Origin: a virus
Taxonomy: Duplodnaviria > Caudoviricetes
Strand: one strand, 5' to 3'
Length of the DNA: 64,000 nucleotides
IMG/VR virus record: IMGVR_UViG_3300013121_000017
Coordinates: 197,681-261,680 of that record
Numbering within the stretch: position 1 is the first letter of the stretch; each line of letters starts with the position of its first letter. This document shows, one piece after another, positions 1 to 64,000 of the stretch. The notes beneath the pieces are model-generated. The model ran no database searches. It worked only from the letters and a program-made list of their open reading frames with translations, and was not told the origin of the DNA. The position numbers and the translations under genes were made by a program.

Positions 1-831
1 AAGCTGTTCAACGCCATGAAGATGCCGAAGGAAGTCTCGAAGAAGCTGGCTTCCGAGGACATCAAGTTCGCGCGGGAGTACGAGAAGCAGACTGGCGAAT
101 CGCTGTGTGAGTGGAAGGAGTTGAACTCCAAGGAACTGATGCAGCAGGCCAAGCTTCAGAAGTTGGAAGAACTGAAGATCCAAGTCATGTCGCAGAACCC
201 GTCTTACCTGGGTGTGCCTGCGTCCCAGTTCAGCAGTTCGGTTTCTATTGGGAGCCAGGGTTTCCAGGGGTGCATGACGCTAAGTGGTCAGAACAACAAT
301 CAGCAGTTCCACTACAGCGGCTCATGTGACACCCTCCAGAAGGGAACTCCGATTCATTTCCAGCCAGAGCAGATCAGCTACCACACCATCGGGGAAGACC
401 GTCGCGTCTTCAGCATCGAGGTGAAGCCCGAGAACTCTGAGAAGTTCATCGAGAAGCTGAAGGCTGAGTTCAGGAAGAAGGCGTTGAAGAACGTCGAGGC
501 TCAGGCTGCTGATTCTGAGATGTGGTTCGCCCCGAACGGTCTGAATCGGGGCAACATCCCCAACATCATCGACGTGTTCGCTGACATCGCGGCGGAAGCC
601 TACATTCAGGTGTCTGCTAAGGTGGACAAGATGTGCAACGAGGTCTTTCTCGACACCGGCTTCACGATCAACACGCCGCCTCCAGAGGGTATCGTCGGGG
701 CCGGCAGTATCACGATCACCGCGACATCGCCGACCCTGATGGCAGACTCGATGATCGGCGGAAGCATCATCAGTGGGCCTACTCTGTCGCCGGTCAACGG
801 GGACTATAACATCAACATCGGCGGATGTTGA
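1..831 (+). CDS. Hypothetical protein, possibly 5'-truncated; central part resembles degenerate T4 gp20-type portal motifs
   Basis: Frame open from window start (first ATG at 16). Segments 'PIHFQPEQISYHTIGED' and 'RRVFSIEVKPENSEKFIEKLKAEFRKK' recall the portal 'RRVFYIDVG..KAE..I..MK..FRKK' motif (recalled, not searched). Confidence 0.5.
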   Translation, partial: KLFNAMKMPKEVSKKLASEDIKFAREYEKQTGESLCEWKELNSKELMQQAKLQKLEELKIQVMSQNPSYLGVPASQFSSSVSIGSQGFQGCMTLSGQNNNQQFHYSGSCDTLQKGTPIHFQPEQISYHTIGEDRRVFSIEVKPENSEKFIEKLKAEFRKKALKNVEAQAADSEMWFAPNGLNRGNIPNIIDVFADIAAEAYIQVSAKVDKMCNEVFLDTGFTINTPPPEGIVGAGSITITATSPTLMADSMIGGSIISGPTLSPVNGDYNINIGGC

Positions 832-980
832 TGGAATCGCTTCGAGCGATTTTTGGAATCTTTCTGATGCTCATTATTGACGGGCATCCGAAGGAAAAAG
901 CCTGGGGCTGCGGATGTTTGGTCGCGGTCCTGGGTATTTTGAGTTTGGCTGGTTACGGCCTGTACAAGCTCTTGTTGTAA
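831..980 (+). CDS. Small membrane protein (49 aa)
   Basis: TGATG stop/start overlap with the upstream gene; MESLRAIFGIFLMLII...GCLVAVLGILSLAGYGLYKLLL has two hydrophobic stretches. Not in the ORF track (<60 aa). Confidence 0.6.
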   Translation: MESLRAIFGIFLMLIIDGHPKEKAWGCGCLVAVLGILSLAGYGLYKLLL

Positions 981-1053
981 GCCTACCGGCGGGTAATCAC
1001 CGGATTTGTGTCCGATAATTGGAAACGGCGATGACAGAGGTCATCGCCGTTTT

Positions 1054-1470
1054 TTATTCTTCCTTCGGCTTCTTTGGCTTCTCGCCCGCGCCGGGCTTGT
1101 ACTCTTTGCCAACTTTCCAGTTTCGCTTCACATCTTTGTGATCCCAGTATTTGCAGCACATACGCTCGGTGACAACCAGTTCAAGGTCTGGGTGCTTGCA
1201 GAACATCATGCCGCCGCTCTTGTCGGCGGCATACTTGCAGTTGCCGCAGTTCGTGCCTTCGATCTTCTCAGGCAGCACAATCAGGTCGGCGTGCTTGAAT
1301 TTCTTGACCTGTTCTTCGGTGGTTGGACGGATGCCGTGATCCGGCGTGAACTCGCCGGGCGTCTCCGGTGTCTTCGCGTCTTTTTCGGCTTTGAGCCAGT
1401 CCTTGAAGGTTCCCATGACAGTAGTTATGCCGAAGCCGAGGGGCATTTTTTTGAAACTTTTTGGGTCCAT
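1054..1470 (-). CDS. Late protein with HiPIP-like 4-Cys motif and capsid-targeting-like motif
   Basis: NCGNCKY-x-FCKH-x-MCCKYWD; internal MGTFKDWLKAE; perfect TATAAATA 7 nt upstream. Confidence 0.65.
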   Translation of the reverse strand: MDPKSFKKMPLGFGITTVMGTFKDWLKAEKDAKTPETPGEFTPDHGIRPTTEEQVKKFKHADLIVLPEKIEGTNCGNCKYAADKSGGMMFCKHPDLELVVTERMCCKYWDHKDVKRNWKVGKEYKPGAGEKPKKPKEE

Positions 1471-1477
1471 CTTCGTC

Positions 1478-1485
1478 TATTTATA
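1478..1485 (-). promoter_or_regulatory. T4-type late promoter TATAAATA
   Basis: Exact T4 late consensus on the minus strand, 7 nt before ATG 1470, in a GC-rich genome. Confidence 0.7.
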
Positions 1486-1553
1486 TTGACGGGAATGACT
1501 GGATAGTCAGCCCGTAACCAAGTGATACGTCATTGGTAACCAAAGGAGGCAAT

Positions 1554-2054
1554 ATGACCAATGCCCTTGCGCGTAGGCGCAACCCCAACTCGTCTCTTGT
1601 TCCCTTTCGTGACGAGTTCTTCTATCCCTTTCAGCAAGCGTTCGACAGCATCTTCAACGACTTCTTCTCTGAGTCGGGGATGTCCTCCGTGCGTGGCCGA
1701 TTCGGCTATCCGAAGCTGGACTCCTACGTCAGTGACGGCCTTTACGTCGTGGAGGTCGCAGTCCCCGGACATACCAAACAGGATGTTCGGGTTGAAGTCT
1801 CCGAGAGAGACGGAGCGAAGCTCCTCAAGATTTCGGGGAAGATGGCTGAAGACTACCAGAACAAGGACGAAACCACCTATTACGTTCGTGAACTACGGCG
1901 AAGCAACTTCGAGCGGTGGCTCACCGTACCCGAGAACGTTGAAGGCGACCCGGATGCGGTTGTGAAGGACGGCATCCTGCGGCTTACTTGGAAGCTCAAG
2001 AAGGAAGAGGTTCCAAAGCTGGCGGGCCGCGAAATCGAGGTTCGCGAAGAATAA
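1554..2054 (+). CDS. Small heat-shock protein (Hsp20/alpha-crystallin family)
   Basis: 'YVVEVAVPGHTKQDVRVEV', 'YYVRELRRSNFER', 'AVVKDGILRLT'; SD AAAGGAGG before ATG 1554. Confidence 0.93.
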   Translation: MTNALARRRNPNSSLVPFRDEFFYPFQQAFDSIFNDFFSESGMSSVRGRFGYPKLDSYVSDGLYVVEVAVPGHTKQDVRVEVSERDGAKLLKISGKMAEDYQNKDETTYYVRELRRSNFERWLTVPENVEGDPDAVVKDGILRLTWKLKKEEVPKLAGREIEVREE

Positions 2055-2062
2055 CGGAAACG

Positions 2063-2098
2063 CAAACAGGGCATGGACAAACCATGCCCTGTTTGTTT
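2063..2098 (+). terminator. Intrinsic terminator after hsp20
   Basis: CAAACAGGGCATGG-acaaa-CCATGCCCTGTTTG followed by TTT. Confidence 0.8.
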
Positions 2099-2109
2099 AT
2101 GATGCGTCG

Positions 2110-2391
2110 ATGAGAACGCCATTCCGAAAGGGCGTTCGCGTCGTTATCGCGAACGACATGATGATGATCGCTGGCCGCGTTACCGACCCCAAGTACGACC
2201 TCGGGGAAGGAAAATGGGGCGTGTGGGTCATGATCCACCCACAGCCCCAGTTCGATGATTTTGTGCGTGATACAGGCCAGTTCCAATGCGAAGTTGACGT
2301 GTGCCACGCCCACGGTGTATTCAAGGGTTACACTGGGCCGAGCAAACCTGAGCCAGACGGCAGCATGGAAGTGTTTGTCGTGCCTCAGTGA
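2110..2391 (+). CDS. Hypothetical protein
   Basis: 93-aa ORF filling the gap between the terminator and a convergent gene. Confidence 0.6.
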   Translation: MRTPFRKGVRVVIANDMMMIAGRVTDPKYDLGEGKWGVWVMIHPQPQFDDFVRDTGQFQCEVDVCHAHGVFKGYTGPSKPEPDGSMEVFVVPQ

Positions 2392-2889
2392 TTACTGACC
2401 GTAATTGCAGCCTTCCATGTCATACTCGTAGCTGATCACGATCCTGTGACGACCCGGCGGCTTGTTGAAGGTGAGGCTTAGTTCCCCAGTCGTCAGATTC
2501 AATTCACCAGTCTTGGCAAACACGTCCGAAACGTCAAGGGCAAACTTGACGGCCCCAAACTCAAACTTGCCGCTTGAGGAGACAGTAAAAGTCTGGATGG
2601 GTTTGGTTCCTGGGTCTTCCAACTGGATCGTACCAGTTAGCGTACCGGCCAGAACTGGTGTATGTTCAAGGATGAAATAGGAGAACTTTTCGTGGCCATT
2701 GTTGTACTGGGTTTCGCCCTGAACGAATTGGCTGGAGTAGAAGATGTCGAGGTTGGCGCAACCGTAGTCGCCCTGCATCATGCTGAATTCGTCGTCCTGG
2801 GGGAATCCTCTGTTCTTTTCTTTGGATTTCTTCAGCCAGTAGTTGTCAGGCTGTTGGGTGTAAAGACGTTCTCGGTCAAAGATGGACAT
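2392..2889 (-). CDS. Beta-rich virion-like domain, resembling the insertion domain of huge-phage gp23-type major capsid proteins
   Basis: Start MSIFDRE with a purine-rich SD; 'ANLDIFYSSQFVQ..LEHTPVLAGTLTGTI..GELNLTTGELSLTFN..PG...ISYEYDMEG'. Family assignment is from recollection. Confidence 0.55.
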   Translation of the reverse strand: MSIFDRERLYTQQPDNYWLKKSKEKNRGFPQDDEFSMMQGDYGCANLDIFYSSQFVQGETQYNNGHEKFSYFILEHTPVLAGTLTGTIQLEDPGTKPIQTFTVSSSGKFEFGAVKFALDVSDVFAKTGELNLTTGELSLTFNKPPGRHRIVISYEYDMEGCNYGQ

Positions 2890-3380
2890 TCTTTCCTTTC
2901 GTGATTGACGTAAGTGGCTTCCATGAACCGCCAGACGATGTTGATTTCCACGTCGGCCCGCGACGAGTAACAAAGCTCGCCGAAGTCCACGGTATGGGGC
3001 CATAGTCCCTTGAGGGTCCACTCCTCAATCATAGTGCCGGACTGCTTGTGCCAGCGTTGAAGGATGCCCTCACCTAACTTACACGCCACAGACTTCATCA
3101 ACTCGTCGGGGTCTTTGGCGGTCTTGAATACTTCAGCGCCAATCTCGTAACAGTTGACGAGGATCGGGCAGATGTCAGGGAACTCGCTAGGTATCTCTTC
3201 CGGCCAGAAGTATTCGACGCGGAGCGGCAGCCAGCGGGTCTTCCCAGGACGTTTTGTGCCGTCCGGGTCAACGATTTCCTCAACGAGCATCTTGGGACGC
3301 TCGGGGACTTGAACGACGTGGTTCTTGGTGGTGTGGTTTGGGAACTTCGCCTGGAAGTAGTAAATGAAGGTGTCACGCAT
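2832..3380 (-). CDS. T4 gp19-like tail tube protein paralog (divergent)
   Basis: 'RPGKTRWLPLRV', 'GTMIEEWTLKGLWPHTVDFGELCYSSRADVEINIVWRF' match the gp19-family C-terminal signature. Confidence 0.75.
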   Translation of the reverse strand: MRDTFIYYFQAKFPNHTTKNHVVQVPERPKMLVEEIVDPDGTKRPGKTRWLPLRVEYFWPEEIPSEFPDICPILVNCYEIGAEVFKTAKDPDELMKSVACKLGEGILQRWHKQSGTMIEEWTLKGLWPHTVDFGELCYSSRADVEINIVWRFMEATYVNHERKECPSLTENVFTPNSLTTTG

Positions 3381-3409
3381 CCCTTAAAGAGAGTCGCGAC
3401 ACCTTCGTT

Positions 3410-4693
3410 TTACTGTTCGCCGTAGCGGAAGTAGTTGTCCCGCTCGGCAGCGGACATTGCCTTGCCACGCTGGGCCGGCTCAAGGTGCATGAAGTCAGAC
3501 GACTTCGCCACCGGCTCGTAAGCCAGGAACTTCTCCATGCGGGCTTCCATGCCTGCGATCCGTGCGAAGTCCATTACGTCTTTTCGCATGGCCTCGGCCT
3601 TCTGCTTCTGAAGCTCCAGTTCCGCCTCCTGTTTGTACAGGTCACGCCGACGCAGCATGTTGGCCAGCCGGTCGGGGTTCAACTCGTACAGGTGCAGCAG
3701 GAACTCCACGACCTCGAAGACGGTTCCGGGGTACTTCTGCTTGGTCAGGGCGTTCTTCACCTTCTTCGGATCGCCGTTGGACTTGAGAATCCAGGCGATG
3801 ACCGCGTTCGGGTTCCGCACGTCTTTGACGCTTGCGAAGTCCTTCACGTCCACATGCAGGTTCGGGAAGGTCGCCGGGAACAGTCCCAGCGACTCGTAGT
3901 TGCGGAGGAACATGGCCGGCTTCAGCGACTGCTTCAGTCCTGCCATGAATTCCATCGCGATACGTTCTCCCGACACACCGGGCAGGGCGCGAAATTCCCA
4001 GACCGCTTCCAGGGTTTTCTCGTCCAGAGCCTTCAGGATGTCGCCCTCGTTGAAGCGGCAGAAGAACCGCACCAGCCGAGGGATACGCAGCCGGTCCTCA
4101 CGGAAACGGTCGCGCGGGTTGCCCGGAGTGCGGACAACCTTGTTCTTGATGTCCTGAATGCCCATGCCCTGGCCCTCGCTGTCAAGGTTGTAATCCCTGA
4201 CTTCGCGGGCGTTGATGTCGTAGAAGAGGGCGTTGATGGTCAGGTCACGCCGCTTCGCGTCCTTCGCCGGGGTCGAGAAGGCAACCTTGTCGGGACGCCG
4301 ACCGTCGCCGGAATCCGGGTCGTACCAGTCCTCACGGAAGGTAGCGATCTCGAATTCCTGCTTGTTCAGCATCGCCGAGATGACGCCGAACGAGATTCCC
4401 TTGGGGAATACGCTGACGCCTGCCTCTTTGGCCTCCCGAGACGATAGAATCTCAACAACACGCTCGGGCTGTGCCGAGGTGGAGAGATCCACGTCCTTGG
4501 GCTTGTACGAAGTCCCAGGAAGATGGAAGTCCTTGTACAGCTTGTCCCTTACGGCTCCACCGACGACGAACAGACTTTCCCCGGCGTCCTTGAACAGGCG
4601 TGCCAGTACGCGCACCTCGTCGGGGAGCGGAATTTCGACAGACAGGCTGTCGAATCGCTCTTCCTCGTTCTCCAGAAAGGTCTTGAAGCTCAT
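3410..4693 (-). CDS. cca: CCA-adding tRNA nucleotidyltransferase (class II) with capsid-targeting-like N-terminus
   Basis: VVGGAVRD, DVDL, EIATFR, DAKRRDLTINAL, RFREDRLR, VSGERI motifs; SD GGAGG before MSFKTFLENEEE; alternative in-frame ATG at 4786. Confidence 0.88.
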   Translation of the reverse strand: MSFKTFLENEEERFDSLSVEIPLPDEVRVLARLFKDAGESLFVVGGAVRDKLYKDFHLPGTSYKPKDVDLSTSAQPERVVEILSSREAKEAGVSVFPKGISFGVISAMLNKQEFEIATFREDWYDPDSGDGRRPDKVAFSTPAKDAKRRDLTINALFYDINAREVRDYNLDSEGQGMGIQDIKNKVVRTPGNPRDRFREDRLRIPRLVRFFCRFNEGDILKALDEKTLEAVWEFRALPGVSGERIAMEFMAGLKQSLKPAMFLRNYESLGLFPATFPNLHVDVKDFASVKDVRNPNAVIAWILKSNGDPKKVKNALTKQKYPGTVFEVVEFLLHLYELNPDRLANMLRRRDLYKQEAELELQKQKAEAMRKDVMDFARIAGMEARMEKFLAYEPVAKSSDFMHLEPAQRGKAMSAAERDNYFRYGEQ

Positions 4694-4789
4694 GGTTTTA
4701 ACCTCCGTCCAGGGTCTTTCCAGACTAGACACGCCGGTCGAATCAAAGGCTCTGAAACCTTGCAGCTTTTTCGGTCTTCTCTGCATGAA

Positions 4790-4803
4790 GGGTATATACC
4801 TCG
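4790..4803. promoter_or_regulatory. Palindromic late-promoter-like element GGTATATACC between divergent genes
   Basis: CGAGGTATATACC on the minus strand is identical to 35644-35656; TATATA lies 6 nt from ATG 4786. Confidence 0.55.
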
Positions 4804-4866
4804 TCGCCGCGTAACGTGGCGTCTCCTCGTAGCCAAAACCTACGGTTACTCATAGCGAGGTACAAA

Positions 4867-5166
4867 ATGAGCAAGCAGAAAATCCAGTCACTCCTGATCT
4901 CCCACTTACTTCAGCACGGTCACATCGACCTCCGTTTGCCAGACGGCATGGTCCTTGAAATCGGCATCGATCAGGAAGGCACAAACGGAAATTTGGTCAA
5001 GAAGGACGACTACTGCTGGGTTATCGCCTCGCATGGCAACCGGGCAACGACAATCGATTCGTACAACCTCGGCCTTCGGTTCGAGGATGACGCCAGCAAA
5101 CTGATCTTCGAGGATCGTTTCACCGACAACGCCGGCCTTGAGGTGCGCCGGTTAGACGTTATCTGA
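4867..5166 (+). CDS. Hypothetical protein
   Basis: SD GAGG + ATG 4867 (MSKQKIQS...). Confidence 0.7.
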   Translation: MSKQKIQSLLISHLLQHGHIDLRLPDGMVLEIGIDQEGTNGNLVKKDDYCWVIASHGNRATTIDSYNLGLRFEDDASKLIFEDRFTDNAGLEVRRLDVI

Positions 5167-5553
5167 CGTGACGGGCTTACAATAGAGGTTGCCAGACACC
5201 TTTTCGACTGTCAGGCTCCCTTCAAAGGTCAAGATGGCCTCCACCGTGCCGACCGCGACGTGCGTGTCATACGGGATGGTGAAGTCGATCCAGATCAGGA
5301 ACCCGGATCGTTGAAGTTGACAGCGGGAAAGAGTAATTTGGTTGCCCCTATTGGTAAAGTCGGCGTCGGACACAACAATGAAGTTGGTGTCGAGGTTGGC
5401 GCGAACCTGCTGCATCGTCCAAGCCATGAGTCTGGTTGGATTGATGAAGCCGGCCCAGTGAGCTACGAGGAACTCTTCAAGCTTCCCGACATCAACCATG
5501 TTCCCTGACGCCGGCATTGCCCGACACGCAGGTGGGATAAATTCGTTGTTCAT
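5152..5553 (-). CDS. Hypothetical protein
   Basis: SD GAAGGGG before MNNEFIPP; globular composition. Confidence 0.6.
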   Translation of the reverse strand: MNNEFIPPACRAMPASGNMVDVGKLEEFLVAHWAGFINPTRLMAWTMQQVRANLDTNFIVVSDADFTNRGNQITLSRCQLQRSGFLIWIDFTIPYDTHVAVGTVEAILTFEGSLTVEKVSGNLYCKPVTSDNV

Positions 5554-5604
5554 GTGACCCCTTCGGTTACAGGACACTGGCTTCCGTTGTGACGGAGGTA
5601 TTGT

Positions 5605-5892
5605 ATGGCTGAGAACACACGCCCCCAGGAAGAGAAGGGCAAGAAGGGCAAGAAGGGCGATAACTTCTTGAAGGACTACGCAAGTCGCCTTTCTGACGAG
5701 CATCTTCGATTTCTCGACATGCGTCTCAAGCATCGCCTGACCGGCGACTTGGCCGACGCTGTCACACTCCTCTCAAGCTCGAATGACATGGACCGTCATC
5801 TGTCGAGTGCGAAGGGCGCGGAGGAGTTTTACGACATGCTTGACGCCATTCAGAAGCAGATCGAAAGAGAGTCTCGTCGGCGTCACAGTTGA
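5605..5892 (+). CDS. Hypothetical helical protein
   Basis: SD GGAGG; 95-aa ORF. Confidence 0.75.
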   Translation: MAENTRPQEEKGKKGKKGDNFLKDYASRLSDEHLRFLDMRLKHRLTGDLADAVTLLSSSNDMDRHLSSAKGAEEFYDMLDAIQKQIERESRRRHS

Positions 5893-5973
5893 CAACTTGA
5901 CCGATCTTTGCGAGAATTACCCCTGCCATGACAGCAGGGGATTCTTCGCCTATTTCGGCCATTGAGGTGATTC

Positions 5974-8022
5974 ATGCCGCCGCTCATCAAAGTCGGCGAC
6001 CAGCCACAACTGGTCGAGACTTCCAAATACCCATACGCAACATTCCCGTTCGCCAAATTCAATCCGGTCCAGAGCCGTATCTTCGAGTTCTACGATCAGG
6101 ACTGCAACGCGGTTATCGCGGCGGCAACGTCCGCCGGCAAGACCATCGTTGGCGAGATGTTTGCCAACCACGAACTACAGGTTCGTGGCGGTTCCTTCAT
6201 GTACCTCTGTCCTCTCCGCGCCTTGGCCCAGGAGAAGGTGGATGACTGGACCGACCCAACGCACCCCTTCAGCAAGAAGAAAGTCGCCATCTGCACCGGC
6301 GACTACCGGCTGACCAAAGAGCGGGCGGAAGAAATTGCCGCCGCCAATGTCATCATCATGACATCGGAAATGCTCAACCACCGCTGCCGCAACCACAAGT
6401 CGGAAGGCAACACTTTCCTCCAGAACATCGGGACCATCGTCGTTGACGAAAGTCACCTTCTGACCGTCCCAGGTCGTGGCGACCATCTTGAAGTCGGCCT
6501 CATGAAGCTGACCGCGATGAACCCGAAGTGCCGCGTCATCATGCTTTCGGCCACGATGCCGAATGTGGACGAGATCGCGGAGTGGGTCAGCTACAACCTC
6601 ACCAAGCGGAACACCTACGTTCTTGTTTCCAACTACCGGCCCTGCCCGCTCACCAAGTATTTCGAGAAGTACGCCGACGACGAGAAGACCTACGAGCGGA
6701 AGGAAGAGAATAAGATCGACAAGGCTCTCGACATCGTCAAATACTACCCCGACGACAAGTTTCTCATCTTCACGCACACGAAGCGTACCGGCGAACGCAT
6801 GTCGAAAGACTTGACCGCCGCCGGGATCAAGAACGAGTTCCACAACGCGGATCTCGACAAGGAGAAACGAATTGCGTTGGAGAAGCGGTTCAAGACCGAT
6901 CCGGCTCTGCGATGCGTCGTGGCTACGTCTACGCTGGCCTGGGGTGTGAACATGCCCGCTCGCCGCGTTATCGTTCTCGGTGTCCACCGTGGGATGAGCG
7001 AGGTAGCGACCTACGACATTTTCCAGATGATCGGTCGTGCGGGCCGTCCTGCCTTCGACCCCGCCGGTGACGCCTACATCCTCGTTCCCGAGTCGCAAGC
7101 GTCCATGTGGAAGGCGAGGCTGGCAGCCCAGCAACGCATCGACAGCCAACTGCTGGAGAACTATGCTGGCAACTACAAGCTGCTGGCTTTCCACGTCGTC
7201 TCGGAGATCCACCACGGCAACATCACCTGCGAGGATGACGTGCGTTCGTGGTTTGAGCGGACGCTCGCCCACTTCCAGAGTAAGGAACTGGACGACACCG
7301 CCGTGGACAACGTCATCAAGTTGCTCAAGGAGTGTTTCGCGATTGTGGAAGAGGACGGCAAGCTGAAAGCCACATCCATTGGGGTAATCAGCAGCATGTT
7401 CTACTTCAGCCCGTTCGACGTGAGCCACCTGAAGCGAAACTTCAAGTCGCTCTTCGAGCATGGTCGGGAGAACGATGACCTGTTCGTTTCCATCGCACTG
7501 GCGAACATCGACAGCAACCGCATGGGCTTCGCCAGCCGCGCCGAGAAGGAAGAGCTTGCTGGTTTTGAGCGACGTGTCCGCAACGCCGTCCCGCCCGAAG
7601 AGCAGGAGAAGATGAACCTGACGGACGGCGCGATGAAGGCCGCGTTCATGTACAACTGCTTGCTGACCGGCTCGCCGACCAACATCATGGCCGGGGCCAT
7701 GCGTGGCATGCAACACGATTCGCCGCGTCTTCTGGCCGTCGTTCAGGCTCTGGATAGCATGGGCAGCAAGTGGGGCCAGCGGGCCTTCCTTGAGACGCTG
7801 GAGAAGCGTATTCGGTACGGCGTGCCGCAGCACCTGATCGAACTGGTCAGCATCCCTCACCTTGGGCATGTTCGCGCCAACAACCTCTACAAGGCGGGCA
7901 TCAAGAATCTCGAAGAGCTTGTCGAGGCGAAGCCGGAAGACCTGATGCGGATCACGAAGATGAGTCGTAAGCTCGTTGACGAAGTGATCGAGGAAGCCAA
8001 CATCAAGATGGCGACGACTTGA
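5974..8022 (+). CDS. Ski2-like (Hel308/Brr2-type) SF2 helicase with C-terminal HhH
   Basis: FNPVQ Q-motif, ATSAGKT, PLRALAQEK, DESH, LSATMPN, ATSTLAWGVNMPA, QMIGRAGRP, HhH 'IPHLGHVRA'. Confidence 0.92.
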   Translation: MPPLIKVGDQPQLVETSKYPYATFPFAKFNPVQSRIFEFYDQDCNAVIAAATSAGKTIVGEMFANHELQVRGGSFMYLCPLRALAQEKVDDWTDPTHPFSKKKVAICTGDYRLTKERAEEIAAANVIIMTSEMLNHRCRNHKSEGNTFLQNIGTIVVDESHLLTVPGRGDHLEVGLMKLTAMNPKCRVIMLSATMPNVDEIAEWVSYNLTKRNTYVLVSNYRPCPLTKYFEKYADDEKTYERKEENKIDKALDIVKYYPDDKFLIFTHTKRTGERMSKDLTAAGIKNEFHNADLDKEKRIALEKRFKTDPALRCVVATSTLAWGVNMPARRVIVLGVHRGMSEVATYDIFQMIGRAGRPAFDPAGDAYILVPESQASMWKARLAAQQRIDSQLLENYAGNYKLLAFHVVSEIHHGNITCEDDVRSWFERTLAHFQSKELDDTAVDNVIKLLKECFAIVEEDGKLKATSIGVISSMFYFSPFDVSHLKRNFKSLFEHGRENDDLFVSIALANIDSNRMGFASRAEKEELAGFERRVRNAVPPEEQEKMNLTDGAMKAAFMYNCLLTGSPTNIMAGAMRGMQHDSPRLLAVVQALDSMGSKWGQRAFLETLEKRIRYGVPQHLIELVSIPHLGHVRANNLYKAGIKNLEELVEAKPEDLMRITKMSRKLVDEVIEEANIKMATT

Positions 8023-8827
8023 GCATCCGCATCTTTTGCTGAAGCTTCTGTTTCCGAACGGCGGCAACCTTCTGGACCACAGCTTTGCGGTCCAGAACGA
8101 TCTTGTCGTTTCTCATCATCGCTGCCATTCGCATGGTCAATCCGCATGGGTTGGACGTGCCGGTTTGCGCACACGGACAGCAGACAGGGTCGGCACTTTC
8201 AACCGTGATGGTGAGCGAAGTGCCGTCTGTGACGTAGACTGGTGGGATCTGACCATTGATCTTGACGGTGAAGACTGTGCAAGAGCCGGTTGGCGGCGGC
8301 AGTGTTCCCGTGTAGTTGACATAACCGTTGCCGACCGCTCTGAAAGATCCGCCGAGGTACTCGATGCAGCAAATGCCACTGGCCTGTGGCCCTTGGCCAC
8401 CCTGCGTGCCAGTATCGCTGCTGCCGCCTTGCTGGTAGCTCGCCGGCACGATGCCTAGCGTCATGACAGATATTGATACGGCAGCTTCCTGGCCAACGAT
8501 AGTTGTACCGTCTTCTTTGAGGATAAAGTCGGCGTAACTGGTTTCCTTGGTGATGGGGTCGGTACAACCCTGGACGCCCTGGCTGCCGCAGGTGAAATCA
8601 ACAGTTACTGAGGAACAACATGGTGGCGGACAGCACGGGCAAGGGCAGCAGCCAGCACCAAATCCGCCGGTTCCCTGGACTCCGTAGGCATACGGACCCT
8701 GACACCCCTGCGTGGCCGGAACGGCAATCTGATCGCCGTTGATCCCCAGTTGGGCGGGAATGTCGAGTGGGTTGATCTCTCCCAGGAGGCCGGTGTAGCC
8801 CTGGTATCCGAACCAGCGAGCTTCCAA
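8003..8827 (-). CDS. Cys/Gly-rich putative virion protein
   Basis: CCPCPCCPPPCC, repeated xQG triplets (GSQGVQG, GTQGGQGPQ), beta-rich segment; TTG start. Confidence 0.6.
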   Translation of the reverse strand: MEARWFGYQGYTGLLGEINPLDIPAQLGINGDQIAVPATQGCQGPYAYGVQGTGGFGAGCCPCPCCPPPCCSSVTVDFTCGSQGVQGCTDPITKETSYADFILKEDGTTIVGQEAAVSISVMTLGIVPASYQQGGSSDTGTQGGQGPQASGICCIEYLGGSFRAVGNGYVNYTGTLPPPTGSCTVFTVKINGQIPPVYVTDGTSLTITVESADPVCCPCAQTGTSNPCGLTMRMAAMMRNDKIVLDRKAVVQKVAAVRKQKLQQKMRMLKSSPS

Positions 8828-8828
8828 A

Positions 8829-9113
8829 TTACCGCCTTTCGGTCCCGAAGAAGTCCGCTGGGTATTCCATCTTCACGACACCGTTGCCAGTTGTAGGTTT
8901 GCCGTCTTCGCCCTCAACCCACCAGCGGACCTGTTTCACTTCGATCCCCAGTTGTTCCATGTGGCATTTGTCGCCAGGGAACACCGGCATGTGGTACTCG
9001 TTGCCGTCGATCAGGACGGCAACTTTGCACTCACCTTTGTCGCGGTTGTAGAGCAAGCAGTTGTTGCAGATGTGTTCCACCGGCTTCTTCTGCTTCTTGT
9101 TTTCGTCTTCCAT
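8829..9113 (-). CDS. Hypothetical Cys-containing protein
   Basis: SD GAAGGGG + ATG 9113; CNNC..C..C; TAAATA motif at 9171-9176. Confidence 0.7.
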   Translation of the reverse strand: MEDENKKQKKPVEHICNNCLLYNRDKGECKVAVLIDGNEYHMPVFPGDKCHMEQLGIEVKQVRWWVEGEDGKPTTGNGVVKMEYPADFFGTERR

Positions 9114-9186
9114 TTCAACCCCTTCTTTCGTTATAATCACGTCATCGTCAACGTCATCGGCCCCGTCTTCTATTTAGGAGCCTGCC

Positions 9187-9816
9187 ATGAAGCACATAGT
9201 CTTTTCTGGTCAACTCGCCAACGGCAAGGATGTCCTGGCCGACATGACCCATGAGATTCTAAACGGAATGAATGGTCCGGTCTGGAAGCGGTCAGCTTTC
9301 GCGGGGGCTGTGAAGGACATTTACTGCCATGCTTTCGACGTGGACCGTGACTTCGTGGAGAAATGGAAGCGAGATCCTTCACCGCCACCCGGCTTCCTTC
9401 AGACCGTCCGCAAAAGCCTCCAGTTCATCGGAGACGGCTTCCGCACCATCCAGGCCGAAGTCTGGATCAATCTTGCTCTGCGTGGCGAGTATCTCATTCT
9501 GAGCGACGGACGCTATATCAATGAAGCGAGGGCTGCGAAGAAACTGGGCGGGGTCAACATCCTTGTCTGGCGTCCTGGGTTCGAGAACAACGATCCCAAC
9601 CTGTCAGAGGCCCAGATTCTGCCGATTGTCCAGTGGGCGGTCGCTACGGAGCAGAATGGCCCAATCGACCACAGCCGGAAGAACCCGCTGACGGGAACGA
9701 TCCCCGAGGGTGTCGAAAACTACGACTACTTCTTCCGCAATGACGTGCCGCTTGAAGCCCTCGAAGCCAAAGTGAAGCGCGAATTGATTCCCTTCCTGCG
9801 GCATAGATACCAGTGA
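9187..9816 (+). CDS. Deoxynucleoside monophosphate kinase (phage dNMP kinase)
   Basis: IVFSGQLANGKD P-loop, SAFAGAVKD, LQFIGDGFR, ILSDGRYINE. Confidence 0.8.
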   Translation: MKHIVFSGQLANGKDVLADMTHEILNGMNGPVWKRSAFAGAVKDIYCHAFDVDRDFVEKWKRDPSPPPGFLQTVRKSLQFIGDGFRTIQAEVWINLALRGEYLILSDGRYINEARAAKKLGGVNILVWRPGFENNDPNLSEAQILPIVQWAVATEQNGPIDHSRKNPLTGTIPEGVENYDYFFRNDVPLEALEAKVKRELIPFLRHRYQ

Positions 9817-9837
9817 GGGTCCAACAAGCGAGGGTCT

Positions 9838-10209
9838 GTGGCCAATCATTTCATTCCCCAAGGGGAACAACATTTTGTGCCGAAGGGCTGGGGCTTCGAG
9901 CGGTGGATCGTGAACAACGACCTCTACTGCGGGAAGCTACTGGGTTTCAATGCAGGAAAGTGTTGCAGTTGGCACTACCACGCAATCAAGGATGAAGTGC
10001 TGCTCTTGAACTCGGGTTCGATCAAGGTGCTGTACTCCGATCAAGACGACATCTCCAGGGCCGAGGAAGTGATTCTCAAGCCGGGCGATGCGTTTCACGT
10101 CCCGACCGGACTCAGACATCGAATGGTGGCGCTCAAGGATAGCGAAATCTACGAATTCTCGACCCATCACGAAGATTCGGACTCTATCCGCTTGCAGCAC
10201 GGAGACTGA
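9838..10209 (+). CDS. Cupin protein (mannose-6-P isomerase-like; often with sugar-nucleotide genes)
   Basis: VPKGWGFERWIVNNDLYCGKLL, SWHYHAIKDE, PTGLRHRM, EFSTHH. Confidence 0.85.
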   Translation: MANHFIPQGEQHFVPKGWGFERWIVNNDLYCGKLLGFNAGKCCSWHYHAIKDEVLLLNSGSIKVLYSDQDDISRAEEVILKPGDAFHVPTGLRHRMVALKDSEIYEFSTHHEDSDSIRLQHGD

Positions 10210-10218
10210 GGAGGCGTT

Positions 10219-10470
10219 ATGCACTACGTCGGACTGAATATGGCGGGTTCCACCACCCACTTCAAGACGAAGGAAAGGCGGTATTTGGGGGACATTGAGA
10301 TCTTGGACGAACACATCCTCTACCAGAATGGTTGTTTCAAGCGAGTCAAGAGATGGCTACGCGGCAAACACCCTCAGCTTGGCATCCTGCATCAGGGCTA
10401 CACCGGCTGGGAAACGATTCAAGAAGTGGATGTCATCATGGCAATGAAGACATTCACTGTCGTTGATTGA
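10219..10470 (+). CDS. Hypothetical protein
   Basis: SD GAGGAGG; 83 aa. Confidence 0.65.
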   Translation: MHYVGLNMAGSTTHFKTKERRYLGDIEILDEHILYQNGCFKRVKRWLRGKHPQLGILHQGYTGWETIQEVDVIMAMKTFTVVD

Positions 10471-10756
10471 CCAGCACAGCCTCACAATTACTGTAGAGGC
10501 TGTCATGTTTTGTGGCATGAAAACCACGCTGGCCTTCATTCCAAACGACCAAGATTTCAAATTGGTCGAACGGGTAGCGTGTTGTGAAGACCTCCATTGC
10601 CGATTCCAAATCTTCACCAACAGGCTCGTATAGCGATTCCGTCTTGGGAAACTTCCTATCGCCGATTTCGTGGAACTCGCCGGTTTCGCGGAATGTTTGG
10701 ACGTACCACATCAACGCACTTTCTCGAAGGTCATCTTTTTGGTGTCGAATTTCCAC
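10454..10756 (-). CDS. Hypothetical protein
   Basis: 100-aa ORF overlapping the end of the upstream minus-strand gene. Confidence 0.55.
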   Translation of the reverse strand: MEIRHQKDDLRESALMWYVQTFRETGEFHEIGDRKFPKTESLYEPVGEDLESAMEVFTTRYPFDQFEILVVWNEGQRGFHATKHDSLYSNCEAVLVNQRQ

Positions 10757-11004
10757 TGATTGGCAATGTCAGGGGTGATGCCGAATTGATTTGCGAATTC
10801 ACTGATCTTGTCCACCAACGCACGTTCGGCGTTGACGACTTCCTGAGCGGTTTGAAGCTGCTGGATAGTCAAATTGGCCAGCTTGCACTTCAAGTCAACG
10901 ACTGCTTTTTCGGCGGCGTACACTTGCTCCGCTTGAGCAGCGTTCAGTTGAATCGGCTCGTCGGGCGGCGTAACTGGGTCGGTGGTTTTGGTTTTCTTTC
11001 TCAT
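10711..11004 (-). CDS. Hypothetical coiled-coil protein
   Basis: Heptad-like helix AAEKAVVDLKCKLANLTIQQLQ. Confidence 0.65.
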   Translation of the reverse strand: MRKKTKTTDPVTPPDEPIQLNAAQAEQVYAAEKAVVDLKCKLANLTIQQLQTAQEVVNAERALVDKISEFANQFGITPDIANQWKFDTKKMTFEKVR

Positions 11005-11021
11005 GAAGATAGTATAGTCTC

Positions 11022-11288
11022 ATGGCACAAGTAAAGAACATCTCCCAGTATGACGTGTGCATCATCACCGACTCCATGCGTGACGCGCGGATGAAAGTGA
11101 CTCACACCATCAAGCCCGGCCAGACCATGAACATCCCTCTCAGTCCAGGCTTGAAACGCTTGGTGGAAGAGGGCCACGTTCAACTCATCAAAGGTGGGGA
11201 GATTCTTGACATTCCTGGGGGACTTCGTCACAAGCTACCGGAGCCGCTGCCGCCCCTTCGTTCAGTGGATGATGACTGGTCTGCTTAG
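11022..11288 (+). CDS. Hypothetical protein
   Basis: 88 aa; C-terminal LRSVDDDW shared with 36355-36651. Confidence 0.65.
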   Translation: MAQVKNISQYDVCIITDSMRDARMKVTHTIKPGQTMNIPLSPGLKRLVEEGHVQLIKGGEILDIPGGLRHKLPEPLPPLRSVDDDWSA

Positions 11289-11937
11289 ACCGCTGCTGTT
11301 GCTGGATCTTCGCCCTCAGCTTGTTCATTCCCTTCTCGGTCAAAACCATGAAACGCCACTGGCGGGCCAAACAGTATTGGTGACAGGCTTCCCACTTGGC
11401 TTTGTTCTTGCCGATCTGGGTCTGGCTGGAGGGCTTCACTTCCCACACCTCGACCGTGCCGTCCTTGAAAGTGATCCTCAGATCGGGGAAGTAGTCGTGT
11501 GATATTCCCAGGAAGGAATACTTCACCGGGAAAGGTTCCTCTTCGTATTTGTGAACCTCGTCCCACCGTTCCAGCAGTTCGTAGACCTCACATTCCATGC
11601 CCGAGCGGTAGTGCATCTCTCGCTGGTTCTTTTCACTGATCATGTAGCCTTCACGGAAATGAGGCATCTTGGTGTTCATCTTCCCCTTCTTGGTGGAGAT
11701 GTCTTTCCAAACCATCGCGCGGCTCGCACAAGTTTTCGGCAGTTTGTCGTATGGGTGCTTGGCCTTGAAGTGAGCTTTCATGTCACGGACAGGAGCTTGG
11801 CAGCGTGCCAGCGGACAAACGACGTACTCACGACCTTCTTCGTGGTTCTTGGTGATGTGTTCCTTGAACAGATCGAAAGTGTCGAGACGCTCGCCGCAGA
11901 CGAAGCACTGGTAGACTCGTTTTTCTTCCTTTGGCAT
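11188..11937 (-). CDS. T4 gp4-like head-completion nuclease (TnsA-like PD-(D/E)xK) with N-terminal C2H2-like zinc fingers
   Basis: YRSGME, EEEPF, HDYFPD, EVKPSSQT, NKAKW, FMVLTE; N-terminal CFVC..H..H and CPLARC..H..H. Confidence 0.78.
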   Translation of the reverse strand: MPKEEKRVYQCFVCGERLDTFDLFKEHITKNHEEGREYVVCPLARCQAPVRDMKAHFKAKHPYDKLPKTCASRAMVWKDISTKKGKMNTKMPHFREGYMISEKNQREMHYRSGMECEVYELLERWDEVHKYEEEPFPVKYSFLGISHDYFPDLRITFKDGTVEVWEVKPSSQTQIGKNKAKWEACHQYCLARQWRFMVLTEKGMNKLRAKIQQQQRSKQTSHHPLNEGAAAAPVACDEVPQECQESPHL

Positions 11938-12404
11938 CAGTCCTCCCTGCGGAGCGGGCGGCGGTCATCTTCTTGGTCTGCATCCATGTCGTGGATGTTG
12001 GCTGGCTTGATTTTCTTGCTGTTCTTCTTCAGGTGCTTCTCCAGCATGGATGCACATTTTTCCTGGCTGATGATCTTGATCTTCTTCATGTCCTTCTTGG
12101 TGAAGAGGGCTTGGGTAGCCTTACCCAGTAGAGCGTCGTAGAGGTTGATGGCTGCGAAGCGGGCCTCGGCGAGATCAGCGTCGTCCTTGTTGGGATGCTT
12201 GATTCGCGCGAAGGTAAGCCGGCTCTCCTCGGGACAGCCGTAAACGACCTTGTCCTTGGTAAAGAACATGATGAGGTTCTGGCCGTCGAGAAGCATCTTG
12301 ATCTTGCTTGAGGCGTCGTCCTCGGCCAGATAGTTGTCCCAGATGTCCATCAAATGGCGGAAATCAGAAAAAGCCGGTGACTGTCTCAAATTCGCTTCAC
12401 GCAT
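11937..12404 (-). CDS. Hypothetical late protein
   Basis: TAAATA at 12421-12426 and SD GGAGGG upstream; coupled to the gp4-like gene. Confidence 0.75.
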   Translation of the reverse strand: MREANLRQSPAFSDFRHLMDIWDNYLAEDDASSKIKMLLDGQNLIMFFTKDKVVYGCPEESRLTFARIKHPNKDDADLAEARFAAINLYDALLGKATQALFTKKDMKKIKIISQEKCASMLEKHLKKNSKKIKPANIHDMDADQEDDRRPLRRED

Positions 12405-12477
12405 ATTGTTCCCTCCGTTCTATTTAGAGGGTGGACTGAAGAATGCTGGTGGGCAACGTGTAAGAATAGGGGGATGA

Positions 12478-12924
12478 ATGACTTGTCGAGACTGTGGCCA
12501 GCCCTGTGAAGGCTCCCGCTGTGATCTACACCGCAAGCTCCAGGCGGACGCTCGCAAGAGGCTGCTGGCCAAGCTGACGGCGGCAGAACGCAAGTATCGC
12601 CAGATCAGGTACAACGGCAGGCGAAGGAAAGCCTTGACTATCTCGAAAGAGGAGTTCATCAACTGGTTCGATTCTGCCCCGAAGGTGTGCTGCTACTGCG
12701 GCATCCCAGAGGAACGGTTGGCCGGCAACCCCGACAAGAAGAAGCGAAAGCTGACTGTGGATCGGAAGGACAGTTCAGGAGACTACTCCCTTGGGAACCT
12801 GTGCTTGGCCTGCTTCAGATGCAACAACAGCAAGAGCGACTTCTTCACTCACGAAGAGTGGAAGCAGATCGCGGAGAAGTTTGTTCAGCCACGACTTGAT
12901 GAGTATCACCGACTGGCTGGATAG
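12478..12924 (+). CDS. HNH endonuclease
   Basis: CCYCG..LTVDRKDSSGDYSLGNLCLACFRCNNSKS. Confidence 0.85.
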   Translation: MTCRDCGQPCEGSRCDLHRKLQADARKRLLAKLTAAERKYRQIRYNGRRRKALTISKEEFINWFDSAPKVCCYCGIPEERLAGNPDKKKRKLTVDRKDSSGDYSLGNLCLACFRCNNSKSDFFTHEEWKQIAEKFVQPRLDEYHRLAG

Positions 12925-12932
12925 ATAGAGGT

Positions 12933-13427
12933 ATGGCAACCGTAAGCTTTGCAGGGTTCCGTACCTTCCTTGAGAAATACGAGGCGAAGACCGAGAAGGA
13001 CAAGGAAGAGGCCAGGGAACGCTCAGATGACCGACAACCGATGGACAGCCTCGGAGGCGAGGAGTACCACTTCATGCGCGGTCCAAAGAAAACGAAGGCC
13101 AGTACCTACCGCAAAATCAAGAAGAGTGATCCGCAGCTTTCTGTGAATACGGATCTTCAAGACCCGGACCTGAAGGCCAATTATGTGCCACTCCAGATTA
13201 CACCTGGGTTGCGTGGTGGCAAGGTCGAGCCGATTGACGCCGGCTATTCGATGCAGGCAACAGACGGCAGTGGACGCGATCTTGATCCTGATGAAATTCT
13301 AGCCAGGGTTGGCAAACGCCACATGCGTCGAAAAGACATGACGAGTGGCGTGTACGATAGATGGGCCGCAGCCGCAGCCGGCGGTGCAGCCGGGGCTGGT
13401 CCAGGCCCAGCCCCAGGTCCAATGTAA
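12933..13427 (+). CDS. Putative internal head protein (capsid-targeting-like N-terminus)
   Basis: MATVSFAGFRTFLEKYE; TAGATA 5 nt upstream. Confidence 0.65.
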   Translation: MATVSFAGFRTFLEKYEAKTEKDKEEARERSDDRQPMDSLGGEEYHFMRGPKKTKASTYRKIKKSDPQLSVNTDLQDPDLKANYVPLQITPGLRGGKVEPIDAGYSMQATDGSGRDLDPDEILARVGKRHMRRKDMTSGVYDRWAAAAAGGAAGAGPGPAPGPM

Positions 13428-13438
13428 AGAAGGATGAG

Positions 13439-13720
13439 ATGATCAAATTCAAAGAGTGGCTTCAGAAGTTTGAGGCAGATCTGGCAGCGGAGACGGCAAC
13501 CACCTCTGGCGGCGGCGTTTCCACGACCACAAGTGACATCGCAGGCAATCCGTATGGTGCTGGCCCTACTTACGCCAACAAAGAGCGTGCCGGCTGGGTC
13601 AGAGACATGAACGGCGGCAGAAGCACTCGCTGCACCAAAGACAACGGCAAGTGTGGCCTCGCCGGTGACGGCAAGATCATGATGAAATTCAACAAGCCGA
13701 CGCTCCACGACACGCCATGA
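13439..13720 (+). CDS. Putative internal head protein (capsid-targeting-like N-terminus)
   Basis: MIKFKEWLQKFE; follows the previous late gene. Confidence 0.65.
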   Translation: MIKFKEWLQKFEADLAAETATTSGGGVSTTTSDIAGNPYGAGPTYANKERAGWVRDMNGGRSTRCTKDNGKCGLAGDGKIMMKFNKPTLHDTP

Positions 13721-13737
13721 CATGACTATGATATGGC

Positions 13738-14079
13738 ATGCACCAATTCGCACTCGTCATCTGGGGGACACCCCAGCCATCCCAAGACGCTTCCCTCCCT
13801 TTGCCGAAAAACCCCTGGCTTCTACGTCGCCGGGTGGGCGGCGTGAAGTATGAGGTCGAGCGTCTTTTTTCACGTTTCGCTGAGAAGAGGCTCTCCCCTC
13901 AACAGGCGAAAGACCAGATCCTGACATTCCTGTCTTCCGAATACCAGCGGAACGAGGTATACTACCGATTCATCAACATGAGGATCGGCATCCGCCGGAT
14001 GGCCGTATACCTTCTGGGCCGCTACATTCAGGAGTTTGAGCAATGTCGGAAGAACAGGTCCACGAACACTACGACGTGA
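13738..14079 (+). CDS. Hypothetical protein
   Basis: 113-aa ORF overlapping the thyX start. Confidence 0.6.
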   Translation: MHQFALVIWGTPQPSQDASLPLPKNPWLLRRRVGGVKYEVERLFSRFAEKRLSPQQAKDQILTFLSSEYQRNEVYYRFINMRIGIRRMAVYLLGRYIQEFEQCRKNRSTNTTT

Positions 14080-14948
14080 TGACCCTGGTCCCCAACCGGA
14101 CCCACAAGCTGCTTGACTATGGTCACGTCACGCTCGTTGACTGTATGCCGCGTTTTGCCCCGGTGGGCTTCACGGCAGACGCTGCCATTGTGCAGGCGGC
14201 ACGGGTGTCCTACGGCGACGGCACGAAGAAAACCTCTGAAGACAGAGGTCTGATTCGTTATCTGATGCGTCACGGTCACACCACGCCGTTCGAGATGGTC
14301 GAGTTCAAGTTCCACTGCAAGATGCCCATCTTCGTCGCACGGCAGTGGATACGCCATCGCACCGCCAACGTCAACGAGATCTCGGGCCGCTACTCGATCA
14401 TGAAGGACGAGTTCTACAAGCCGGATGCCGCCGGCATTCGCGCACAATCCAAGACGAACAAGCAGGGCGGCACAGATCCCATCGACGTGGAGACGGCCAA
14501 GGACTTTCTCGCCTATCTGGACGAGATCTGCATCAAAGCCTACCAGACCTACGAGCAGTACGCGAAAGAGGGCGTGAGCCGCGAACAGGCTCGTATGGTC
14601 TTGCCACTCAACCTGTACACGGAATGGTACTGGAAGATTGACCTCCACAACCTCTTCCACTTCCTCGGCCTCCGCTGTGACGCCCACGCTCAGTACGAAA
14701 TCCGCGTCTTCGCCGATGCGATGCTAGAATTGATTAAGCCTCTCGTACCGTTCGCGGTCGAGGCTTGGAACGACTATCACTTCCGCCGGCAAGCCGTTCT
14801 GCTGACCCGTCTGGAAGTGGACGCTCTCAAGAAGATGCTCGGCGAAGACTGCAAGGGCGTCATGATTGACAGCGACAACAGTCGTGAAAAGGAAGAGTGG
14901 AAAGCCAAGCTGATTCGCCTGGGTCTGACCCTCGAATCAGGCTTCTAG
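14043..14948 (+). CDS. thyX: FAD-dependent thymidylate synthase
   Basis: AARVSY, HTTPFEM, VARQWIRHRTANVNEISGRYS (RHR-x7-S), REQARMVLP, LRCDAHAQYEIR. Confidence 0.97.
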   Translation: MSEEQVHEHYDVMTLVPNRTHKLLDYGHVTLVDCMPRFAPVGFTADAAIVQAARVSYGDGTKKTSEDRGLIRYLMRHGHTTPFEMVEFKFHCKMPIFVARQWIRHRTANVNEISGRYSIMKDEFYKPDAAGIRAQSKTNKQGGTDPIDVETAKDFLAYLDEICIKAYQTYEQYAKEGVSREQARMVLPLNLYTEWYWKIDLHNLFHFLGLRCDAHAQYEIRVFADAMLELIKPLVPFAVEAWNDYHFRRQAVLLTRLEVDALKKMLGEDCKGVMIDSDNSREKEEWKAKLIRLGLTLESGF

Positions 14949-14956
14949 GAGGTTTC

Positions 14957-15412
14957 ATGAGCGATAGAGTTGGCAAGTTTGTACTTGCCGTGTCTTGCCT
15001 TACGCTGCTGTCCGTCGCGTTCCTGACGTACCGCAGTTTTTCCCCGTTGGCGTTCGTTGCCAACGAATACAGCCCGACTTCTGACCAAGTGACCACGGAC
15101 TTGCTCGGCAAGTCTGTGGGCCTCCCACAGGGCCAGATCTGGGGTTTCAATCCCGATCAGGCTTTGACGGTGAAGACGGTCGGGAAGAAGCAGTTGGACC
15201 CGGATACTGTCGTTGTGACGGTTGATGTCAACGCCGTTGTCAAGTTCCCACCGCCGCCGAAGGAAGGCCCGAATGCACCAAAGGCCAACGACCCGCCCGC
15301 GCCTAAGAAGGCGACGTTGACTGGGTTGGCCAAGGTCTACTACGAGCGACACCAGGGACAGTGGTACTGTACCAGCGTGGACGGCATCAACCTCAAGGTG
15401 ACAGCGGAATGA
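14957..15412 (+). CDS. Membrane-anchored/exported hypothetical protein
   Basis: SD AGGAGG; N-terminal hydrophobic helix, Pro-rich loop. Confidence 0.7.
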   Translation: MSDRVGKFVLAVSCLTLLSVAFLTYRSFSPLAFVANEYSPTSDQVTTDLLGKSVGLPQGQIWGFNPDQALTVKTVGKKQLDPDTVVVTVDVNAVVKFPPPPKEGPNAPKANDPPAPKKATLTGLAKVYYERHQGQWYCTSVDGINLKVTAE

Positions 15413-15618
15413 CGATTCGTCAGTCCTTCTACCTTGTGTGTTGCAACTGCAACAACCAGTTTATTGACCCGCAGTATGGAGGTCAGTTTTGCAGTCCCGA
15501 GGAAGCCAAAGAGACGGCTATGAAGAGGGGCTGGAAGATCGATGTCCCAGTGCCTAATGGATCACTGTGGGATTTCTGTCCGAGATGTGCAACAAAAAAC
15601 CCCGCGTCAGATGACTGA
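15409..15618 (+). CDS. Small zinc-finger protein
   Basis: CCNC ... AMKRGW ... DFCPRC; ATGA overlap. Confidence 0.7.
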   Translation: MTIRQSFYLVCCNCNNQFIDPQYGGQFCSPEEAKETAMKRGWKIDVPVPNGSLWDFCPRCATKNPASDD

Positions 15619-15635
15619 CGCGGGGTTTCCTTTTT
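15597..15635. terminator. Bidirectional intrinsic terminator
   Basis: AAACCCCGCGTCAG-atga-CTGACGCGGGGTTT between convergent genes, with an A-tract and a T-tract. Confidence 0.8.
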
Positions 15636-15646
15636 CAGGGCCGGTA

Positions 15647-16384
15647 TTAGCGGCGGATGACGACTCTGTTGCCGAAGAGGCCGTTGCGGACAACGACCGC
15701 GTTGTTACCGACGACGACTCTGTTGCCAAAGACACCGTTGCGGACGGCAACCACGTTGTTGTGGCCGAAGCCGACGTTGCGGACGGCAACCACGTTGTTG
15801 TGGCCGAAGCCGACACCGTAGTTACCGAAGCCGACACCGTAGTTACCGAAGCCGACACCGTAGTTACCGAAGCCGACACCGTAGTTACCGAAGCCGACAC
15901 CGTAGGTCGGGGTGGCAACCACACCAACCGGGCAAACCGGGGCTGCGTAGACAGGTGCTGCGACCGGGCAGGGTGCTGCGACAGGTGCTGCGACCGGGTA
16001 GCTGTAAGGAATCGGGGCTGCGATGGTCGGAACAGCGACCGCGACGGGCGGTGCGTAGGCGACCGGGACAGCGACCGGGTAGGCATACGGAACAGCAGCG
16101 AAGGCGTTGTAGCCGTAGCCACCGAAGCCGACACCGTAGTTGCCGAAGCCGAAGCCGAAGTTGTTGTAGCCGTGGTTGAAGCTGCGAACAGCGACCACGT
16201 TGTTGTGGAAGCCGACGTTGCGGACGGCGACCACGTTGTTGTGACCGAAGCCGACGTTGCGGACGGCGACTACGTTGTGGCCATTACCCACACGGACAGC
16301 CACTGTTCCGTGTGCTTGGGCAGCAGTTGCCGATCCGCAGATCAGCGCCACCACCAGGGCCATCGAGGCGAAAAACTTGTTCAT
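15647..16384 (-). CDS. Secreted low-complexity repeat protein (G/V/N/F/Y-rich, amyloid-like)
   Basis: Sec signal (MNKFFASMALVVALICGSATAAQA), repeats NVVAVRNVGFGH and YGVGFGN, central P/A/V/Y segment; SD AAGGAGAG. Confidence 0.8.
   Translation of the reverse strand: MNKFFASMALVVALICGSATAAQAHGTVAVRVGNGHNVVAVRNVGFGHNNVVAVRNVGFHNNVVAVRSFNHGYNNFGFGFGNYGVGFGGYGYNAFAAVPYAYPVAVPVAYAPPVAVAVPTIAAPIPYSYPVAAPVAAPCPVAAPVYAAPVCPVGVVATPTYGVGFGNYGVGFGNYGVGFGNYGVGFGNYGVGFGHNNVVAVRNVGFGHNNVVAVRNGVFGNRVVVGNNAVVVRNGLFGNRVVIRR
15804..15905. repeat. 21-bp tandem repeat (4 perfect copies + partial) encoding YGVGFGN
   Basis: CCGAAGCCGACACCGTAGTTA x4 + CCGAAGCCGACACCGTAG; flanked by about 39-bp repeats encoding NNVVAVRNVGFGH. 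Confidence 0.95.
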
Positions 16385-16451
16385 GTTAGCTCTCCTTGTG
16401 AGTTCGAGTTCAGAGTTGACCTCAAGAGTATGTATGCCGCTGACTCACTAT

Positions 16452-17318
16452 TTAGCGGCCCTCAAGCCAAGCCGTAATGACTTGGTACTCTTGCTGGGTC
16501 AGGGCGAAGTTAGACTGACGCGGGGGCATCCGGCCTCCCTTGATCTCACTGAGCATTGACCTGAACGGGGCGTCCGGGTTCAACTGATTCAACTGACTGA
16601 AGATCACGACCTCGCCCTTGGACCCAGGCCCGGTGTGACAGTTCATGCAGTTCTTCGCCAGGGCGTTAATAGCCGGCTGTGCGAAGGGCGATTGCGGGTT
16701 GGGGCGACCACCAAGGTTTCCAACGGGCGGGTTTGTTGGTCCACCCACGGGCGGTGTGACCGGCGGCGTCACAGGAGCCTGTGCGCCAGGGTAGATTGCC
16801 ATTGGAGGTCCGTCGTCTGTGCCGCCATTATCAATGGCGTCCTGACGCCGCATTTCTTCCAAGAGCAGCTTGGCAAGTTCCTTCAGCTTGGCGTTGCCGT
16901 TATCAGCACCGGGCATAACCGGCTGAGGCTGTGCAACTGGTTGCTGGTAGGGACCGTTGTACTGAACCGGCGGTGCATAGCTGGGGCCGGCAGGCATGCC
17001 TCCTGGCTGAACCGGGTATGGCGATCCATAACCGGGAGCAGGTGCGCCTGGGTAGACTGGTACGCCTGGGGCCACAGCGACAGGCGGAACGTACTGGTAT
17101 GTGAAGGCAGGCACGATGACCGGGAGGGCCACAGGCACTGCGATGGGGGTAATAACTTCAGCGACTGGCGTAACCACAGCAGGCTTGTGAACCACGACCG
17201 GAGTGTGGCACACAGGATTGCCTCGGACGACTACGCCACGTCCACACGACTGAGCAAACACTGGTGACGCTGCAAACGCCAGCAGGAATGCACAGAGAAA
17301 AGCGATCTTCGTTTTCAT
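16452..17318 (-). CDS. Secreted Pro-rich protein with C-terminal c-type cytochrome domain (planctomycete cytochrome c-like)
   Basis: Signal peptide; 'ALAKNCMNCHTG ... GRMPP ... LTQQEYQVITAWL' (CxxCH plus distal Met). Confidence 0.82.
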   Translation of the reverse strand: MKTKIAFLCAFLLAFAASPVFAQSCGRGVVVRGNPVCHTPVVVHKPAVVTPVAEVITPIAVPVALPVIVPAFTYQYVPPVAVAPGVPVYPGAPAPGYGSPYPVQPGGMPAGPSYAPPVQYNGPYQQPVAQPQPVMPGADNGNAKLKELAKLLLEEMRRQDAIDNGGTDDGPPMAIYPGAQAPVTPPVTPPVGGPTNPPVGNLGGRPNPQSPFAQPAINALAKNCMNCHTGPGSKGEVVIFSQLNQLNPDAPFRSMLSEIKGGRMPPRQSNFALTQQEYQVITAWLEGR

Positions 17319-17342
17319 GGGGGTTCTCCTTGTTGAGAGTAT

Positions 17343-19001
17343 TTACTTCCTCAGTGGTAGTTTTTCAGGAACCACGATCCTTGGGACTTCGCCGGGCCGT
17401 AGCTTCGATGCAACGACGATCAGCATAAACCCTTGGTACGATTCCTCAAACTGGTCACGTCTTAGTGGCCTGATCGGCTCCCTGAGCAGGCCAAGTAGGA
17501 TCGGGTCGTTGGACAATTTCAACAGCCCGTCCAGATCCTTGAAGTTCAGGGCGAACTCCCTTGCCACGTCTTCCTTGTTCATCAGGTGTTCGAGGTAGTT
17601 GTCGTAGATGAGGCCATAGCTCTTCGAGAGAGCCTGGGTTTTCATGCCGTTTGTCAACGCCACGGCGTCCTGATAGATCTGCATGTCCTTCGTAACTTGA
17701 CGTTCCAGATCCGATCCGAACAAGTCTTGCACCTTGTAAGCGTCCTGCTCCTTGGTTATTAGCAACTGAATGCTGTCGTGGTTCGGGTTCCACTTGTTCA
17801 AAGCCCTGACTTCGTCGTCAATGGTTTTGATTCCTTCGCTGTGACACACGATGCAGGATCTAGCACTTCTCACGACGCGATCCACCGCAGAGTTGTCCAA
17901 CACAATGTTAATAGGAGCCTCATCTTGTCTCCCTCCGTTGCCGTCTGCCAGGAAGTAAGCCTGAAGTCCATTCGGCAAAGTACCGATGTATTCTGATGCG
18001 TCGTGCTTGTTGTCCAGCAGGTTGAGCAACGCCTTGTTGCCCTTGATGCTGTTCAGTACGTCGAAGGTTTCCCAGTAGTAGCCGCCGGTGAAGGTCGGGC
18101 TACGCTGTACTCTTCGGTTGTTTCTGGATATACCAGACATCACGATGACGGCACGGTCCTGGCTGCGAGCTTTCTCAGCCAAGGCTAGGTCCGTGAACAC
18201 CAGCTTCTGAAAGTCCTCTACCTTGTTTCCGAGGTTCAGGAAGTTGTAGTACGCTGGAGCCAGGGTTGCGTAAGTGATGAACCAATCCGCTCTAACAATC
18301 GGGGCTTCCGACTGAGTCAGCTTGATGAAGTCCGCCATTACGTCGGCGTTGATCCAGGGCGGCGATACCAGCTTCTCCTTCTTGATATTCTGCTCGATGG
18401 GAACTTGAATCTGTTCCTCGATCTCAACGTCCTCTTTGACCAGCCGCTTCTCGTAATACGGTTGTCCTGTGTTCTGGTAGACGCCTACCTGTACGAGCTT
18501 TTCGACCTGTTTCGTTACTGTTTTCTTCTGGGTGATCGTCTTGAACTTGACCTCGGCCTTGTCCACGATCAGTGTGTGGAAGTAAGGTTCTGGGAATGGT
18601 CGAGGGCCGCTTCCTTCGCGGGCCAGTTTCTCCCAGGATTCTGGATTCCAGTCATAGTCCTTGATGTTGATGCGGATCACAGTTTTCTCACTGGCTCCGA
18701 CAAACACAGGGATGTAGATCTTTCGCCTTGTCCCAAGCGAGTTCACCACGAACGATACAATTTTTGCGTACTCGTCACGTTTGGCAGCCGGGATGTTGTG
18801 CAGCGAAAGATAGCGAATGTATGGCTGTTGTTCGACCGGCAGAGTCTTCAAGTCTGCCAGGGCGAAGAACACAGAGCTTTCTGGCGTCCATAGCTTCTCC
18901 TCGACAACAGGCGGCGGACCATCAGGTTGCTGTGCCTGTACAGACAGAAGAGCGGTAAGGCCAAGGGCCAGTAGCATGATGCCACAAAACAGTTTCTTCA
19001 T
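17343..19001 (-). CDS. Secreted protein with a single heme-c motif
   Basis: Signal peptide MKKLFCGIMLLALGLTALLSVQA; 'LPNGLQAYFLADGNG..DEAP..SCIVCHSEG'. Confidence 0.78.
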   Translation of the reverse strand: MKKLFCGIMLLALGLTALLSVQAQQPDGPPPVVEEKLWTPESSVFFALADLKTLPVEQQPYIRYLSLHNIPAAKRDEYAKIVSFVVNSLGTRRKIYIPVFVGASEKTVIRINIKDYDWNPESWEKLAREGSGPRPFPEPYFHTLIVDKAEVKFKTITQKKTVTKQVEKLVQVGVYQNTGQPYYEKRLVKEDVEIEEQIQVPIEQNIKKEKLVSPPWINADVMADFIKLTQSEAPIVRADWFITYATLAPAYYNFLNLGNKVEDFQKLVFTDLALAEKARSQDRAVIVMSGISRNNRRVQRSPTFTGGYYWETFDVLNSIKGNKALLNLLDNKHDASEYIGTLPNGLQAYFLADGNGGRQDEAPINIVLDNSAVDRVVRSARSCIVCHSEGIKTIDDEVRALNKWNPNHDSIQLLITKEQDAYKVQDLFGSDLERQVTKDMQIYQDAVALTNGMKTQALSKSYGLIYDNYLEHLMNKEDVAREFALNFKDLDGLLKLSNDPILLGLLREPIRPLRRDQFEESYQGFMLIVVASKLRPGEVPRIVVPEKLPLRK

Positions 19002-19057
19002 TCGTTTTCTTTCGGATTGCGGTGGGGGACGCAAGTCCCCCACCTATGCCAGTCGTA

Positions 19058-19702
19058 TCAGGCGACGACAACGCCGGTGTGAACCACCGGATCAGTTGCC
19101 TTCGGCTTGATCGCGTTCAGGATGGCCTGGATCAGTGCTTCGATAAGTTGCGGGCCATACTTTTCCAGAATGACCGGGAGCAGCTTTTCGAGCAGCGTTG
19201 AGATGATGCTTGCGTCAAGCTTTGCCTGGGCCGACATCACTTCGCCGGCTTTCGGCTTGATTGCGTCGAGAACCATCTTGATGAGGTACTCGATCAGTTG
19301 CGGGCCGTACTTCTCAAGGATCAGCGGCAGGAACTTCTCCAGCAAGGTCGTGATCAGGTTGGAGTCCAACCCTTCCACGATCTGGCCGTCGATCACGACG
19401 CCGGTCTGAGGCGAGCCGTCAACTGACAGTGGAACCTCGGCGATTGCCATGTTCCGTGTGAACAGATCCTGAAGGAACTGAAGCACGGTCGGGCCGAATT
19501 TGTTGAATGTGTCCATGATCCACTGGATGGTGAACCCGCTACGAGCGAGTTCTACCAGCAGGGCAAGGACATCCGGGCCGAACTTCTCCAGAATGTCGGC
19601 CACAGCACCGCTATCAAAACCGAAGTCTTGGGCGGAAGCCTTCAGGATGTCGATCTGTTCGACCGACATCGCGCGAACTTCTTGGTTAGACATGTCTATC
19701 AC
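19058..19702 (-). CDS. Amphipathic helical-repeat protein
   Basis: Four K[FY]GP helix-turn units; near-duplicate 'LLEKxLPxILEKYGPQLIExLI..L.AIKPKA'. Confidence 0.75.
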   Translation of the reverse strand: MIDMSNQEVRAMSVEQIDILKASAQDFGFDSGAVADILEKFGPDVLALLVELARSGFTIQWIMDTFNKFGPTVLQFLQDLFTRNMAIAEVPLSVDGSPQTGVVIDGQIVEGLDSNLITTLLEKFLPLILEKYGPQLIEYLIKMVLDAIKPKAGEVMSAQAKLDASIISTLLEKLLPVILEKYGPQLIEALIQAILNAIKPKATDPVVHTGVVVA

Positions 19703-19720
19703 CTTTTTCTAAGTAAGTGT

Positions 19721-20563
19721 TCAACCAGTCACAACGGGGACATCGTCCTCGGTGTTTTTGTCCTGCGGGTCATCGAACGCCGCTTGGATTGCGAATGCGT
19801 CAGGGTGCATCTGGCTGAAGTGTTCCCGACGAAGGTATGCGTGTCCCTTGATGCCGAATCTTTCGCCCCAAGAGTTTTGGATCTTGATCAGCCATCCGTA
19901 GCGTGGGTGCTTCTTGAGGCCGACGCCCAGGATGCAGTGACCGCCGCCGCCACTGGTGCGGAGCGGGCAGACGCCCTCGGAATCGACATTCGAGAAGTTG
20001 TCCCCGACCATGATGCCCAGTGGGCAGCAGAAGCCGAGGTTGATGGCCTGACAGATTTCATCGAAGCTGTTGCACTTGAACGCCAACGACAGTCGGAACC
20101 GCATGGCGGCGTCGTACATCTGCTGCGTGAACTGGCTCTGGTACATCACTCCCTGTCCCAACATTCCGTTGGGGCATGCACCATAACGCTTCAGAGCCAT
20201 CAGGCCGTTGGAGATCATCGCGCCGGCATCCCGCCCGCCGTTGATCAGGCCGTAGGTGAAGTACGGCGTGAACTCTTGGGCTGGGTTGCCCAGTTGTTTC
20301 CACACCAACTCCATACCTGATGCACAACCCTGGCCCACACACGAAGACGTGCTGCCCTGGTTGAGGATTCGGTTTTTGTAAACGACCGCAAGGTCGATCT
20401 CCCGCAAATCGTGCTGTGCCTGACCGAACAACTGATCGCCGAAGTTGGCGAAGTCGTGGTTGTTGTCAGACGGAATGCAGCCGAGAACGCGGTATTCGCC
20501 GTCGAATTTGATCGCCGGCAGTCTGCTGATTGAAAGTGGGCCGATTGGATGCCTCATGTTCAC
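19721..20563 (-). CDS. Papain-like cysteine protease (C1A family)
   Basis: NQGSTSSC (Q/C), GGGHCILGVG (H), IQNSWGERFG (N). Confidence 0.9.
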   Translation of the reverse strand: MNMRHPIGPLSISRLPAIKFDGEYRVLGCIPSDNNHDFANFGDQLFGQAQHDLREIDLAVVYKNRILNQGSTSSCVGQGCASGMELVWKQLGNPAQEFTPYFTYGLINGGRDAGAMISNGLMALKRYGACPNGMLGQGVMYQSQFTQQMYDAAMRFRLSLAFKCNSFDEICQAINLGFCCPLGIMVGDNFSNVDSEGVCPLRTSGGGGHCILGVGLKKHPRYGWLIKIQNSWGERFGIKGHAYLRREHFSQMHPDAFAIQAAFDDPQDKNTEDDVPVVTG

Positions 20564-21300
20564 CTCACATACTTGTTCAGGATTGCGATGACATCTGCGT
20601 CCGTCCTCGGGACCAGAAGTTCGGTGGGGTTAAGCACCGCACCGGCCTGGGACTGGAGAATCATGGTCGGACCACCGCCATTCTTCGTGACCAGCCCGTC
20701 GAGTTTCTTTGCCGTAACAACAGGCGACGACTTGTCGTAGATCCTCATGAACCCACCCTTGTCGCTGACCGTCTTTCGGAGGGTCGCACTGTTGAGCAAC
20801 GCTGCCAGTTCTGGAGTGGCATTGTTCATGTCCACCACGAACGTAAGGTGGAACTTCCCAGCAACCGGGGCCGGCGGGTTAGGTCCGGGCGGCTGTGGTC
20901 CAGGCGGGGTAGGCCCGTTACCACCAACTTGAATTGAAGTTCTCACGAACTCGGTCATCTTGCCGTCAACCAACCCGACCGCAAACACAGTTACGACCGT
21001 GCCGGGCTGAGTTGGAACAGAGACGATGATTGAGTTGGTTGAGTCGTTGGAAACGTATTTGACTTTTACACTGCTGATGACCAGCCATTTGACTGATCCC
21101 TTGCAGGTAGCTGTGATGTTGACGAAGCCTTCATCAGGGGCGACAACTTGGTCCGGCGTCAATTCAATCCCGGTAGCCTTGTTGGCCGACGCGATTGGTG
21201 CTGGCGGTGTTGGCGGACCCTCTTGGGCCGACACAGTTGCGCCCATGAGTGCCAAGGCAACCAAGCCTGCCATCAAGCCTGCGGCTATTCTCTTGATCAT
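20560..21300 (-). CDS. Secreted two-domain protein with Pro-rich linker
   Basis: SD GGAGGAG; signal peptide MIKRIAAGLMAGLVALALMGATVSA; beta domain, GPTPPGPQPPGPNPP linker, alpha/beta domain. Confidence 0.8.
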   Translation of the reverse strand: MIKRIAAGLMAGLVALALMGATVSAQEGPPTPPAPIASANKATGIELTPDQVVAPDEGFVNITATCKGSVKWLVISSVKVKYVSNDSTNSIIVSVPTQPGTVVTVFAVGLVDGKMTEFVRTSIQVGGNGPTPPGPQPPGPNPPAPVAGKFHLTFVVDMNNATPELAALLNSATLRKTVSDKGGFMRIYDKSSPVVTAKKLDGLVTKNGGGPTMILQSQAGAVLNPTELLVPRTDADVIAILNKYVR

Positions 21301-21406
21301 GGGTTCTCCTCCTGTCATGGGATTTTTCTTGAAATGCGGCGTGACCGCCTTCGGGTAATAGCACTTGTATGTATTCAGCAGATTCTGTTTTGTCTTCTTG
21401 GCGGGT

Positions 21407-21415
21407 TGCTATAAT
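21407..21415 (+). promoter_or_regulatory. Extended -10 sigma70-type promoter (TGcTATAAT)
   Basis: TG-C-TATAAT immediately upstream of the structured non-coding region. Confidence 0.6.
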
Positions 21416-21419
21416 AAGG

Positions 21420-21594
21420 GTGTGCGGGACGGAAAACCCTGCACGCCAACCGTCGAGTCGTCTTGACGGCAGGCGACATAACTGACTCAAAAAAGGTCAG
21501 TTGTGTTCGTCGTTGGTTCTCCTTGTCAAGTTGTCGCATGCAGGGCAACTAGGGTTAGCCGGGTGGGCCTAAAGCCTGCTCGGCTAATCTTTTT
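21420..21594 (+). ncRNA. Candidate structured small RNA (possibly 6S-like)
   Basis: No credible ORF; own promoter and terminator; several helices including long-range CCCTGCA/TGCAGGG and CTTGAC/GTCAAG pairings. Confidence 0.5.
21553..21594 (+). terminator. Intrinsic terminator
   Basis: GGTTAGCCGGGTGGGC-ctaaa-GCCTGCTCGGCTAATC-TTTTT. Confidence 0.8.
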
Positions 21595-21618
21595 GGTAGT
21601 TGACACTCCTGTGTCTAT

Positions 21619-22941
21619 ATGGAAGAAAAAGCACGCTCTCTCATCGAGGCTTTCATTCGTAAAGACCTCAGTCATACATGCCAGATCTCAGTCGTCGGCG
21701 ACGTGATGTTGGACGAGTATTATGATGTTTCGGTGAGTCGAATTTCCCCAGAATTCCCTATCCCAGTCATGCGGTCACAATCTGACCGATGTACCCGCGT
21801 CCCAGGTGGTGCGGCAAATGTGGCTCTTCAATTCTCTAAGTTCAACACACATGTCTTCCTGACCGGCATCACTCATGATGTCATGCCGCTCATGCCTCTG
21901 AAGAAGATCACAAACCACAGCCCCCTGGACTGCGGGTTAGTCATCCCGGTCAAGAAACGCTTCTACCAGGGGGATTTCCCTGTGGCACGCTGGGATGTCG
22001 AGGAACCATGTTACGGTCAGACCTCGCTGTGGATGTTCGATGACTTTGAGCTTCAGAGGACTGAGGTCACAGTCTTCAGTGACTACAACAAGGGCATTTT
22101 CGACAAGCCTTGGTACAAGCGGTTCCTCAAAGACCGCCTTACCATCGTTGATCCCAAGCACGATCTAACTCGCTGGGAAGGCTGCACCATCCTCAAGCCG
22201 AACAGCGTCGAGGCAGCCGCACTCACCGGCGAGAAAGATTGGAAACGACAGGCAGAGAAGCTGAAGAAGATTGTTGGCTGTCGGGACGTGGTCATCACTC
22301 AGGGGTCCGAGGGCGTCGTGGGCATTACCCCGGCTGGTTTCTTCGAGTATCGCCCGAGTCGGAAGGACGAGGTGAATAGTGTGATTGGGGCCGGGGATTG
22401 CTTTATTGCGTTCCTGGCGATGGCTGTGGCACACGGTATGTCCACTTACGAGGCTGCAATTATCGCGTATGAGGCGGGAGCCGTGTACGTTCAGAGTAAG
22501 CACAACAGGCCGTTGAAGCCTGCGGAATTGCTCGCACGGAAGGGTGGTAGTCAAGTCGTCTTTACAAATGGCTGTTTCGACTTGTTACACGCCGGACACA
22601 TTCAGACCCTGGAATTTGCCAAGGATCAGGGTGATTTGTTGGTGGTGGGGATCAATTCGGACGAGAGCGTGAGACGTTTGAAGGGCGACAGCAGGCCGGT
22701 AAACAAACTGGCCGACCGCATCCGTGTGCTGTCGGCCATGAAGTGTGTTGATTGTGTCGTTCCGTTTGACGCCGACACTCCGTTGGACCTGATCAAGTAC
22801 GTCAGGCCAGACATCATCGTCAAGGGTGGGGACTATCGGGCCGAGGAAGTGGTCGGCCATGATTTGGCCGAGGTCATCATCGCCCCGATGTTGGCCGGGC
22901 TTTCGACCACCAGCTTGATTGCGAAAACGAGATCCAACTGA
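21619..22941 (+). CDS. hldE: Bifunctional heptose 7-phosphate kinase / heptose 1-phosphate adenylyltransferase
   Basis: VGDVMLDEY..RISPEFPIPV, PGGAANVA, SDYNKG, IVDPK, VIGAGD; FTNGCFDLLHAGH, GINSDESVRRLKG, KGGDY, STTSLI. Confidence 0.93.
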   Translation: MEEKARSLIEAFIRKDLSHTCQISVVGDVMLDEYYDVSVSRISPEFPIPVMRSQSDRCTRVPGGAANVALQFSKFNTHVFLTGITHDVMPLMPLKKITNHSPLDCGLVIPVKKRFYQGDFPVARWDVEEPCYGQTSLWMFDDFELQRTEVTVFSDYNKGIFDKPWYKRFLKDRLTIVDPKHDLTRWEGCTILKPNSVEAAALTGEKDWKRQAEKLKKIVGCRDVVITQGSEGVVGITPAGFFEYRPSRKDEVNSVIGAGDCFIAFLAMAVAHGMSTYEAAIIAYEAGAVYVQSKHNRPLKPAELLARKGGSQVVFTNGCFDLLHAGHIQTLEFAKDQGDLLVVGINSDESVRRLKGDSRPVNKLADRIRVLSAMKCVDCVVPFDADTPLDLIKYVRPDIIVKGGDYRAEEVVGHDLAEVIIAPMLAGLSTTSLIAKTRSN

Positions 22942-22945
22942 TCTC

Positions 22946-23284
22946 TCACTTGTGGTTCTCGCAGCAGCCCTTCTTCGTGCCGCACTCCTTCTTCGGGTCT
23001 TGGTTCTGCTTGCCTGGGCATGCCTGACAGGAACACTTCTCGCACTTGCAGCCGCCGACGCAGGTGCAAGGGTTGCAGGTGCAAGCCTTCTTGCCGGGGC
23101 ATGACTTGCAAGCACAGTTGTCGCACTTGCAGTCCTTACAATCGCAATTCTTGCAGTCGCACTTGACCGCATGTGCGGCGTGAACGCCGAGTGCCTTCTG
23201 AACGTCAGGGCAATACTTTACAGCCGCCCCCATGCCGACCAGACCCAGGACTACGCCCAGGACTAGGATTCCTAGTGTCTTCAT
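22946..23284 (-). CDS. Metallothionein-like Cys-rich protein with N-terminal hydrophobic leader
   Basis: 22 Cys, including two 9-Cys (CxC)4-C-PGK domains. Confidence 0.72.
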   Translation of the reverse strand: MKTLGILVLGVVLGLVGMGAAVKYCPDVQKALGVHAAHAVKCDCKNCDCKDCKCDNCACKSCPGKKACTCNPCTCVGGCKCEKCSCQACPGKQNQDPKKECGTKKGCCENHK

Positions 23285-23352
23285 CTTTGCTCCTTTGATT
23301 GGGTGTTGGGCGACTGAGTCGCCTACATACCCATACTGTAGTGGTCGGAGTT

Positions 23353-23634
23353 ATGAAAATGACCAAGAAGCGGTATTCACGCCAACAGATCAAGAAGCTC
23401 TTTGAGAAGAAATGCTACTTCTGCGGCGAGGACAATTACGACCTTCTCGATGCTCACCGGATTATTCCTGGCGAGCAGGGCGGTAAATACAACGACCACA
23501 ACATCCTCGTCATTTGCAGCAACTGTCATCGCAAGTGCCACGCAGGAGTGATCAAGATCGACCGGAAGTACATGTCCACGACGGGCAGGTGGGTGCTTCA
23601 CTACTGGATAGACGGAGAGGAAAAGTGGGCATGA
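23353..23634 (+). CDS. HNH endonuclease
   Basis: CYFCG..LDAHRIIPGEQGGKYNDHNILVICSNCHRKCH. Confidence 0.85.
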   Translation: MKMTKKRYSRQQIKKLFEKKCYFCGEDNYDLLDAHRIIPGEQGGKYNDHNILVICSNCHRKCHAGVIKIDRKYMSTTGRWVLHYWIDGEEKWA

Positions 23635-23861
23635 TGACCTTCGCAGAGTTCATGGCGCTTGACGAACAGAGCAAGCGAGTCACGCTCTACGGTATCGGCA
23701 AGAACCGTAAGAAGGATACTTCGCGTACCCCTGGCCGTCTTGGTGTTCTATTCAAGGCTGTCAATCCTGCCGATCTTGGCTTGCCTGTTGTCTGGAAATT
23801 CAACGCGGGGCGACTCGGTTACAAGACCAAGAGAACCGGAGTCGTTGGAAAACCAAGATGA
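23631..23861 (+). CDS. Putative internal head protein (capsid-targeting-like N-terminus)
   Basis: MMTFAEFMALDE followed by a basic body; ATGA overlap. Confidence 0.6.
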   Translation: MMTFAEFMALDEQSKRVTLYGIGKNRKKDTSRTPGRLGVLFKAVNPADLGLPVVWKFNAGRLGYKTKRTGVVGKPR

Positions 23862-24034
23862 CAAAACCCTGCCACAAGTGCCGCCGCCACAAAGCTCCTG
23901 TCCCAATTCCTATCCCGCAGCAACCTCCAGCCAAACGCGAAGAGGCTCCCAGACTCGAACCGCCCAATCTATCGGGCGACATTCGTCGTGAAATCGTCGG
24001 CAAGACGATTCGTATTCGTTTGAAGAAAGACTGA
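23858..24034 (+). CDS. Small hypothetical protein (58 aa)
   Basis: ATGA overlap; MTKPCHKCRRH...IRIRLKKD. Not in the ORF track. Confidence 0.5.
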   Translation: MTKPCHKCRRHKAPVPIPIPQQPPAKREEAPRLEPPNLSGDIRREIVGKTIRIRLKKD

Positions 24035-24051
24035 CCGCTATCTCCTTTACG

Positions 24052-24639
24052 GTGATGATTTACACCGGAGAAGGCTTGCGGGTCATGATTTGCACATACC
24101 CGACGCCATACCACCATTGGATGTCTTTCGCATGCTATTCCAGCATGCGTCATTTCCTGCCCGACGCCAAGATCGAACTTGCGGTCTTTGGGCGTAAGGG
24201 CTTTTTCTACGACTGGGCCTATCGACTGCTGCTGAATGTGGTGCGTCGTCCAGATGTTTTAGCCGCGCCGCTGATCGAGGCCGAGCCTGGAATGTTGGTT
24301 GTGACTTCCGAGTGTGTGGCTGTCGAGCCTTGGAACGACGACATGTTGTCGAGGAGTTTGGTGAACCGCACAGGCACGGCTTGTTTGAGGCGTGACAAAG
24401 AATGTGAGATCAGCAATGTTTTGTGCGAGGATGCCAAGTACGACGGGTATACGCCACTGGTAAATGTGGCCGGCGGGGTGGGAGGGTTTGTCCCGAAGGA
24501 CTGGATAGATAAGAGCGTTTGTTTCCTGACCTACGTCAATCGATTTAGGACGGGCAATGAAACGCAAATGGAACTGGCGGTGTTTGAAGAATGGCAGCGT
24601 GCCACGATGCTTGCATCCAGCCTGGGGCTTAATCAGTGA
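24052..24639 (+). CDS. Hypothetical protein
   Basis: 195-aa ORF in operon context. Confidence 0.65.
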   Translation: MMIYTGEGLRVMICTYPTPYHHWMSFACYSSMRHFLPDAKIELAVFGRKGFFYDWAYRLLLNVVRRPDVLAAPLIEAEPGMLVVTSECVAVEPWNDDMLSRSLVNRTGTACLRRDKECEISNVLCEDAKYDGYTPLVNVAGGVGGFVPKDWIDKSVCFLTYVNRFRTGNETQMELAVFEEWQRATMLASSLGLNQ

Positions 24640-24645
24640 GGACAA

Positions 24646-24909
24646 ATGAAGAACGACGAACCGGAGTTCGGCTACTTTGAGGAGCCGGATATTCCCGACG
24701 AGCAGTTGGAAGCCATGATCGAAGAAGAGAGCAGCTACAAGGAGGAAGAGCTTCGTTTGACCCACGTTGCCCTGAGACACCAACTGCTAGAGAAAGCAAA
24801 AGCCTTCGTGAGCGAGGGCGTGCAGTGGCGTATGAAGCCACTGAAGCAACGATTGGCCGAGCTAACCGTAACGTACAGGATGATGACAAAACTAACCGAA
24901 GACGAGTGA
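24646..24909 (+). CDS. Hypothetical acidic protein
   Basis: SD GAGGA; 87 aa. Confidence 0.7.
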   Translation: MKNDEPEFGYFEEPDIPDEQLEAMIEEESSYKEEELRLTHVALRHQLLEKAKAFVSEGVQWRMKPLKQRLAELTVTYRMMTKLTEDE

Positions 24910-24960
24910 AGACGACGACCATGTTTTCACCGCACTACAATCAAGAGCGAGGAGCGAGCA

Positions 24961-25260
24961 ATGCCGATGTATGAGTTCGAGTGCAAGAAGTGCCAAGAAA
25001 GGTACAGCGACCTGACAAAGTGGGACGAGACTGATGTTTACCCAGACACTGTCTGCCCCAAATGTGGTTCCGACAAGAAGACGAGACTGATGAGTTGCTG
25101 TGCGCCGATCCCGAACAAGGACAGTCACGATCACAGGTTTTGGAGCAAGATCGAAAAGGATCGCGGAATCAGGGAGGCAGCCGAGGCGGCACAAGGTCCG
25201 GCTCCTTACAACTCGATTGATGACATCAGCAGCGGCCAGTTCTTCGGGGAGGTTGAATAA
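24961..25260 (+). CDS. FmdB-family zinc-ribbon protein
   Basis: MPMYEFECKKC ... CPKCGS ... RLMS. Confidence 0.85.
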   Translation: MPMYEFECKKCQERYSDLTKWDETDVYPDTVCPKCGSDKKTRLMSCCAPIPNKDSHDHRFWSKIEKDRGIREAAEAAQGPAPYNSIDDISSGQFFGEVE

Positions 25261-25434
25261 TTTTGGGGAAACGACTTGCATCAGGGGCTACCTTCGGTCT
25301 AGTATGAATTGAAGGTGGCCTTCAATCCAAAGACGAGAAAAGACACCCCCTTCTTCAGGACACGATGACTATGAAGACTAACGAAAACAACTCCGTCCAA
25401 CCCACGATGGTCGTGCCGGCGAGAAGGAGACAAC

Positions 25435-27540
25435 ATGAACGAAGTTTCTACGAGCAACAAGAGCCTGTCCTTGTTGGACCGCGTTGCCGGACGATATGAC
25501 CGCCGGCAGTTCCAGAAGCTCAACGAGGAAATGACCTTCGCGGAGTATCTGGACCGGGTCCAGAAAAACCCACGCATCGCCCGTTCCGCTTACCAGCGAA
25601 TCTTCGACATGATCATGTCGAAGGGTTCCTACACCTACGAGCGGTATCGCAAGACCCTCACCCACTACAACTTCTTCGATGACGACGAGATTCCGATCTT
25701 CGACCTCGAAGACACGCTGGACGAGTTCGTCAAGTTCATCAAGGGTGCTGCCGGCTGCTACGGCACTGAGAAGCGTATTCTGCTTCTGCACGGGCCGGTA
25801 GGCTCGGCCAAGTCCACCATCCTCCGTTTGCTCAAGAAGGGCTTGGAGCGGTACAGCCGCACCGATGAAGGTGCGTGGTACACCTACAAGTGGGTGAACC
25901 TGCCGACTGGTTCGGACGGCATCTACACGCACACCGAAGACGAATGCCCGATGAACGAAGACCCGCTCAAGCTCATCCCGCTTGATCTGCGGCGTCAGTT
26001 GATCAACGAACTCAATATCACGCTGCTTGACAGCGTGCCGGAAGATCAGAAGGCAACGCAGTACACCCTCCAGACCAAGGGCGAACTGAACCCGCGTTGC
26101 AAGAAGTTCATGAACGAGCTTCTGAAGAAGTACGAGGGCGACTGGAAGAAGGTGGTCGAGAACCACATCGTCGTGATCCGCAAGGTTCACTCGGAAGCCG
26201 ACCGAGTCGGCATCGCAACCTTCCAGCCGAAGGACGAGAAGAACCAAGACTCGACCGAACTGACGGGCGACATCAACTTCGCCAAGATCCCGCACTTCGG
26301 ATCGGACTCTGACGCCCGCGCCTTCAACTTCGACGGCGAGTTTTGCGTCGGAAACCGGGGCGTGGTCGAGTTCATCGAAATGCTCAAGCTGGAGACGGCG
26401 TTCCTCTATGACCTCCTCGGAGCGTCCCAGGAACAGAACATCAAGCCGAAGAAGTTCAGCCAGATCGGCGTGGACGAAATGATCGTCGGCCACACCAACC
26501 AAGCTGACTTCGACAAGCTCAAGAACAACCAGTTCATGGAAGCTCTTCGCGACCGCACGGTCAAGATCGACGTGCCGTACATTGTGCGGTGGAGCCAGGA
26601 ACTCAAGGTTCTGGAGCAGGACTACGGTCCCGGCAAGGTCCGTCAGCACGTCGCTCCGCACACGCTGGAGATCGCGGCTCTCTGGGCCGTGTTGACCCGG
26701 TTGCAGGACGACAAGGACGGCAAGATCGACCTGATCCAGAAGGCCGAACTGTACGACGGCAAGCTGCTGCCGGGCTGGACCGAGGATTCGGTCAAAGAAC
26801 ACATGATGAAGCACGTCGGCGAGGGCATGACCACCGGCGTCTCGGCACGGTACGTTCAGGACAAGATCTCGAACTGCCTGTCGGCTCGGCACGACTACAT
26901 CAACTTCTTCATGGTCTTGAACGAGATCAAGGAAGGGTTGAACAACCACAGCCTGATCACCAACAAGGACCACATCGCACGTTACCTGACGTGTGTGGAA
27001 CTGGCGATCAAGAAGCTGGACGAAATCCTCAAGGCCGAAGTCCAGCGGGCCTTGGTCGGCGACGAAGACGCAATCGTCCGCCTGTGCGCCAACTACATCG
27101 ACAACGTCATGGCCTACATGAGCAAGGCCAAGGTCCGCAACAAGATCACGGGCCGCGACGAGCCGCCGGATGAGCGGCTGATGCGGAACATCGAGTCTCG
27201 CATCAAGATCCCCGAGCAGGGTGCTGATGACTTCCGTCGCATGATCGCGGCCTTCATCGGTGACTTGGCCCACAAGAAGCAAGAGTTCCGCTGGGACAGC
27301 AACCCGCTGCTCAAGAAGGCTCTTGAGGCCAAGCTGTACGAGGACACCAAGGATCACATCAAGCTGTCGGCCCTGAACGTCAGCGGTGCGACCGTGGTCC
27401 AGCCAGACCTGCAAGAGAAGATCGACGCCATCAAGACCCGACTCATCAAGCAGTACGGGTACAACGAGCAGTCGGCCAGCGACGTGCTTGACTACGTCGG
27501 CAGCATCTTCGCCCGTGGTGATCTCGCCGAGAAGGATTAA
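25435..27540 (+). CDS. prkA: PrkA/YeaG family AAA+ serine protein kinase
   Basis: RILLLHGPVGSAKST, CPMNEDPL, FQPKDEKNQDSTELTG, NRGVVEFIEMLK, EALRDR, APHTLE, GVSARY. Confidence 0.96.
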   Translation: MNEVSTSNKSLSLLDRVAGRYDRRQFQKLNEEMTFAEYLDRVQKNPRIARSAYQRIFDMIMSKGSYTYERYRKTLTHYNFFDDDEIPIFDLEDTLDEFVKFIKGAAGCYGTEKRILLLHGPVGSAKSTILRLLKKGLERYSRTDEGAWYTYKWVNLPTGSDGIYTHTEDECPMNEDPLKLIPLDLRRQLINELNITLLDSVPEDQKATQYTLQTKGELNPRCKKFMNELLKKYEGDWKKVVENHIVVIRKVHSEADRVGIATFQPKDEKNQDSTELTGDINFAKIPHFGSDSDARAFNFDGEFCVGNRGVVEFIEMLKLETAFLYDLLGASQEQNIKPKKFSQIGVDEMIVGHTNQADFDKLKNNQFMEALRDRTVKIDVPYIVRWSQELKVLEQDYGPGKVRQHVAPHTLEIAALWAVLTRLQDDKDGKIDLIQKAELYDGKLLPGWTEDSVKEHMMKHVGEGMTTGVSARYVQDKISNCLSARHDYINFFMVLNEIKEGLNNHSLITNKDHIARYLTCVELAIKKLDEILKAEVQRALVGDEDAIVRLCANYIDNVMAYMSKAKVRNKITGRDEPPDERLMRNIESRIKIPEQGADDFRRMIAAFIGDLAHKKQEFRWDSNPLLKKALEAKLYEDTKDHIKLSALNVSGATVVQPDLQEKIDAIKTRLIKQYGYNEQSASDVLDYVGSIFARGDLAEKD

Positions 27541-27556
27541 CCGTCTAAGGGGAATT

Positions 27557-27583
27557 GGTGCGTCCGCCCAGGACGCACCTTTT
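27557..27583 (+). terminator. Intrinsic terminator after prkA
   Basis: GGTGCGTCC-gccca-GGACGCACC-TTTT. Confidence 0.75.
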
Positions 27584-27606
27584 CTACTCGGACTAGGAGA
27601 AAACCA

Positions 27607-27861
27607 GTGCCAGCAACAGCACCAGCTTCGTGTAATCCCTGGCTGGGGCGAAAACAGAACAGGGACATGCTCGAAAAACTCAACGAATTGTTCATAGACG
27701 CTTGGGCGGATGATGGCACATACGGAGATGTTGCTGCCAAGCTCAACAACGATCTCATGGACTTTTTCTTCTCCTGTCTCATCGATCAGGTGGATAGTGA
27801 CGAAGACACCATCACAGTCAGATTCAAGGTTCCACCGCCAGAACACACCTTAGACGTGTGA
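27607..27861 (+). CDS. Hypothetical protein
   Basis: SD AGGAG before GTG 27607. Confidence 0.55.
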   Translation: MPATAPASCNPWLGRKQNRDMLEKLNELFIDAWADDGTYGDVAAKLNNDLMDFFFSCLIDQVDSDEDTITVRFKVPPPEHTLDV

Positions 27862-27888
27862 GCCGGCAGGAGCCGAACAGAGGCGATC

Positions 27889-28323
27889 ATGGATCAGGAC
27901 AAGCTGAAGCTCAGTACGACAACAGATGGTCAGCCGCCGCGTCCTGGCTATGAGACTGCCGGCGCACCGGCCCCCATCAATCCCAAGACAGGTCAACACG
28001 AAGCGTATTGGGTTCTTTCCGAAGAAGAACGAGCCAAGGGGTTTGTCCGGCCTGTTCGTTACAGCTATGTCCACAAGAAATGCGGTGTCGAGACTCGGAT
28101 GGGCAGGGCGTTGTGCGAGACTTACGCCCGTGACCCAAAATACTACGGTGCGACCATGTGTGTTGGTTGCGGAACGCATTACTCGCTGAGGACCGTGGAT
28201 GGTTGGCAGTTCTTCTGGGAACCAGACGGCGACCCAGTTGGTTCGGATGCCGAAGAAGCCGCAGAGTATTTCGCCGAGAAGAAGGCCGCTGAGTCTCAGA
28301 AGCACCTGGGAGCCGGCATCTAA
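27889..28323 (+). CDS. Hypothetical zinc-binding phage protein
   Basis: LSEEERAKGFVRPVR.SYVH..CG..YARDPKYYGATMCVGC. Confidence 0.75.
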   Translation: MDQDKLKLSTTTDGQPPRPGYETAGAPAPINPKTGQHEAYWVLSEEERAKGFVRPVRYSYVHKKCGVETRMGRALCETYARDPKYYGATMCVGCGTHYSLRTVDGWQFFWEPDGDPVGSDAEEAAEYFAEKKAAESQKHLGAGI

Positions 28324-28334
28324 AGGAGCAACCA

Positions 28335-29570
28335 GTGCCACGCAGAATTCAAGAAGACCACAAGGATTTCCGCGATGTGGTTTCAGGCCGCATCCGCAAA
28401 GCCTTGAAGAAATTCATCAAGTCGGGCAAGTTCACCCGACACCGGGGACGGAACGGCAAGATCGTTATCTCGATTCCGCAGATCGACGTGCCTCACATTG
28501 TCTTCGGTGACAACGAGGAAGGCATCGGTCGCGGCCAGGGCAAGCCAGGGGACATCATCGACCAAGACCCGCAGCCGGGACAGGGCCAGGGCGGTGGTCA
28601 GGGTGATGAGCATGAAGGCATCATGATTACCCTGAACTTGGACGACGTTCTCAAGTTCATGGAAGATGAACTCGAACTGCCGAACCTGAAGCCCAAGCCC
28701 AACCAGACCTTTGAAGACATCGAGATCAAGTACACGAACATCTCGCTCGTCGGCCCGGAGAGCCTGCGTCACACCCGACGCACCATGCTCCAGGCGTTGA
28801 AGCGGATGGCGTCTACCGGCGAGATCAACAAGCTACACAGTATTCCTGGGTTCACTGACCCGGTGAAGCTGATTCTGCCGATCAACAGCGACAAGCGTTA
28901 CCGGCAGTTCCGAGAGGTCAAGGTTCCGTCGTCCAACGCGGCCATCATCTTCGCCCGTGACGGCTCGGGATCGATGGACATCGAGAAGTGCGAGATCGTC
29001 AGTGACATGGCGTGGTGGATCGACGTGTGGATTCGCCGCTTCTACAAGCGGGTCGAACGCATGTGGGTCTGGCACGACAACGCCGCCCGCGAAGTGGACG
29101 AAGACACGTTCTTCCGTCTGCGTGAGGGCGGCGGCACGACTGTGTCCTCGGCCTTCAACTTGATTGCGGAGCAGTTCGAGAACAGGTTCCCGCCGGGCAA
29201 GTGGAACGTGTATGTGTTCTACTTCACGGACGGCGAGAACTGGCCTGACGACAACGCCAAAGTTATCAAGCGGCTCGAAGAAAGCTTCGGCCCAATGAAC
29301 GTCAACTTCGTGGGTGTGACTCAGGTCATGTCTTACACCTACGAAGGGACAGTGAAGGAAGCTCTCGACACAGCCATCAAGGAAGGTACGCTGAGTTCTG
29401 ACCTGATCAGGACCACTAACATTGGTCCCATGATCGAGACTGATAGTGACACCCCAATGATGATCTACGACCTCCCAAGTCTTACGGACGAGGAACGGGA
29501 CGAGCAGATCATGAACGCCATCAAAGACTTGCTCGGTAAGCAGCAGGCTAAAATGGCCTCTGACGATTAA
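28335..29570 (+). CDS. yeaH: YeaH/YhbH (DUF444) vWA-domain protein
   Basis: ELELPNLKPK, DGSGSM, GGTTVSSA, WNVYVFYFTDGENW.DDN. Confidence 0.93.
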   Translation: MPRRIQEDHKDFRDVVSGRIRKALKKFIKSGKFTRHRGRNGKIVISIPQIDVPHIVFGDNEEGIGRGQGKPGDIIDQDPQPGQGQGGGQGDEHEGIMITLNLDDVLKFMEDELELPNLKPKPNQTFEDIEIKYTNISLVGPESLRHTRRTMLQALKRMASTGEINKLHSIPGFTDPVKLILPINSDKRYRQFREVKVPSSNAAIIFARDGSGSMDIEKCEIVSDMAWWIDVWIRRFYKRVERMWVWHDNAAREVDEDTFFRLREGGGTTVSSAFNLIAEQFENRFPPGKWNVYVFYFTDGENWPDDNAKVIKRLEESFGPMNVNFVGVTQVMSYTYEGTVKEALDTAIKEGTLSSDLIRTTNIGPMIETDSDTPMMIYDLPSLTDEERDEQIMNAIKDLLGKQQAKMASDD

Positions 29571-29594
29571 CAGCGGGCCATACGGAGACTGACA

Positions 29595-31208
29595 ATGTCC
29601 CAGAAGTTCATGACGGGCATGCCCCTGCTGATGGGCGATAACACGGTTCCTGGCGCTCCCATGCCCAAGGAACTGAAAGAGCTTATCCCCACCATCTTCA
29701 GGGTCTGCACTGAGTTTGGTTTGGACTACTACCCAACGGTGGTCCAGTTGCTAACCTACGACGAAGTCAGCGAAATCGCTGCCTACGGCGGATTCCCCGT
29801 TCGTTATCCTCACTGGCAGTGGGGCATGGAGTATGAGGAACTCCAGCGTGGGTATGAGTACGGCATGCACAAGATCTACGAGATGGTCATCAACTCGAAT
29901 CCGTGCTACCTGTACTGTCTCCACAGCAACACCCTGGTGGACAACATCACGGTGATCGCGCACGCCCTCGGCCACTGCCACTTCTTCAAGAACAACGTGT
30001 TCTTTGAGCCGACGCAGAGGTTCGCCCGCGATTACAACATGATCAATGAGCTTGCCAATCACGGCAACCGGATCAGGGAGTACATGACGCGGTGGGGCAA
30101 GGAAAAGGTCACCGAGTTCATCGATCACATTCTTCGCATCGACACGTTGATCGATCCGTCCTCGGCCTGGGACGAGAAGGTCGCCCGCGACGTGGTCATC
30201 CGTGATACTCGCAAGTACCGCCAGCCGCGTCGGCTCAAGGTGGACGACAAGCGTCGTCACATGGAAGACTGGATCAACCCACGGGAGTGGAAGGACAGGG
30301 AGAAGAAGCGGATCGACCGTAAGGAAGCCGCCGAAGATCTGGGCCTGTTTGATGGGTCGATCAAGGACATCATGGGGTTCCTTCGCGACAACGCCCCGTT
30401 CAAGCCGTGGCAGGCCGACATCTTCAGCATGCTCTACGAGGAGGCTCTGTACTTCTCGCCGCAGGGCAAGACGAAGATGATCAACGAAGGCTTCGCAAGC
30501 TGGGTGGACTACAACATCATGGCCAAGATGGGCTATGTCAGCCTGGGCCAGAAGGACAAGTCCGCTGGCATCGTGGAGTACGCCGACCACAAGATGGGTG
30601 TACTCGGTGGCCATTACTCGCTCAATCCGTACAAGCTGGGCTTCAGCCTGTTGCTTGACATTGAGGAGCGATGGGACCGTGGGCAGTTCGGCCAGGAGTG
30701 GGAAGACTGCAAGGATATGAAGAAGCGTAAGGAGTGGGACACGAAGGCCATGCTTGGCAAGCAGAAGGTCTTCGAGGTCTGCAAGAACTACGACGATCCA
30801 ATGTTGATCGCCGAGTTCTTCACCGAAGACTTCTGCCGCAAGATGGAGTTCTTCACTTGGAAGCACTATCCGAATGGTGATACCAAGCTGGAAACCATCG
30901 ACTACCCGAAGATCAAAGCCATGCTGATGAAGAGGTTCACCAACCGTGGACTTCCCGACATCAGGTTGGTCGAGCCGAACCACCGTGGCCGTGGCCAGTT
31001 GTTGTTGCAGGACTTCAGTGCCAGCGGCACGCTGTACGACCCCTACCTGCGGGAAACGATGACTTCGCTCCGCGCACTCTGGGGCAACGACGTACTGGTT
31101 GCGACCAAGAACAAGGATGGAAGTGAAATCGTTTATCACTGTCACGGCAGCGAAGCGGAGAAGGGAGTCACCGTCAAGAGCCGTGAGAAGTACGAGAAGG
31201 GCGAGTGA
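29595..31208 (+). CDS. spoVR: SpoVR/YcgB family protein
   Basis: GGFPVRYPHW.WG, KIYEMVINSNPC, AHALGHCHFFKNN, TKMINEGFASW, NPYKLG. Confidence 0.95.
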   Translation: MSQKFMTGMPLLMGDNTVPGAPMPKELKELIPTIFRVCTEFGLDYYPTVVQLLTYDEVSEIAAYGGFPVRYPHWQWGMEYEELQRGYEYGMHKIYEMVINSNPCYLYCLHSNTLVDNITVIAHALGHCHFFKNNVFFEPTQRFARDYNMINELANHGNRIREYMTRWGKEKVTEFIDHILRIDTLIDPSSAWDEKVARDVVIRDTRKYRQPRRLKVDDKRRHMEDWINPREWKDREKKRIDRKEAAEDLGLFDGSIKDIMGFLRDNAPFKPWQADIFSMLYEEALYFSPQGKTKMINEGFASWVDYNIMAKMGYVSLGQKDKSAGIVEYADHKMGVLGGHYSLNPYKLGFSLLLDIEERWDRGQFGQEWEDCKDMKKRKEWDTKAMLGKQKVFEVCKNYDDPMLIAEFFTEDFCRKMEFFTWKHYPNGDTKLETIDYPKIKAMLMKRFTNRGLPDIRLVEPNHRGRGQLLLQDFSASGTLYDPYLRETMTSLRALWGNDVLVATKNKDGSEIVYHCHGSEAEKGVTVKSREKYEKGE

Positions 31209-31375
31209 TGAATCTGACGATCTTCAATAACGAGACGCCGCAGGAGGTCATGGACCAACTGCGGTTTGTCTTGATGGAGTTCGGTGTGGTCCTTGATGTC
31301 GTGCAGAACGACAAGGAAAGCACCACCTACTCGTTCACGGCAGCAAAACTGCTCGATGACCCGGAGGAAGCATGA
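31208..31375 (+). CDS. Small hypothetical protein (55 aa)
   Basis: TGATG overlap with spoVR and ATGA overlap with the next gene. Not in the ORF track. Confidence 0.55.
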   Translation: MNLTIFNNETPQEVMDQLRFVLMEFGVVLDVVQNDKESTTYSFTAAKLLDDPEEA

Positions 31376-31563
31376 AGAAAAGTGAGAAGGACATTGTTGA
31401 AGTGTGGGTAGCAGAGATCCCCGGTGTCGAAATGAAAGTCTTTGGCCAGGACAAGGAAGGGGCTGCTACATACTGTCGGGAGCATACTCCCGATGCAGTT
31501 ATGTGGGACATGATGTCTGGGCCTTCGACCAAGGACTACGATGACCCGAAAGCGAACGACTAA
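31372..31563 (+). CDS. Hypothetical protein
   Basis: SD GGAGG; 63 aa. Confidence 0.55.
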   Translation: MKKSEKDIVEVWVAEIPGVEMKVFGQDKEGAATYCREHTPDAVMWDMMSGPSTKDYDDPKAND

Positions 31564-32236
31564 ACCGGCTAAACCGGCTCTTCCTGATGTCAATGACGTA
31601 CTTGCACAAATTCACCGTGACAGCATTTGTACTGCAACCAGAGAAATCTGGTTGCACAGTACGCCTGCCGGTGAAGACGAGCCGGGCATTGAATACCGCA
31701 TGGCCACAACGTTTCTCAAGAACCTCAGTGTGCTTGAGAGAGACGATGTCGGCCACATCCTGATCCACATGCACGTCATTGGCGGCGAGTGGAACGACGG
31801 CATGGCCATCTACGACGCCATCAAGCTGTCCCCCTGTGACATCACCATCATTGCTTACGCACAAGCCTCTTCCATGTCGGGCATCATCTTGCAGGCCGCT
31901 AAAACGCGGCTCTTGATGCCCAACTGCGAGTTCATGGCGCACACCGGCAGTGTCGATGCGGCCCTGGAAACAAGAACGGCAGCCACGCTCGCCGCCAGGA
32001 ACATGCAGAACCACAGCATCATGCTGGATATTTTTACCCAGCGGTGCAAGAACGCCCCTTTGCACAAGGGGATGACGTTTGAACAGGTCCGTCATAAGAT
32101 AGACCAATGGATGAAGGACAAGGGCGAGATCAACATCCTGGCCCCTGAAGCTGTCGAAAACGGCTTTGCGGACGATGTCATCGGGTCGAAGAAGTACCCA
32201 TCTGTCATGCAGACGTGGGCCGCGTTGTTCGGTTGA
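31541..32236 (+). CDS. clpP: ClpP-like serine protease
   Basis: GGEWNDGMAIYDAIK, AQASSMS (Ser), EFMAH (His), LAPEAVENGFADDVI. Confidence 0.85.
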   Translation: MTRKRTTKPAKPALPDVNDVLAQIHRDSICTATREIWLHSTPAGEDEPGIEYRMATTFLKNLSVLERDDVGHILIHMHVIGGEWNDGMAIYDAIKLSPCDITIIAYAQASSMSGIILQAAKTRLLMPNCEFMAHTGSVDAALETRTAATLAARNMQNHSIMLDIFTQRCKNAPLHKGMTFEQVRHKIDQWMKDKGEINILAPEAVENGFADDVIGSKKYPSVMQTWAALFG

Positions 32237-32261
32237 CGTGTGGGAGCAAAATGGTTATAGT
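32233..32261 (+). promoter_or_regulatory. sigma70-type promoter upstream of dnaE-N
   Basis: TTGACG-17 nt-TATAGT. Confidence 0.7.
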
Positions 32262-32293
32262 CAGGCCGGTCAACAGGCGAGAGGGCTACATCC

Positions 32294-33709
32294 GTGACTC
32301 CCAAAATTGTCGGCTTCGAGCATTTGCACCTCCACACCGACTTCTCCCTTCTCGACGGGTTCGGGATGGTCGAGGAGTATTCGGAAAACTGGAAGGGAAA
32401 AGGCCGCTTCCTCTGTATCAGCGACCACGGCATGATGGGTGCGGTTCCGCGCCAAATCGCTGCTTGCGAGAAGGTTTGCGACGAACTCAAAGACAAGAAC
32501 GCCCTCTCGCCGATCTTCGCCTGCGAGTTGTACATCAACCGCTACCACACCGAAGCGACCCCGGATGCGGCGAGTCGCGACAAGTTTGTCAACACCCTCA
32601 ACGAAGAAGAGAAGAAGGGATTCCGCGTCCGGGGTGCGCACCTTCTCGCCATCGCCTACAACTCGACCGGCTACAAAAACCTCATCCGACTCACGACCTG
32701 GGCGTACCTGTACGGGTTCTACGGCAAACCCCGCGTCAACTATGAGCAGTTGATGAAGCATAAGGAAGGGTTGATTTTCACTTCCTGTTGCTACAACTCT
32801 GAGATCGGCAAGGCATTCGAGTACGGCGGCGAAACCTGGGAAGAGAAGCGGGATGCAGCCGCCCAGGTTGTCGAGCGATACATGGCGATGTTCGGGGACA
32901 AGTTCTACCTCGAAATCATGATGCTCGACTTCAAGAAGCAAAAGCCCTACGACCGCTTCATTCTCTGGGCAGCCGATAAGTACGGCCTTCCCATCATCCT
33001 CACCAACGACTGTCACTACTGCCTGCCCGAGGATTCCGAGTTTCAGCAACTGATGCTGATGCAACAGACCGGCAAAACCGTTCTCGACATCCAGAAGGCG
33101 ATGACCGAAGAAGGTATCCAAGATCTCTTCGAGTTGCAAGACAAGCAACTGTCGCAGAAATCCGAAGAGCAACTGAACGACTTCTACGTTGCGAACTACC
33201 GTGACACCATTCCGCCCGAGATCTACGAGCAGGCGAAGCTGAATACGGTCAAGATCTGCGAGATGTGCAAAGGCGTCAAACTGGATCGACGCAACAAGCT
33301 TCCGAAACTGCCCGACGCCGAACTTCAACTTCAGGAGTACATCAACAGGGGCTTTCGCGAACGTCACATCGTTGGGGTCGAATACAAACGCCGCGCCGCT
33401 ATCGAGTATGAATTGATCTGTCGCAAGGGGTTCGCCAGTTACTTCCTCATTCAGAAGAAGATGGTGGATGAGGCTCGGCGGTACTATCGAGAAGATCTGA
33501 AGCTTGGCAGTGGCTACGAAGCTGTGGGGCCGGGACGTGGTTCTGCCGTGGGTGCGTTGACATGTTATCTGCTCGGCATTACCGATGTTGATCCGGTCGA
33601 GGAAGATCTGCTGTTCGACCGTTTCCTGAGCGACAGCCGTGGCGGTCGCCAGATCAAACTACGTTTCAGTATCGACCCACTGCCCGCGCAAGAAGAAGGG
33701 GCTGCCTAA
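32294..33709 (+). CDS. dnaE: DNA polymerase III alpha, N-terminal part (PHP domain + start of palm)
   Basis: HLHLHTDFSLLDG, SDHG, FYGKPR, TNDCHY, GPGRGSAVG, LLGITDVDP, LLFDRFL; stops before PDIDxD. Confidence 0.9.
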   Translation: MTPKIVGFEHLHLHTDFSLLDGFGMVEEYSENWKGKGRFLCISDHGMMGAVPRQIAACEKVCDELKDKNALSPIFACELYINRYHTEATPDAASRDKFVNTLNEEEKKGFRVRGAHLLAIAYNSTGYKNLIRLTTWAYLYGFYGKPRVNYEQLMKHKEGLIFTSCCYNSEIGKAFEYGGETWEEKRDAAAQVVERYMAMFGDKFYLEIMMLDFKKQKPYDRFILWAADKYGLPIILTNDCHYCLPEDSEFQQLMLMQQTGKTVLDIQKAMTEEGIQDLFELQDKQLSQKSEEQLNDFYVANYRDTIPPEIYEQAKLNTVKICEMCKGVKLDRRNKLPKLPDAELQLQEYINRGFRERHIVGVEYKRRAAIEYELICRKGFASYFLIQKKMVDEARRYYREDLKLGSGYEAVGPGRGSAVGALTCYLLGITDVDPVEEDLLFDRFLSDSRGGRQIKLRFSIDPLPAQEEGAA

Positions 33710-33717
33710 GCAGCCCC
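33698..33717. terminator. Hairpin between convergent genes
   Basis: GGGGCTGC-ctaa-GCAGCCCC; weak U-tract. Confidence 0.5.
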
Positions 33718-33723
33718 AAGTGG

Positions 33724-35028
33724 TTAGTCGTCTTCTTCCCAAGGCATCTTCTTGGGCGTGTCGTCGTCCTCGTCATCGAGGTCGTCGTCTTCGTCGTCGT
33801 CGCTGTCAAGGTCGAGGTCGTCTTCGTCGTCGTCATCATCGCCGTCGAAGTCGATCTTTCCTTCATCGTCATCCGGCGGCGGGGCGTCTTCGCCTTCATC
33901 GTCATCGTCGCCAGGATGTGTGTTGCCAGCGTGCGGATCTTCTGGTGGGCCTTCTTCATCGTTGCCAAGATCCAAGTCGCTGACCGCGCCCTTGTCGTCT
34001 TTGCCGCCCAGATCCATGCCGCCGCCTTCGCCGCCGTCCAGATCTAAGCCGCCTGCTTCGTCTTCGCCGCCCTTGTCGTCGTCCAGATCCAAGCCGCCCT
34101 TGTCGTCCTTGCCGCCGTCCAGATCGAGATCGTCGCCTTCCTTGTCGGGGTCTTCGTCTCCGTCTCCGAGATCCAGATCACTGTCGTTGTCTTCTTCGGT
34201 TTCGTCCGTGTCAAGGTCGTCAAGATCCATGTCATCTTTGTGAGCCGGTTCATCGACTTCTTCGTGGAGCTTGGCCTTCTTCCGAAGCTCTTCGCGGTTT
34301 TCGCGGATGGCCTTTTCCAGCCGCCGGCTGAATGCTTCGCCTTGTTCGCTGTCAATCAGCTTGGCGAGAGCGGTGTAGGATTCCGGCAGTTGCAGAAGTT
34401 CGCCGAGCAGGGTGGCCGCACATCCGGCACGCTTCGCCTCACGGACGAGAGCGTGACGGAGGTTCACGTTCTCGTTGGCGAGGTAGGTGACGTAGCGAAT
34501 CGCCTGGATTGGGTCTGGGTGGAACGCTCCGACCGAGTAGGCTACAACGTGTGGAGCCTTCTTGTTTTCACAACCGCAGTGTTCGTTCAAGCCCTTCTTG
34601 ACGTGCTTTGCGAACTGCGATGTGGACATGCCTTCTGTTTTTGCCAGGAATGCTTCTGTCTTTGAGCCGGTGTTCGGCCACGTTTTTGACTTCGATCCGC
34701 CTGGGACGCCTTGCTCGGACTTGCTGACGCCGTCCTTGCCGCCGTACCAGCCGTCGCCCGGTTCGTAGACCAGAGCTTTGTCGCCCATGTCGGCGAAGCC
34801 GCCCTTTTCGGCCTTCTTGGGAGCCTTGTCAGTGCCGCTCTTGTAGGCTGCGGGCGTACCCTTCTTGCCGACGTTGGGAACCTCCCAGCCTTTACCCTTG
34901 GTCGCACCTTTGGCGGGCGACTTCGGCTTCGGGCCTTTGTAGTCGGGCGTTGCTTCGACCGGCGGCTTGGATAGAACCTTGCCACGGTCGGTCATGTATT
35001 CCTGAAACGAGTGAAATGTCTTGCTCAT
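33724..35028 (-). CDS. Putative prohead core/internal protein: basic N-terminal half, very acidic C-terminal half
   Basis: MSKTFHSFQEYM; K/G/P-rich N-terminus; D/E-rich tail with DLDL repeats. Confidence 0.7.
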   Translation of the reverse strand: MSKTFHSFQEYMTDRGKVLSKPPVEATPDYKGPKPKSPAKGATKGKGWEVPNVGKKGTPAAYKSGTDKAPKKAEKGGFADMGDKALVYEPGDGWYGGKDGVSKSEQGVPGGSKSKTWPNTGSKTEAFLAKTEGMSTSQFAKHVKKGLNEHCGCENKKAPHVVAYSVGAFHPDPIQAIRYVTYLANENVNLRHALVREAKRAGCAATLLGELLQLPESYTALAKLIDSEQGEAFSRRLEKAIRENREELRKKAKLHEEVDEPAHKDDMDLDDLDTDETEEDNDSDLDLGDGDEDPDKEGDDLDLDGGKDDKGGLDLDDDKGGEDEAGGLDLDGGEGGGMDLGGKDDKGAVSDLDLGNDEEGPPEDPHAGNTHPGDDDDEGEDAPPPDDDEGKIDFDGDDDDDEDDLDLDSDDDEDDDLDDEDDDTPKKMPWEEDD

Positions 35029-35038
35029 GTTCCTCCGG

Positions 35039-35614
35039 TTATTCGGCTGGCGTGGCGGTCGTACCAGAGCCAGGGCCGACCAGATTATTTAGGAAACCTT
35101 GCATCAACTCGTTGATACGAGTTCGGTCCTTTTTGGACACTTCCCTTTCGAGTGTGGCTCGACGTAAATCGCGGGTTCCTCGAAGGGTTGGGTCATCTGT
35201 TCTCATCGCCGAGCCGGCTTCTGTCATGCTGAACAGAATGTTGGCAACGGTCTGAAGACCCATTGACCCAGAACGCAATGCACATGTCAGAAAGAGTTCA
35301 CCCGCCTTGCGGGGCGAGAGATACGGGTACTGTCTGGCTGTTTTCTCGGCTGCCGCCTGGACTGTGTGGGCGTCGGCCTGTTCGGATTTTACGGCGTCAC
35401 TGACTGCTGCCATGAACTCAGTTGCAATTCCCTGGATGTTCCTGTCGGAGGAGATGGCTCTGGGGGTGGGGTTGGCACGCATGGCGCGGCGGTCGCGTCC
35501 AACTACGGTTCGTAGTTTGTCTTCGCCTGCACTGGTAAACGGCCAGACTTCGTCCAGTTGCTGGAATTCTGGGTGACGGCTGGCAACCCATTCAGAGAAT
35601 TTCGTTTTCTTCAT
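35039..35614 (-). CDS. Putative internal head protein (capsid-targeting-like N-terminus)
   Basis: SD AGGAG; MKKTKFSEWVASRHPEFQQLDE. Confidence 0.65.
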   Translation of the reverse strand: MKKTKFSEWVASRHPEFQQLDEVWPFTSAGEDKLRTVVGRDRRAMRANPTPRAISSDRNIQGIATEFMAAVSDAVKSEQADAHTVQAAAEKTARQYPYLSPRKAGELFLTCALRSGSMGLQTVANILFSMTEAGSAMRTDDPTLRGTRDLRRATLEREVSKKDRTRINELMQGFLNNLVGPGSGTTATPAE

Positions 35615-35644
35615 GACGCTCCTGAACTGAAAACTTGCTTGACC

Positions 35645-35658
35645 GAGGTATATACCTC
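35645..35658. promoter_or_regulatory. Perfect 14-bp palindrome GAGGTATATACCTC, candidate bidirectional late promoter
   Basis: Lies between two divergent genes with capsid-targeting-like N-termini; contains TATATA. Confidence 0.6.
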
Positions 35659-35663
35659 CAACT

Positions 35664-35933
35664 ATGATTTCTTTCCGTGAGTATCTGGTCCGCGAAGGAC
35701 GGGACGACCTAAAGTCCCGCTTGTCCAAGCACGTCAAGCACCACAACACCTGTAAGGCGTTGGAAGACGCTTTTCCTGGGGAGGAGCTTGACAAAGCCAA
35801 GGAGAAGATCTATACTGGTAAGAAGTGGAACAAGAAGTCAGAGAAGTTGTCTCTGGCGAAGTTCCGCGACGACAGCGACAAGAAGTGGGCTGATTTGTGG
35901 TCGGCCATGACGGCAGACATGCGGAAAGACTGA
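35664..35933 (+). CDS. Putative internal head protein (capsid-targeting-like N-terminus)
   Basis: MISFREYLVRE; no SD; 9 nt after TATATA. Confidence 0.68.
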   Translation: MISFREYLVREGRDDLKSRLSKHVKHHNTCKALEDAFPGEELDKAKEKIYTGKKWNKKSEKLSLAKFRDDSDKKWADLWSAMTADMRKD

Positions 35934-35935
35934 AT

Positions 35936-36315
35936 GGGGATGTACAGGTTTCGACATGGTACGCAAGGTACGAGTCGCATGCCGTGGTTGATCGAAGGGC
36001 CACGTTAAAAATCGGTCAAAAACCTAACTGGCAACACCAGTGGTCTGCGCATGGTGGGTGACCGCCCCGCGCTCCGTCTCGCAGCCTAACTGCGACGGGT
36101 CTACGAGGGACTTCAGATAACTCGTAGGTCCGCAACATCATCTGGATCGGCTGAGTGGGTTGTCCTGTGACACTCGGTCGGAATCATCTGGGACTGGCCT
36201 TCACCTGGGCTGTCGGACCTGGGGGTGAGGGGAGGAGAGTCAGGACCGTCTAAGCATGTGAACGAGGCTTTTACTGACCGTAGTATGGACCGGGGTTCGA
36301 TTCCCCGCATCTCCA
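35936..36315 (+). ncRNA. ssrA: tmRNA, tag (A)GNTSGLRMVGDRPALRLAA; CCA not encoded
   Basis: 5' GGGGATG..GGTTTCGAC; 3' GACCGGGGTTCGATTCCCCGCATCTCCA; G3-U acceptor pair; tag ORF 36030-36089 after TAACT, ending LAA-stop. Confidence 0.95.
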
Positions 36316-36317
36316 CT

Positions 36318-36356
36318 AAACACCCCGCTGGGAAACCAGCGGGGTGTTTTTGTTTT
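36318..36356. terminator. Intrinsic terminator after tmRNA (bidirectional)
   Basis: AAACACCCCGCTGG-gaaa-CCAGCGGGGTGTTT-TTGTTTT. Confidence 0.88.
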
Positions 36357-36651
36357 ACCCCATCCAGGGGTCATCGATGCTGCGGAGGTCTTTCTTCCGC
36401 TTTTTGCGACGGACTTTCTTGGCCCGCCGTCGCGCCCATCCCCTCCTGGCGGCGTCGGAGCGTCGTTGACGTTCCTCGGCTTCTTCCTCGGCGATGTCTT
36501 CGTCAATTTGCTTTAGCTCGGCCATCCACTCGCATTCGAGCAGATCCATGTCGTGGCCTTCGTCGTAGTTGAATGGCTCACGTCGCGTCACGGCTCGCTC
36601 TTCGGGCGAAAGATCGTTGCCCAGGTCGTCTTCGGGGTCGTCGTAGATCAT
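36355..36651 (-). CDS. Hypothetical acidic/basic protein
   Basis: SD AGGAGG; acidic N-terminal half, Arg/Lys-rich C-terminal half; ends LRSIDDPWMG. Confidence 0.65.
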   Translation of the reverse strand: MIYDDPEDDLGNDLSPEERAVTRREPFNYDEGHDMDLLECEWMAELKQIDEDIAEEEAEERQRRSDAARRGWARRRAKKVRRKKRKKDLRSIDDPWMG

Positions 36652-36799
36652 TGTTGCCTCCTGTACCCAGATAACGGCACAAAAACGTCTATCGTCCGAA
36701 ATACGGGCCGGGCTTTACAACTTTTCCAAAATCGGGTAGATTTGGGGGCCGAAACTGACTTGGCCGGTTTTCGTTGCTATACTTCCATCAGGAGGTACT

Positions 36800-37927
36800 A
36801 TGTCAACGGAAACCAGCAACGATAACGACGAATTGAATGAAATCCTTGCTCGTCCTTCGGCTCCAAGGAGCGATGATGGACGCCCGGCCAAGGTGCGTGG
36901 GGGCTGCAATCCTATCGCAGACTGTGCTGAAGAAGGCGACGGTCATGGTGATGGGCGACTACGCGGCAGTACCCAGTGGACCACCGGGGACAACAAGCGA
37001 TTCGTTCCCGCCTCGAAGACGTGCAAGCGTCTCACTCCAGCGACTTACGAGATCAAGAGTAGCCCCAACATCGGCCTCTATTTCGAGAAGATCCCCATCA
37101 ACATCGAAGGCTTGGTGCGGTTTCCGCAAGCCAATGCCGACAAGGTGCTGACCGAGATCCAGAAGTTCTGGGACCGCGATCATCTCTTTTCGGAATACAA
37201 CCTTGTCCACAAGCGTGGCATCCTGATGTGGGGGCCAGCCGGCAGTGGCAAGTCGTCTTGCATCAAGTTCGTCATGAAGGACGTGATCGAGGAACGCAAG
37301 GGTATCGTGATCAAGTTCACACACCCGAAGCTGTTCATCGAGGGCATGCGAATCTTCCGTGAGATCGAGCCGGGAACGCCAGCCGTCATTCTCATGGAGG
37401 ACATTGACGCCATCATCGATAGTTACTCCGAGTCGGAAGTCTTGAACATCCTTGACGGCGTTGACAGGATTGACAAGATCGTCTTCTTGGCTACAACGAA
37501 CTACCCGGAGCTTCTGGGGGCGCGTATCGTCAATCGGCCAAGTCGGTTTGACAAGAGGATCAAAATCGGTCATCCTAATGCGGAGTCGCGGATGATCTAC
37601 CTCAAGCATCTCATCTGCGACAATGACAGGGCAAAGACCGAGAGTTTGACCACCGACAAGAAGAAGAATGAGTACATCCTCAAGAAGGCGAAGAGCCTGG
37701 GGATCGACCTTGAGCGATGGGTGAAGGATACGAAGGACTTCAGCATCGCGCACTTGAAGGAACTCTTCATCGCTACCGTCATTCTTGGTGACGATTACGA
37801 TGATGCAATCAAAACCCTCCGGTCGATGAAAGACCAAATTCGCAGTGCCGACGCAGAAGGCGGCGGTCGTATGGGATTCATGCAGTGCGGCGACGACGAT
37901 GACGGTTATTGCCCCAAAGCTGATTGA
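36800..37927 (+). CDS. AAA+ ATPase (single domain, BCS1/FtsH-like clade)
   Basis: RGILMWGPAGSGKS, ILMEDID, LNILDG, ATTNYPE, RPSRFD. Confidence 0.9.
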   Translation: MSTETSNDNDELNEILARPSAPRSDDGRPAKVRGGCNPIADCAEEGDGHGDGRLRGSTQWTTGDNKRFVPASKTCKRLTPATYEIKSSPNIGLYFEKIPINIEGLVRFPQANADKVLTEIQKFWDRDHLFSEYNLVHKRGILMWGPAGSGKSSCIKFVMKDVIEERKGIVIKFTHPKLFIEGMRIFREIEPGTPAVILMEDIDAIIDSYSESEVLNILDGVDRIDKIVFLATTNYPELLGARIVNRPSRFDKRIKIGHPNAESRMIYLKHLICDNDRAKTESLTTDKKKNEYILKKAKSLGIDLERWVKDTKDFSIAHLKELFIATVILGDDYDDAIKTLRSMKDQIRSADAEGGGRMGFMQCGDDDDGYCPKAD

Positions 37928-37957
37928 TGCGGAGCCGTCACCCGCTTCGGAGAGGAC

Positions 37958-40780
37958 ATGATGACAGAGCTTCAACAACTGCGGGAGATGTGCCGTTCTC
38001 AACTCCTCAATCTCGGGATCAACGACGACCCCGCCTATCAGAGTCGTCTGAAGTGGGAGATCGCGGAAGTCAAGGCCCAGGACGAAGCGGCCTATTTCCT
38101 CGATCTCCACGCTCGTCGTGTCAAGTTCCCCTACAACGAACGCAACCTTCTGATCTGCTGGCTGCTCGGCCTCTGCGACGACTTCAAGATTGATGAAGAC
38201 CCCGAGTGCATCTACGGGGAATACCCGGACATCGACGTTGACTACTTGAAGACTGTTCGGGACTACCTCAAGAATGTGTGGGCCGTCAAGGAATTCGGTG
38301 CGGACTATGTCTGCAACATCGGCAACTACGCCACGTTCGGCATCAAGATGGCGTTCCTTGATTGCGCCAAAACCTATGGGGAAAACCATCACGAAATCCA
38401 GGCGATCACCACCCAACTCAAGCTGAAGGACGACGAAGGCAAAGCCCTCACGTTCGACAAGGCGATGGAGTTGTACCCGGAATTGAAGGCGTACAGCGAG
38501 AAGTATCCTCATGTCGCCAAGGCCGTCAAGAAGATGCTTCACCGCAATCGCGGCATGGGCAAGCATGCTGGTGGCCTCATCATCGCCGACAGCCGCATTG
38601 ACGATCTTGTGCCACTGGTCAAGAACGCGAAGGACGGTTCAATCTCCAGTGCGTGGGTAGAGGGTCTGCACGGCCAGGACTTGGGTCCGGTCGGCTTGAT
38701 CAAGTTCGACATGCTCGTCATCGCCGACCTTGAACGCATTGCCCTGATCAACCGGCTCATCAAGAAGCGGCATGGTTTGGTCGGCGTGTGCGCCCGGCCA
38801 GAGACACCGGACTGGGACTGGAGCGACGGTTCGTACCGCTGCGATGAGAAAGCCCTCAACCTCGCCAATGGCGGCGACCTTCTGGGCGTCTTCCAGTTCG
38901 ACTCGGACGGCATCCGCAAGTTGGCCCGCGATGGCGGCGTTACCAACTTCCGCGACATCGTTGCGTACTCGGCCATCTACCGGCCCGGTCCCCTCAACAT
39001 GGGGATGCACGAAACTTACATCGAACGCAAACACGGGCGAGAGAAGTACACCGTTCATCCGCTGCTCGAACCGTACCTCGGCTACACCTACGGGGTCATG
39101 TGTTTTCAAGAGCAAGTTATGCAGGTGCTTCACCATGCGGGCGGCGTTCCGCTGAAGGACACCTACGCGGTGGTCAAGGCCATCGCCAAGAAGAAGATCA
39201 AGGGTTTCGCCAAGTACAAGGAACTATCTCTCAAGGGCTTCCAGAAGAACCTGGGCCTGTCGGAGAACGAAGCCAACGCTCTTTGGGGAGCTATCGAGAG
39301 CTTCGCGGAATACGGTTTCAACCGCTCACATAGCTGTGCGTACAGCTACGTTTCGTCGCGTCTGCTGTACCAGAAGGCGAACTACCCACTGGAGTTCTGG
39401 GCCGGTACGCTGGCTGTCGAAGAAGACACTGATGTTCTCAACCTGTACCGCCGGCAGGCCAACAAGGCTGGCATCACAGTCAACAGGATTGATTTGAACC
39501 GCAGTGCCGAAACGTTTGGTATCTGCCCGGAGAATGACGAGATTTACATGGGTTTCGGCAACATCCGAGGCATTGGCGCAAATGCTGCCAAGCGGATCGT
39601 GGAAGCCCGTGGAGATGCCGATTTCAAGGGCATCGAAGACTTCATGAATCGTTTTGGGACCGATGCTACGGTCTTGCGGGCATTGATTGGGTTGCGGCTT
39701 TTCAAGGAAGCCGATCCGATCACGTTGGCCAAGTTTGTCGAATACTACAAGGAGACGGCGACCAAGCACAAGCAGCGGCATCAGCGTTTCACCAAGAGTA
39801 TGGAGAACTATGACGCCAAGTTGAAGGCGTTGGTCCCTGAGCGTTTCCACAAGTGGATGGCCTGGACGGAGCAGTTCGTGGAACTGATGAAGACCCGAGG
39901 CAAGCTTGACGTGGATCAGGAGATCGAAGTTCAGGTTGAGGAAGAGTACGAGACGGGTGAAACGCAGGAGGTTGAGGAGACGACTTACCGTCCGAAAGAC
40001 CCCAACTTCGATACCACACTGTTCGACATCGACCAGCTTGAGGCGGATGACTTGGAAGAAGTCATCGTCAAGAAGACTGTGCCGGTGATGGCGACCCGCA
40101 CGATCACCAAGAAGAAGAAGTTCAACGCCTACAAGCAACTGAAGAAGGAATTTCAGATGCGTGCCAGGAGCATCAAGCAGTACGAAGAACGCAACGTCGA
40201 AGAACAAACGAACCCGGTGTCGCTGGCGACGTTCAATCCGGCCAACGAAACCCTGAACCCCAAGCATGTCGCTGTGCTGCGTTCGCGCCGCAACAGTGAG
40301 TTGGAGTACCTGGGTTTCGAGTGGGAAACTGAGATGGAGCGTAGCCCGGACTTCAACCCGGAGAAGCCGAACACCTACGATGTGGCCGAAACCCTGGCTG
40401 CACAAGGCAAGTCTGCCATTCAGTTGGATGGCGAGCTTGTGGACGTACAGAGTCGGCAGTCCAAGGCAAAGAAGACGACGTATCACTCTCTTCTATTACA
40501 GGATGCTGTCGGACGGCGAGGCTACATCAACGTCTGGAAAATTGAATGGGAACGTTGGAAGGCAGATCTCAAGAAAGGTAACTTGGTTAGTCTGGTCGTC
40601 CGTCCACCGTCCGGCGGCTTCAAGAGCTATTCACTGTGGTCCCCGCCAAGGGATGAACCCTGGAAGGCCAAGGGCGTACCCCAGGTGCAGTTGCTTACCA
40701 AGGCCGAAGAAGAAGTCATGACGGACGACGACTTCGAGAAGAAGATGGCAGAACTAACCGGAGAGGCAGAGAATGAGTGA
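37958..40780 (+). CDS. dnaE: DNA polymerase III alpha, catalytic C-terminal part
   Basis: YPDIDVDY, GKHAGG, GLIKFDML, GVFQF, YRPGP, YGVMCFQEQVM, YGFNRSHS, HhH GFGNIRGIG, OB fold. Confidence 0.92.
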   Translation: MMTELQQLREMCRSQLLNLGINDDPAYQSRLKWEIAEVKAQDEAAYFLDLHARRVKFPYNERNLLICWLLGLCDDFKIDEDPECIYGEYPDIDVDYLKTVRDYLKNVWAVKEFGADYVCNIGNYATFGIKMAFLDCAKTYGENHHEIQAITTQLKLKDDEGKALTFDKAMELYPELKAYSEKYPHVAKAVKKMLHRNRGMGKHAGGLIIADSRIDDLVPLVKNAKDGSISSAWVEGLHGQDLGPVGLIKFDMLVIADLERIALINRLIKKRHGLVGVCARPETPDWDWSDGSYRCDEKALNLANGGDLLGVFQFDSDGIRKLARDGGVTNFRDIVAYSAIYRPGPLNMGMHETYIERKHGREKYTVHPLLEPYLGYTYGVMCFQEQVMQVLHHAGGVPLKDTYAVVKAIAKKKIKGFAKYKELSLKGFQKNLGLSENEANALWGAIESFAEYGFNRSHSCAYSYVSSRLLYQKANYPLEFWAGTLAVEEDTDVLNLYRRQANKAGITVNRIDLNRSAETFGICPENDEIYMGFGNIRGIGANAAKRIVEARGDADFKGIEDFMNRFGTDATVLRALIGLRLFKEADPITLAKFVEYYKETATKHKQRHQRFTKSMENYDAKLKALVPERFHKWMAWTEQFVELMKTRGKLDVDQEIEVQVEEEYETGETQEVEETTYRPKDPNFDTTLFDIDQLEADDLEEVIVKKTVPVMATRTITKKKKFNAYKQLKKEFQMRARSIKQYEERNVEEQTNPVSLATFNPANETLNPKHVAVLRSRRNSELEYLGFEWETEMERSPDFNPEKPNTYDVAETLAAQGKSAIQLDGELVDVQSRQSKAKKTTYHSLLLQDAVGRRGYINVWKIEWERWKADLKKGNLVSLVVRPPSGGFKSYSLWSPPRDEPWKAKGVPQVQLLTKAEEEVMTDDDFEKKMAELTGEAENE

Positions 40781-41408
40781 GCTTGTAATTGACCAAAGTA
40801 ACTTCAACCAATACTTCCATGATGTGAGAACCAATCAGCCGCAACGTGGTCAGGTCATGGCACGTTATGCGGCTTCAGCAGAACTGGTTGACGGCGGCTT
40901 GAAACGCGATCTCATCGACATTCTTTGTCTGCATGAGACGCCAGAGACGGTCGTCAAGCTCATGCGGAAGATTGGGTGTGCCACTGAGCGTGATTCCTGG
41001 GCCGTGCCGTTGCAGATGGCCAAGGACTTGCTTTCAGGTGAAGCCCCGGACACAGTGGCCCACAAGCCTTACAAGTTCGTTTGTGAGGCGTTCTTCTACA
41101 CCCAGAAGGAATACATCCCGCTCGATGATCCTCATTGGAGTTGTGTGACCCTGGCGAACCTCGATGAGTTTCTTGACGCCAAAGACAACCGGCTGAAGAT
41201 GCAGAAGCGTGTCTTGACCGCTGAGGAAGTCTCTACCGAGGAGAGGGCGATCCTGGCAGACGCTGTGCGAGTAGCAGATGCAGAGAATCCTCCAGAGAAT
41301 GAGGAAGCTCTGCTTACATACGGGCATGACGCAGCAAGGAGCGGCGGTGAGGAGGGTCTTGACGACCCACAGGCCGAAGCCGGGACAGTTCTCGACGGCG
41401 GACAGTAA
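40773..41408 (+). CDS. Hypothetical protein
   Basis: 211 aa, overlaps the dnaE stop. Confidence 0.7.
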   Translation: MSELVIDQSNFNQYFHDVRTNQPQRGQVMARYAASAELVDGGLKRDLIDILCLHETPETVVKLMRKIGCATERDSWAVPLQMAKDLLSGEAPDTVAHKPYKFVCEAFFYTQKEYIPLDDPHWSCVTLANLDEFLDAKDNRLKMQKRVLTAEEVSTEERAILADAVRVADAENPPENEEALLTYGHDAARSGGEEGLDDPQAEAGTVLDGGQ

Positions 41409-41862
41409 ACCTGACGGAACGTTGATCTCGCATTCGTGGTGGGATTGTCGTGAACTGTTTCAGGAGGACTTTACCAAGAGAACCGAGACTATCCTCTTCG
41501 CCCATAAATCCGGTCACTACCCTCGAATTCGTACCTTCATCTCGATAGCTGAAGAGTTGCTCAACGCACCCACGTCTGAAGTTGGTCCGACCCAACGTAA
41601 GACGATCAGCTACATCATTCCTTCCGACTTCTGGACCCAATGTCCGATGCGCCGCAGTTTCTTCTCCATCCTCCTGCGGGCGAGCGTTCGCTACCAAGGC
41701 GACTTCGACAAAGCTCTTTACCGAAACGTGTATGTCGCAAGCACCAGACGAGCCGTCGAGCGGTTCTTTGGCGGACACACCACATACAACGGCAAGAAAA
41801 CGGGGTGGTGCGACCAGTTCCGGGGCAAGTCTACGAAACAGATCCAGCGATTACTGTCCTGA
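41278..41862 (+). CDS. Hypothetical protein (start uncertain)
   Basis: 194-aa ORF overlapping the previous gene. Confidence 0.55.
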   Translation: MQRILQRMRKLCLHTGMTQQGAAVRRVLTTHRPKPGQFSTADSKPDGTLISHSWWDCRELFQEDFTKRTETILFAHKSGHYPRIRTFISIAEELLNAPTSEVGPTQRKTISYIIPSDFWTQCPMRRSFFSILLRASVRYQGDFDKALYRNVYVASTRRAVERFFGGHTTYNGKKTGWCDQFRGKSTKQIQRLLS

Positions 41863-41902
41863 ACTGTGTAGATAATGGGAGTGCCGCCACAGGCTAAAAA
41901 GG

Positions 41903-42604
41903 ATGAACATGACTCAGAAGAAACAAGCAGCAGGGTTCGATGATTGGGTAGACATGTGGGATAAGGCCCAGTCTGACGGTACGTTTGATAACGCCCCGAA
42001 GCCGCCGGCTCCGACTAACCCCGGCAGCTTCTTCGGCATGCAGTATGCCGGGGCTGATGCCGACATGCCGCCAGAAGACGCCGAAACAGCGTATTGGAAT
42101 CAGGTCTATCAGCGTTCCAACAATGCAGGGGATGCTCCAGACATTGGATCGCCCGAGGTGCTTCAGGAACAGAAGAAGCCGGTCGAGAAGCCGTCTGACA
42201 AGAAGGAACGGAAGAAGCAGCGTCTGCCTGAGCGGAAGCCTCTTCCCGAGACGCGGCCTCTGAAGGAAGCCAAGAACAATTCCGATCCGAGCAACGCCGA
42301 ACTGGGAAAGATCGCAAAGGCCCAGCTTCGCAGCCCGAACCCCATCTACTACTACAGTGCCGGCAAGGATCAGGAACCGCACGTCACCCAGAACTGGGCG
42401 ATGGGTGGCAAGGAGATTGCCGAACTGGAAGACATGAAGGTGAAGTTGCACCAACTCGAAAACAAGCTGGCCACTATGATAGGAGAAGGGAAACCCGACC
42501 GTCAAGTTCAGAAGCTTGAGTCCGAGTTGCGTAAGCTCCGTGACCGCCTCGATGAACTGAGCGATTCGCTCCACGGCGGCTGGGTAGGCGAACCGAAGGA
42601 CTAA
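41903..42604 (+). CDS. Hypothetical late protein with C-terminal coiled coil
   Basis: TAGATA at 41869-41874; 'GFDDWVDMWD'; heptad repeat at the C-terminus. Confidence 0.75.
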   Translation: MNMTQKKQAAGFDDWVDMWDKAQSDGTFDNAPKPPAPTNPGSFFGMQYAGADADMPPEDAETAYWNQVYQRSNNAGDAPDIGSPEVLQEQKKPVEKPSDKKERKKQRLPERKPLPETRPLKEAKNNSDPSNAELGKIAKAQLRSPNPIYYYSAGKDQEPHVTQNWAMGGKEIAELEDMKVKLHQLENKLATMIGEGKPDRQVQKLESELRKLRDRLDELSDSLHGGWVGEPKD

Positions 42605-42606
42605 AA

Positions 42607-43173
42607 ATGGGGATCAAACCCTGGATAGCACCAGATTCTGTCAACCAGTTGCTTGACAAGGTGTTCCAGCAGCATCACGCCGACCGTCTTGGCGATTTGA
42701 AGGTATCGGTCAGCTTCGATGACTCTAAACCCTTTGTAAAGAACAAGATGAATCTCGGCAAGCTCGTCAAGGTACGCGATCTTGACAAGCTGCACATGCG
42801 TGACCCACTGGACTTTTATATCGTTGCGTGTTCCGACTTGTGGCATTCGGTACTTAACGATCACCAGCGGGAAGCCTATATTGATCTACATCTGACCCGG
42901 CTGGCTCCTGAGTACCAGCCGGTGACGGTGGTGGAGAACAAGAAAAAGAAGGTAGTCAAGGACCAGTGGGGTCGGGTAGAATACACGACCGATTTGAAAC
43001 TGGACGCCAACGGCGATCCGATCTGGCGTGTGATGCCTATTGATCTCTACGTCTGTGCGGCCAATGCCCGGAAGTACGGGTTGTGGCTGGAGGCGATGGA
43101 GGAGTTCGACGCGGCTTGCCGACAAGGGAAGTCAGCAGTACCTGTCAAGGATGCACGGGAAGCCGTTTCTTAG
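42607..43173 (+). CDS. Phage metallopeptidase-like protein with degenerate HExxH
   Basis: LGK..V..DFYIV..W..L..QREAYIDLHLTRL (family typically ..ALIDHELxH). Confidence 0.55.
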   Translation: MGIKPWIAPDSVNQLLDKVFQQHHADRLGDLKVSVSFDDSKPFVKNKMNLGKLVKVRDLDKLHMRDPLDFYIVACSDLWHSVLNDHQREAYIDLHLTRLAPEYQPVTVVENKKKKVVKDQWGRVEYTTDLKLDANGDPIWRVMPIDLYVCAANARKYGLWLEAMEEFDAACRQGKSAVPVKDAREAVS

Positions 43174-43181
43174 AGGAAACG

Positions 43182-44342
43182 ATGAGTAAGACAGAAAAGA
43201 CCGGGGCGGTTTTGGAAGCTCCTGGCGACAAACAGGCCGCTGCTGTGGCCGAGGAAGACTGTAGTAAAGCCGAGCCTGACAATCGGAAGTTGACGTGCCT
43301 GGAAAAGGCATTCAAACTGTGTCAGGAGCGGCTTGTGGCTCCTACAAACCGAGCAGCCATCTTCGCACACCCGACCCCCGACCCGGACGCCCTTGGTTCG
43401 ATGATGGGTCTGGCGTGGTTCCTTCGCAAAGCCTTCGAGATCGAAGTGGACTGCTTCTACGACGGGAACATCAGCCACCCTCAAAATGTGGCAGTGGTGA
43501 ACCTGCTCGACCCTGAACTGAAGAGTCTCGAAGACTTCAACAACGCCAACTACGGCATGCGTTTGCTGGTGGACACGGTCCCCTCGCACGCCGCCGTGGG
43601 CAAGCACAACGTCGATTTTGACCTCGTCTTCGACCACCACAAGGAAACACCGAACGGTGGCTTCCGTGGCCTCTTCATCAATATGAAGGCCGGCTCCTGC
43701 TGTGCCACGATCTACCAGATGATCAAGCATCGCGGCCTAACCTTCGTTTCCGGCAATGACCGGGACAGCAAGATCGCGACCGCCATGATGGTCGGCATCG
43801 CTACCGACACCGAGAACCTGCTCTCCGACGATACAACGGAGTACGAGTTCGAGGCGTACTGGAAGCTGTTCCCGTTCCGCGACCCGGACGCTCTGAAGAA
43901 GATCGTCAACTACAAGCGTCCGAAAAGCTGGATCGACGCCAAGGCCCAAGCCGCAACCACAGCAGTCGTCAACGACGGTGTGGGCGTGGTCGGCCTGGGT
44001 TTCATCTCCAGCAAGCAACGCGATCTGATCGCGGACGTGGCCGACGAGATGTCTACCTGGGCCAGTGTGGAGACTGCCATCGCTTTCGCTGTCGTTGACG
44101 GCGACCGTATCGAGGGCAGCGTCCGTAGTACCAACCCCAGCGTGAGTGTGCCGCAACTCTGCAAGGATCTCGGCATGAAGTGTGGCGCAGGCGGCGGCAA
44201 GCTCGGCAAGGGCGCGTACCGCTACGGCGTCGGCGGCGTGGCTATCGAGGAAGACGAAGAAGAGGATACCCGCACCAAGATGTGGGAGTTCATCCGCACC
44301 AAGGAAACCCGTCGTATCACCAAGATTGCCCGGAGCAGATAA
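43182..44342 (+). CDS. DHH/DHHA1 phosphoesterase (NrnA-like)
   Basis: HPTPDPDALGS, LVDT, FDHH, GIATDT, GSVRS, GAGGG. Confidence 0.88.
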   Translation: MSKTEKTGAVLEAPGDKQAAAVAEEDCSKAEPDNRKLTCLEKAFKLCQERLVAPTNRAAIFAHPTPDPDALGSMMGLAWFLRKAFEIEVDCFYDGNISHPQNVAVVNLLDPELKSLEDFNNANYGMRLLVDTVPSHAAVGKHNVDFDLVFDHHKETPNGGFRGLFINMKAGSCCATIYQMIKHRGLTFVSGNDRDSKIATAMMVGIATDTENLLSDDTTEYEFEAYWKLFPFRDPDALKKIVNYKRPKSWIDAKAQAATTAVVNDGVGVVGLGFISSKQRDLIADVADEMSTWASVETAIAFAVVDGDRIEGSVRSTNPSVSVPQLCKDLGMKCGAGGGKLGKGAYRYGVGGVAIEEDEEEDTRTKMWEFIRTKETRRITKIARSR

Positions 44343-44461
44343 TGCTCAAGCTGATCTGTGTGCTGGTCTTTGCCCTTCTTGCCGGCCTGATCGACAAGAA
44401 CCTGGGGGGCGGTGTCATCCTGGGGGCCATTGTTACAGCAATCCTTCTGAAGAAGGACTAA
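44342..44461 (+). CDS. Small membrane peptide (39 aa)
   Basis: TAATG overlap; two hydrophobic stretches. Confidence 0.55.
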   Translation: MLKLICVLVFALLAGLIDKNLGGGVILGAIVTAILLKKD

Positions 44462-44550
44462 TAACCTCCGGTCCCGAACGTGTACATAGCGTCGTGATGC
44501 TCCTGGCATCACGACGCTATTATATTTCCAGGGAACCATTTAGGAGGTCC

Positions 44551-44820
44551 ATGACCACAACCGAGAATCGGGTGGGAGATACAACCACCCCGCAGGCAGC
44601 CGCTCCAACCATCCATGAAGCTTCTTACGTTCCGAAGGTAGTCAAGTTTACCATTCGATGCCAGAAGTGCCGTTGGGCCGAGGTCAACGGTGGTACTTCG
44701 CCGGAACTGAAGCACCTGCACGAAATCCCCAACAACTGTCCGACGTGCGGCAAGGCACGGCAGTTTCGCTGTCCAAAGTGCGGCAGGGCGGCGAAGATGA
44801 CCCGAGTTAAGGGAGCTTGA
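44551..44820 (+). CDS. Zinc-ribbon protein
   Basis: SD AGGAGG; CQKC, CPTC, CPKC. Confidence 0.75.
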   Translation: MTTTENRVGDTTTPQAAAPTIHEASYVPKVVKFTIRCQKCRWAEVNGGTSPELKHLHEIPNNCPTCGKARQFRCPKCGRAAKMTRVKGA

Positions 44821-46022
44821 TGCCGTACCCGCAGCTAGGCCATTTCGTTCCCCACATCAACTATGTGGATGGCAACGGACTCTACATGGGGAAAGAAAAC
44901 ACCCCACCGGAGGCGCGTTTCCGCGTCTACAAGTTCAACAAGAAGAAGCGACCGACCGATCCGAACAAGAGGTTGATCGTCTCTGTGTTCAGTGAGTTCG
45001 GCTGTGAGTCCATTGCTGTCAACTACTGTCTGCCGTTCTTGTTCGATAGCTCCCCCGGCTTTTACAAGATTGCGGTGAGTTGGTACGGCAGGGAGTACCT
45101 CTATCGACACCTAGTCGATGAATTCTGGGAACTGGATGAGTCTCTTCAGTGGCTGCGGGAGTACAATCGTGCCTTCAAGCATGGTTCCAAGACGATGGAC
45201 AAGATCGAGCGGGAGTTGCCTAAGCACGGGGTCTTCGTGCCGGCGGCAGTCTTGGGCAACTTGTGTGTGGGATACTTCTGCCTCAACTGTAGGGTGTACT
45301 GGGGCGACCCCAACAAGGTGACATGTTGCCCGACATGCAGGGGGAAGAATTACATCGGCAGCATGTTCTCACGCATTCCAGAGTTCAGGCCGTTCATGAC
45401 GCCTGTTCCCAGGCCGGGTCGTGAGGCGATGGAGAAGGTCAAGGACTTCATCAAGCCGAACATGGTTGGTGTTTTTGCTAGACGGCGAGTCTCTTATGGA
45501 AGGAATCTGTCACCAGAGTTCTACGCCAGATTGATTCGTCGGCTCGAAGACATGGGCTACAACGTGATCTGGCTTGGAGAGAAACAGAGTTCGCTGCCAT
45601 GCCCGCTGCCGCATGTTCTTGATTTTTCACAGCATCCCGCTGCCAGAGATTTGGAACTGACACTCGCCATCATCTCGCAGTGCAAGCTCACGGTCCAGTT
45701 GTGGACGGCTTCGACGCGGTTTGCGGCAATGATGGGTGTTCCTTACTTGCTTGTAGAGACACCAGACCAGATTTTGGCCCCAGGTCAAGAAGGTCTGCGT
45801 CTTTCCCTGGTGACTCAGAGTCCACGGCACAAGAAGATGGTCTACTCTCACTTCAGGTGTTTCGAGGAGAACATCGAAGGTGGGTTGTCGGCCATCGAAC
45901 AGGGGGTGCGAGAGATCGGCGAAGGAAACTTCAATGATGTGATCGGCCCGGTAGAGAATGTTGCCACGGTAGCACAGAAAATCAGGCACTGCAATGTGTG
46001 GAGCAACACGGAGGATCAGTGA
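44817..46022 (+). CDS. GT-B glycosyltransferase, GT9 (heptosyltransferase)-like, with CxxC..CxxC insert
   Basis: 'RNLSPEFYARLIRRLEDMGYNVIWLG', 'DLELTLAIISQCKL..TASTRFAAMMGVP'. Confidence 0.65.
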   Translation: MMPYPQLGHFVPHINYVDGNGLYMGKENTPPEARFRVYKFNKKKRPTDPNKRLIVSVFSEFGCESIAVNYCLPFLFDSSPGFYKIAVSWYGREYLYRHLVDEFWELDESLQWLREYNRAFKHGSKTMDKIERELPKHGVFVPAAVLGNLCVGYFCLNCRVYWGDPNKVTCCPTCRGKNYIGSMFSRIPEFRPFMTPVPRPGREAMEKVKDFIKPNMVGVFARRRVSYGRNLSPEFYARLIRRLEDMGYNVIWLGEKQSSLPCPLPHVLDFSQHPAARDLELTLAIISQCKLTVQLWTASTRFAAMMGVPYLLVETPDQILAPGQEGLRLSLVTQSPRHKKMVYSHFRCFEENIEGGLSAIEQGVREIGEGNFNDVIGPVENVATVAQKIRHCNVWSNTEDQ

Positions 46023-47161
46023 GTCATCTCGAAGTCAAAGAGTATCTGGACATCGCCGCCCAGCGTAATGGGTACATTCGCCAGTCTTACGAAGACCGCA
46101 AGATCCCAGGTGAGTTCAGTGAAGTGTGTGTGATGCCATTGTTCGGCGATCTCAGGCACACGTTCATCGCCAGTAGCATGTTGATGCGGCGTTATCGTGA
46201 GGAGGTCAAGGGATCGAAATACTTCATCCTCATGTCTTGGCCGGGCTACCGCACACTCTTCCCCTATGTCGATGAGTATTGGTCGCCCGGCGACAACGAG
46301 CTTTGCAAGAAGCTCTGGGTCGGCTCGAATGGGTTTGGCAACAAGTCCGAGCCTTATGCTGTTGGTTTGACAAACACGCTGGAGTCCTTTCGTGATGTTG
46401 CCAAGCCAGAGGTCTTCAACGAGTACCACAACAACGGCATTCAACAAGCCTTCTGGGACAAGTTCAAGCATGTCAAGGTGTGGCTCCCACAGGTGTCTTC
46501 ACATGCGGTTTTGGGCAAGGACTTCAGTCGTGAAGTTGCCAACAAAGCTGGGTTCAAGGTAGTGTTGTTTCCAACGCTAACCCTGGAAACATGGAAGTTG
46601 GGTCGGGTTGCGACCACGCCGGCCCCGAGGGAGTTTTGGGTCCAGTTGGTCAAGTATTTGCATGCCAAGGGGTTCGTACCTGTTGTTGTCAGGTCATTTC
46701 AGACCTACGATCTAAGTCAGGACACTCATGACGAAGCCATTCATCTGGCTGAGTCAGACCTGTCCAAGTTGTTGGCAGCCATCAGGCTCTGCGGTTGTGT
46801 CTTGGATGTATTCAACGGCACGTCTAGGTTTGCGATTGCGGCCAGGACGCCTTACCTTTGTTGTGACGAACGTAGTAGGTATTTCAGCACTCATGAGTAC
46901 GAAGTCGATGACTTGTGCGGGCGCGGAGTGCCTCGGGAGTACATCTACTCGTTCTCCTCAATTTGCCAAATGCCCCCGGCTTATTGGGAACCTGCCTACT
47001 TCAGCCACGTTACAATGAGATTGAACGAGTTCTTGCCCAACCTTGACAGGGACAGATGGCCAACAACGACAGAAACATACCAGATCACGCCCTACGACTC
47101 CGTGAGGAAAATCAAGCGGCGAAAACTGGGAACAAGACTCCTCAAACCCATTAAGGACTGA
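46019..47161 (+). CDS. GT9-like glycosyltransferase, paralog of the upstream gene
   Basis: 'FGDLRH', 'YVDEYW', 'EFWVQLVKYL..KGF', 'LAAIRLCGCVLDVFNGTSRFAIAARTP'; GTGA overlap. Confidence 0.62.
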   Translation: MSHLEVKEYLDIAAQRNGYIRQSYEDRKIPGEFSEVCVMPLFGDLRHTFIASSMLMRRYREEVKGSKYFILMSWPGYRTLFPYVDEYWSPGDNELCKKLWVGSNGFGNKSEPYAVGLTNTLESFRDVAKPEVFNEYHNNGIQQAFWDKFKHVKVWLPQVSSHAVLGKDFSREVANKAGFKVVLFPTLTLETWKLGRVATTPAPREFWVQLVKYLHAKGFVPVVVRSFQTYDLSQDTHDEAIHLAESDLSKLLAAIRLCGCVLDVFNGTSRFAIAARTPYLCCDERSRYFSTHEYEVDDLCGRGVPREYIYSFSSICQMPPAYWEPAYFSHVTMRLNEFLPNLDRDRWPTTTETYQITPYDSVRKIKRRKLGTRLLKPIKD

Positions 47162-47167
47162 GTTTAT

Positions 47168-47455
47168 ATGGTTGCGAACGTAAAGGTCGTTGCGAAGCCA
47201 ATTTCGCACAACCCATCCCGCGATGAGCGGGACCGGAACTTCAAATTCCTCTTCACGGCATTCAAGCGGGCAGTGGCCCAGTCTGGCGTGCTGAAGGAAT
47301 ACAAGAAGCATGAAACCTACGAAAGCAAAGGACAGAAGCGTCGTCGCAAGAAGCGAGAATCCATGATCGCCATTCTGAAGGGGAAGATGCGTGAAAGCTT
47401 CCTCGAACGGAAGGGCAAGTCAAAACCACCCCGGAAAGAGAGGGACGTTGAGTAA
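47168..47455 (+). CDS. rpsU: Ribosomal protein bS21
   Basis: FKRAVAQSGVLKEYKKHETYESKGQKRRRKK. Confidence 0.85.
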   Translation: MVANVKVVAKPISHNPSRDERDRNFKFLFTAFKRAVAQSGVLKEYKKHETYESKGQKRRRKKRESMIAILKGKMRESFLERKGKSKPPRKERDVE

Positions 47456-47741
47456 GAAACAGGACATCGTCAGCTACAGCATGCCCTTGGAGATGCAGCA
47501 GAAGCTGAAGCGGGTCAAAGAGAAGAAGGGCTACAAGTCGGTCAGCAAGCTGATCCGCGACCTCGTAGACAAGTACGTTTGCGAGGACGACGACGTGACG
47601 CCTGTCGTTCTGAAAGTCCCTGCCCAACTGCGGAGCGATCCCAAAGCCCTGTTCCAGTGGCTTACCAATCGCATTCCCGCTGTGGTGTCGGCGTTGACGA
47701 CGCCAAGCAATGAAATCAAGGCGGAATCCACGGATGAGTAA
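47448..47741 (+). CDS. Ribbon-helix-helix DNA-binding protein
   Basis: IVSYSMPLEMQQKLKRVKEKKGYKSVSKLIRDLV; TTG start with SD. Confidence 0.7.
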   Translation: MSKKQDIVSYSMPLEMQQKLKRVKEKKGYKSVSKLIRDLVDKYVCEDDDVTPVVLKVPAQLRSDPKALFQWLTNRIPAVVSALTTPSNEIKAESTDE

Positions 47742-48213
47742 GATCGTTCCCGTTCCCGAAATACCACGGGTCACTAACGAAGTGGCCTATACTGACCCTA
47801 TCGCCGTTTACAGGAAGTTCAACACCCTGGAGAACGTCTGTGTTCGTGAGAAGGGGATCGGCCTGTGTGCCGTTCAGATCGGGCTGCCTGACAGGATGTT
47901 CGTGACTAGAAACCAAGATGGGTCTTTCCGCTACTTCATCAACGCCAGATACGAAGCTGTCGGCGAAGAGCAGTTTACAAGTTGCGAAGGATGCCTCTCG
48001 CTCCCAGGTCGAGCTTTTCTTGTTTCCAGACACAGGATCGTCCGGGTGATTGGGACGGAAATGCTTGTGGGAGAGGGAGTTGTGTTCAAGGATGTGGATT
48101 TCGAGGTAGATGATCCGCTCTACACTGCTGTTTTCCAGCATGAGATCGATCATTGCTACGGAATCATGATTGACGAGATAGGCCGGGAGGTTCGTGTCCG
48201 TCCGGCGGCGTGA
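47734..48213 (+). CDS. def: Peptide deformylase
   Basis: GIGLCAVQIG, EGCLS, QHEIDH. Confidence 0.93.
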   Translation: MSKIVPVPEIPRVTNEVAYTDPIAVYRKFNTLENVCVREKGIGLCAVQIGLPDRMFVTRNQDGSFRYFINARYEAVGEEQFTSCEGCLSLPGRAFLVSRHRIVRVIGTEMLVGEGVVFKDVDFEVDDPLYTAVFQHEIDHCYGIMIDEIGREVRVRPAA

Positions 48214-48280
48214 AAAAATGGCCTTGACACCCTGGCTTCATTTGGTATCCTGGCAGGGTGCATAGTTGCGGAGCGAGCGC

Positions 48281-48556
48281 ATGCTTAGTAGAAAACAGCT
48301 TCAAGACGTATGTCTGCTTTACAGCGGGGACACTCGTCGTTGTCGATTCCTGACCCAGGACGAGAACGATTACTCGAAGTGGCACTGCTTGAAGTTGACA
48401 TCGCGGAAGAACGACATCGACGTGGAAGTGGCCGACTTCATCAAGGAATGCAAACGGAAGGGGCAAGATCCGCTCAAGTCGAACCTACCGCTCGGCGACA
48501 ACTGTGGGGGATACCCTGTGATGAAGAACATCGAGCAGGGTTATGATAAACCATAA
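48281..48556 (+). CDS. Cys-containing hypothetical protein
   Basis: MLSRKQLQDVC..; TTGACA-16-TATCCT promoter-like site at about 48224-48251. Confidence 0.7.
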   Translation: MLSRKQLQDVCLLYSGDTRRCRFLTQDENDYSKWHCLKLTSRKNDIDVEVADFIKECKRKGQDPLKSNLPLGDNCGGYPVMKNIEQGYDKP

Positions 48557-48576
48557 AACCATGACGGAGGGACACT

Positions 48577-49002
48577 ATGGGCGCACTTGCCATGCGAACG
48601 TTCGACACCGAGGAAGAAGAACGTCAAGAGAAAACCTCCGGGCTTACCAAAGACGAGATCATCGAGTTCGCCAAGGGCGTGATCAAGAACTTCTTCGCCG
48701 ACAAGCCCTACTACTGCGGCGGACCAATTCCGCAACACCTGCTGACAACCAAGAAGCGGGTGAATCTCGTCCTCGACTGCACCCTCGATCAGGCCATCGA
48801 CATCGCCTACGAGGCACTGGAGCAGGACTTGACGGTGGAAGATGAAGAGTACGTCGCTGCCGGCGGCGTCAGCCCGGACATCAAGACCCTCATCGGCGTG
48901 CTGCACGAAATGTCTCGCTGCGGCGTGCCGCAGGAACTGAGCAACGGCATGCTGGTTCTCTATCTCGAATTCTGTCTGGGGGCGAATGTCGTCTACGCAT
49001 GA
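48577..49002 (+). CDS. Hypothetical protein
   Basis: SD GGAGGG; 141 aa. Confidence 0.75.
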   Translation: MGALAMRTFDTEEEERQEKTSGLTKDEIIEFAKGVIKNFFADKPYYCGGPIPQHLLTTKKRVNLVLDCTLDQAIDIAYEALEQDLTVEDEEYVAAGGVSPDIKTLIGVLHEMSRCGVPQELSNGMLVLYLEFCLGANVVYA

Positions 49003-49357
49003 TCAAGAGTGGTCGCCCGAGATGGACCTACTCTTCATCTCGGGCGACTTCTTCGAGCAGGCCGTGCCGCGCGACAAGGAATACCTGCTCAAGTATTTCG
49101 ACACAAAGATCCAGCGACAGTTCGTCCGCTACTGCCTTCTCTTCAGATCTTCCAAAAACTTCACCGATCACACTGGATTGAGAGTGCAGCCTCTTTGGCT
49201 TCGCAAGCTCAACAAGAAGCTTGCGGCCCTGGAAGAGGCTCACGCTGTCGCCAAGAAAGCCTTTGACACTGAGACGGTTGCCAAGCTCGAAAGCGGGAAG
49301 TACCGCATCAGAAGACGCGGTCGTCCCCCTAAAAATTCATGCCACGATTCTAAATAG
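48986..49357 (+). CDS. Hypothetical protein
   Basis: 123 aa; C-terminal RRRGRPPK AT-hook-like motif. Confidence 0.65.
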   Translation: MSSTHDQEWSPEMDLLFISGDFFEQAVPRDKEYLLKYFDTKIQRQFVRYCLLFRSSKNFTDHTGLRVQPLWLRKLNKKLAALEEAHAVAKKAFDTETVAKLESGKYRIRRRGRPPKNSCHDSK

Positions 49358-49366
49358 TGGCATGAA
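49336..49366 (+). promoter_or_regulatory. Start-codon-sequestering hairpin with late promoter in its loop
   Basis: TTCATGCCAC-gattcTAAATA-GTGGCATGAA; ATG 49362 lies in the 3' arm. Confidence 0.7.
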
Positions 49367-49844
49367 CAAACAAGAGAAAGGGCGGGCCGCTGCTGCCAGA
49401 TTCAAGAAGCGGAATCCCGACAAGGTTCGACAATACAACAAGGAAACAAAAGGTCGGCGGCTTCAGGCTGGGCTGTGCCGCACATGCGGCAAGCTCCCTT
49501 ACATTGAGGAATGCACTCAATGCCAGTTGTGCATCGACAAAGCCAAGGAACGCTACCGACGTAACAAGAGGATCGTTTACGAGCATTACGGGCGTGTTTG
49601 CGTGTGTTGTGGAGAGGCCGAAGAGTCGTTCTTGTCAATCGACCACATCAACAACGACGGTGTGGATCGCCGCAAGGTACACGGAAATGGTAGCAATTTC
49701 TACACATGGATCATCGCCAATCAATACCCGGATGACTTGCAGATTTTGTGCATGAACTGTCAATGGGGGAAGAGGACGCATGGCCGGTGTCCTCATCAAG
49801 ACCCGGAATCACCTGCGTATCTTGGGAAGCGGGATGATACATAG
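49362..49844 (+). CDS. HNH-family (His-Me finger) endonuclease
   Basis: CVCCGE..FLSIDHINNDG..LQILCMNCQWGK. Confidence 0.85.
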   Translation: MNKQEKGRAAAARFKKRNPDKVRQYNKETKGRRLQAGLCRTCGKLPYIEECTQCQLCIDKAKERYRRNKRIVYEHYGRVCVCCGEAEESFLSIDHINNDGVDRRKVHGNGSNFYTWIIANQYPDDLQILCMNCQWGKRTHGRCPHQDPESPAYLGKRDDT

Positions 49845-49849
49845 TTACT

Positions 49850-50077
49850 ATGGCACTACTGACCTTCAAAGACTGGCGCAAACAGCAAAACGAATCCAGC
49901 CCCCAGACTCGCTTGATGAAGGGGCCGTACCGCAAACTGTCGGCATCGCCCTTCTCCCACTCGACTCCTTGGCCCCACATCGTCAAAGACTTGCTCGATG
50001 ACGACGGCAACCTCAAAGAGGGCCGAAAGAAGAAGAAGAAGAAGCACAAGAAGGGTGGCCCGTCAAAAAAAGCGTAA
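49850..50077 (+). CDS. Putative internal head protein, short basic form
   Basis: TACATA 6 nt upstream; MALLTFKDWRKQQNE; poly-Lys C-terminus. Confidence 0.7.
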   Translation: MALLTFKDWRKQQNESSPQTRLMKGPYRKLSASPFSHSTPWPHIVKDLLDDDGNLKEGRKKKKKKHKKGGPSKKA

Positions 50078-50343
50078 GCCCTGCACCTCACTTCGATGCG
50101 GGGCTTGACCAGTGGGTTCAAGCGGCTGATAATTTAGAGAAGTCGCTGCGGAAGCTGAAGGACATCCGCGATAAACACAAGGCGAAGCCGGAAGACGAGA
50201 AGTCTACGGACAAGCCGAAATCGCGCACACAAGATCAGAAGCCGAAGCAGAAGGACGAGAAGCCCGAAGACCGGGAAAACGACACGGATGACGACGAAAT
50301 GGATGACGATGAAGAGGAGGATGACACTGACACCGAAAGCTAG
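50065..50343 (+). other. Probable programmed -1 frameshift site and 90-codon extension frame
   Basis: A_AAA_AAA at 50065-50071; 10-bp hairpin 50076-50106; start-less -1 frame open to TAG 50343. Confidence 0.6.
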
Positions 50344-50348
50344 GGCCA

Positions 50349-50783
50349 ATGGACGAAAGTACGCTGAATCAGAAGCAAGCAGACGACATTGAAATCGTCG
50401 TTGATCGACGCGGACATACCTTCGTCATGGTCGCTGCCACTCACTCTGATCCCACAAAGAACTATCTCAACAAAGTACCGTGCAAGAAGGGTGTGCCGCT
50501 CGCCGGTCACGTCTACGATTCCAAGCACGACTCGTACTTCCTCCCATGTGTTGACTTCCTCTTGCTCGGCGCGGTCAACGCCGCAGCCTACGTCAGTTCT
50601 CGCTCGAACCACTGGACGATCCGCGTCCCATTGTCTGTGCCGGTCCTGACACAGTTCTTGGAGGACTCCCAGCGGCGAGACTTGAAACACTTCATTGATT
50701 CGTATGATCCGAAAGATCACACCTTCAACTACCTCCAGATGATCGATCCCAATGAGCATTACCCGCCAGTCAAATCGTTGTGA
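50349..50783 (+). CDS. Hypothetical protein
   Basis: 144-aa ORF. Confidence 0.7.
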   Translation: MDESTLNQKQADDIEIVVDRRGHTFVMVAATHSDPTKNYLNKVPCKKGVPLAGHVYDSKHDSYFLPCVDFLLLGAVNAAAYVSSRSNHWTIRVPLSVPVLTQFLEDSQRRDLKHFIDSYDPKDHTFNYLQMIDPNEHYPPVKSL

Positions 50784-51141
50784 CGATCTTCCCCTGGCTA
50801 TCGCTACATTGGCGGCGTCTCAGGGGAGAGGGTGTCGCGCCGGGTGTGTTGTCGCGGACAACAACCTGTATAGCGTCGGGTTTGGAGAATCCGCCGAACT
50901 GGATGCTGTCGCGAAGTTCGGCACGGCCCTGCATCAGGCGTCCGTCTTCACCACCCGCATGCCCGATGACGTGATCGTGAAGTTTCTGGAACGTTGCGGA
51001 CTTCGCCGGCTAGTCATTTTACAAAATGGCCCTGATGGTCACAACGGTGGACACGGTCCACTGTTCATTGAATATGCCGGCAACCCGGTTTATCGGGTTC
51101 GGGACATGGTGAGGTCTTTGGAGCAGGGAGCGGCTATATAA
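50752..51141 (+). CDS. dCMP-deaminase-fold protein lacking catalytic Zn ligands
   Basis: RAGCVV..SVGFG, SAELDAV (vs HAE.NAI), VFTTRMPDDVI (vs T..PCxxC), GLRRLV. Confidence 0.55.
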   Translation: MSITRQSNRCDDLPLAIATLAASQGRGCRAGCVVADNNLYSVGFGESAELDAVAKFGTALHQASVFTTRMPDDVIVKFLERCGLRRLVILQNGPDGHNGGHGPLFIEYAGNPVYRVRDMVRSLEQGAAI

Positions 51142-51145
51142 CGGC

Positions 51146-51928
51146 ATGGGATGCAGCAACAACACGGGGACCGCTTTCCCCACCGTACCAAACAACAACT
51201 GCCCGGACAGCGGCGGATGCCCTCCGGGCCGCTGCCCTGACTTCACTATTCGTCGCCATGACACGAAGCCTCCTTTCAAGGTGGGCATCGAGGATTGTGA
51301 CGGCCCGATGGACTTGGCGAATCTCGTCGTTGAGTTCAGCATGTGGGCCAAGGCGAAGCTGAAGACTGCGATAACAACCACTTCAACTTCTTTGTCTTTT
51401 GCCGACAAGATCGGCTTTGACCAAGTCATGGTCGGTGATATACTGATTCTTGACCGTGCTAGAAGTCCCGAACACATGAAGGTGATCGGTTTCGATGAGG
51501 ACAACTTCCTCGTCTTCGTCCAGCGGGGAGTGAACGGCACGACCGTCAGCAACTGGAAGAAGGGGAACGGCGTCCGGGTGATGAAGGCTTTCAGCAACCC
51601 GGCCCTATCGGAGCTTGTCCTTCAGGACATCGTTCAACTCGATGGAACAACTCAGAAGGACGTTCTTACGGACAGCTTCCTCGTTTACGAGTGGCAGCCG
51701 TCCGACACCTGTCTGCCGGGGTGCTATTGGGCCGAGTTCAAGCTCTTGGCCCTGAAGACCGAAGAAACAGAACCAGAGGATACGACCGACTCGACCTATA
51801 CCGCGACGATGACTCCCTCCCAATACGGTTGCAAGCTGGGTGAAGGGGTAGAATGGGTTAGGCGATTCCCGGTCAGCGGCGAGGGTTACTTGATCAGGGT
51901 CGAGGACTCGCCAACAGCGGAACTTTAA
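51146..51928 (+). CDS. Virion structural protein with BppU-like (baseplate upper) domain
   Basis: FTIRRHDTKPP..GPMDL..VYEWQPSDT..PG.YWAEF; TATATA 5 nt upstream. Confidence 0.65.
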   Translation: MGCSNNTGTAFPTVPNNNCPDSGGCPPGRCPDFTIRRHDTKPPFKVGIEDCDGPMDLANLVVEFSMWAKAKLKTAITTTSTSLSFADKIGFDQVMVGDILILDRARSPEHMKVIGFDEDNFLVFVQRGVNGTTVSNWKKGNGVRVMKAFSNPALSELVLQDIVQLDGTTQKDVLTDSFLVYEWQPSDTCLPGCYWAEFKLLALKTEETEPEDTTDSTYTATMTPSQYGCKLGEGVEWVRRFPVSGEGYLIRVEDSPTAEL

Positions 51929-51937
51929 GGAGGAGAG

Positions 51938-53602
51938 ATGCCGAGTACAGCCGAATTCCAAATCGAACGTCTCGAAAACGCGGGCATCAAGCATGTCTTC
52001 GCCGTACCCGGCGATTTCTGCCTCGGCATGTGCAAGAGGATTTCCGAGAGCAAGATCAAGCTGGTGGTGTGCGCGGACGAGGCGACCGCAGGTTTTGCTG
52101 CCGACGCCTACGCCAGAATCCACGGCATCGGCTGCGTCCTTACGACGTACAACGTCGGCACGCTCAAGCTCTGTAACGCCATCGCGGGAGCTTACGCCGA
52201 GCGGTCCCCCGTCATCGTCCTGGCGGGTTCGCCGGGGATGACGGAACGTCACGAAGACTTCAAGCTGCATCACATGGTTCGCGGTTTCGACATGCAGCAG
52301 AAGATCTTCAAGCAGTTGACGTGTGAAGCGGTTGTCCTTGACGACCCCGTCAGAGCCGGGTATAAGATCGATGAGGCTATGGAGAAGATGTACTGGCATC
52401 GTCAGCCGGTGTATATCGAGATCCCGAGGGACGTGGCGGAAATGCGGCTCAAGTACGACGTGTACCAGCAAGGCACTCCGAACGCCCCGTTGTCGAACCC
52501 GGATGCAATGGTCGAAGCCTTGAACGAGGCAGCCGAGATGCTCCGCGCCGCAGTACGTCCGGTGCTGTTGGCCGGCGTGCAGATCCAGCGGTTCGGCCTT
52601 GGCAAGCAGTTGATCCGCTTCGCGGAAAAGAACGGCTTGCCCATCGCAACGACGCCTCTTGGCAAGTCGGTGGTCGATGAGCGGCACGACAATTTCCTGG
52701 GCGTCTACGGCGGTGCTTGCACCGAGCCGGTCGTCAAGGAGTACATCGACCACAGCGACTGCGTGGTCATCCTGGGTGAGATGCTCACGGACATCACGCT
52801 CGGCTTCCAGAAGCCGCCCTTCAAGAACGACAAGACGATTTTCGTCACCGCCGAAGGTCTGAGTATCTGCAACCACTCTTATCGCGGGGTCAGCTTCACG
52901 GAGTTCTGCACGGAGTTGTTCAAGAACACGACGCTGAAGCACGAAGTACCGAAGCTGAAGATGCCCGAGAAGCCGGAATACAAGGCCGGGGCCGGCGTCA
53001 AGATCACCGTGCAACGCTTCTTCGACAAGGTCGAGACGATCCTGTCCGAGAATACCGTCGTGTGTGCCGACATCGGTGAGAGTCTTTTCGGTGCGTTGAA
53101 CATCAACACCAACGGCGGCAGTTTCATCTGCCCCGCACAGTACACCAGCATGGGTTTCGCGATCCCCGCCGCACTCGGCGTTGGACTGGCGAAACCCAAC
53201 GTCAGACCCATCGTGTTGGTGGGTGACGGCGCGTTCCAGATGTCCTGCCAGGAACTGGGCGTGATCGTCAAGCAAGGTCTGAACCCCATCGTGTTCGTGT
53301 TGAACAACGGCGGGTACGGAACCGAACGTCTGATCATGGACGGACCTTTCAATGACATCCCGGCGTGGGAATACCACAAGATCGTGGATGTCATGGGCGG
53401 GACTGGCTTCAAGGTTACGACCGAGGACGAACTGGAAGTGGCAGTCCAAGCCGCGCTCCAGAGCAAGAAACTTACGGTGATCAACGTCGTAGTTGATCCG
53501 AAGGATATGTCTTGGTCCCTCAAGCGTGCAACGGAGGGTTTCAAGGGTAGCCGTGTGGCGGCTGAGAATGCCGACGCCGGCAATTTGAATGGAAGGAAGT
53601 GA
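51938..53602 (+). CDS. TPP-dependent 2-keto-acid decarboxylase (pyruvate/indolepyruvate decarboxylase family)
   Basis: AVPGDF, DEATAGFAADAYAR, LHH motif, SMGFAIP, GDGAFQMS..NNGGYGTER. Confidence 0.9.
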   Translation: MPSTAEFQIERLENAGIKHVFAVPGDFCLGMCKRISESKIKLVVCADEATAGFAADAYARIHGIGCVLTTYNVGTLKLCNAIAGAYAERSPVIVLAGSPGMTERHEDFKLHHMVRGFDMQQKIFKQLTCEAVVLDDPVRAGYKIDEAMEKMYWHRQPVYIEIPRDVAEMRLKYDVYQQGTPNAPLSNPDAMVEALNEAAEMLRAAVRPVLLAGVQIQRFGLGKQLIRFAEKNGLPIATTPLGKSVVDERHDNFLGVYGGACTEPVVKEYIDHSDCVVILGEMLTDITLGFQKPPFKNDKTIFVTAEGLSICNHSYRGVSFTEFCTELFKNTTLKHEVPKLKMPEKPEYKAGAGVKITVQRFFDKVETILSENTVVCADIGESLFGALNINTNGGSFICPAQYTSMGFAIPAALGVGLAKPNVRPIVLVGDGAFQMSCQELGVIVKQGLNPIVFVLNNGGYGTERLIMDGPFNDIPAWEYHKIVDVMGGTGFKVTTEDELEVAVQAALQSKKLTVINVVVDPKDMSWSLKRATEGFKGSRVAAENADAGNLNGRK

Positions 53603-54270
53603 TGCACAACAACCAGTCCCAATCTCAGGGTAACGCACGCCCGGCTCCTCAGCAGGGTGGTCAGAGGCCACAGGGTTACAGACCTTATCAGGGAGGAGGC
53701 GGTAGCAGCAGCTACCAGGGCAATCGCCCGTGGCAGCGTCGTGACGAGCGTCCCCAGGAGAAGGGCCGGCATCGTCTGAACGGCAACATCCGTGTACCGG
53801 AAGTTCGCGTCGTTCAGGATGGCAAGCAGTTGGGCATCATGAAGACCTTCGAGGCACAGCGTCTCGCCGACGAAGCCGGCCTCGATCTGGTCGAGATCGC
53901 CCCGCAGGGCAATCCGCCCGTCTGCTCGATCATGGACTACGGCAAGTTCAAGTACGAAGAAAAGATCAAGCAGAAGGACCAAGAACGCAAGCAGCGTGAA
54001 GGCACACAGTCGCTCAAGGAGATCAGGCTCACGCCATCTATCGGCGACCACGATCTTGAGGTCAAGGTCAAGCACGCCAAGGAGTTTCTGGAAGATGGCA
54101 AGCGAGTGCAGATCTCCGTCAAATTCCAGAAGCGTCAACTGAACCACAAGGAGATGGGCTTCGACGTGGTCAAGAAGTTCATCGCCGCCCTCGGCGACAA
54201 GGTGACGGTTGAGTCCGAACCGCGTCTCGACGGCAACAGGCTGAACTGCCGTGTCGCTCCCAAGCAGTAA
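53602..54270 (+). CDS. infC: Translation initiation factor IF-3 with low-complexity N-terminal extension
   Basis: LNGNIRVPEVRVV, LDLVEIAP..PPVCSIMDYGKFKYE, KEIRL.P.I..HDL..K. Confidence 0.95.
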   Translation: MHNNQSQSQGNARPAPQQGGQRPQGYRPYQGGGGSSSYQGNRPWQRRDERPQEKGRHRLNGNIRVPEVRVVQDGKQLGIMKTFEAQRLADEAGLDLVEIAPQGNPPVCSIMDYGKFKYEEKIKQKDQERKQREGTQSLKEIRLTPSIGDHDLEVKVKHAKEFLEDGKRVQISVKFQKRQLNHKEMGFDVVKKFIAALGDKVTVESEPRLDGNRLNCRVAPKQ

Positions 54271-54276
54271 CAATCT

Positions 54277-55461
54277 ATGCTCCCGAATGCAAAGGCGGTC
54301 AACGAGACGGTCAAAAGCCGTCTCGGAGACAATGGTCCCAAACTCATGCCGGTGAGTAACCGCATCGGCTGGTGCGCGGACTTTGTTCACAATCTGTCGG
54401 ACGATCACGCCGAAGAGATTTTCGGGGCCAACGGTTTGGCCTTGTACCGTCTGTTGGAGCAAATGGACATCGGCCATCCAGATCTGGAGCCGTGCCTTCA
54501 GGACAAGCTGTTCGAGCAACATTCGGTCGGAACGTTTTCTTCGATTGTGGGCCTTGCGGCCCTGGCTGTAAGTAACGGTCGCGAAGATCTGCTGTTGTCG
54601 CTTAACCGTCTCAACCTGCTTCCTGATTCGTCCAAGGAAATCAACACCAAGTTGTTTATCCGCTGTCTGGCTGACGCCAAGCGAAGAGATGAACACAGGA
54701 AGTTGAAGAAGCCACAGGTCATCGACATGACCACGATCTCCCGCAAGGGAGAAGAACTGTGGAACACTCAACCGTCTTCGTTTGATTCGCTCATACGTTA
54801 CGAGGACGCCTATGCGGCAGAGATTGCAGTTGCCAAGCGTCGTGCAAATCGTTTCGCGTCACTGGGCTGTACCGCATTGCACACCGAGGTCATGAAGACC
54901 ATCGATTCGTTTCAGGCACAGGTTGTGGATTCCTACATGGGATTCAACCGACTGACTTTCAATGCGGCGTGTGTGATTCTGGCCAAGTGGCACGGATACA
55001 GTTTGGTCCCGCCCTTCGTGCTGGCTGATTTCCCGCCAGAGAGAAGTTACAAGGTGGTGGTCGATCCCAAGCAGTTCAAAAATTTGTCCTGGGATTTCTT
55101 CTCCCGCCCAGAAGAGTCCGATCTGTCGTGGCCTTACAGCCCCCGCGTTTATCCGATCAGTGAGATGGAGCCGCTGCCGCCTGATGTGAGAGAAATCGTT
55201 CATCTGTGCGAGAACTATGCTGGCTTCGATGGGAAGCCGCTGTTCGACCACTACGCTGTCATGGTTCCTGGGATTGATTACCCTCCGATCCGTGATGGTC
55301 ATTACACGTTCCGAACCGAGAGTGGAATCGTTGTGACCTACGACGATCAGAACGAGGCCCGATTTGCTCTCGATAAGATGTTGCTCGCCGCCGGCGCATT
55401 CTCCGCTGTCGTGATGGGCGAGCGGGACGGTAAGTGTTATTGCCTGTCTGTCTGGAGTTAA
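54277..55461 (+). CDS. Hypothetical protein
   Basis: 394-aa ORF in operon. Confidence 0.75.
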   Translation: MLPNAKAVNETVKSRLGDNGPKLMPVSNRIGWCADFVHNLSDDHAEEIFGANGLALYRLLEQMDIGHPDLEPCLQDKLFEQHSVGTFSSIVGLAALAVSNGREDLLLSLNRLNLLPDSSKEINTKLFIRCLADAKRRDEHRKLKKPQVIDMTTISRKGEELWNTQPSSFDSLIRYEDAYAAEIAVAKRRANRFASLGCTALHTEVMKTIDSFQAQVVDSYMGFNRLTFNAACVILAKWHGYSLVPPFVLADFPPERSYKVVVDPKQFKNLSWDFFSRPEESDLSWPYSPRVYPISEMEPLPPDVREIVHLCENYAGFDGKPLFDHYAVMVPGIDYPPIRDGHYTFRTESGIVVTYDDQNEARFALDKMLLAAGAFSAVVMGERDGKCYCLSVWS

Positions 55462-55464
55462 AAC

Positions 55465-55800
55465 ATGGACCTGAATGTCACTGAAGTGGCGTTGAAGGAA
55501 TTGTGTGTCATCATCGAACAGCAAAACTTCAGCCCCGAAAGCATCTACGCTCGCCTCGCCGTCCAGGGAGGCGGTTGCTCGGGCTTCCAGTACCGCTTTC
55601 ATCTTGACGAGAACTACAACGAGAAGACCGACCTTCTTGTTGAGAAGGAAGGCGTCAAGTTTGTGATCGACAAGCGGTCGGCAATGTATCTTGACGGAAC
55701 CACTGTTGACTTCCTTGAACAACTCGACAAGCGAGGGTTCAAGTTCACGAATCCTGCTGTGAAGACCACCTGCGGGTGCGGGTCGTCCTTCAGCATGTAA
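55465..55800 (+). CDS. iscA: A-type Fe-S carrier (IscA/ErpA/HesB)
   Basis: GGGCSGFQY, GFKFTNP, TCGCGSSF. Confidence 0.93.
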   Translation: MDLNVTEVALKELCVIIEQQNFSPESIYARLAVQGGGCSGFQYRFHLDENYNEKTDLLVEKEGVKFVIDKRSAMYLDGTTVDFLEQLDKRGFKFTNPAVKTTCGCGSSFSM

Positions 55801-55812
55801 CCGGAGATTACG

Positions 55813-57276
55813 ATGCTCAAGCACTTCATCAACGGCAAGTGGGTGGAAAGCGAAGAGACTGGCAAAAAGATCGACCCCTGCACAGGGGATGTCCAGTCCG
55901 TCTATTGCGACGGCGGCATCGATGAGGTGCGTCTCGCCTTGGACGCCGCCAAACGCACTCAGAAATCCTGGCAGGCCATAGGCCGTGTCAGGCGTGCCGA
56001 GATCCTGGCAAAAACCCTGCCACTACTTCATGCCAAGGCGAGAGAGTTCGCCGGCATCATCAGCAACGAGACGGGCAAGCACCTCAATGAGTCGATTGCC
56101 GAGGTGAACGAAAGCCTGCACATGATGGAATACACGGTAGCCCAAGGCCGCGCCGACTGCGGCAGGTGGCTGCCATCTGAAATACCTGACCGCGACATCG
56201 CCATTATTCGCAAGCCGAAGGGTGTTGTCGCCGTCATTAGTCCTTGGAACTTCCCGATGGCTATCGGGGGTTTCTGGTGTGCCGCACCGGCCCTTCTCGA
56301 AGGGAACACGGTGGTGTGGAAACCCAGCGAACATACGCCCATGATCGCTGAGTATGTGTGCAAGATGTACACAGAAGCTGGTCTGCCTGACGGTGTCCTC
56401 AACCTCGTCCAAGGTGAAGGCGCGACCGGGGCCGCGTTGGTGAAGGCTGATGTGAACCACATCTGCTTCACCGGCTCAAGAGATGTAGGCCAGTACATCC
56501 GCCGTATCTGTGCGGAAACGTGGGGCAAGACTTGCTCGCTGGAGACTGGGAGCAAGTCTGCCGTGATCGTGTTTGGGGATGCAGACATCGACTTCGCCGT
56601 CAGTGCCTGCATCCCCAGCGCGTTCAAAACCACGGGGCAGCGGTGTGTATCGGCAGGCAGAATCCTCGTTGAACGGAAGCTTTACAAGCCGTTCTGCGAG
56701 GCGTTCACTGAGGCCGCGAAGAAGATCACCTGGGGCAGTCCGTTCGCGGACCCAGCACCCTTCTACGGCCCGATCATCACCGACATGCAAATGTATCGCG
56801 TCTTGCGATACAACGAGATGGTTTCCAAGGAACACGTTCTGCTGAGGGGCGAGTTCAAGGGCGAGCCGAACGCGAACAATAACTTCGGCAACTACATCTC
56901 TCCTCATGTCTACGCCATGCCGTGGAGTGATGCCGTCTATTTGCACGACGAGGTCTTCGGTCCTCACGTCGCCATCGTCCCGTTCGATGATGTCGAAGAG
57001 GCGATCTCGATCTTCAATGACACGCCCTATGGCCTGTCGCTGGGCGTCATCACGAACGACGCCCGCAAGGCGCGGCAGTGTCGAGAAGAGTGTGAGTACG
57101 GCATGGCCTACTGGAACAACGGGTGCATCGGCGCGGAGTCGCACGTCGCATTTGGAGGGGTCAAGGCGTCCGGCTACGGTGGGGCATCAGCCGCTGGCAC
57201 GTTTGACACCACCAGTCATCGCGTTGCTTGGACCAGCAATTACGGTGAAGTCAGTTTTCCACAAGGACTCAAGTAA
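55813..57276 (+). CDS. NAD(P)-dependent aldehyde dehydrogenase
   Basis: ISPWNFP, KPSE, FTGS, LETGSK, TTGQRC, EVFGP, FGGVKASG. Confidence 0.95.
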   Translation: MLKHFINGKWVESEETGKKIDPCTGDVQSVYCDGGIDEVRLALDAAKRTQKSWQAIGRVRRAEILAKTLPLLHAKAREFAGIISNETGKHLNESIAEVNESLHMMEYTVAQGRADCGRWLPSEIPDRDIAIIRKPKGVVAVISPWNFPMAIGGFWCAAPALLEGNTVVWKPSEHTPMIAEYVCKMYTEAGLPDGVLNLVQGEGATGAALVKADVNHICFTGSRDVGQYIRRICAETWGKTCSLETGSKSAVIVFGDADIDFAVSACIPSAFKTTGQRCVSAGRILVERKLYKPFCEAFTEAAKKITWGSPFADPAPFYGPIITDMQMYRVLRYNEMVSKEHVLLRGEFKGEPNANNNFGNYISPHVYAMPWSDAVYLHDEVFGPHVAIVPFDDVEEAISIFNDTPYGLSLGVITNDARKARQCREECEYGMAYWNNGCIGAESHVAFGGVKASGYGGASAAGTFDTTSHRVAWTSNYGEVSFPQGLK

Positions 57277-57317
57277 TTTGCACCTCCGAAACACTAGAAT
57301 GTTTCGGAGGTGCAAAT
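57276..57317 (+). promoter_or_regulatory. Perfect 18-bp hairpin occluding the SD and start codon of the HNH gene
   Basis: ATTTGCACCTCCGAAACA-ctagaa-TGTTTCGGAGGTGCAAAT; contains GGAGG and the AT of ATG 57316. Confidence 0.75.
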
Positions 57318-57861
57318 GCACGACAAAGAGTATCAGAAGAGCTACCGCGAAAAGAACAAGGACCGAATTCGAGAACAGCGGAAAGAGTATCGTCGTTTAC
57401 ATGCAGAGGAAATTCGAGACAACAAGCGGCGATACTGCAATCTTCCCGAGGTTAAAGCAAGGCGGGCTATCCTTGGTGCGAAGTTGTACAAACGCAGTCG
57501 GGAAAAAGTGATTGCACGGCAGGCTGCTCGGCGTCGAGAAAGGGTCGCTTTCATCAATGGTGTGGCACTGCACTATGGGTGTCAAAACGCAGAGTGTAGA
57601 TGGCGTGGTGAGTTTGTCGGAGGGCAACTTGATTTCCATCATCTCGATCCTGCCGACAAGGTAATCGAGGTTTCTAAGATGGAGTCTTGGTCGTATGCCC
57701 GCATTGTGAAAGAGATCAACAAGTGTGCGGTATTGTGTAAGAACTGCCATGTTCTGGTTCATGCAGGATTGGTGGTTGTAGATGAATCGCATCTGTGTTG
57801 GGTTTCGGAGGACTTGCAATGCAGTGGACAAAGGGATGTGGCCGAGACAAAGACAAGCTGA
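57316..57861 (+). CDS. HNH endonuclease
   Basis: QLDFHHLDP..EINKCAVLCKNCHVLVH; basic N-terminal helix. Confidence 0.85.
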   Translation: MHDKEYQKSYREKNKDRIREQRKEYRRLHAEEIRDNKRRYCNLPEVKARRAILGAKLYKRSREKVIARQAARRRERVAFINGVALHYGCQNAECRWRGEFVGGQLDFHHLDPADKVIEVSKMESWSYARIVKEINKCAVLCKNCHVLVHAGLVVVDESHLCWVSEDLQCSGQRDVAETKTS

Positions 57862-58457
57862 TTATTCGCAACGTGGACAATGTATGCGAGTATCGAGAGG
57901 CGTTGGCGACTATGCCTACAGAGGCGTGGGCCAAGAAACTAATGACTGATGTTCCTGCTCCCAAATGGGCGACCGGACCCAGGTTTCTGACTTGGCTTGG
58001 CGGTCGTATGAGGGCTGCATGGCATCCCGAAGCCCATTCGTATGTCTACGCCTATACATACAAGGGCAGGGAAGAGATCGAGGAAGAAAGTGAGCAGGCG
58101 AACCGATACGTCGAGGCTGTGTTGAGGCATAGCCAGGGCAGAAGGGATGACTGGGTCGATAGCTGTGATCTTGTCAAGGTTGGTACGTCCAGCAGTCCAG
58201 AGTACCGTCGTAAACGCCATCTGCCAGAGCTATACAAGATGTTCTCGGACCTAGACGGCGCGTATCGACCAAACTCCAGACTGCTCATTCTTCCATGCCT
58301 GCGCGGCAACGCTGGGGAGTATCTGGAGGCAGAGATACTTTCCAGTTTACCAAACGAAGACCGCTTCTCGGGGGAGTGGTTTCACGACACCATCGGTGTC
58401 TCAAGGGTGTTAGCTGGATGGTTTCAATGTTCTCTGGCTATACAGGGGCTGAAGTAG
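57819..58457 (+). CDS. GIY-YIG-like (T5orf172/Mug113) domain protein
   Basis: LVKVGTSSSPEYR..LEAEIL..RFSGEWF. Confidence 0.6.
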   Translation: MQWTKGCGRDKDKLIIRNVDNVCEYREALATMPTEAWAKKLMTDVPAPKWATGPRFLTWLGGRMRAAWHPEAHSYVYAYTYKGREEIEEESEQANRYVEAVLRHSQGRRDDWVDSCDLVKVGTSSSPEYRRKRHLPELYKMFSDLDGAYRPNSRLLILPCLRGNAGEYLEAEILSSLPNEDRFSGEWFHDTIGVSRVLAGWFQCSLAIQGLK

Positions 58458-58540
58458 ACAGATGTGTTACGCTCGAAATACACCTTCCTTCTTCGAGGGA
58501 AGGTGTTTTCGTTTGCACTATGATGTAATGAAGGAGCATC

Positions 58541-58762
58541 ATGTACACCAAATGGGAATACAAGGTCATGCAGGTGGAACGCACCGACCTTGAGAAGACG
58601 CTGGGTGAACTTGGCAGCCAGGGATGGGAACTGACTGCTGCCGACAAGCCTACATACTCTGCCAAACACCAACTGGTCTTCAAGCGACCCATACTCGAAC
58701 AGGGACCAGTGCTGATCACAGAGGTCAAGAATGAAAATCACACTGACGGACAAGGAGCTTGA
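58541..58762 (+). CDS. DUF4177-like small protein
   Basis: KWEYKV..LGELGSQGWEL..VFKRP; SD AAGGAG. Confidence 0.75.
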   Translation: MYTKWEYKVMQVERTDLEKTLGELGSQGWELTAADKPTYSAKHQLVFKRPILEQGPVLITEVKNENHTDGQGA

Positions 58763-59030
58763 GCAGTACGCCCGCGAACTGTTCAAGACGGCGGTCGCAT
58801 CCTATGCCGACGCCGAGGACAGCGTTGTTGGGGCATTCGTCAAGAATGTCACCCAAAAACACACGGTTCCGTTGTTAATAGGGGGTAACTCTCTTAACGG
58901 CGGTCGTTTTCCCGTGAAGACGCCGCACACTGGACCGTTCGGGGTGAAGACCCCGCAACAACAGCAGCAACGGGAACTGTTTGATGATGTCCTCATCGCA
59001 CAGGCGAGCGTTGCGGAACAACGAATCTGA
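58731..59030 (+). CDS. Hypothetical protein
   Basis: SD GAGG; short internal repeat GRFPVKTP/GPFGVKTP. Confidence 0.6.
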   Translation: MKITLTDKELEQYARELFKTAVASYADAEDSVVGAFVKNVTQKHTVPLLIGGNSLNGGRFPVKTPHTGPFGVKTPQQQQQRELFDDVLIAQASVAEQRI

Positions 59031-59046
59031 AAGAAAAGGATGAGAC

Positions 59047-59460
59047 ATGTCGAATAAGAACACCCATCGTGGCCCGTCGCCACTGATCTCACTGACCGGC
59101 GACCACAACCCCGGCATCATTCTGCCCAACGGCGAGACAGTGACGAAGAAGGTCGTCGGCGTCAGCCCGGTGGGCAGCCAAGTCTTGGTCGAGCTTTTGA
59201 CCTACGACGAGCAGCACCCCCAGACAAGTGCGTTGGTGACCAACCCGTCCAAGAAGTTCGCCAAGGATGAGGCGCGGCATGGCTGGGTCCGCAAGATCGG
59301 GCCGAGCGTCAAGCAGACGGACTGGTGCTTCAAGGAAGGCGACCGCGTCCTGATCAGCGGCAACGGCACGCCAGTCCCCAACTTCATCGAGGGCAACGAC
59401 CACGAATGGGTCTTGCTGGAGCCGTACACCATGAAGGCCGTGTTGGAGGAGAGCTACTAA
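59047..59460 (+). CDS. GroES-like co-chaperonin
   Basis: SPVGSQVLVE..GWVRKIGP..FKEGDRVL..KAVL. Confidence 0.65.
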   Translation: MSNKNTHRGPSPLISLTGDHNPGIILPNGETVTKKVVGVSPVGSQVLVELLTYDEQHPQTSALVTNPSKKFAKDEARHGWVRKIGPSVKQTDWCFKEGDRVLISGNGTPVPNFIEGNDHEWVLLEPYTMKAVLEESY

Positions 59461-59470
59461 GCGAGGTTGA

Positions 59471-60523
59471 ATGGACTTTTATGCCATTTTCGACCTCCCA
59501 AAGACCGCCACTCAGGACGAAGTCAACAAGCGGTATCGTAAGCTGGCAATGCAATATCACCCGGACAGGAATCCGGGTGATCAGGAAGCTGTCGAAAAGT
59601 TCAAGGAGATGCAGACGGCTTACGAGACTCTCGGCGACCCCGAGAAGCGGGCCTTCTACGACCTTAACGGTTTCCCACAGGGCCAACGTGCCGCTCCCCC
59701 GCCGCCGAAGCCAGAACCGTTCTACCGCTCGTCTGTATTCAACACGTTCTTCGGTGGCGACACCAGAGGCCGACACGTTCAGGTACGCCTGGAATTGGAA
59801 CTCAATCAACTCCTGAAAGAGTCCGTCCAGACCATCACCTACACCAAACGCAAGATCTGCAAAACTTGCCGAGGCTGTGGTGCGTCCTCGTACAAACCAT
59901 GTTCCCGCTGCCTGGGCAGCGGTCAAGTTGCACAGTCAGAGAACCCACCGTTCGTTTTCACTGGACCCTGCCCGGCCTGCCAAGGCATGGGACGCACCGA
60001 TGCCGTTCGCTGTAACGAATGCGCCGGCAGCGGCTACGGCGTCCTCAAGGACTGCAAGCTGGACGTGAAGATTCCCGCCGGCATTGACCACGGGATGCAG
60101 GTACGCATTCGCGGGGCCGGCGAAGACGGGTCCGAGGGCGATCCGCCGGGCGACCTGTTCGTTGTCGTCCTGACGAAGCCGCATGAGTTCTTCAAGCGTG
60201 AGGGTTGTGATCTGGTGATGGAAGTTCCGGTCAACTACTCGACACTGGTTGTCGGCGGCGAGATCCTGATCCCGACCCTGGACAACACCATGATGAGCGT
60301 CAAGGTTCCGCCTGGGACGCAGAACGGCACAAGGTTCAGACTCAAGGGCCGGGGTATGCCGGATCTGACATCAAGGAAGGTTGGCGACATCCTGGCCAAC
60401 GTCAAGTTGGAAGTGCCGACCAAGATCGACATTGAGTACAAGGAACTGCTGGAGAAGCTGAGGGCTATGGAAGAGGCCAATCCTGGGCCGAAGGTCAAGG
60501 ATTACGCCGAGCGGGTCAAGTGA
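59471..60523 (+). CDS. dnaJ: DnaJ chaperone (type I)
   Basis: YHPDRNPGD J-domain, four CxxCxGxG repeats, IPAGID, PGDLFV, PPGTQ. Confidence 0.95.
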   Translation: MDFYAIFDLPKTATQDEVNKRYRKLAMQYHPDRNPGDQEAVEKFKEMQTAYETLGDPEKRAFYDLNGFPQGQRAAPPPPKPEPFYRSSVFNTFFGGDTRGRHVQVRLELELNQLLKESVQTITYTKRKICKTCRGCGASSYKPCSRCLGSGQVAQSENPPFVFTGPCPACQGMGRTDAVRCNECAGSGYGVLKDCKLDVKIPAGIDHGMQVRIRGAGEDGSEGDPPGDLFVVVLTKPHEFFKREGCDLVMEVPVNYSTLVVGGEILIPTLDNTMMSVKVPPGTQNGTRFRLKGRGMPDLTSRKVGDILANVKLEVPTKIDIEYKELLEKLRAMEEANPGPKVKDYAERVK

Positions 60524-60881
60524 CGGAGCAGGTTGAGATCTGCGATGGCATCTTGCTTCGGTCGGTGATGTTTCTCTGGAAGACGACCGTGGCGGTGCGG
60601 CCAAGAGCCGGGCTGCCGGTGATCCGTTTGAACTGGTCGTAAGAGAAGAATAACTGGGTTCCGTCCTCAAGCTGCATCATGATCGGGTTCTTGTCTTTGA
60701 TGAGGATAGCGATTTTGCCAACCTTGGTCACCGCCGGTAGGCCGAGGTCCAGGCTGGGCAAGAACACAGGCTGACTCATCATGTTGTCAGGCTGTTCGCT
60801 GCCGGTCCAACTGCTGGGCAGGGCGACGGGCGAGCCGCCGTCCAGATACTCCATGATGGTGAAGAAGCTTTTGAAGTTCAT
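60516..60881 (-). CDS. Putative late/internal protein (capsid-targeting-like N-terminus)
   Basis: MNFKSFFTIME; TAGATA 7 nt upstream (60889-60894). Confidence 0.65.
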   Translation of the reverse strand: MNFKSFFTIMEYLDGGSPVALPSSWTGSEQPDNMMSQPVFLPSLDLGLPAVTKVGKIAILIKDKNPIMMQLEDGTQLFFSYDQFKRITGSPALGRTATVVFQRNITDRSKMPSQISTCSVT

Positions 60882-60903
60882 ACTCTGGTATCTAGGAGGC
60901 TGT

Positions 60904-61209
60904 ATGTCGAAAGTAGTTGAGTGTCGGATGTTGATGCCTGTTGGCGTGGTGATAGATATTGAGGACGGCGGTTCCCCAACTATGACCGTCCCGACCCTCT
61001 ACGACCCACAGACTGACGAGGTTTTCGTCATCAACCGTCGCGACCACGACATCCGCGAAGATGTCGTGAAGGCAGTCAAGGCGTTCGTGAAGGACAGAAG
61101 CCACACCATTAAAGGCGGTCCCCTGGTGGCGGACGCGGTCGATCCCAAGACCTGGGACCAGATTCGCATGCTCTCGGGGTTGGCCAAGCCGCCAGCACAG
61201 GAGCAATAA
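60904..61209 (+). CDS. Hypothetical protein
   Basis: SD AGGAGG before MSKVVECR. Confidence 0.7.
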   Translation: MSKVVECRMLMPVGVVIDIEDGGSPTMTVPTLYDPQTDEVFVINRRDHDIREDVVKAVKAFVKDRSHTIKGGPLVADAVDPKTWDQIRMLSGLAKPPAQEQ

Positions 61210-61907
61210 TGCCAGCAGGATCAGCCGAAAGGGCGATGTTCGCCGTCACCGATCTGAGTCAGATCAACGACAAGTCCCCACGGGGAGTCAGCGAACGAGA
61301 GAAGAAGCTACGACTCTCCGTCAACTTCCGCCCCACCAACCTCAAACAGATTCTCGATTACATCGAGATTCAGGACTTTGACCCCGAGTTGAAGAACATC
61401 CTCAAGAAGCAGGCCAGCCGTTATCCGCACGCCGCCCTGCAACGGTTTGCGGACAATTTCGAGCAGATCGTCACCACGGCGCAGCGGAGCATGCGGAAGA
61501 CGTATACCGTCGAGCCGGCGTCGGCAGCACCAGACCGCGAAGGGCCGCGTCCGCAGGGTCAATACCTTGCACCGGGCGTGAAGCCGAAGGTTGAACCCCT
61601 CCCCGTCATCACCGCGAAGAAGATCAATCTGGACGAGATTGACTATGAAGACACGCCTTCCGATCTTCTTGAAACTCCGGTAGAATCACTGGATGGCATG
61701 GTTCCTGTTTCCGTCAACATCAACGTCAACGGCGTTGACATCCTCGCCGACTCTTCCAAGGAAGAAGAGGAAAAGCGGAAACAAGAAGAGGAGCGGAGGA
61801 AGAAGCAAGAGCCACCGCCCCCACCCAAGCCGAAACCACAACCACCCAAGGTCAAAGCAAAGCCGGTGGTCTTTTCCGCCAGCTTGCCCCCGGAGGCATT
61901 CGAGTAA
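61209..61907 (+). CDS. Hypothetical protein with disordered acidic/Pro-rich C-terminus
   Basis: TAATG overlaps at both ends. Confidence 0.72.
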   Translation: MPAGSAERAMFAVTDLSQINDKSPRGVSEREKKLRLSVNFRPTNLKQILDYIEIQDFDPELKNILKKQASRYPHAALQRFADNFEQIVTTAQRSMRKTYTVEPASAAPDREGPRPQGQYLAPGVKPKVEPLPVITAKKINLDEIDYEDTPSDLLETPVESLDGMVPVSVNINVNGVDILADSSKEEEEKRKQEEERRKKQEPPPPPKPKPQPPKVKAKPVVFSASLPPEAFE

Positions 61908-62377
61908 TGACGCATCTGCTCCGCACCACCGAAGTGAAGATCGTTGCCGTCGATGATCGCTACATTCCCAAATACAAAACTGAAGGCGCGGCCTGTGCCG
62001 ACGCTTTCGCCTTTCTCCCCGAGGATATGGGAGCCAAACGGATTCTCCTCCAGCCGAAGACAAGGGTGAAAGTCCCACTGGGCTTCTCCATCCAGCTACC
62101 GCCGGGATGGGAGCTTCAGGTTCGCGGCAGGAGCGGTCACGCCGACAAGAGTGGCATCATGGTCACCAACGGCATCGGGACCATTGATTCCGACTACAGA
62201 GGCCCGGTCACCGTACTCCTCTATAATTCCTCGGACGACCCGTTCGTCATCGAGGATGGCGACCGTGTGGCCCAGGTCTGCATTCAGCCGACCTACCGCA
62301 TTGCCTGGAACCGTGTGAGCGAGCTTGACCCGACCGACCGGGGTGAAGGTGGATTTGGAAGCACAGGAAACAAATGA
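61907..62377 (+). CDS. dut: dUTPase (trimeric)
   Basis: GAACAD, RSG, GTIDSDYRG, GDRVAQ, RGEGGFGSTG. Confidence 0.96.
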   Translation: MTHLLRTTEVKIVAVDDRYIPKYKTEGAACADAFAFLPEDMGAKRILLQPKTRVKVPLGFSIQLPPGWELQVRGRSGHADKSGIMVTNGIGTIDSDYRGPVTVLLYNSSDDPFVIEDGDRVAQVCIQPTYRIAWNRVSELDPTDRGEGGFGSTGNK

Positions 62378-62579
62378 CATCCGGCAGCAACTTCACGACG
62401 AGATGGTTCGTGAGATGAACGCCGAGATCGACCGGGACACCATTCGCCGCTTCAACAACGGGGAAAGGCTGATCCGCACCGAGACGGGGCCACAGTGGGT
62501 CTACGTCGTAGACGAGAACAACCGGGTGATCGAAGACCCAGACAGGCTGAAGAGCCTGCTGGGTCACCTCATGTACTAG
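62349..62579 (+). CDS. Small protein with gp23-like 'E..AEIDR' helix (start uncertain)
   Basis: LHDEMVREMNAEIDRDTIRR. Confidence 0.5.
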   Translation: MDLEAQETNDIRQQLHDEMVREMNAEIDRDTIRRFNNGERLIRTETGPQWVYVVDENNRVIEDPDRLKSLLGHLMY

Positions 62580-62586
62580 GAGAAGA

Positions 62587-62841
62587 ATGAAGGCATACGT
62601 TGCGTTGACGGTCGCGAACGAGATCGACGGGCGGAATACCATCGTCCGGGCTGACAAAGCTGCTACGGATCGCACTGTATTAGAGGAGTGGTTGAGGACA
62701 CGTCAGATGACGTGGCGAGAAACCATCCGCACCGGCCCACAACCACAGCCTGGGTTGAACATGGGCATTCAGCCACAAGGTCAGGTCATGGATTGTCTAT
62801 GCCAGACCCACATCATCGAAATCGAAGTTGAAGGCATCTAA
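62587..62841 (+). CDS. Hypothetical protein
   Basis: SD AGGAG; 84 aa. Confidence 0.7.
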   Translation: MKAYVALTVANEIDGRNTIVRADKAATDRTVLEEWLRTRQMTWRETIRTGPQPQPGLNMGIQPQGQVMDCLCQTHIIEIEVEGI

Positions 62842-62849
62842 GGAGGCTC

Positions 62850-63275
62850 TTGGCTAATGAAAAGAACGTGCCGTCTCCTGATGCTCTTCGATCTGCGAGA
62901 TGGCGTGCTGCCAACAAAAACAAGGTCAAGGAGTACAAGAAGAAATATCGTAGCAAGCCTGACTATCCCCATGTGGTCCGGTGTGAAAGATTGAAGCGAA
63001 ACTACGGTATCACGCATGAGCAATACGAGAAGTTGCTTGAAAACCAAGAGGGCCGGTGTGCGATCTGTCGTACAACTGAGCCGGGCGGCAACAGACACAG
63101 TAGCCATTTCCATGTCGATCATGACCATCAGACTGGCGAAGTCAGAGGTCTGCTGTGTTGCGAGTGTAACCGAGGACTTGGGATTCTCGGCGACAACTTG
63201 GAAAACCTTGAACGTGTGATTTCCTATTTGACTAGGACTAAGGAGAAAGTTGACGCAGAAAACCCCGCCATTTAA
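62850..63275 (+). CDS. Endonuclease VII-family homing endonuclease
   Basis: YGIT.EQYE.LL..Q.GRCAIC..HVDHDHQTGEVRGLLC.ECNRGLG..GDN. Confidence 0.9.
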   Translation: MANEKNVPSPDALRSARWRAANKNKVKEYKKKYRSKPDYPHVVRCERLKRNYGITHEQYEKLLENQEGRCAICRTTEPGGNRHSSHFHVDHDHQTGEVRGLLCCECNRGLGILGDNLENLERVISYLTRTKEKVDAENPAI

Positions 63276-64000
63276 CCCCTTGGAAGGCGACAGACCTGAG
63301 ATCGTCCTGAACCTTCACGACGGTTCCGACGAGCAAGTCAGCATCGTGGTGGTTCACAAGGATCGCCCCGAGTATCTCAACATCTGCTTGCAGTCCATCG
63401 CGACGTGCAGCTACAACAACAACTACGAACTGATCGTCGTTGACAACAACTCGGGGAAGGACTCGCAGGACTACCTCGATGACATCAAGGATGACGTGAA
63501 GCTCATCCGCAACCCCACCAACATGTACTTCTCTGCGGCCTGTAACAAGGGCGCACAGGCGGCGGACAAGGGATCGAAGTACCTCGTCTTCATGCACTGC
63601 GATGTGGTCGTTCTCAACCCGGCATGGCTCGACCTCATGATCAACGTGAGTGAGTCGTCCAAGAGTGGGTTCGTCGGCCTGGAGCAGATGACATACTATC
63701 TCGCCAACCAGCGAGTGGACTTCGTTCAGGAGTGGTGTCTCCTGATGACGAAGGAATGTTTCAAGGACGTTGGCCCGTGGCCGGAAGACCTACCGCAGAT
63801 CGGCCACAGCTTTGTCATGACGGTGAAGGCAAACCAGAAGGGCTACAAGCCCCAGGTCATGAAGACGCCTGTGTGTCACCATTACAAGGCGTTCAGTCTC
63901 GACATCAATGAGTACGAGAGGATGACCGAGAAGGCCATGACTACTATTCCGCGACTGATTCAGGCGGCGCAAAGCGTACCAGTGGGGAGAAAATACCTAC
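63250..64000 (+). CDS. Glycosyltransferase family 2 (runs off the window end)
   Basis: SD AGGAG + TTG; VSIVVVHKDRPEYLNICLQSI..ELIVVDNNS..FSAACNKG..VFMHCDV; no stop before 64000. Confidence 0.85.
   Translation, partial: MTQKTPPFNPLEGDRPEIVLNLHDGSDEQVSIVVVHKDRPEYLNICLQSIATCSYNNNYELIVVDNNSGKDSQDYLDDIKDDVKLIRNPTNMYFSAACNKGAQAADKGSKYLVFMHCDVVVLNPAWLDLMINVSESSKSGFVGLEQMTYYLANQRVDFVQEWCLLMTKECFKDVGPWPEDLPQIGHSFVMTVKANQKGYKPQVMKTPVCHHYKAFSLDINEYERMTEKAMTTIPRLIQAAQSVPVGRKYL

Follow-up and report, generated by a model that had tools for sequence, protein, structure and literature searches.

Six close-packed, co-oriented genes (g1 to g6) on the minus strand of the window, that is, the 64,000-nucleotide stretch of viral DNA analyzed here, constitute an operon, conserved across a clade of huge T4-like phages. 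At roughly even odds (a probability of about 0.5), we propose that this operon encodes an exported, split two-heme module that would read the state of the host periplasm and feed a proteolytic or envelope-directed step.

The gaps between successive genes, from g1 to g6, are −4, 18, 14, 24, and 67 nt. The 3′ end of the block lies at a strong, bidirectional intrinsic terminator (positions 15597–15628), a hairpin with a 14-bp stem, nine G–C pairs, and T runs on both strands, which serves the operon as well as a convergent gene for an 85-aa product. At this site, Rfam yielded only sub-threshold, terminator-like matches. The open reading frames and the hairpin confirm the view of the first-pass annotation that the genes constitute a single unit closed by a terminator. 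That annotation had also called the operon late on the basis of three TAnATA hexamers, all of which are present on the minus strand: TACATA at 21368–21373, in a 300-nt ORF-free leader and 55 nt ahead of the g1 start as annotated; TAAATA at 17340–17345, 27 nt upstream of the g5 start and overlapping the TAA stop codon of g4; and a copy at 16449 that overlaps the TAA stop codon of g5. Ahead of g6, copies lie 50 and 70 nt upstream. Genome-wide, the motif occurs 35 times at 10–39 nt upstream of start codons, versus ~2.7 expected, and among the operon copies only that of g5 falls within this usual distance. Late expression is putative, based on a degenerate hexamer with only one of the three cited copies at the normal spacing. 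A sigma-70-like promoter was not found in the region around the g1 leader.

We then examined the distribution of the cassette. Whether the six genes ever co-occur elsewhere had been named as a decisive question, and they were found together and in order in many huge phages. The order g1 to g6 is kept, at 28–61% identity, in L007 (669 kb), L008/L009, L091, L092, L093, and LR756511.1 (595 kb); the full cassette is carried by six or more additional huge-phage contigs, and its flanking genes differ from one to the next. Contig L006 lacks only g2, and in L002 the cassette is cut at the contig end. More distant phages (L003/L004 and L005) and the MAG contig L010 retain a trio made up of a g4-like gene, a g5-like gene, and a low-complexity gene with a signal peptide; in L010, a neighboring gene is small-terminase-like according to a weak, sub-threshold match. 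In L005, the exported trio adjoins an M10 matrixin protease without a signal peptide. Searches of Pfam, PHROGs, NCBIfam, PADLOC, the PDB (by sequence and fold), and the literature revealed no described module matching the cassette, in line with the initial impression that it was not a recognized one. Judging from the taxonomy of the homologues, the phages probably infect Planctomycetota or other PVC bacteria in wastewater and freshwater.

Export signals were judged by the N-terminal hydrophobic peak (KD12) and AxA-type sites. Peaks of 2.4–2.8 together with AxA-type sites were observed in g1, g4, g5, and g6 alone, so that four of the six products are predicted to be exported, precisely the number of Sec signal peptides claimed initially. 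The peaks of g2 (1.1) and g3 (1.6) indicated no signal peptide. The protease g2 would therefore reside in a compartment other than that of g4, g5, and g6 unless membranes are breached.

The g1 product (20560–21318, minus strand; 252 aa, or 246 aa from a better start at ATG 21300 with a good RBS) starts with a signal peptide and a conserved β-rich N-terminal domain, which a Pro-rich linker joins to an α/β-like domain, also conserved, at the C terminus. Seven homologues share the signal peptide and 42 invariant columns. No family was found for g1 in Pfam, PHROGs, NCBIfam, or the PDB, and its nearest Atlas clusters are >93% viral. The start of g2 (19721–20563, minus strand; 280 aa) overlaps the g1 stop by 4 nt. 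This gene encodes a papain-family (C1) cysteine protease, as evident from matches to the bacterial cysteine protease PDB 3OIS (E = 5e-6, residues 65–252) and to phrog_16701 "peptidase" (8e-10). The similarity to bacterial C1 proteases such as 3OIS extends across the whole catalytic domain, although g2 has neither a signal peptide nor a recognizable pro-domain. The proposed intact Gln/Cys/His/Asn site was borne out: Q69, C75, H209, and N230 are invariant in six homologues. The family comprises 121 proteins, many with precomputed PF00112 assignments, and is restricted to contigs of the same phage lineage; with a mean column identity of 69%, g2 is the best-conserved gene of the cassette. The g3 product (19058–19702, minus strand; 214 aa) is a helical protein with the amphipathic KFGP/KYGP repeats reported for it earlier, whose copy number differs between relatives (132–227 aa). 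Family searches with g3 returned only sub-threshold matches (SapB_2, delta-lysin), and an Atlas search gave nothing usable.

The g4 product (17343–19043, minus strand; 566 aa, with a likely alternative start at ATG 19001) is predicted to be exported and belongs to an unnamed family of 4,466 clusters, with at least 734 homologues of g4. It has no match in Pfam, NCBIfam, PHROGs, or the PDB, and no solved relative. According to an AF2 model (pLDDT 88, pTM 0.82), the signal peptide is followed by an N-terminal α/β domain, a long β-hairpin, a heme domain, and a C-terminal helical domain. The hairpin (residues 157–226; 18366–18575, minus strand), with two strands of ~32 residues each in the model secondary structure, occupies an insertion site that is specific to the huge-phage clade; tblastn alignments with homologues from cells and from distant phages pass over it. 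The L006 relative carries a PDZ domain in its place. SH3_3 and PDZ domains on some phage g4-like proteins are consistent with a placement in the periplasm or at the cell wall.

The putative heme domain of g4 (residues 271–413; 17805–18233, minus strand) contains the heme-c motif C397-I-V-C400-H401 (17841–17855, minus strand). Residues C397, C400, and H401 are invariant in 44 diverse phage homologues and also in 37 phage plus bacterial sequences, as are the polar residues R251, D253, W254, R310, R314, W324, D328, D383, and D388 around the domain in the family. We aligned the domain model with 48,161 PDB chains using VIA-align. The first four ranks were 8brk (Z 5.3), 6hiu (4.5–4.8), 7s5o (4.0–4.2), and 6amg (3.8–4.0), all of them cytochrome c′-β or P460, with CxxCH near the C-terminal end of the matched range; 2je3 ranked eighth. 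With Z values of 3.3–5.3, below the usual noise ceiling of the tool (Z 7–8), and 9–14% identity, these matches hint weakly at a β-sheet domain of the cytochrome P460/c′-β type, which would share with these proteins a single heme c, the position of CxxCH, and a periplasmic location. Foldseek gave no significant match for the domain, and sequence profiles miss P460/c′-β. The g4 domain also differs in being one part of a 500-residue protein that has additional domains on its N- and C-terminal sides, and the Lys cross-link of cytochrome P460 and the coordination state are unreadable from the g4 sequence.

The g5 product (16452–17318, minus strand; 288 aa), likewise predicted to be exported, begins with a signal peptide and has a conserved Cys beside the cleavage site. 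Then come a VPAFxYQY motif, a low-complexity tether rich in Pro and Tyr, a short helix, and, at the C terminus, a mono-heme domain of the PSCyt1/Cytochrome_CBB3 type (residues 211–288; 16455–16688, minus strand). The C224xxC227H228 motif and the distal M264-P265 are invariant in 11 homologues. The match to PF13442 scored 27.1 bits (cut-off 27), and 29.2 bits in a six-frame search. Of the two c-type cytochromes postulated by the first-pass annotation, the conserved CxxCH motifs in g4 and g5 hold, and heme attachment is presumed from them. The g6 product (15647–16384, minus strand; 245 aa) is a predicted exported protein of low complexity, rich in V (22%), G (16%), A (14%), and N (12%), with the NVVAVRN and YGVGFGN repeats previously described. 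Its DNA contains a 21-bp unit repeated 4.9 times with 100% identity (15804–15905), along with 39-bp units.

The cellular homologues of g4 consist of a signal peptide, a PSCyt1 domain with CxxCH near residue 60, and the g4 domain with CxxCH near residue 440; the g4 domain follows PSCyt1 in hundreds of cellular proteins, mainly from Planctomycetota. The C-terminal domain of g5 aligned with this N-terminal PSCyt1 in hhalign (probability 97.4%, E = 9.6e-12), and it is homologous to PSCyt1 (PF07635, "Planctomycete cytochrome C") proteins of Planctomycetota, Verrucomicrobiota, and Myxococcota, all of which are exported. Because the two domains are fused in bacteria, the phage g4/g5 pair represents a split form of the bacterial protein. 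The phage version differs in that the domains are encoded by separate genes in reversed order, g5 adds the Pro-rich tether, and g4 adds the long β-hairpin. The described PSCyt1 architecture is PSCyt1-PSCyt2-PSD1, without the g4 domain; the cellular proteins combining PSCyt1 with the g4 domain are themselves uncharacterized. One family member has the architecture Pkinase–PSCyt1–g4 domain, and others carry LRR, WD40, TPR-TonB_C-FGE-sulfatase, or DUF4384. By its domain partners, the bacterial protein looks like an extracytoplasmic input module, either a sensor or an adaptor. Periplasmic c-type-heme sensor domains are known from chemoreceptors and kinases, for instance the heme-PAS sensors GSU0582 and GSU0935 of Geobacter. 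There, too, an extracytoplasmic domain with covalent heme is fused to a signaling output, comparable to the Ser/Thr kinase member of the present family. The heme-PAS sensors differ, however, in their fold (PAS versus P460-like, with no detectable homology), and the phage proteins are free-standing, without a transmembrane output.

In 18 of ~75 cellular loci, a caspase-domain gene is located within 8 kb, and these cases span both Planctomycetota and Verrucomicrobiota. Three unrelated protease families adjoin g4-type genes: C1 (g2), M10 matrixin (L005), and C14 (cells). An operon recurring across lineages comprises genes for a cytochrome-domain protein, a secreted protein, a WD40-PDZ-caspase, and a secreted low-complexity protein. 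As an analogy only, the occurrence of a cytochrome c domain and of a caspase with WD40 repeats on two proteins of one operon, and the fusion of PSCyt1, g4 domain, and WD40 in some bacterial proteins, recall the animal apoptosome of cytochrome c, the WD40 protein Apaf-1, and caspase-9; the bacterial proteins differ in having signal peptides (periplasmic) and no STAND ATPase, and the analogy implies neither homology of the cytochrome parts nor activation of the protease by the cytochrome. Counterparts of g1, g2, and g3 were not found in the cellular operons, and g2 is dispensed with in L006; the cassette may therefore combine two functional units kept adjacent.

A doubtful but conceivable alternative is an auxiliary periplasmic redox enzyme, in which g4 would be a catalytic P460/c′-like heme protein that detoxifies or converts NO, NH2OH, or peroxide, with g5 as its dedicated electron carrier and the other four genes as unrelated neighbors or helpers. 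The best fold matches of g4 are indeed NO- and NH2OH-handling cytochromes, the many invariant polar residues lend the heme domain an enzyme-like look, and periplasmic oxidoreductases typically have a tethered His/Met cytochrome c as partner. Moreover, the operon sits among metabolic genes, including HldE and ThyX, and the DNA derives from wastewater or activated sludge, where N-oxides are common. The fold match is weak, however, and an enzyme does not account for why a protease and a low-complexity protein are so strictly conserved alongside it. The kinase, LRR, WD40, and TPR fusions and the caspase neighbors of the cellular relatives follow a sensor/adaptor rather than a metabolic pattern.

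An unlikely explanation is the non-canonical lysis or envelope-degrading cassette favored in the first-pass annotation, in which the protease stands in for an endolysin, the repeat protein acts as a holin, and the exported proteins help to dismantle the protein-rich envelope of a planctomycete when infection ends. C1 and M10 proteases are kept beside the exported trio in different phages, they lack signal peptides like cytoplasmic endolysins awaiting a holin, and the SH3_3 domains on some g4-like proteins are of a cell-wall type. In the complete 595-kb relative, no T4-lysozyme, SLT, Amidase_2, or GH19 domain was found, which is weak evidence for lysis because only five endolysin families were searched, and this relative does encode an M23 peptidoglycan-peptidase candidate 225 kb from the cassette. 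Within the cassette there is neither a muralytic domain nor a holin-like small membrane protein or segment, nor a spanin-like lipoprotein; g2 and g3 lack export signals, and the homologous cellular proteins, with their kinase, WD40, LRR, and TPR fusions, are clearly not lysis proteins. The data do not support a role in lysis.

It is quite improbable that the phage proteins mimic or hijack a host envelope surveillance pathway. The premise is that cells use PSCyt1–g4-domain proteins with WD40-PDZ-caspases in a proposed periplasmic stress or suicide pathway, which the phage copies would block or redirect as decoys or substitutes. Bacterial conflict systems commonly use caspase-type proteases as effectors, the WD40-PDZ-caspase operon recurs across lineages, and a generic PADLOC caspase model matches the cellular protein. 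Furthermore, phage and cellular g4 forms, the latter 25–40% identical to g4, fall into separate deep clades, as expected of a long-held viral version. However, no PADLOC model matched any cassette protein or the cellular heme protein, the defense role of the cellular operon is itself putative, and a decoy would not need five conserved companions. The initial annotation had also considered a redox-active periplasmic or extracellular matrix, of which the redox-active periplasmic system lies nearer to the evidence than lysis, and the matrix itself, that is, a periplasmic or surface layer of g6 and the g5 tether that the heme pair cross-links oxidatively or nucleates, for example to exclude superinfecting phages, is very improbable. 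In its favor, a signal-peptide low-complexity gene follows g5 in every related locus, the g5 tether and some cellular partner proteins have a high content of Tyr, Gly, Asn, Gln, and Pro, and g6 grows by perfect DNA repeats as structural repeat proteins do, but the idea is purely compositional, a peroxidase-like signature was not found, and the low-complexity proteins of L003 and L005 are V/N/Q/T-rich with few Tyr.

The sensor role of the proposed two-heme module is suggested by the domain architectures of distant (25–40% identical) cellular relatives, which fall into a deep clade apart from the phage forms. According to the model, g4 would be exported by Sec and receive one covalent heme c from the cytochrome c maturation system of the host. 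As a search of the phage fragment detected no gene for cytochrome c maturation, heme loading would be wholly host-dependent. The heme of g4 would sit in a P460/c′-β-type β-sheet domain, a site of the kind that binds small ligands. The exported g5 would bear a PSCyt1-type His/Met heme c on its long Pro-rich tether and pass electrons to or from g4, so that both proteins together would equal one bacterial PSCyt1–g4-domain protein, an input module. In the phage, the partners of this heme module would be the papain-type protease g2 and small exported proteins of low complexity, namely g6 and the g5 tether. During infection, the g4/g5 pair may read or alter conditions in the host periplasm, either its redox state or that of small ligands of the NO/O2 type, and this would then feed a proteolytic or envelope-directed step.

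The 261,680-bp parent record, of which the window is the last 64 kb, is 52% complete by CheckV, and the window is thus part of a huge-phage fragment. The six minus-strand open reading frames that the first-pass annotation had placed at 15647-21373 were all present at these positions. They are designated here, from first to last, as g1 (exported protein), g2 (C1 protease), g3 (K[FY]GP-repeat protein), g4 and g5 (CxxCH proteins), and g6 (low-complexity repeat protein), and they are separated by intergenic gaps of -4, 18, 14, 24, and 67 nt. The preferred start of g1 is the ATG at 21300, which is preceded by AGGAGGAG, and g4 may alternatively start at the ATG at 19001. The terminator that had been described as closing the unit corresponds to a hairpin at 15597-15628 with a 14-bp stem and T runs on both strands, shared with a convergent gene of 85 amino acids. 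The surrounding genes are non-structural. ThyX is encoded nearby (14043-14948), a bifunctional HldE-like sugar kinase/adenylyltransferase gene (21619-22941) diverges from g1, and farther neighbours encode PrkA/YeaH/SpoVR, a CCA-adding enzyme, a helicase, and DnaE. The 300 nt between g1 and the HldE-like gene (21319-21618) are free of open reading frames. This leader gave no Rfam match even at E ≤ 1, and the Rfam search of 15000-22000 returned sub-threshold terminator-like matches only; a promoter scan detected no sigma-70-like promoter in the operon region. An open reading frame of 112 amino acids at 22946-23284 combines a hydrophobic leader with a very Cys-rich, metallothionein-like body and is conserved, since a homologue with 39% identity occurs at the equivalent position in L006, a related phage contig of 586 kb.

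To assess export, we used a heuristic hydrophobicity check, not SignalP. The N-termini of g1, g4, g5, and g6 are positively charged and strongly hydrophobic and carry AxA-type cleavage sites, which agrees with the four signal peptides annotated before; g2 and g3 have no such N-terminus. Signal-peptide-like N-termini were kept in homologues of g1 and g5 (11 homologues in the latter case). In the C-terminus of g5, C224, C227, H228, M264, and P265 are invariant, so the CxxCH haem motif is conserved together with a distal Met. The match to PF13442 scored 27.1 bits, and 29.2 bits in a six-frame search, at a cut-off of 27. The g5 C-terminus is accordingly predicted to be a mono-haem class I cytochrome c domain (PSCyt1 PF07635/Cytochrome_CBB3 PF13442). 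Comparison with the N-terminal PSCyt1 domains of fused cellular proteins by hhalign (probability 97.4%, E 9.6e-12) indicates that the domains are homologous.

These cellular proteins came from a scan of one genome per species, which revealed 109 g4-like loci. Planctomycetota dominate, including cultured Rhodopirellula and Aporhodopirellula, and the other loci belong to Verrucomicrobiota (cultured Verrucomicrobium), complete Poribacteria and Phragmitibacter chromosomes, Myxococcota, and Hyphomicrobiales. The cellular form is a fusion that consists of a signal peptide, PSCyt1 (CxxCH at about residue 60), the g4 domain (CxxCH at about residue 440), and variable C-terminal domains such as DUF4384 or FGE-sulfatase. 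Because the C-terminal domain of g5 is homologous to the cellular PSCyt1 domain, phage g4 and g5 together correspond to one cellular protein, split in two and with the order of its domains swapped. This split-versus-fused relation, which is new, is the strongest argument that g4 and g5 work together. A complex prediction for g4 (46-556) with the g5 cytochrome domain (205-288) gave a score of 0.01, which speaks neither for nor against binding. A maximum-likelihood tree built from the haem domain by quick search had a long branch separating all split forms, comprising the phage proteins and those of five MAG contigs, from the 70 fused cellular forms, and no sign of a recent host-to-phage transfer was seen in this tree.

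The g4 protein itself had no match in Pfam (E ≤ 0.1), NCBIfam, PHROG, or PDB sequences, including searches with two PDB sequence profiles. Its CxxCH motif, noticed in the first-pass annotation, is nevertheless invariant across all phage and bacterial members examined. The AlphaFold2 model is confident (pLDDT 88, pTM 0.82) and comprises an N-terminal alpha/beta domain, a long two-stranded beta-hairpin (157-226), a beta-sheet domain with the CxxCH motif, and a helical C-terminal domain. The hairpin is a clade-specific insertion, missing from the matches to cellular and distant phage homologues. In the homologue from L006 (L006:9001-10812), a PDZ domain (residues 163-211) occupies the hairpin site; L006 is also the one relative whose cassette is without the C1 protease gene.

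Foldseek against the PDB returned no significant hit with either the full g4 model or the isolated haem domain; with the latter, 7s5o appeared at rank 46 with E 1.2. When the haem-domain model was aligned exhaustively to 48,161 PDB representatives, cytochrome c'-beta/P460 structures occupied ranks 1-4 and 8, with Z scores (8brk 5.3, 6hiu 4.5, 7s5o 4.0, 6amg 3.8, 2je3 3.3) that fall under the usual noise ceiling of the alignment tool. The aligned range covers residues 44-186 of the model against the full 135-residue 8brk chain, with the g4 CxxCH at 170-174. Cytochromes P460 and c'-beta carry a single CxxCH after the sheet, near the C-terminal end of the domain, and the matched range of g4 likewise ends just past its CxxCH. 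Unlike members of this family, the g4 haem domain lacks sequence-profile membership. We regard a P460/c'-beta-like haem domain, also new, as reasonably likely from the model, a family-consistent lead and not a demonstration. A zinc site, the alternative reading of the CxxCH motif, was dropped because haem is favoured by export, by the cytochrome domain of the companion protein, and by the fold matches.

With the haem-domain profile, 4,466 clusters were recovered at 50% identity; they range from 215 to 2,278 amino acids in length. Sampled architectures include a Ser/Thr kinase with PSCyt1 and the g4 domain, LRR arrays with cohesin and dockerin, WD40 propellers, and TPR with TonB_C and FGE-sulfatase. 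They suggest an extracytoplasmic input or adaptor module rather than a respiratory enzyme. In Planctomycetaceae/Pirellulaceae, a recurrent operon encodes the fused protein followed by a secreted protein of about 370 amino acids, a WD40-PDZ-caspase (C14), and a secreted protein of about 246 amino acids with a low-complexity region rich in G, N, Q, Y, and P. This four-gene operon is found on Planctomycetota and Verrucomicrobiota chromosomes (L057:7192-14742; also L051, L053, L061, L064, L069, and L071). In 18 of about 75 cellular loci, Verrucomicrobiota included, a caspase-domain gene is found no more than 8 kb away. By predicted export, the operon brings together cytochrome c, WD40 repeats, and a caspase in the bacterial envelope. 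The secreted 370-residue neighbour had no PDB match with a sequence profile. It was considered as a relative of g1 and rejected as unrelated (hhalign probability 0.4%); g1 had no PDB match in a profile search either, and the Atlas search gave only unnamed viral clusters.

At least 734 g4 homologues were found, many of them on contigs of 0.5-0.67 Mb. The order g1-g6 is kept at 28-61% identity, with different flanks each time, in L007 (669 kb), L008/L009, L091, L092, L093, and GenBank LR756511.1. The latter is an unannotated 'uncultured phage' of 595 kb, which we take to come from the 2020 huge-phage survey. A 117-kb ENA contig shows the same order as judged from gene sizes and the cytochrome match. 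L006 lacks g2 only, and the locus in L002 is interrupted by the contig end. The distant phages L003/L004 (195-253 kb) and the low-GC phage L005 have a trio only, comprising a g4-like protein that carries SH3_3 at its C-terminus, a signal-peptide protein with CxxCH...MP at its end, and a signal-peptide low-complexity protein. Since distant phages keep this trio alone, g4-g5-g6 is the core of the cassette, to which a protease is attached in most versions, and g1 and g3 are specific to the huge-phage clade. Immediately upstream of the trio in L005, a 70-kb phage, lies an M10 matrixin (L005:7046-7930) with a PRCGxPD cysteine-switch pro-segment and no signal peptide. By eye, a YiiX-like gene is also nearby, which matched no Pfam family. 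A C92 permuted papain-like amidase (PF05708, 30.9 bits) is encoded near the trio in L003.

The split phage-type trio also occurs on contigs of 6-49 kb in Planctomycetaceae/Pirellulales MAGs (L010:7860-14056, also L011, L012, and L021). L010, which falls on the split side of the haem-domain tree, has a weak, sub-threshold small-terminase-like gene adjoining the trio. These contigs are possibly smaller phages or prophages of planctomycetes, in which case they would be evidence on the host.

The most conserved gene of the cassette is g2. Q69, C75, H209, and N230 are invariant in six homologues, in C1 family order, and align with PDB 3OIS (E 5e-6, whole catalytic domain covered), which bears out the intact Q/C/H/N site noted earlier. 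The PF00112 score of 16.4 bits is below the gathering cut-off of 20.7; many homologues with 35-60% identity carry a precomputed PF00112 annotation, and phrog_16701 'peptidase' matched at 8e-10. The g2 family comprises 121 proteins on the same contigs as g4. Typical C1A enzymes have a secretory signal and an inhibitory pro-peptide, and g2 is without both: no hydrophobic N-terminus was seen in the six homologues, and the 60-residue N-terminal extension matched no I29 inhibitor family in Pfam. We conclude that g2 is predicted to be an intact papain-family protease.

The Atlas search with g3 gave no usable match. Several g3 homologues have Cys-rich N-termini (MxxCCK, MSEECCGGKKCC; L007:8475-8945, L091:5440-5949, L092:5377-5916, L093:5371-5895), which g3 of the window lacks. 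The g6 gene contains perfect tandem repeats of 21 bp x 4.9 and 39 bp x 2 (both 100% identity; 15736-15905 and 16183-16278), which encode the YGVGFGN and NVVAVRN units. The perfection of the DNA repeats points to a recent expansion or contraction of the g6 repeat protein.

The TAnATA motifs, proposed before as late-type, were counted. The window holds 29 copies versus 13.7 ± 3.2 expected. Of the 135 copies in the whole 262-kb record, 35 stand in sense orientation 10-39 nt ahead of a predicted start, where about 2.7 were expected, and TAnATA is therefore a real positional signal of the phage. The motifs reported for the operon exist at their positions, yet only the g5 copy, 27 nt upstream, falls inside the usual zone. 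The g1 copy is 55 nt upstream, the g6 copies are 50 and 70 nt upstream, and two of the copies cited before are TAA stop codons followed by ATA. No full T4-type late promoter octamer TATAAATA occurs within the operon. Examples of TAnATA include 4793-4798, 12421-12426, and 17340-17345. Many copies are just 8-13 nt from an ATG (e.g., GGTATATAAAGCATG), which would imply very short or absent leaders, and several genes with TAnATA upstream begin with F-x-x-W-L-type N-termini.

Sequences nearly identical to the operon region were found in wastewater and activated-sludge runs. Metatranscriptome contigs from four wastewater libraries of one study match 14000-23500 at 99-100% identity and tile all six genes and several junctions at the same identity. 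Because the contigs also span the terminator and DNA carry-over is possible, they are compatible with transcription but do not establish that the operon is transcribed, how its transcripts are organised, or when they are made; stretches that the contigs leave uncovered carry no information. The matches place the phage, or a near-identical strain, in wastewater communities, where it is possibly active.

Our account of the cassette is as follows. The products of g1, g4, g5, and g6 would be exported to the host periplasm, and g4 and g5 would be loaded with haem by the host cytochrome c maturation system, because no maturation gene was found in the phage fragment (PF01578 was not found in the window's record). 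Together they would form a two-haem unit, in which the haem of g4 would be of a ligand-binding type and that of g5 would transfer electrons. In cells and phages alike, this unit would be tied functionally to a protease and small secreted low-complexity proteins. We give about even odds to this account, in which a sensing or redox-modulating function of the unit feeds into a step that is proteolytic or envelope-directed; any specific chemistry is much less certain. Its main weakness is compartments. As g2 and g3 carry no export signals, they would either work in the cytoplasm, on precursors or partners, or come into contact with the exported proteins only on membrane breach.

Several other explanations compete with a sensing or redox-modulating unit. 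A small-molecule detoxifying enzyme pair would make similar use of the two haem proteins; the input- or adaptor-like architectures of the cellular family point the other way. A non-canonical lysis or envelope-degrading set, the reading put forward initially, shares the protease and the exported products, and received no positive support in the cassette. Pfam, PHROG, and NCBIfam searches detected no muralytic domain in the six products. There are no transmembrane segments beyond the four N-terminal signal peptides and no lipobox, as would mark a holin or spanin, and g3 has no hydrophobic segment. The endolysin search covered five families and leaves a lysis role some probability. The window's record gave no match to PF00959 or PF01510, and three related records gave none to PF00959 or PF01464, which says little as these records are incomplete (~43-52%). 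In the complete LR756511.1, PF00959, PF01464, PF01510, and PF00182 are absent, PF00182 being a control that also matched nowhere, and a single PF01551 (M23) match was located far away from the cassette. This match is a peptidoglycan-peptidase candidate, and no homologue of it occurs in the window's fragment. A decoy of a host caspase pathway would fit the caspase genes beside the cellular relatives, and the phage versions carry proteases of other families. PADLOC assigned none of the six proteins to a family. A matrix builder would draw on the low-complexity g6. Virion proteins were dismissed because Sec signal peptides and the non-structural neighbours argue against them.

The cassette, the g4 family, and the cellular operons are not described in the databases or literature searched. 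Few papers mention PSCyt1 and none is functional; nothing was found on LR756511, and nothing relevant on huge phages, Planctomycetes, and cytochromes in combination. Also new are the size and architectures of the cellular g4-domain family and the repeated pairing of the haem module with proteases from three unrelated families. A bolder reading, which we consider unlikely, is that the g4 domain and PSCyt1 make up a widespread periplasmic haem sensor, so far undescribed, that naturally acts through a protease. In PVC bacteria this sensor would be wired to WD40-PDZ-caspase proteins, a triad of cytochrome c, WD40, and caspase in the envelope that resembles the parts list of the apoptosome. The split copy of huge phages, wired to papain-type or matrixin proteases, would take over an envelope life-or-death switch during infection.

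If correct, the sensor reading would give a very large unnamed family (about 4,500 clusters at 50% identity) its first functional clue, as an extracytoplasmic input domain that binds haem covalently, has a P460-like fold, and is coupled time and again to proteases and kinases. The family is centred on Planctomycetota and reaches into Verrucomicrobiota, Myxococcota, and Proteobacteria. The operons with a cytochrome c domain, WD40, and caspase would offer a testable bacterial counterpart to eukaryotic cell-death components. Huge phages would devote six conserved genes to manipulating the host periplasm via host-matured haem, an unusual auxiliary function. Even if the sensor idea fails, the cassette remains a clean, compact, widely conserved target of four exported proteins and a protease that are easy to express.

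Follow-up and report, generated by a model that had tools for sequence, protein, structure and literature searches.

The phage frameshifts known so far almost exclusively concern genes for tail chaperones, capsid proteins or tail tubes. Where capsid and tail proteins are extended by frameshifting, in-frame and out-of-frame versions coexist among relatives; phage T4 lacks the G-T shift (PMC5009743), for which T4-like phages use separate fused genes (PMC10885494). The internal proteins of T4 are small and basic and contact DNA through Lys (PMC3012670); no report of frameshifting in these proteins was found in the literature. In the insertion sequences IS1 and IS3, 72% of the slippery heptamers are A_AAA_AAG or A_AAA_AAA, and hairpins begin 4–10 nt later (PMC4066793). 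In E. coli, the former heptamer is shiftier than the latter (PMC5009743).

We analyzed a candidate locus of this kind in a 64,000-nt stretch of viral DNA (hereafter, the window), which is the final 64 kb of a virus record of 261,680 bp. A T4-type major capsid protein (Gp23 match, E 8e-88) and a prohead protease, a gp21 homologue (Peptidase_S77 match, E 6e-29), are encoded in this genome; the source virus is a T4-like jumbo phage. Judging from sequence comparison, we consider it about 85% probable that the gene beginning at 49850 undergoes programmed −1 ribosomal frameshifting of the dnaX/IS3 architecture, with tandem slippage of tRNA-Lys. The mechanism is textbook knowledge; the gene family was previously undescribed and is unnamed. 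Our literature search found no description of this gene or slip site, and a search of cultured phages gave no member of the family.

Layout of the locus and its surroundings

The following features were distinguished at the locus (window coordinates, strand, basis in brackets):

49838–49843, +: late-promoter-like motif TAnATA, 12 nt 5′ of the start codon (orthologue comparison)
49850–50077, +: ORF1, 75 aa, short basic zero-frame product (ORF list; profile homologues)
49850–49894, +: N-terminal leader F-x-x-W ... E15, similar to the T4 capsid-targeting sequence (W9 and E15 invariant in the clade)
50024–50053, +: Lys/Arg-rich stretch, mostly AAG codons, just 5′ of the slip site (sequence)
50052–50058, +: SD-like element AGGGTGG (published motif and spacing rule, PMC4066793)
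50065–50071, +: putative slippery heptamer A_AAA_AAA, in register as TCA AAA AAA (invariant in 11 of 11 loci)
50071–50343, +: −1 frame extension of 90 codons without a usable start (homology to the in-frame proteins P0003 and P0092)
50072–50077, +: one sense codon and the zero-frame stop (same layout in 11 of 11 loci)
50076–50106, +: predicted stimulatory hairpin with a G-C core at 50078–50104 (folding; IS3-family rules)
50092–50169, +: conserved amphipathic helix domain LDQW ... ADNLEK (purifying selection; P0003 model)
50270–50340, +: Asp/Glu-rich tail, lineage-specific (locus comparison)

ORF1 ends with TCA AAA AAA GCG TAA and encodes 20 Lys and Arg versus 7 Asp and Glu residues. The Lys/Arg-rich stretch before the slip site was kept in kind in all homologues and would perhaps affect ribosome pausing. 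The −1 frame was open from 50002 to its stop at 50343, and its first ATG, GTG or TTG lay about 75 codons beyond the slip site; the ATG of the next gene followed 5 nt past the stop. The trans-frame product comprised 164 aa. An earlier interpretation of the same DNA (the sequence-only reading) had listed the ORF, the A-run, the stem, AGGGTG and the open −1 frame, and all of them were recovered in place; its description of the −1 frame as lacking a usable start, staying open for 90 codons and ending 5 nt before the next gene was likewise accurate. Gene callers do not recover the shift: all annotations seen either omitted the −1 half or assigned it a wrong start.

The stem consisted of 10 bp including one G-U pair (−15.9 kcal/mol), with z values of −4.5 for the trimmed 31-mer and −1.9 to −2.4 for untrimmed 44–45-nt windows. 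It had been placed 4 nt after the run in the sequence-only reading, a spacing that counts two terminal A-U pairs; the conserved G-C core starts after a 6-nt spacer. An intrinsic terminator was rejected as the identity of this hairpin, since no U-tract follows and selection acts on the frame that contains it. A sigma-70-like match at 50105–50133 was also discarded, being near chance and within conserved codons.

Near ORF ends, the genome held 18 slippery heptamers; only the one described here combined a strong hairpin with a −1 frame that is long and has no start. The plus strand of the 261,680-bp genome contained a single run of seven A, located at the slip site. None of the 317 Lys-Lys pairs in ORFs of at least 200 aa formed A_AAA_AAA, and AAG accounted for 77–79% of Lys codons.

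With frameshifting, most ribosomes would read the two AAA codons and one more codon before the stop, yielding the 75-aa basic protein. Some ribosomes, paused by the hairpin 6 nt downstream, would slip both tRNA-Lys back by one base and continue into the conserved helix domain and the variable tail, yielding 164 aa in the window. Pausing would perhaps be helped by the SD-like element and the poly-Lys nascent chain. Since A_AAA_AAA is the weaker of the two heptamers in E. coli, the long form may be scarce. Seventeen tRNA genes were located outside the window, at 145650–162948 of the genome (G000:C1), for Leu, Ser, Tyr, Phe and only one Ile(TAT); no tRNA-Lys was found among them.

The direct neighbours of the gene were ORFs of no known family or HNH-like, and small unknown ORFs surrounded it. 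The reading of this locus as something other than a tail-chaperone frameshift agrees with the absence of a gpG/gpT family or fold match and with these neighbours. Translation genes were encoded close by (47168–48213 and 53599–54270), namely bS21 (PF01165), peptide deformylase (PF01327 match found in relatives) and an IF3-like protein, the latter with 50% to a Planctomycetota MAG as the best database match and 45–47% to many phyla. The HNH-like ORF directly 5′ of the gene (49350–49844) contained Cys and His-Ile-Asn motifs recognized by eye and had no Pfam match above the cut-off. L007 and L008, two close relatives, lack it at this position, and it is probably a mobile endonuclease insertion.

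Conservation of the slip site, hairpin and −1 frame

For ORF1, 79 homologues were obtained by profile; all profile searches together yielded about 90. When either half was used directly to scan contigs of viruses and metagenomes, only L001 was recovered; the relatives came from the profile searches and look-up by protein. The window protein belonged to a well-supported branch (100/97; 18 rows, 70 columns), in which 16 rows end with x-Lys-Lys-x. Only this branch support and the nesting of P0003 were used from the tree, the ‘slipEnd’ label being the clade motif itself and its clustering score circular. The DNA of ten of these was taken from Logan, JGI, ENA and IMG/VR assemblies, which together with the window gave 11 distinct loci. 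In each of the 11, an in-register A_AAA_AAA is followed by exactly one codon and a stop, while the −1 frame encodes the same domain; the identity of the codon and of the stop differed. As the same junction was present in all 11 loci from separate assemblies, an assembly or homopolymer error in one continuous gene is excluded for practical purposes. Ten other phages, assembled separately in Logan, JGI and ENA, show the same 7-A junction, and this settles the homopolymer doubt attached to the sequence-only reading. The seven A were also present in near-identical phages whose Logan and JGI assemblies are separate (L007, 4 contigs; L008–L010, 3 contigs), and the window’s own 75-aa protein was found on 3 contigs. 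Independent assemblies therefore refute such an error.

Differences across the loci within the −1 domain comprised 405 synonymous versus 93 non-synonymous single ones, with 0 stops, whereas the other two frames over this domain contained 18 and 34 stops. The −1 frame is under purifying selection. The conserved addition in all 11 loci was a helix of about 30 residues, and in the structure model of P0003 the helix domain formed one long helix (pLDDT > 90). The −1 extension of the window was homologous to the C-terminal half of the natural in-frame proteins P0003 and P0092. The Asp/Glu-rich tail was found in five of the 11 loci (window, L007, L008, L011, L012) and was missing from L001, L013, L014, L015, L017 and L018, in which the −1 tail was short and non-acidic. 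The conserved gain is therefore the helix, and not the acidic tail that the sequence-only reading took for the switched-on part. No match to the frameshift protein was found in Pfam, PHROGs, the ESM Atlas, cultured phages or BFVD folds.

Codon usage at the slip site differed from that of the rest of the same genes. The slip-site Lys codons were AAA in 22 of 22 cases versus 46 of 134 (34%) for the other Lys codons, and the codon before the heptamer ended in A in 11 of 11 loci versus 13 of 132 other Ser/Pro codons. Given their shared ancestry, the loci amount to about six or seven independent lineages; the rough p of 3e-6 for this constraint counts six lineages only. Between the run and the domain, seven different lengths occurred (29 to 59 nt); they differ by multiples of three, so that the phase was kept.

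The hairpins were evaluated by rules published for 271 IS3 elements (PMC4066793): a start 4–10 nt after the motif, G-C closure, at least 7.6 kcal/mol and an excess over the neighbourhood of at least 0.09 kcal/mol/nt. With the best hairpin chosen per locus, which favours a pass, ten of 11 loci qualified (spacer 5–7 nt, −11 to −20 kcal/mol, excess 0.32–0.55), versus neither of the two in-frame controls under the same procedure. The exception, L018, had no qualifying hairpin, but its run comprised 9 A. Averaged over the loci, the energy minimum along the gene fell on the folded segment that begins right after the run. The qualifying hairpins, all at a spacing of 5–7 nt, were built from unrelated sequences. 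By our reading of the alignment, a deletion took out the old 5′ arm of the stem in the subgroup of the window protein; the bases homologous to the 3′ arm of L015 serve there as the 5′ arm of a new stem, whose spacing is unchanged. From the alignment of the loci, RNAalifold derived neither a consensus fold nor formal covariation, since the stems vary in length and register and do not align by sequence; we do not count this against the hairpins. Rfam gave no match.

The same long protein would also arise from programmed transcriptional slippage, in which the polymerase adds one A and the 8-A transcripts are translated in a single frame. The run is of pure A, three loci have 8–9 A, with L018 combining 9 A and no hairpin, and there is a precedent in dnaX of T. 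thermophilus on 9 A (PMC1088944). However, the run comprised exactly 7 A in 8 of the 11 loci, and most bacteria select against slippage at about 9 (PMC1088944); the stem 3′ of the run stands at ribosome spacing, would not yet be transcribed with the polymerase on the run, and is lost in the in-frame forms. Transcriptional slippage is therefore improbable as compared with ribosomal frameshifting.

The published SD-like motif was identified 6–17 nt upstream of the run in nine of the 11 loci by the rule of PMC4066793, being absent from L008 and L018; it was scored against the published list. In the window, AGGGTG (50052–50057) lies 7 nt 5′ of the A-run, and GGTGG ends 6 nt before it. Three of the nine loci encode the element with different amino acids, which hints at selection at the RNA level. 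At the same time, the spacing is at or under the optimum of 9–14 nt (PMC5009743), and Gly-Gly codons yield the motif by default. The SD-like element proposed in the sequence-only reading is thus a plausible stimulator: motif and spacing rule hold in nine loci, while the spacing is short and the motif partly forced by its codons.

Taken together, the heptamer in 11 of 11 loci, the qualifying hairpin in ten of them and the selected −1 frame uphold the earlier proposal of programmed −1 frameshifting with 75-aa and 164-aa forms; the fixed ratio of the two forms assumed there goes further than this comparison. The slip site and hairpin, whose conservation in relatives that proposal had suggested to check, were thus both found to be conserved.

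Natural in-frame forms and two-gene outgroups

Two in-frame forms were detected. L002 (P0003, 189 aa) is a fusion produced by an 8-nt deletion and nests within the branch. In L019/L020 (P0092), the run comprises 8 A, and translation continues uninterrupted across a junction that resembles the trans-frame product predicted for L013; the hairpin and the middle (most) of the first domain are absent. An 8-A relative had been expected by the sequence-only reading to speak for a single continuous ORF; L019/L020 is such a relative, but its hairpin and the greater part of its first domain are gone, and it speaks for the predicted fusion product and not for an error. Both in-frame forms look derived from the frameshift state.

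The in-frame fusion L002 keeps an in-register A_AAA_AAG with a weak hairpin (719–770; −6.8). A −1 shift at this heptamer would meet a stop after 13 codons and thereby give back a short form; such a layout would be inverted and resemble that of dnaX.

The existence of two in-frame forms, one of them different by a single A, would also be expected if the split alleles were broken copies of a fused gene arising at a DNA mutation hot spot or by phase variation. Against this explanation, the split is in the −1 phase at all 11 loci and never in +1, and split forms outnumber full-length fusions within the clade by about 16 to 1, only one such fusion having been found. The −1 frame is under strong purifying selection and without stops in loci whose first halves are only 50–80% alike, L002 came into frame by an 8-nt deletion and not by a change of run length, and the hairpin tracks the split state. 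A mutational origin of the split alleles is thus very unlikely.

In the outgroups L004 and L006, two genes overlap in the same −1 phase, and both start at an ATG of their own; the second gene of L004 also has its own leader. Re-initiation of the −1 frame at a non-standard codon overlapping the stop would correspond to exactly this layout, and CTG or TTG was present at the overlap in four frameshift loci, with an ATG six codons later in L011. The overlap codon, however, was GTA, CTA or ATA in seven of the 11 loci including the window, which has no ATG, GTG or TTG before the conserved helix. The SD-like element lies about 16 nt from the overlap codon, a strong stem would cover the start, and the invariant heptamer would be left unexplained. 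We regard two separately started genes as scarcely more credible than a mutational origin; −1 frameshifting is preferred to both.

Further variants were found around the branch. Outside it, L005 and about nine further proteins were fusions, and L103–L105 contained the first half only; the next open frame in L103–L105, from about 1120, was an orthologue of window 51146–51928, with no ATG near its beginning in the translated stretch. P0040 extended six residues beyond the usual stop. In P0049 and P0057, the first domain was joined to unrelated C-termini, that of P0057 being an S-adenosylmethionine synthetase fragment and possibly the result of a chimeric contig. The family keeps all states: two genes, frameshift, fusion and first half only.

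In the frameshift loci, the second domain, a separate gene in the outgroups, would borrow the promoter, the start and the capsid-targeting-like leader of the first. It is conceivable, although somewhat less than an even chance, that the −1 frameshift of the clade evolved from two genes that were translationally coupled and each targeted to the capsid separately; a single leader would then load two internal head proteins at a set ratio.

Leader, predicted head location and known systems

The capsid-targeting sequence of T4 is cut after Glu by the prohead protease. In the clade studied, W9 and E15 of the leader were invariant, and cleavage after E15 is probable from the pattern. Leader-like starts were found in 30 ORFs of this genome versus 7 at a control offset. 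In 15 of the 16 orthologous loci, TAnATA preceded the ATG by 10–14 nt, versus 22 of 145 (15%) confident starts genome-wide, and it may represent a late promoter with a short or no leader. Genome-wide, 14 of the 30 ORFs with the F-x-x-[WFY] ... E leader had TAnATA within 16 nt upstream, which suggests a large set of late, short-leader cargo genes. Because of the T4-like leader and the late-promoter-like motif, both the short and the long form are probably internal proteins packaged in the head, and the capsid targeting proposed in the sequence-only reading is reasonable as a prediction. The division of roles is more tentative: the short form might be a basic DNA-contacting peptide comparable to the internal proteins of T4, and the long one a minority form adding an oligomerising or scaffold-binding helix.

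The locus provides a well-supported case of frameshifting in an unannotated family of probable head-internal jumbo phage proteins. Its natural versions, whether in frame, split or truncated, along with ten distinct hairpins that share one spacing, are a ready test set for the origin of a −1 signal, as well as for which features matter for A_AAA_AAA and whether phages set cargo stoichiometry by recoding. If the reading is true, a family with all states and a rebuilt hairpin is a natural record of the gain and loss of a recoding signal.

Among the described systems, the signals of IS3/IS1 and of E. coli dnaX are alike in having a tandem-Lys heptamer and a hairpin 4–10 nt downstream; the SD-like element upstream, optional in those systems (PMC4066793, PMC5009743), has a plausible counterpart here. 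The −1 product is the longer fusion, which also holds for IS3 elements, whereas the shift in dnaX shortens the product. Both IS3 and dnaX concern transposase or polymerase genes, unlike the phage gene, and the dnaX heptamer ends in G, while that of the phage ends in A. With gpG/gpGT of lambda, the locus shares the setting of a phage late gene with a short zero-frame product and a longer −1 fusion; in contrast, it has no sequence or family match (Pfam, PHROG) to them, and no tail tube or tape measure gene was seen next to it.

Frameshifts in T7/T3 gene 10 and in the phages Lactobacillus A2 and Listeria A118/PSA likewise extend a virion protein at its C-terminus by an accessory domain. These capsid and tail extensions, however, place an Ig-like domain on a major shell or tube protein, whereas here a single helix is added to a 75-aa leader-tagged peptide. 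T4 IPI–III, with the targeting sequence MKTYQEFIAE, are similarly small and basic with an N-terminal aromatic-x-x-aromatic ... Glu leader, and the T4 setting is matched by the T4-type capsid and prohead protease in the phage genome; they differ in that no sequence family match links them to the phage proteins, the packaging and cleavage of which are predicted from sequence.
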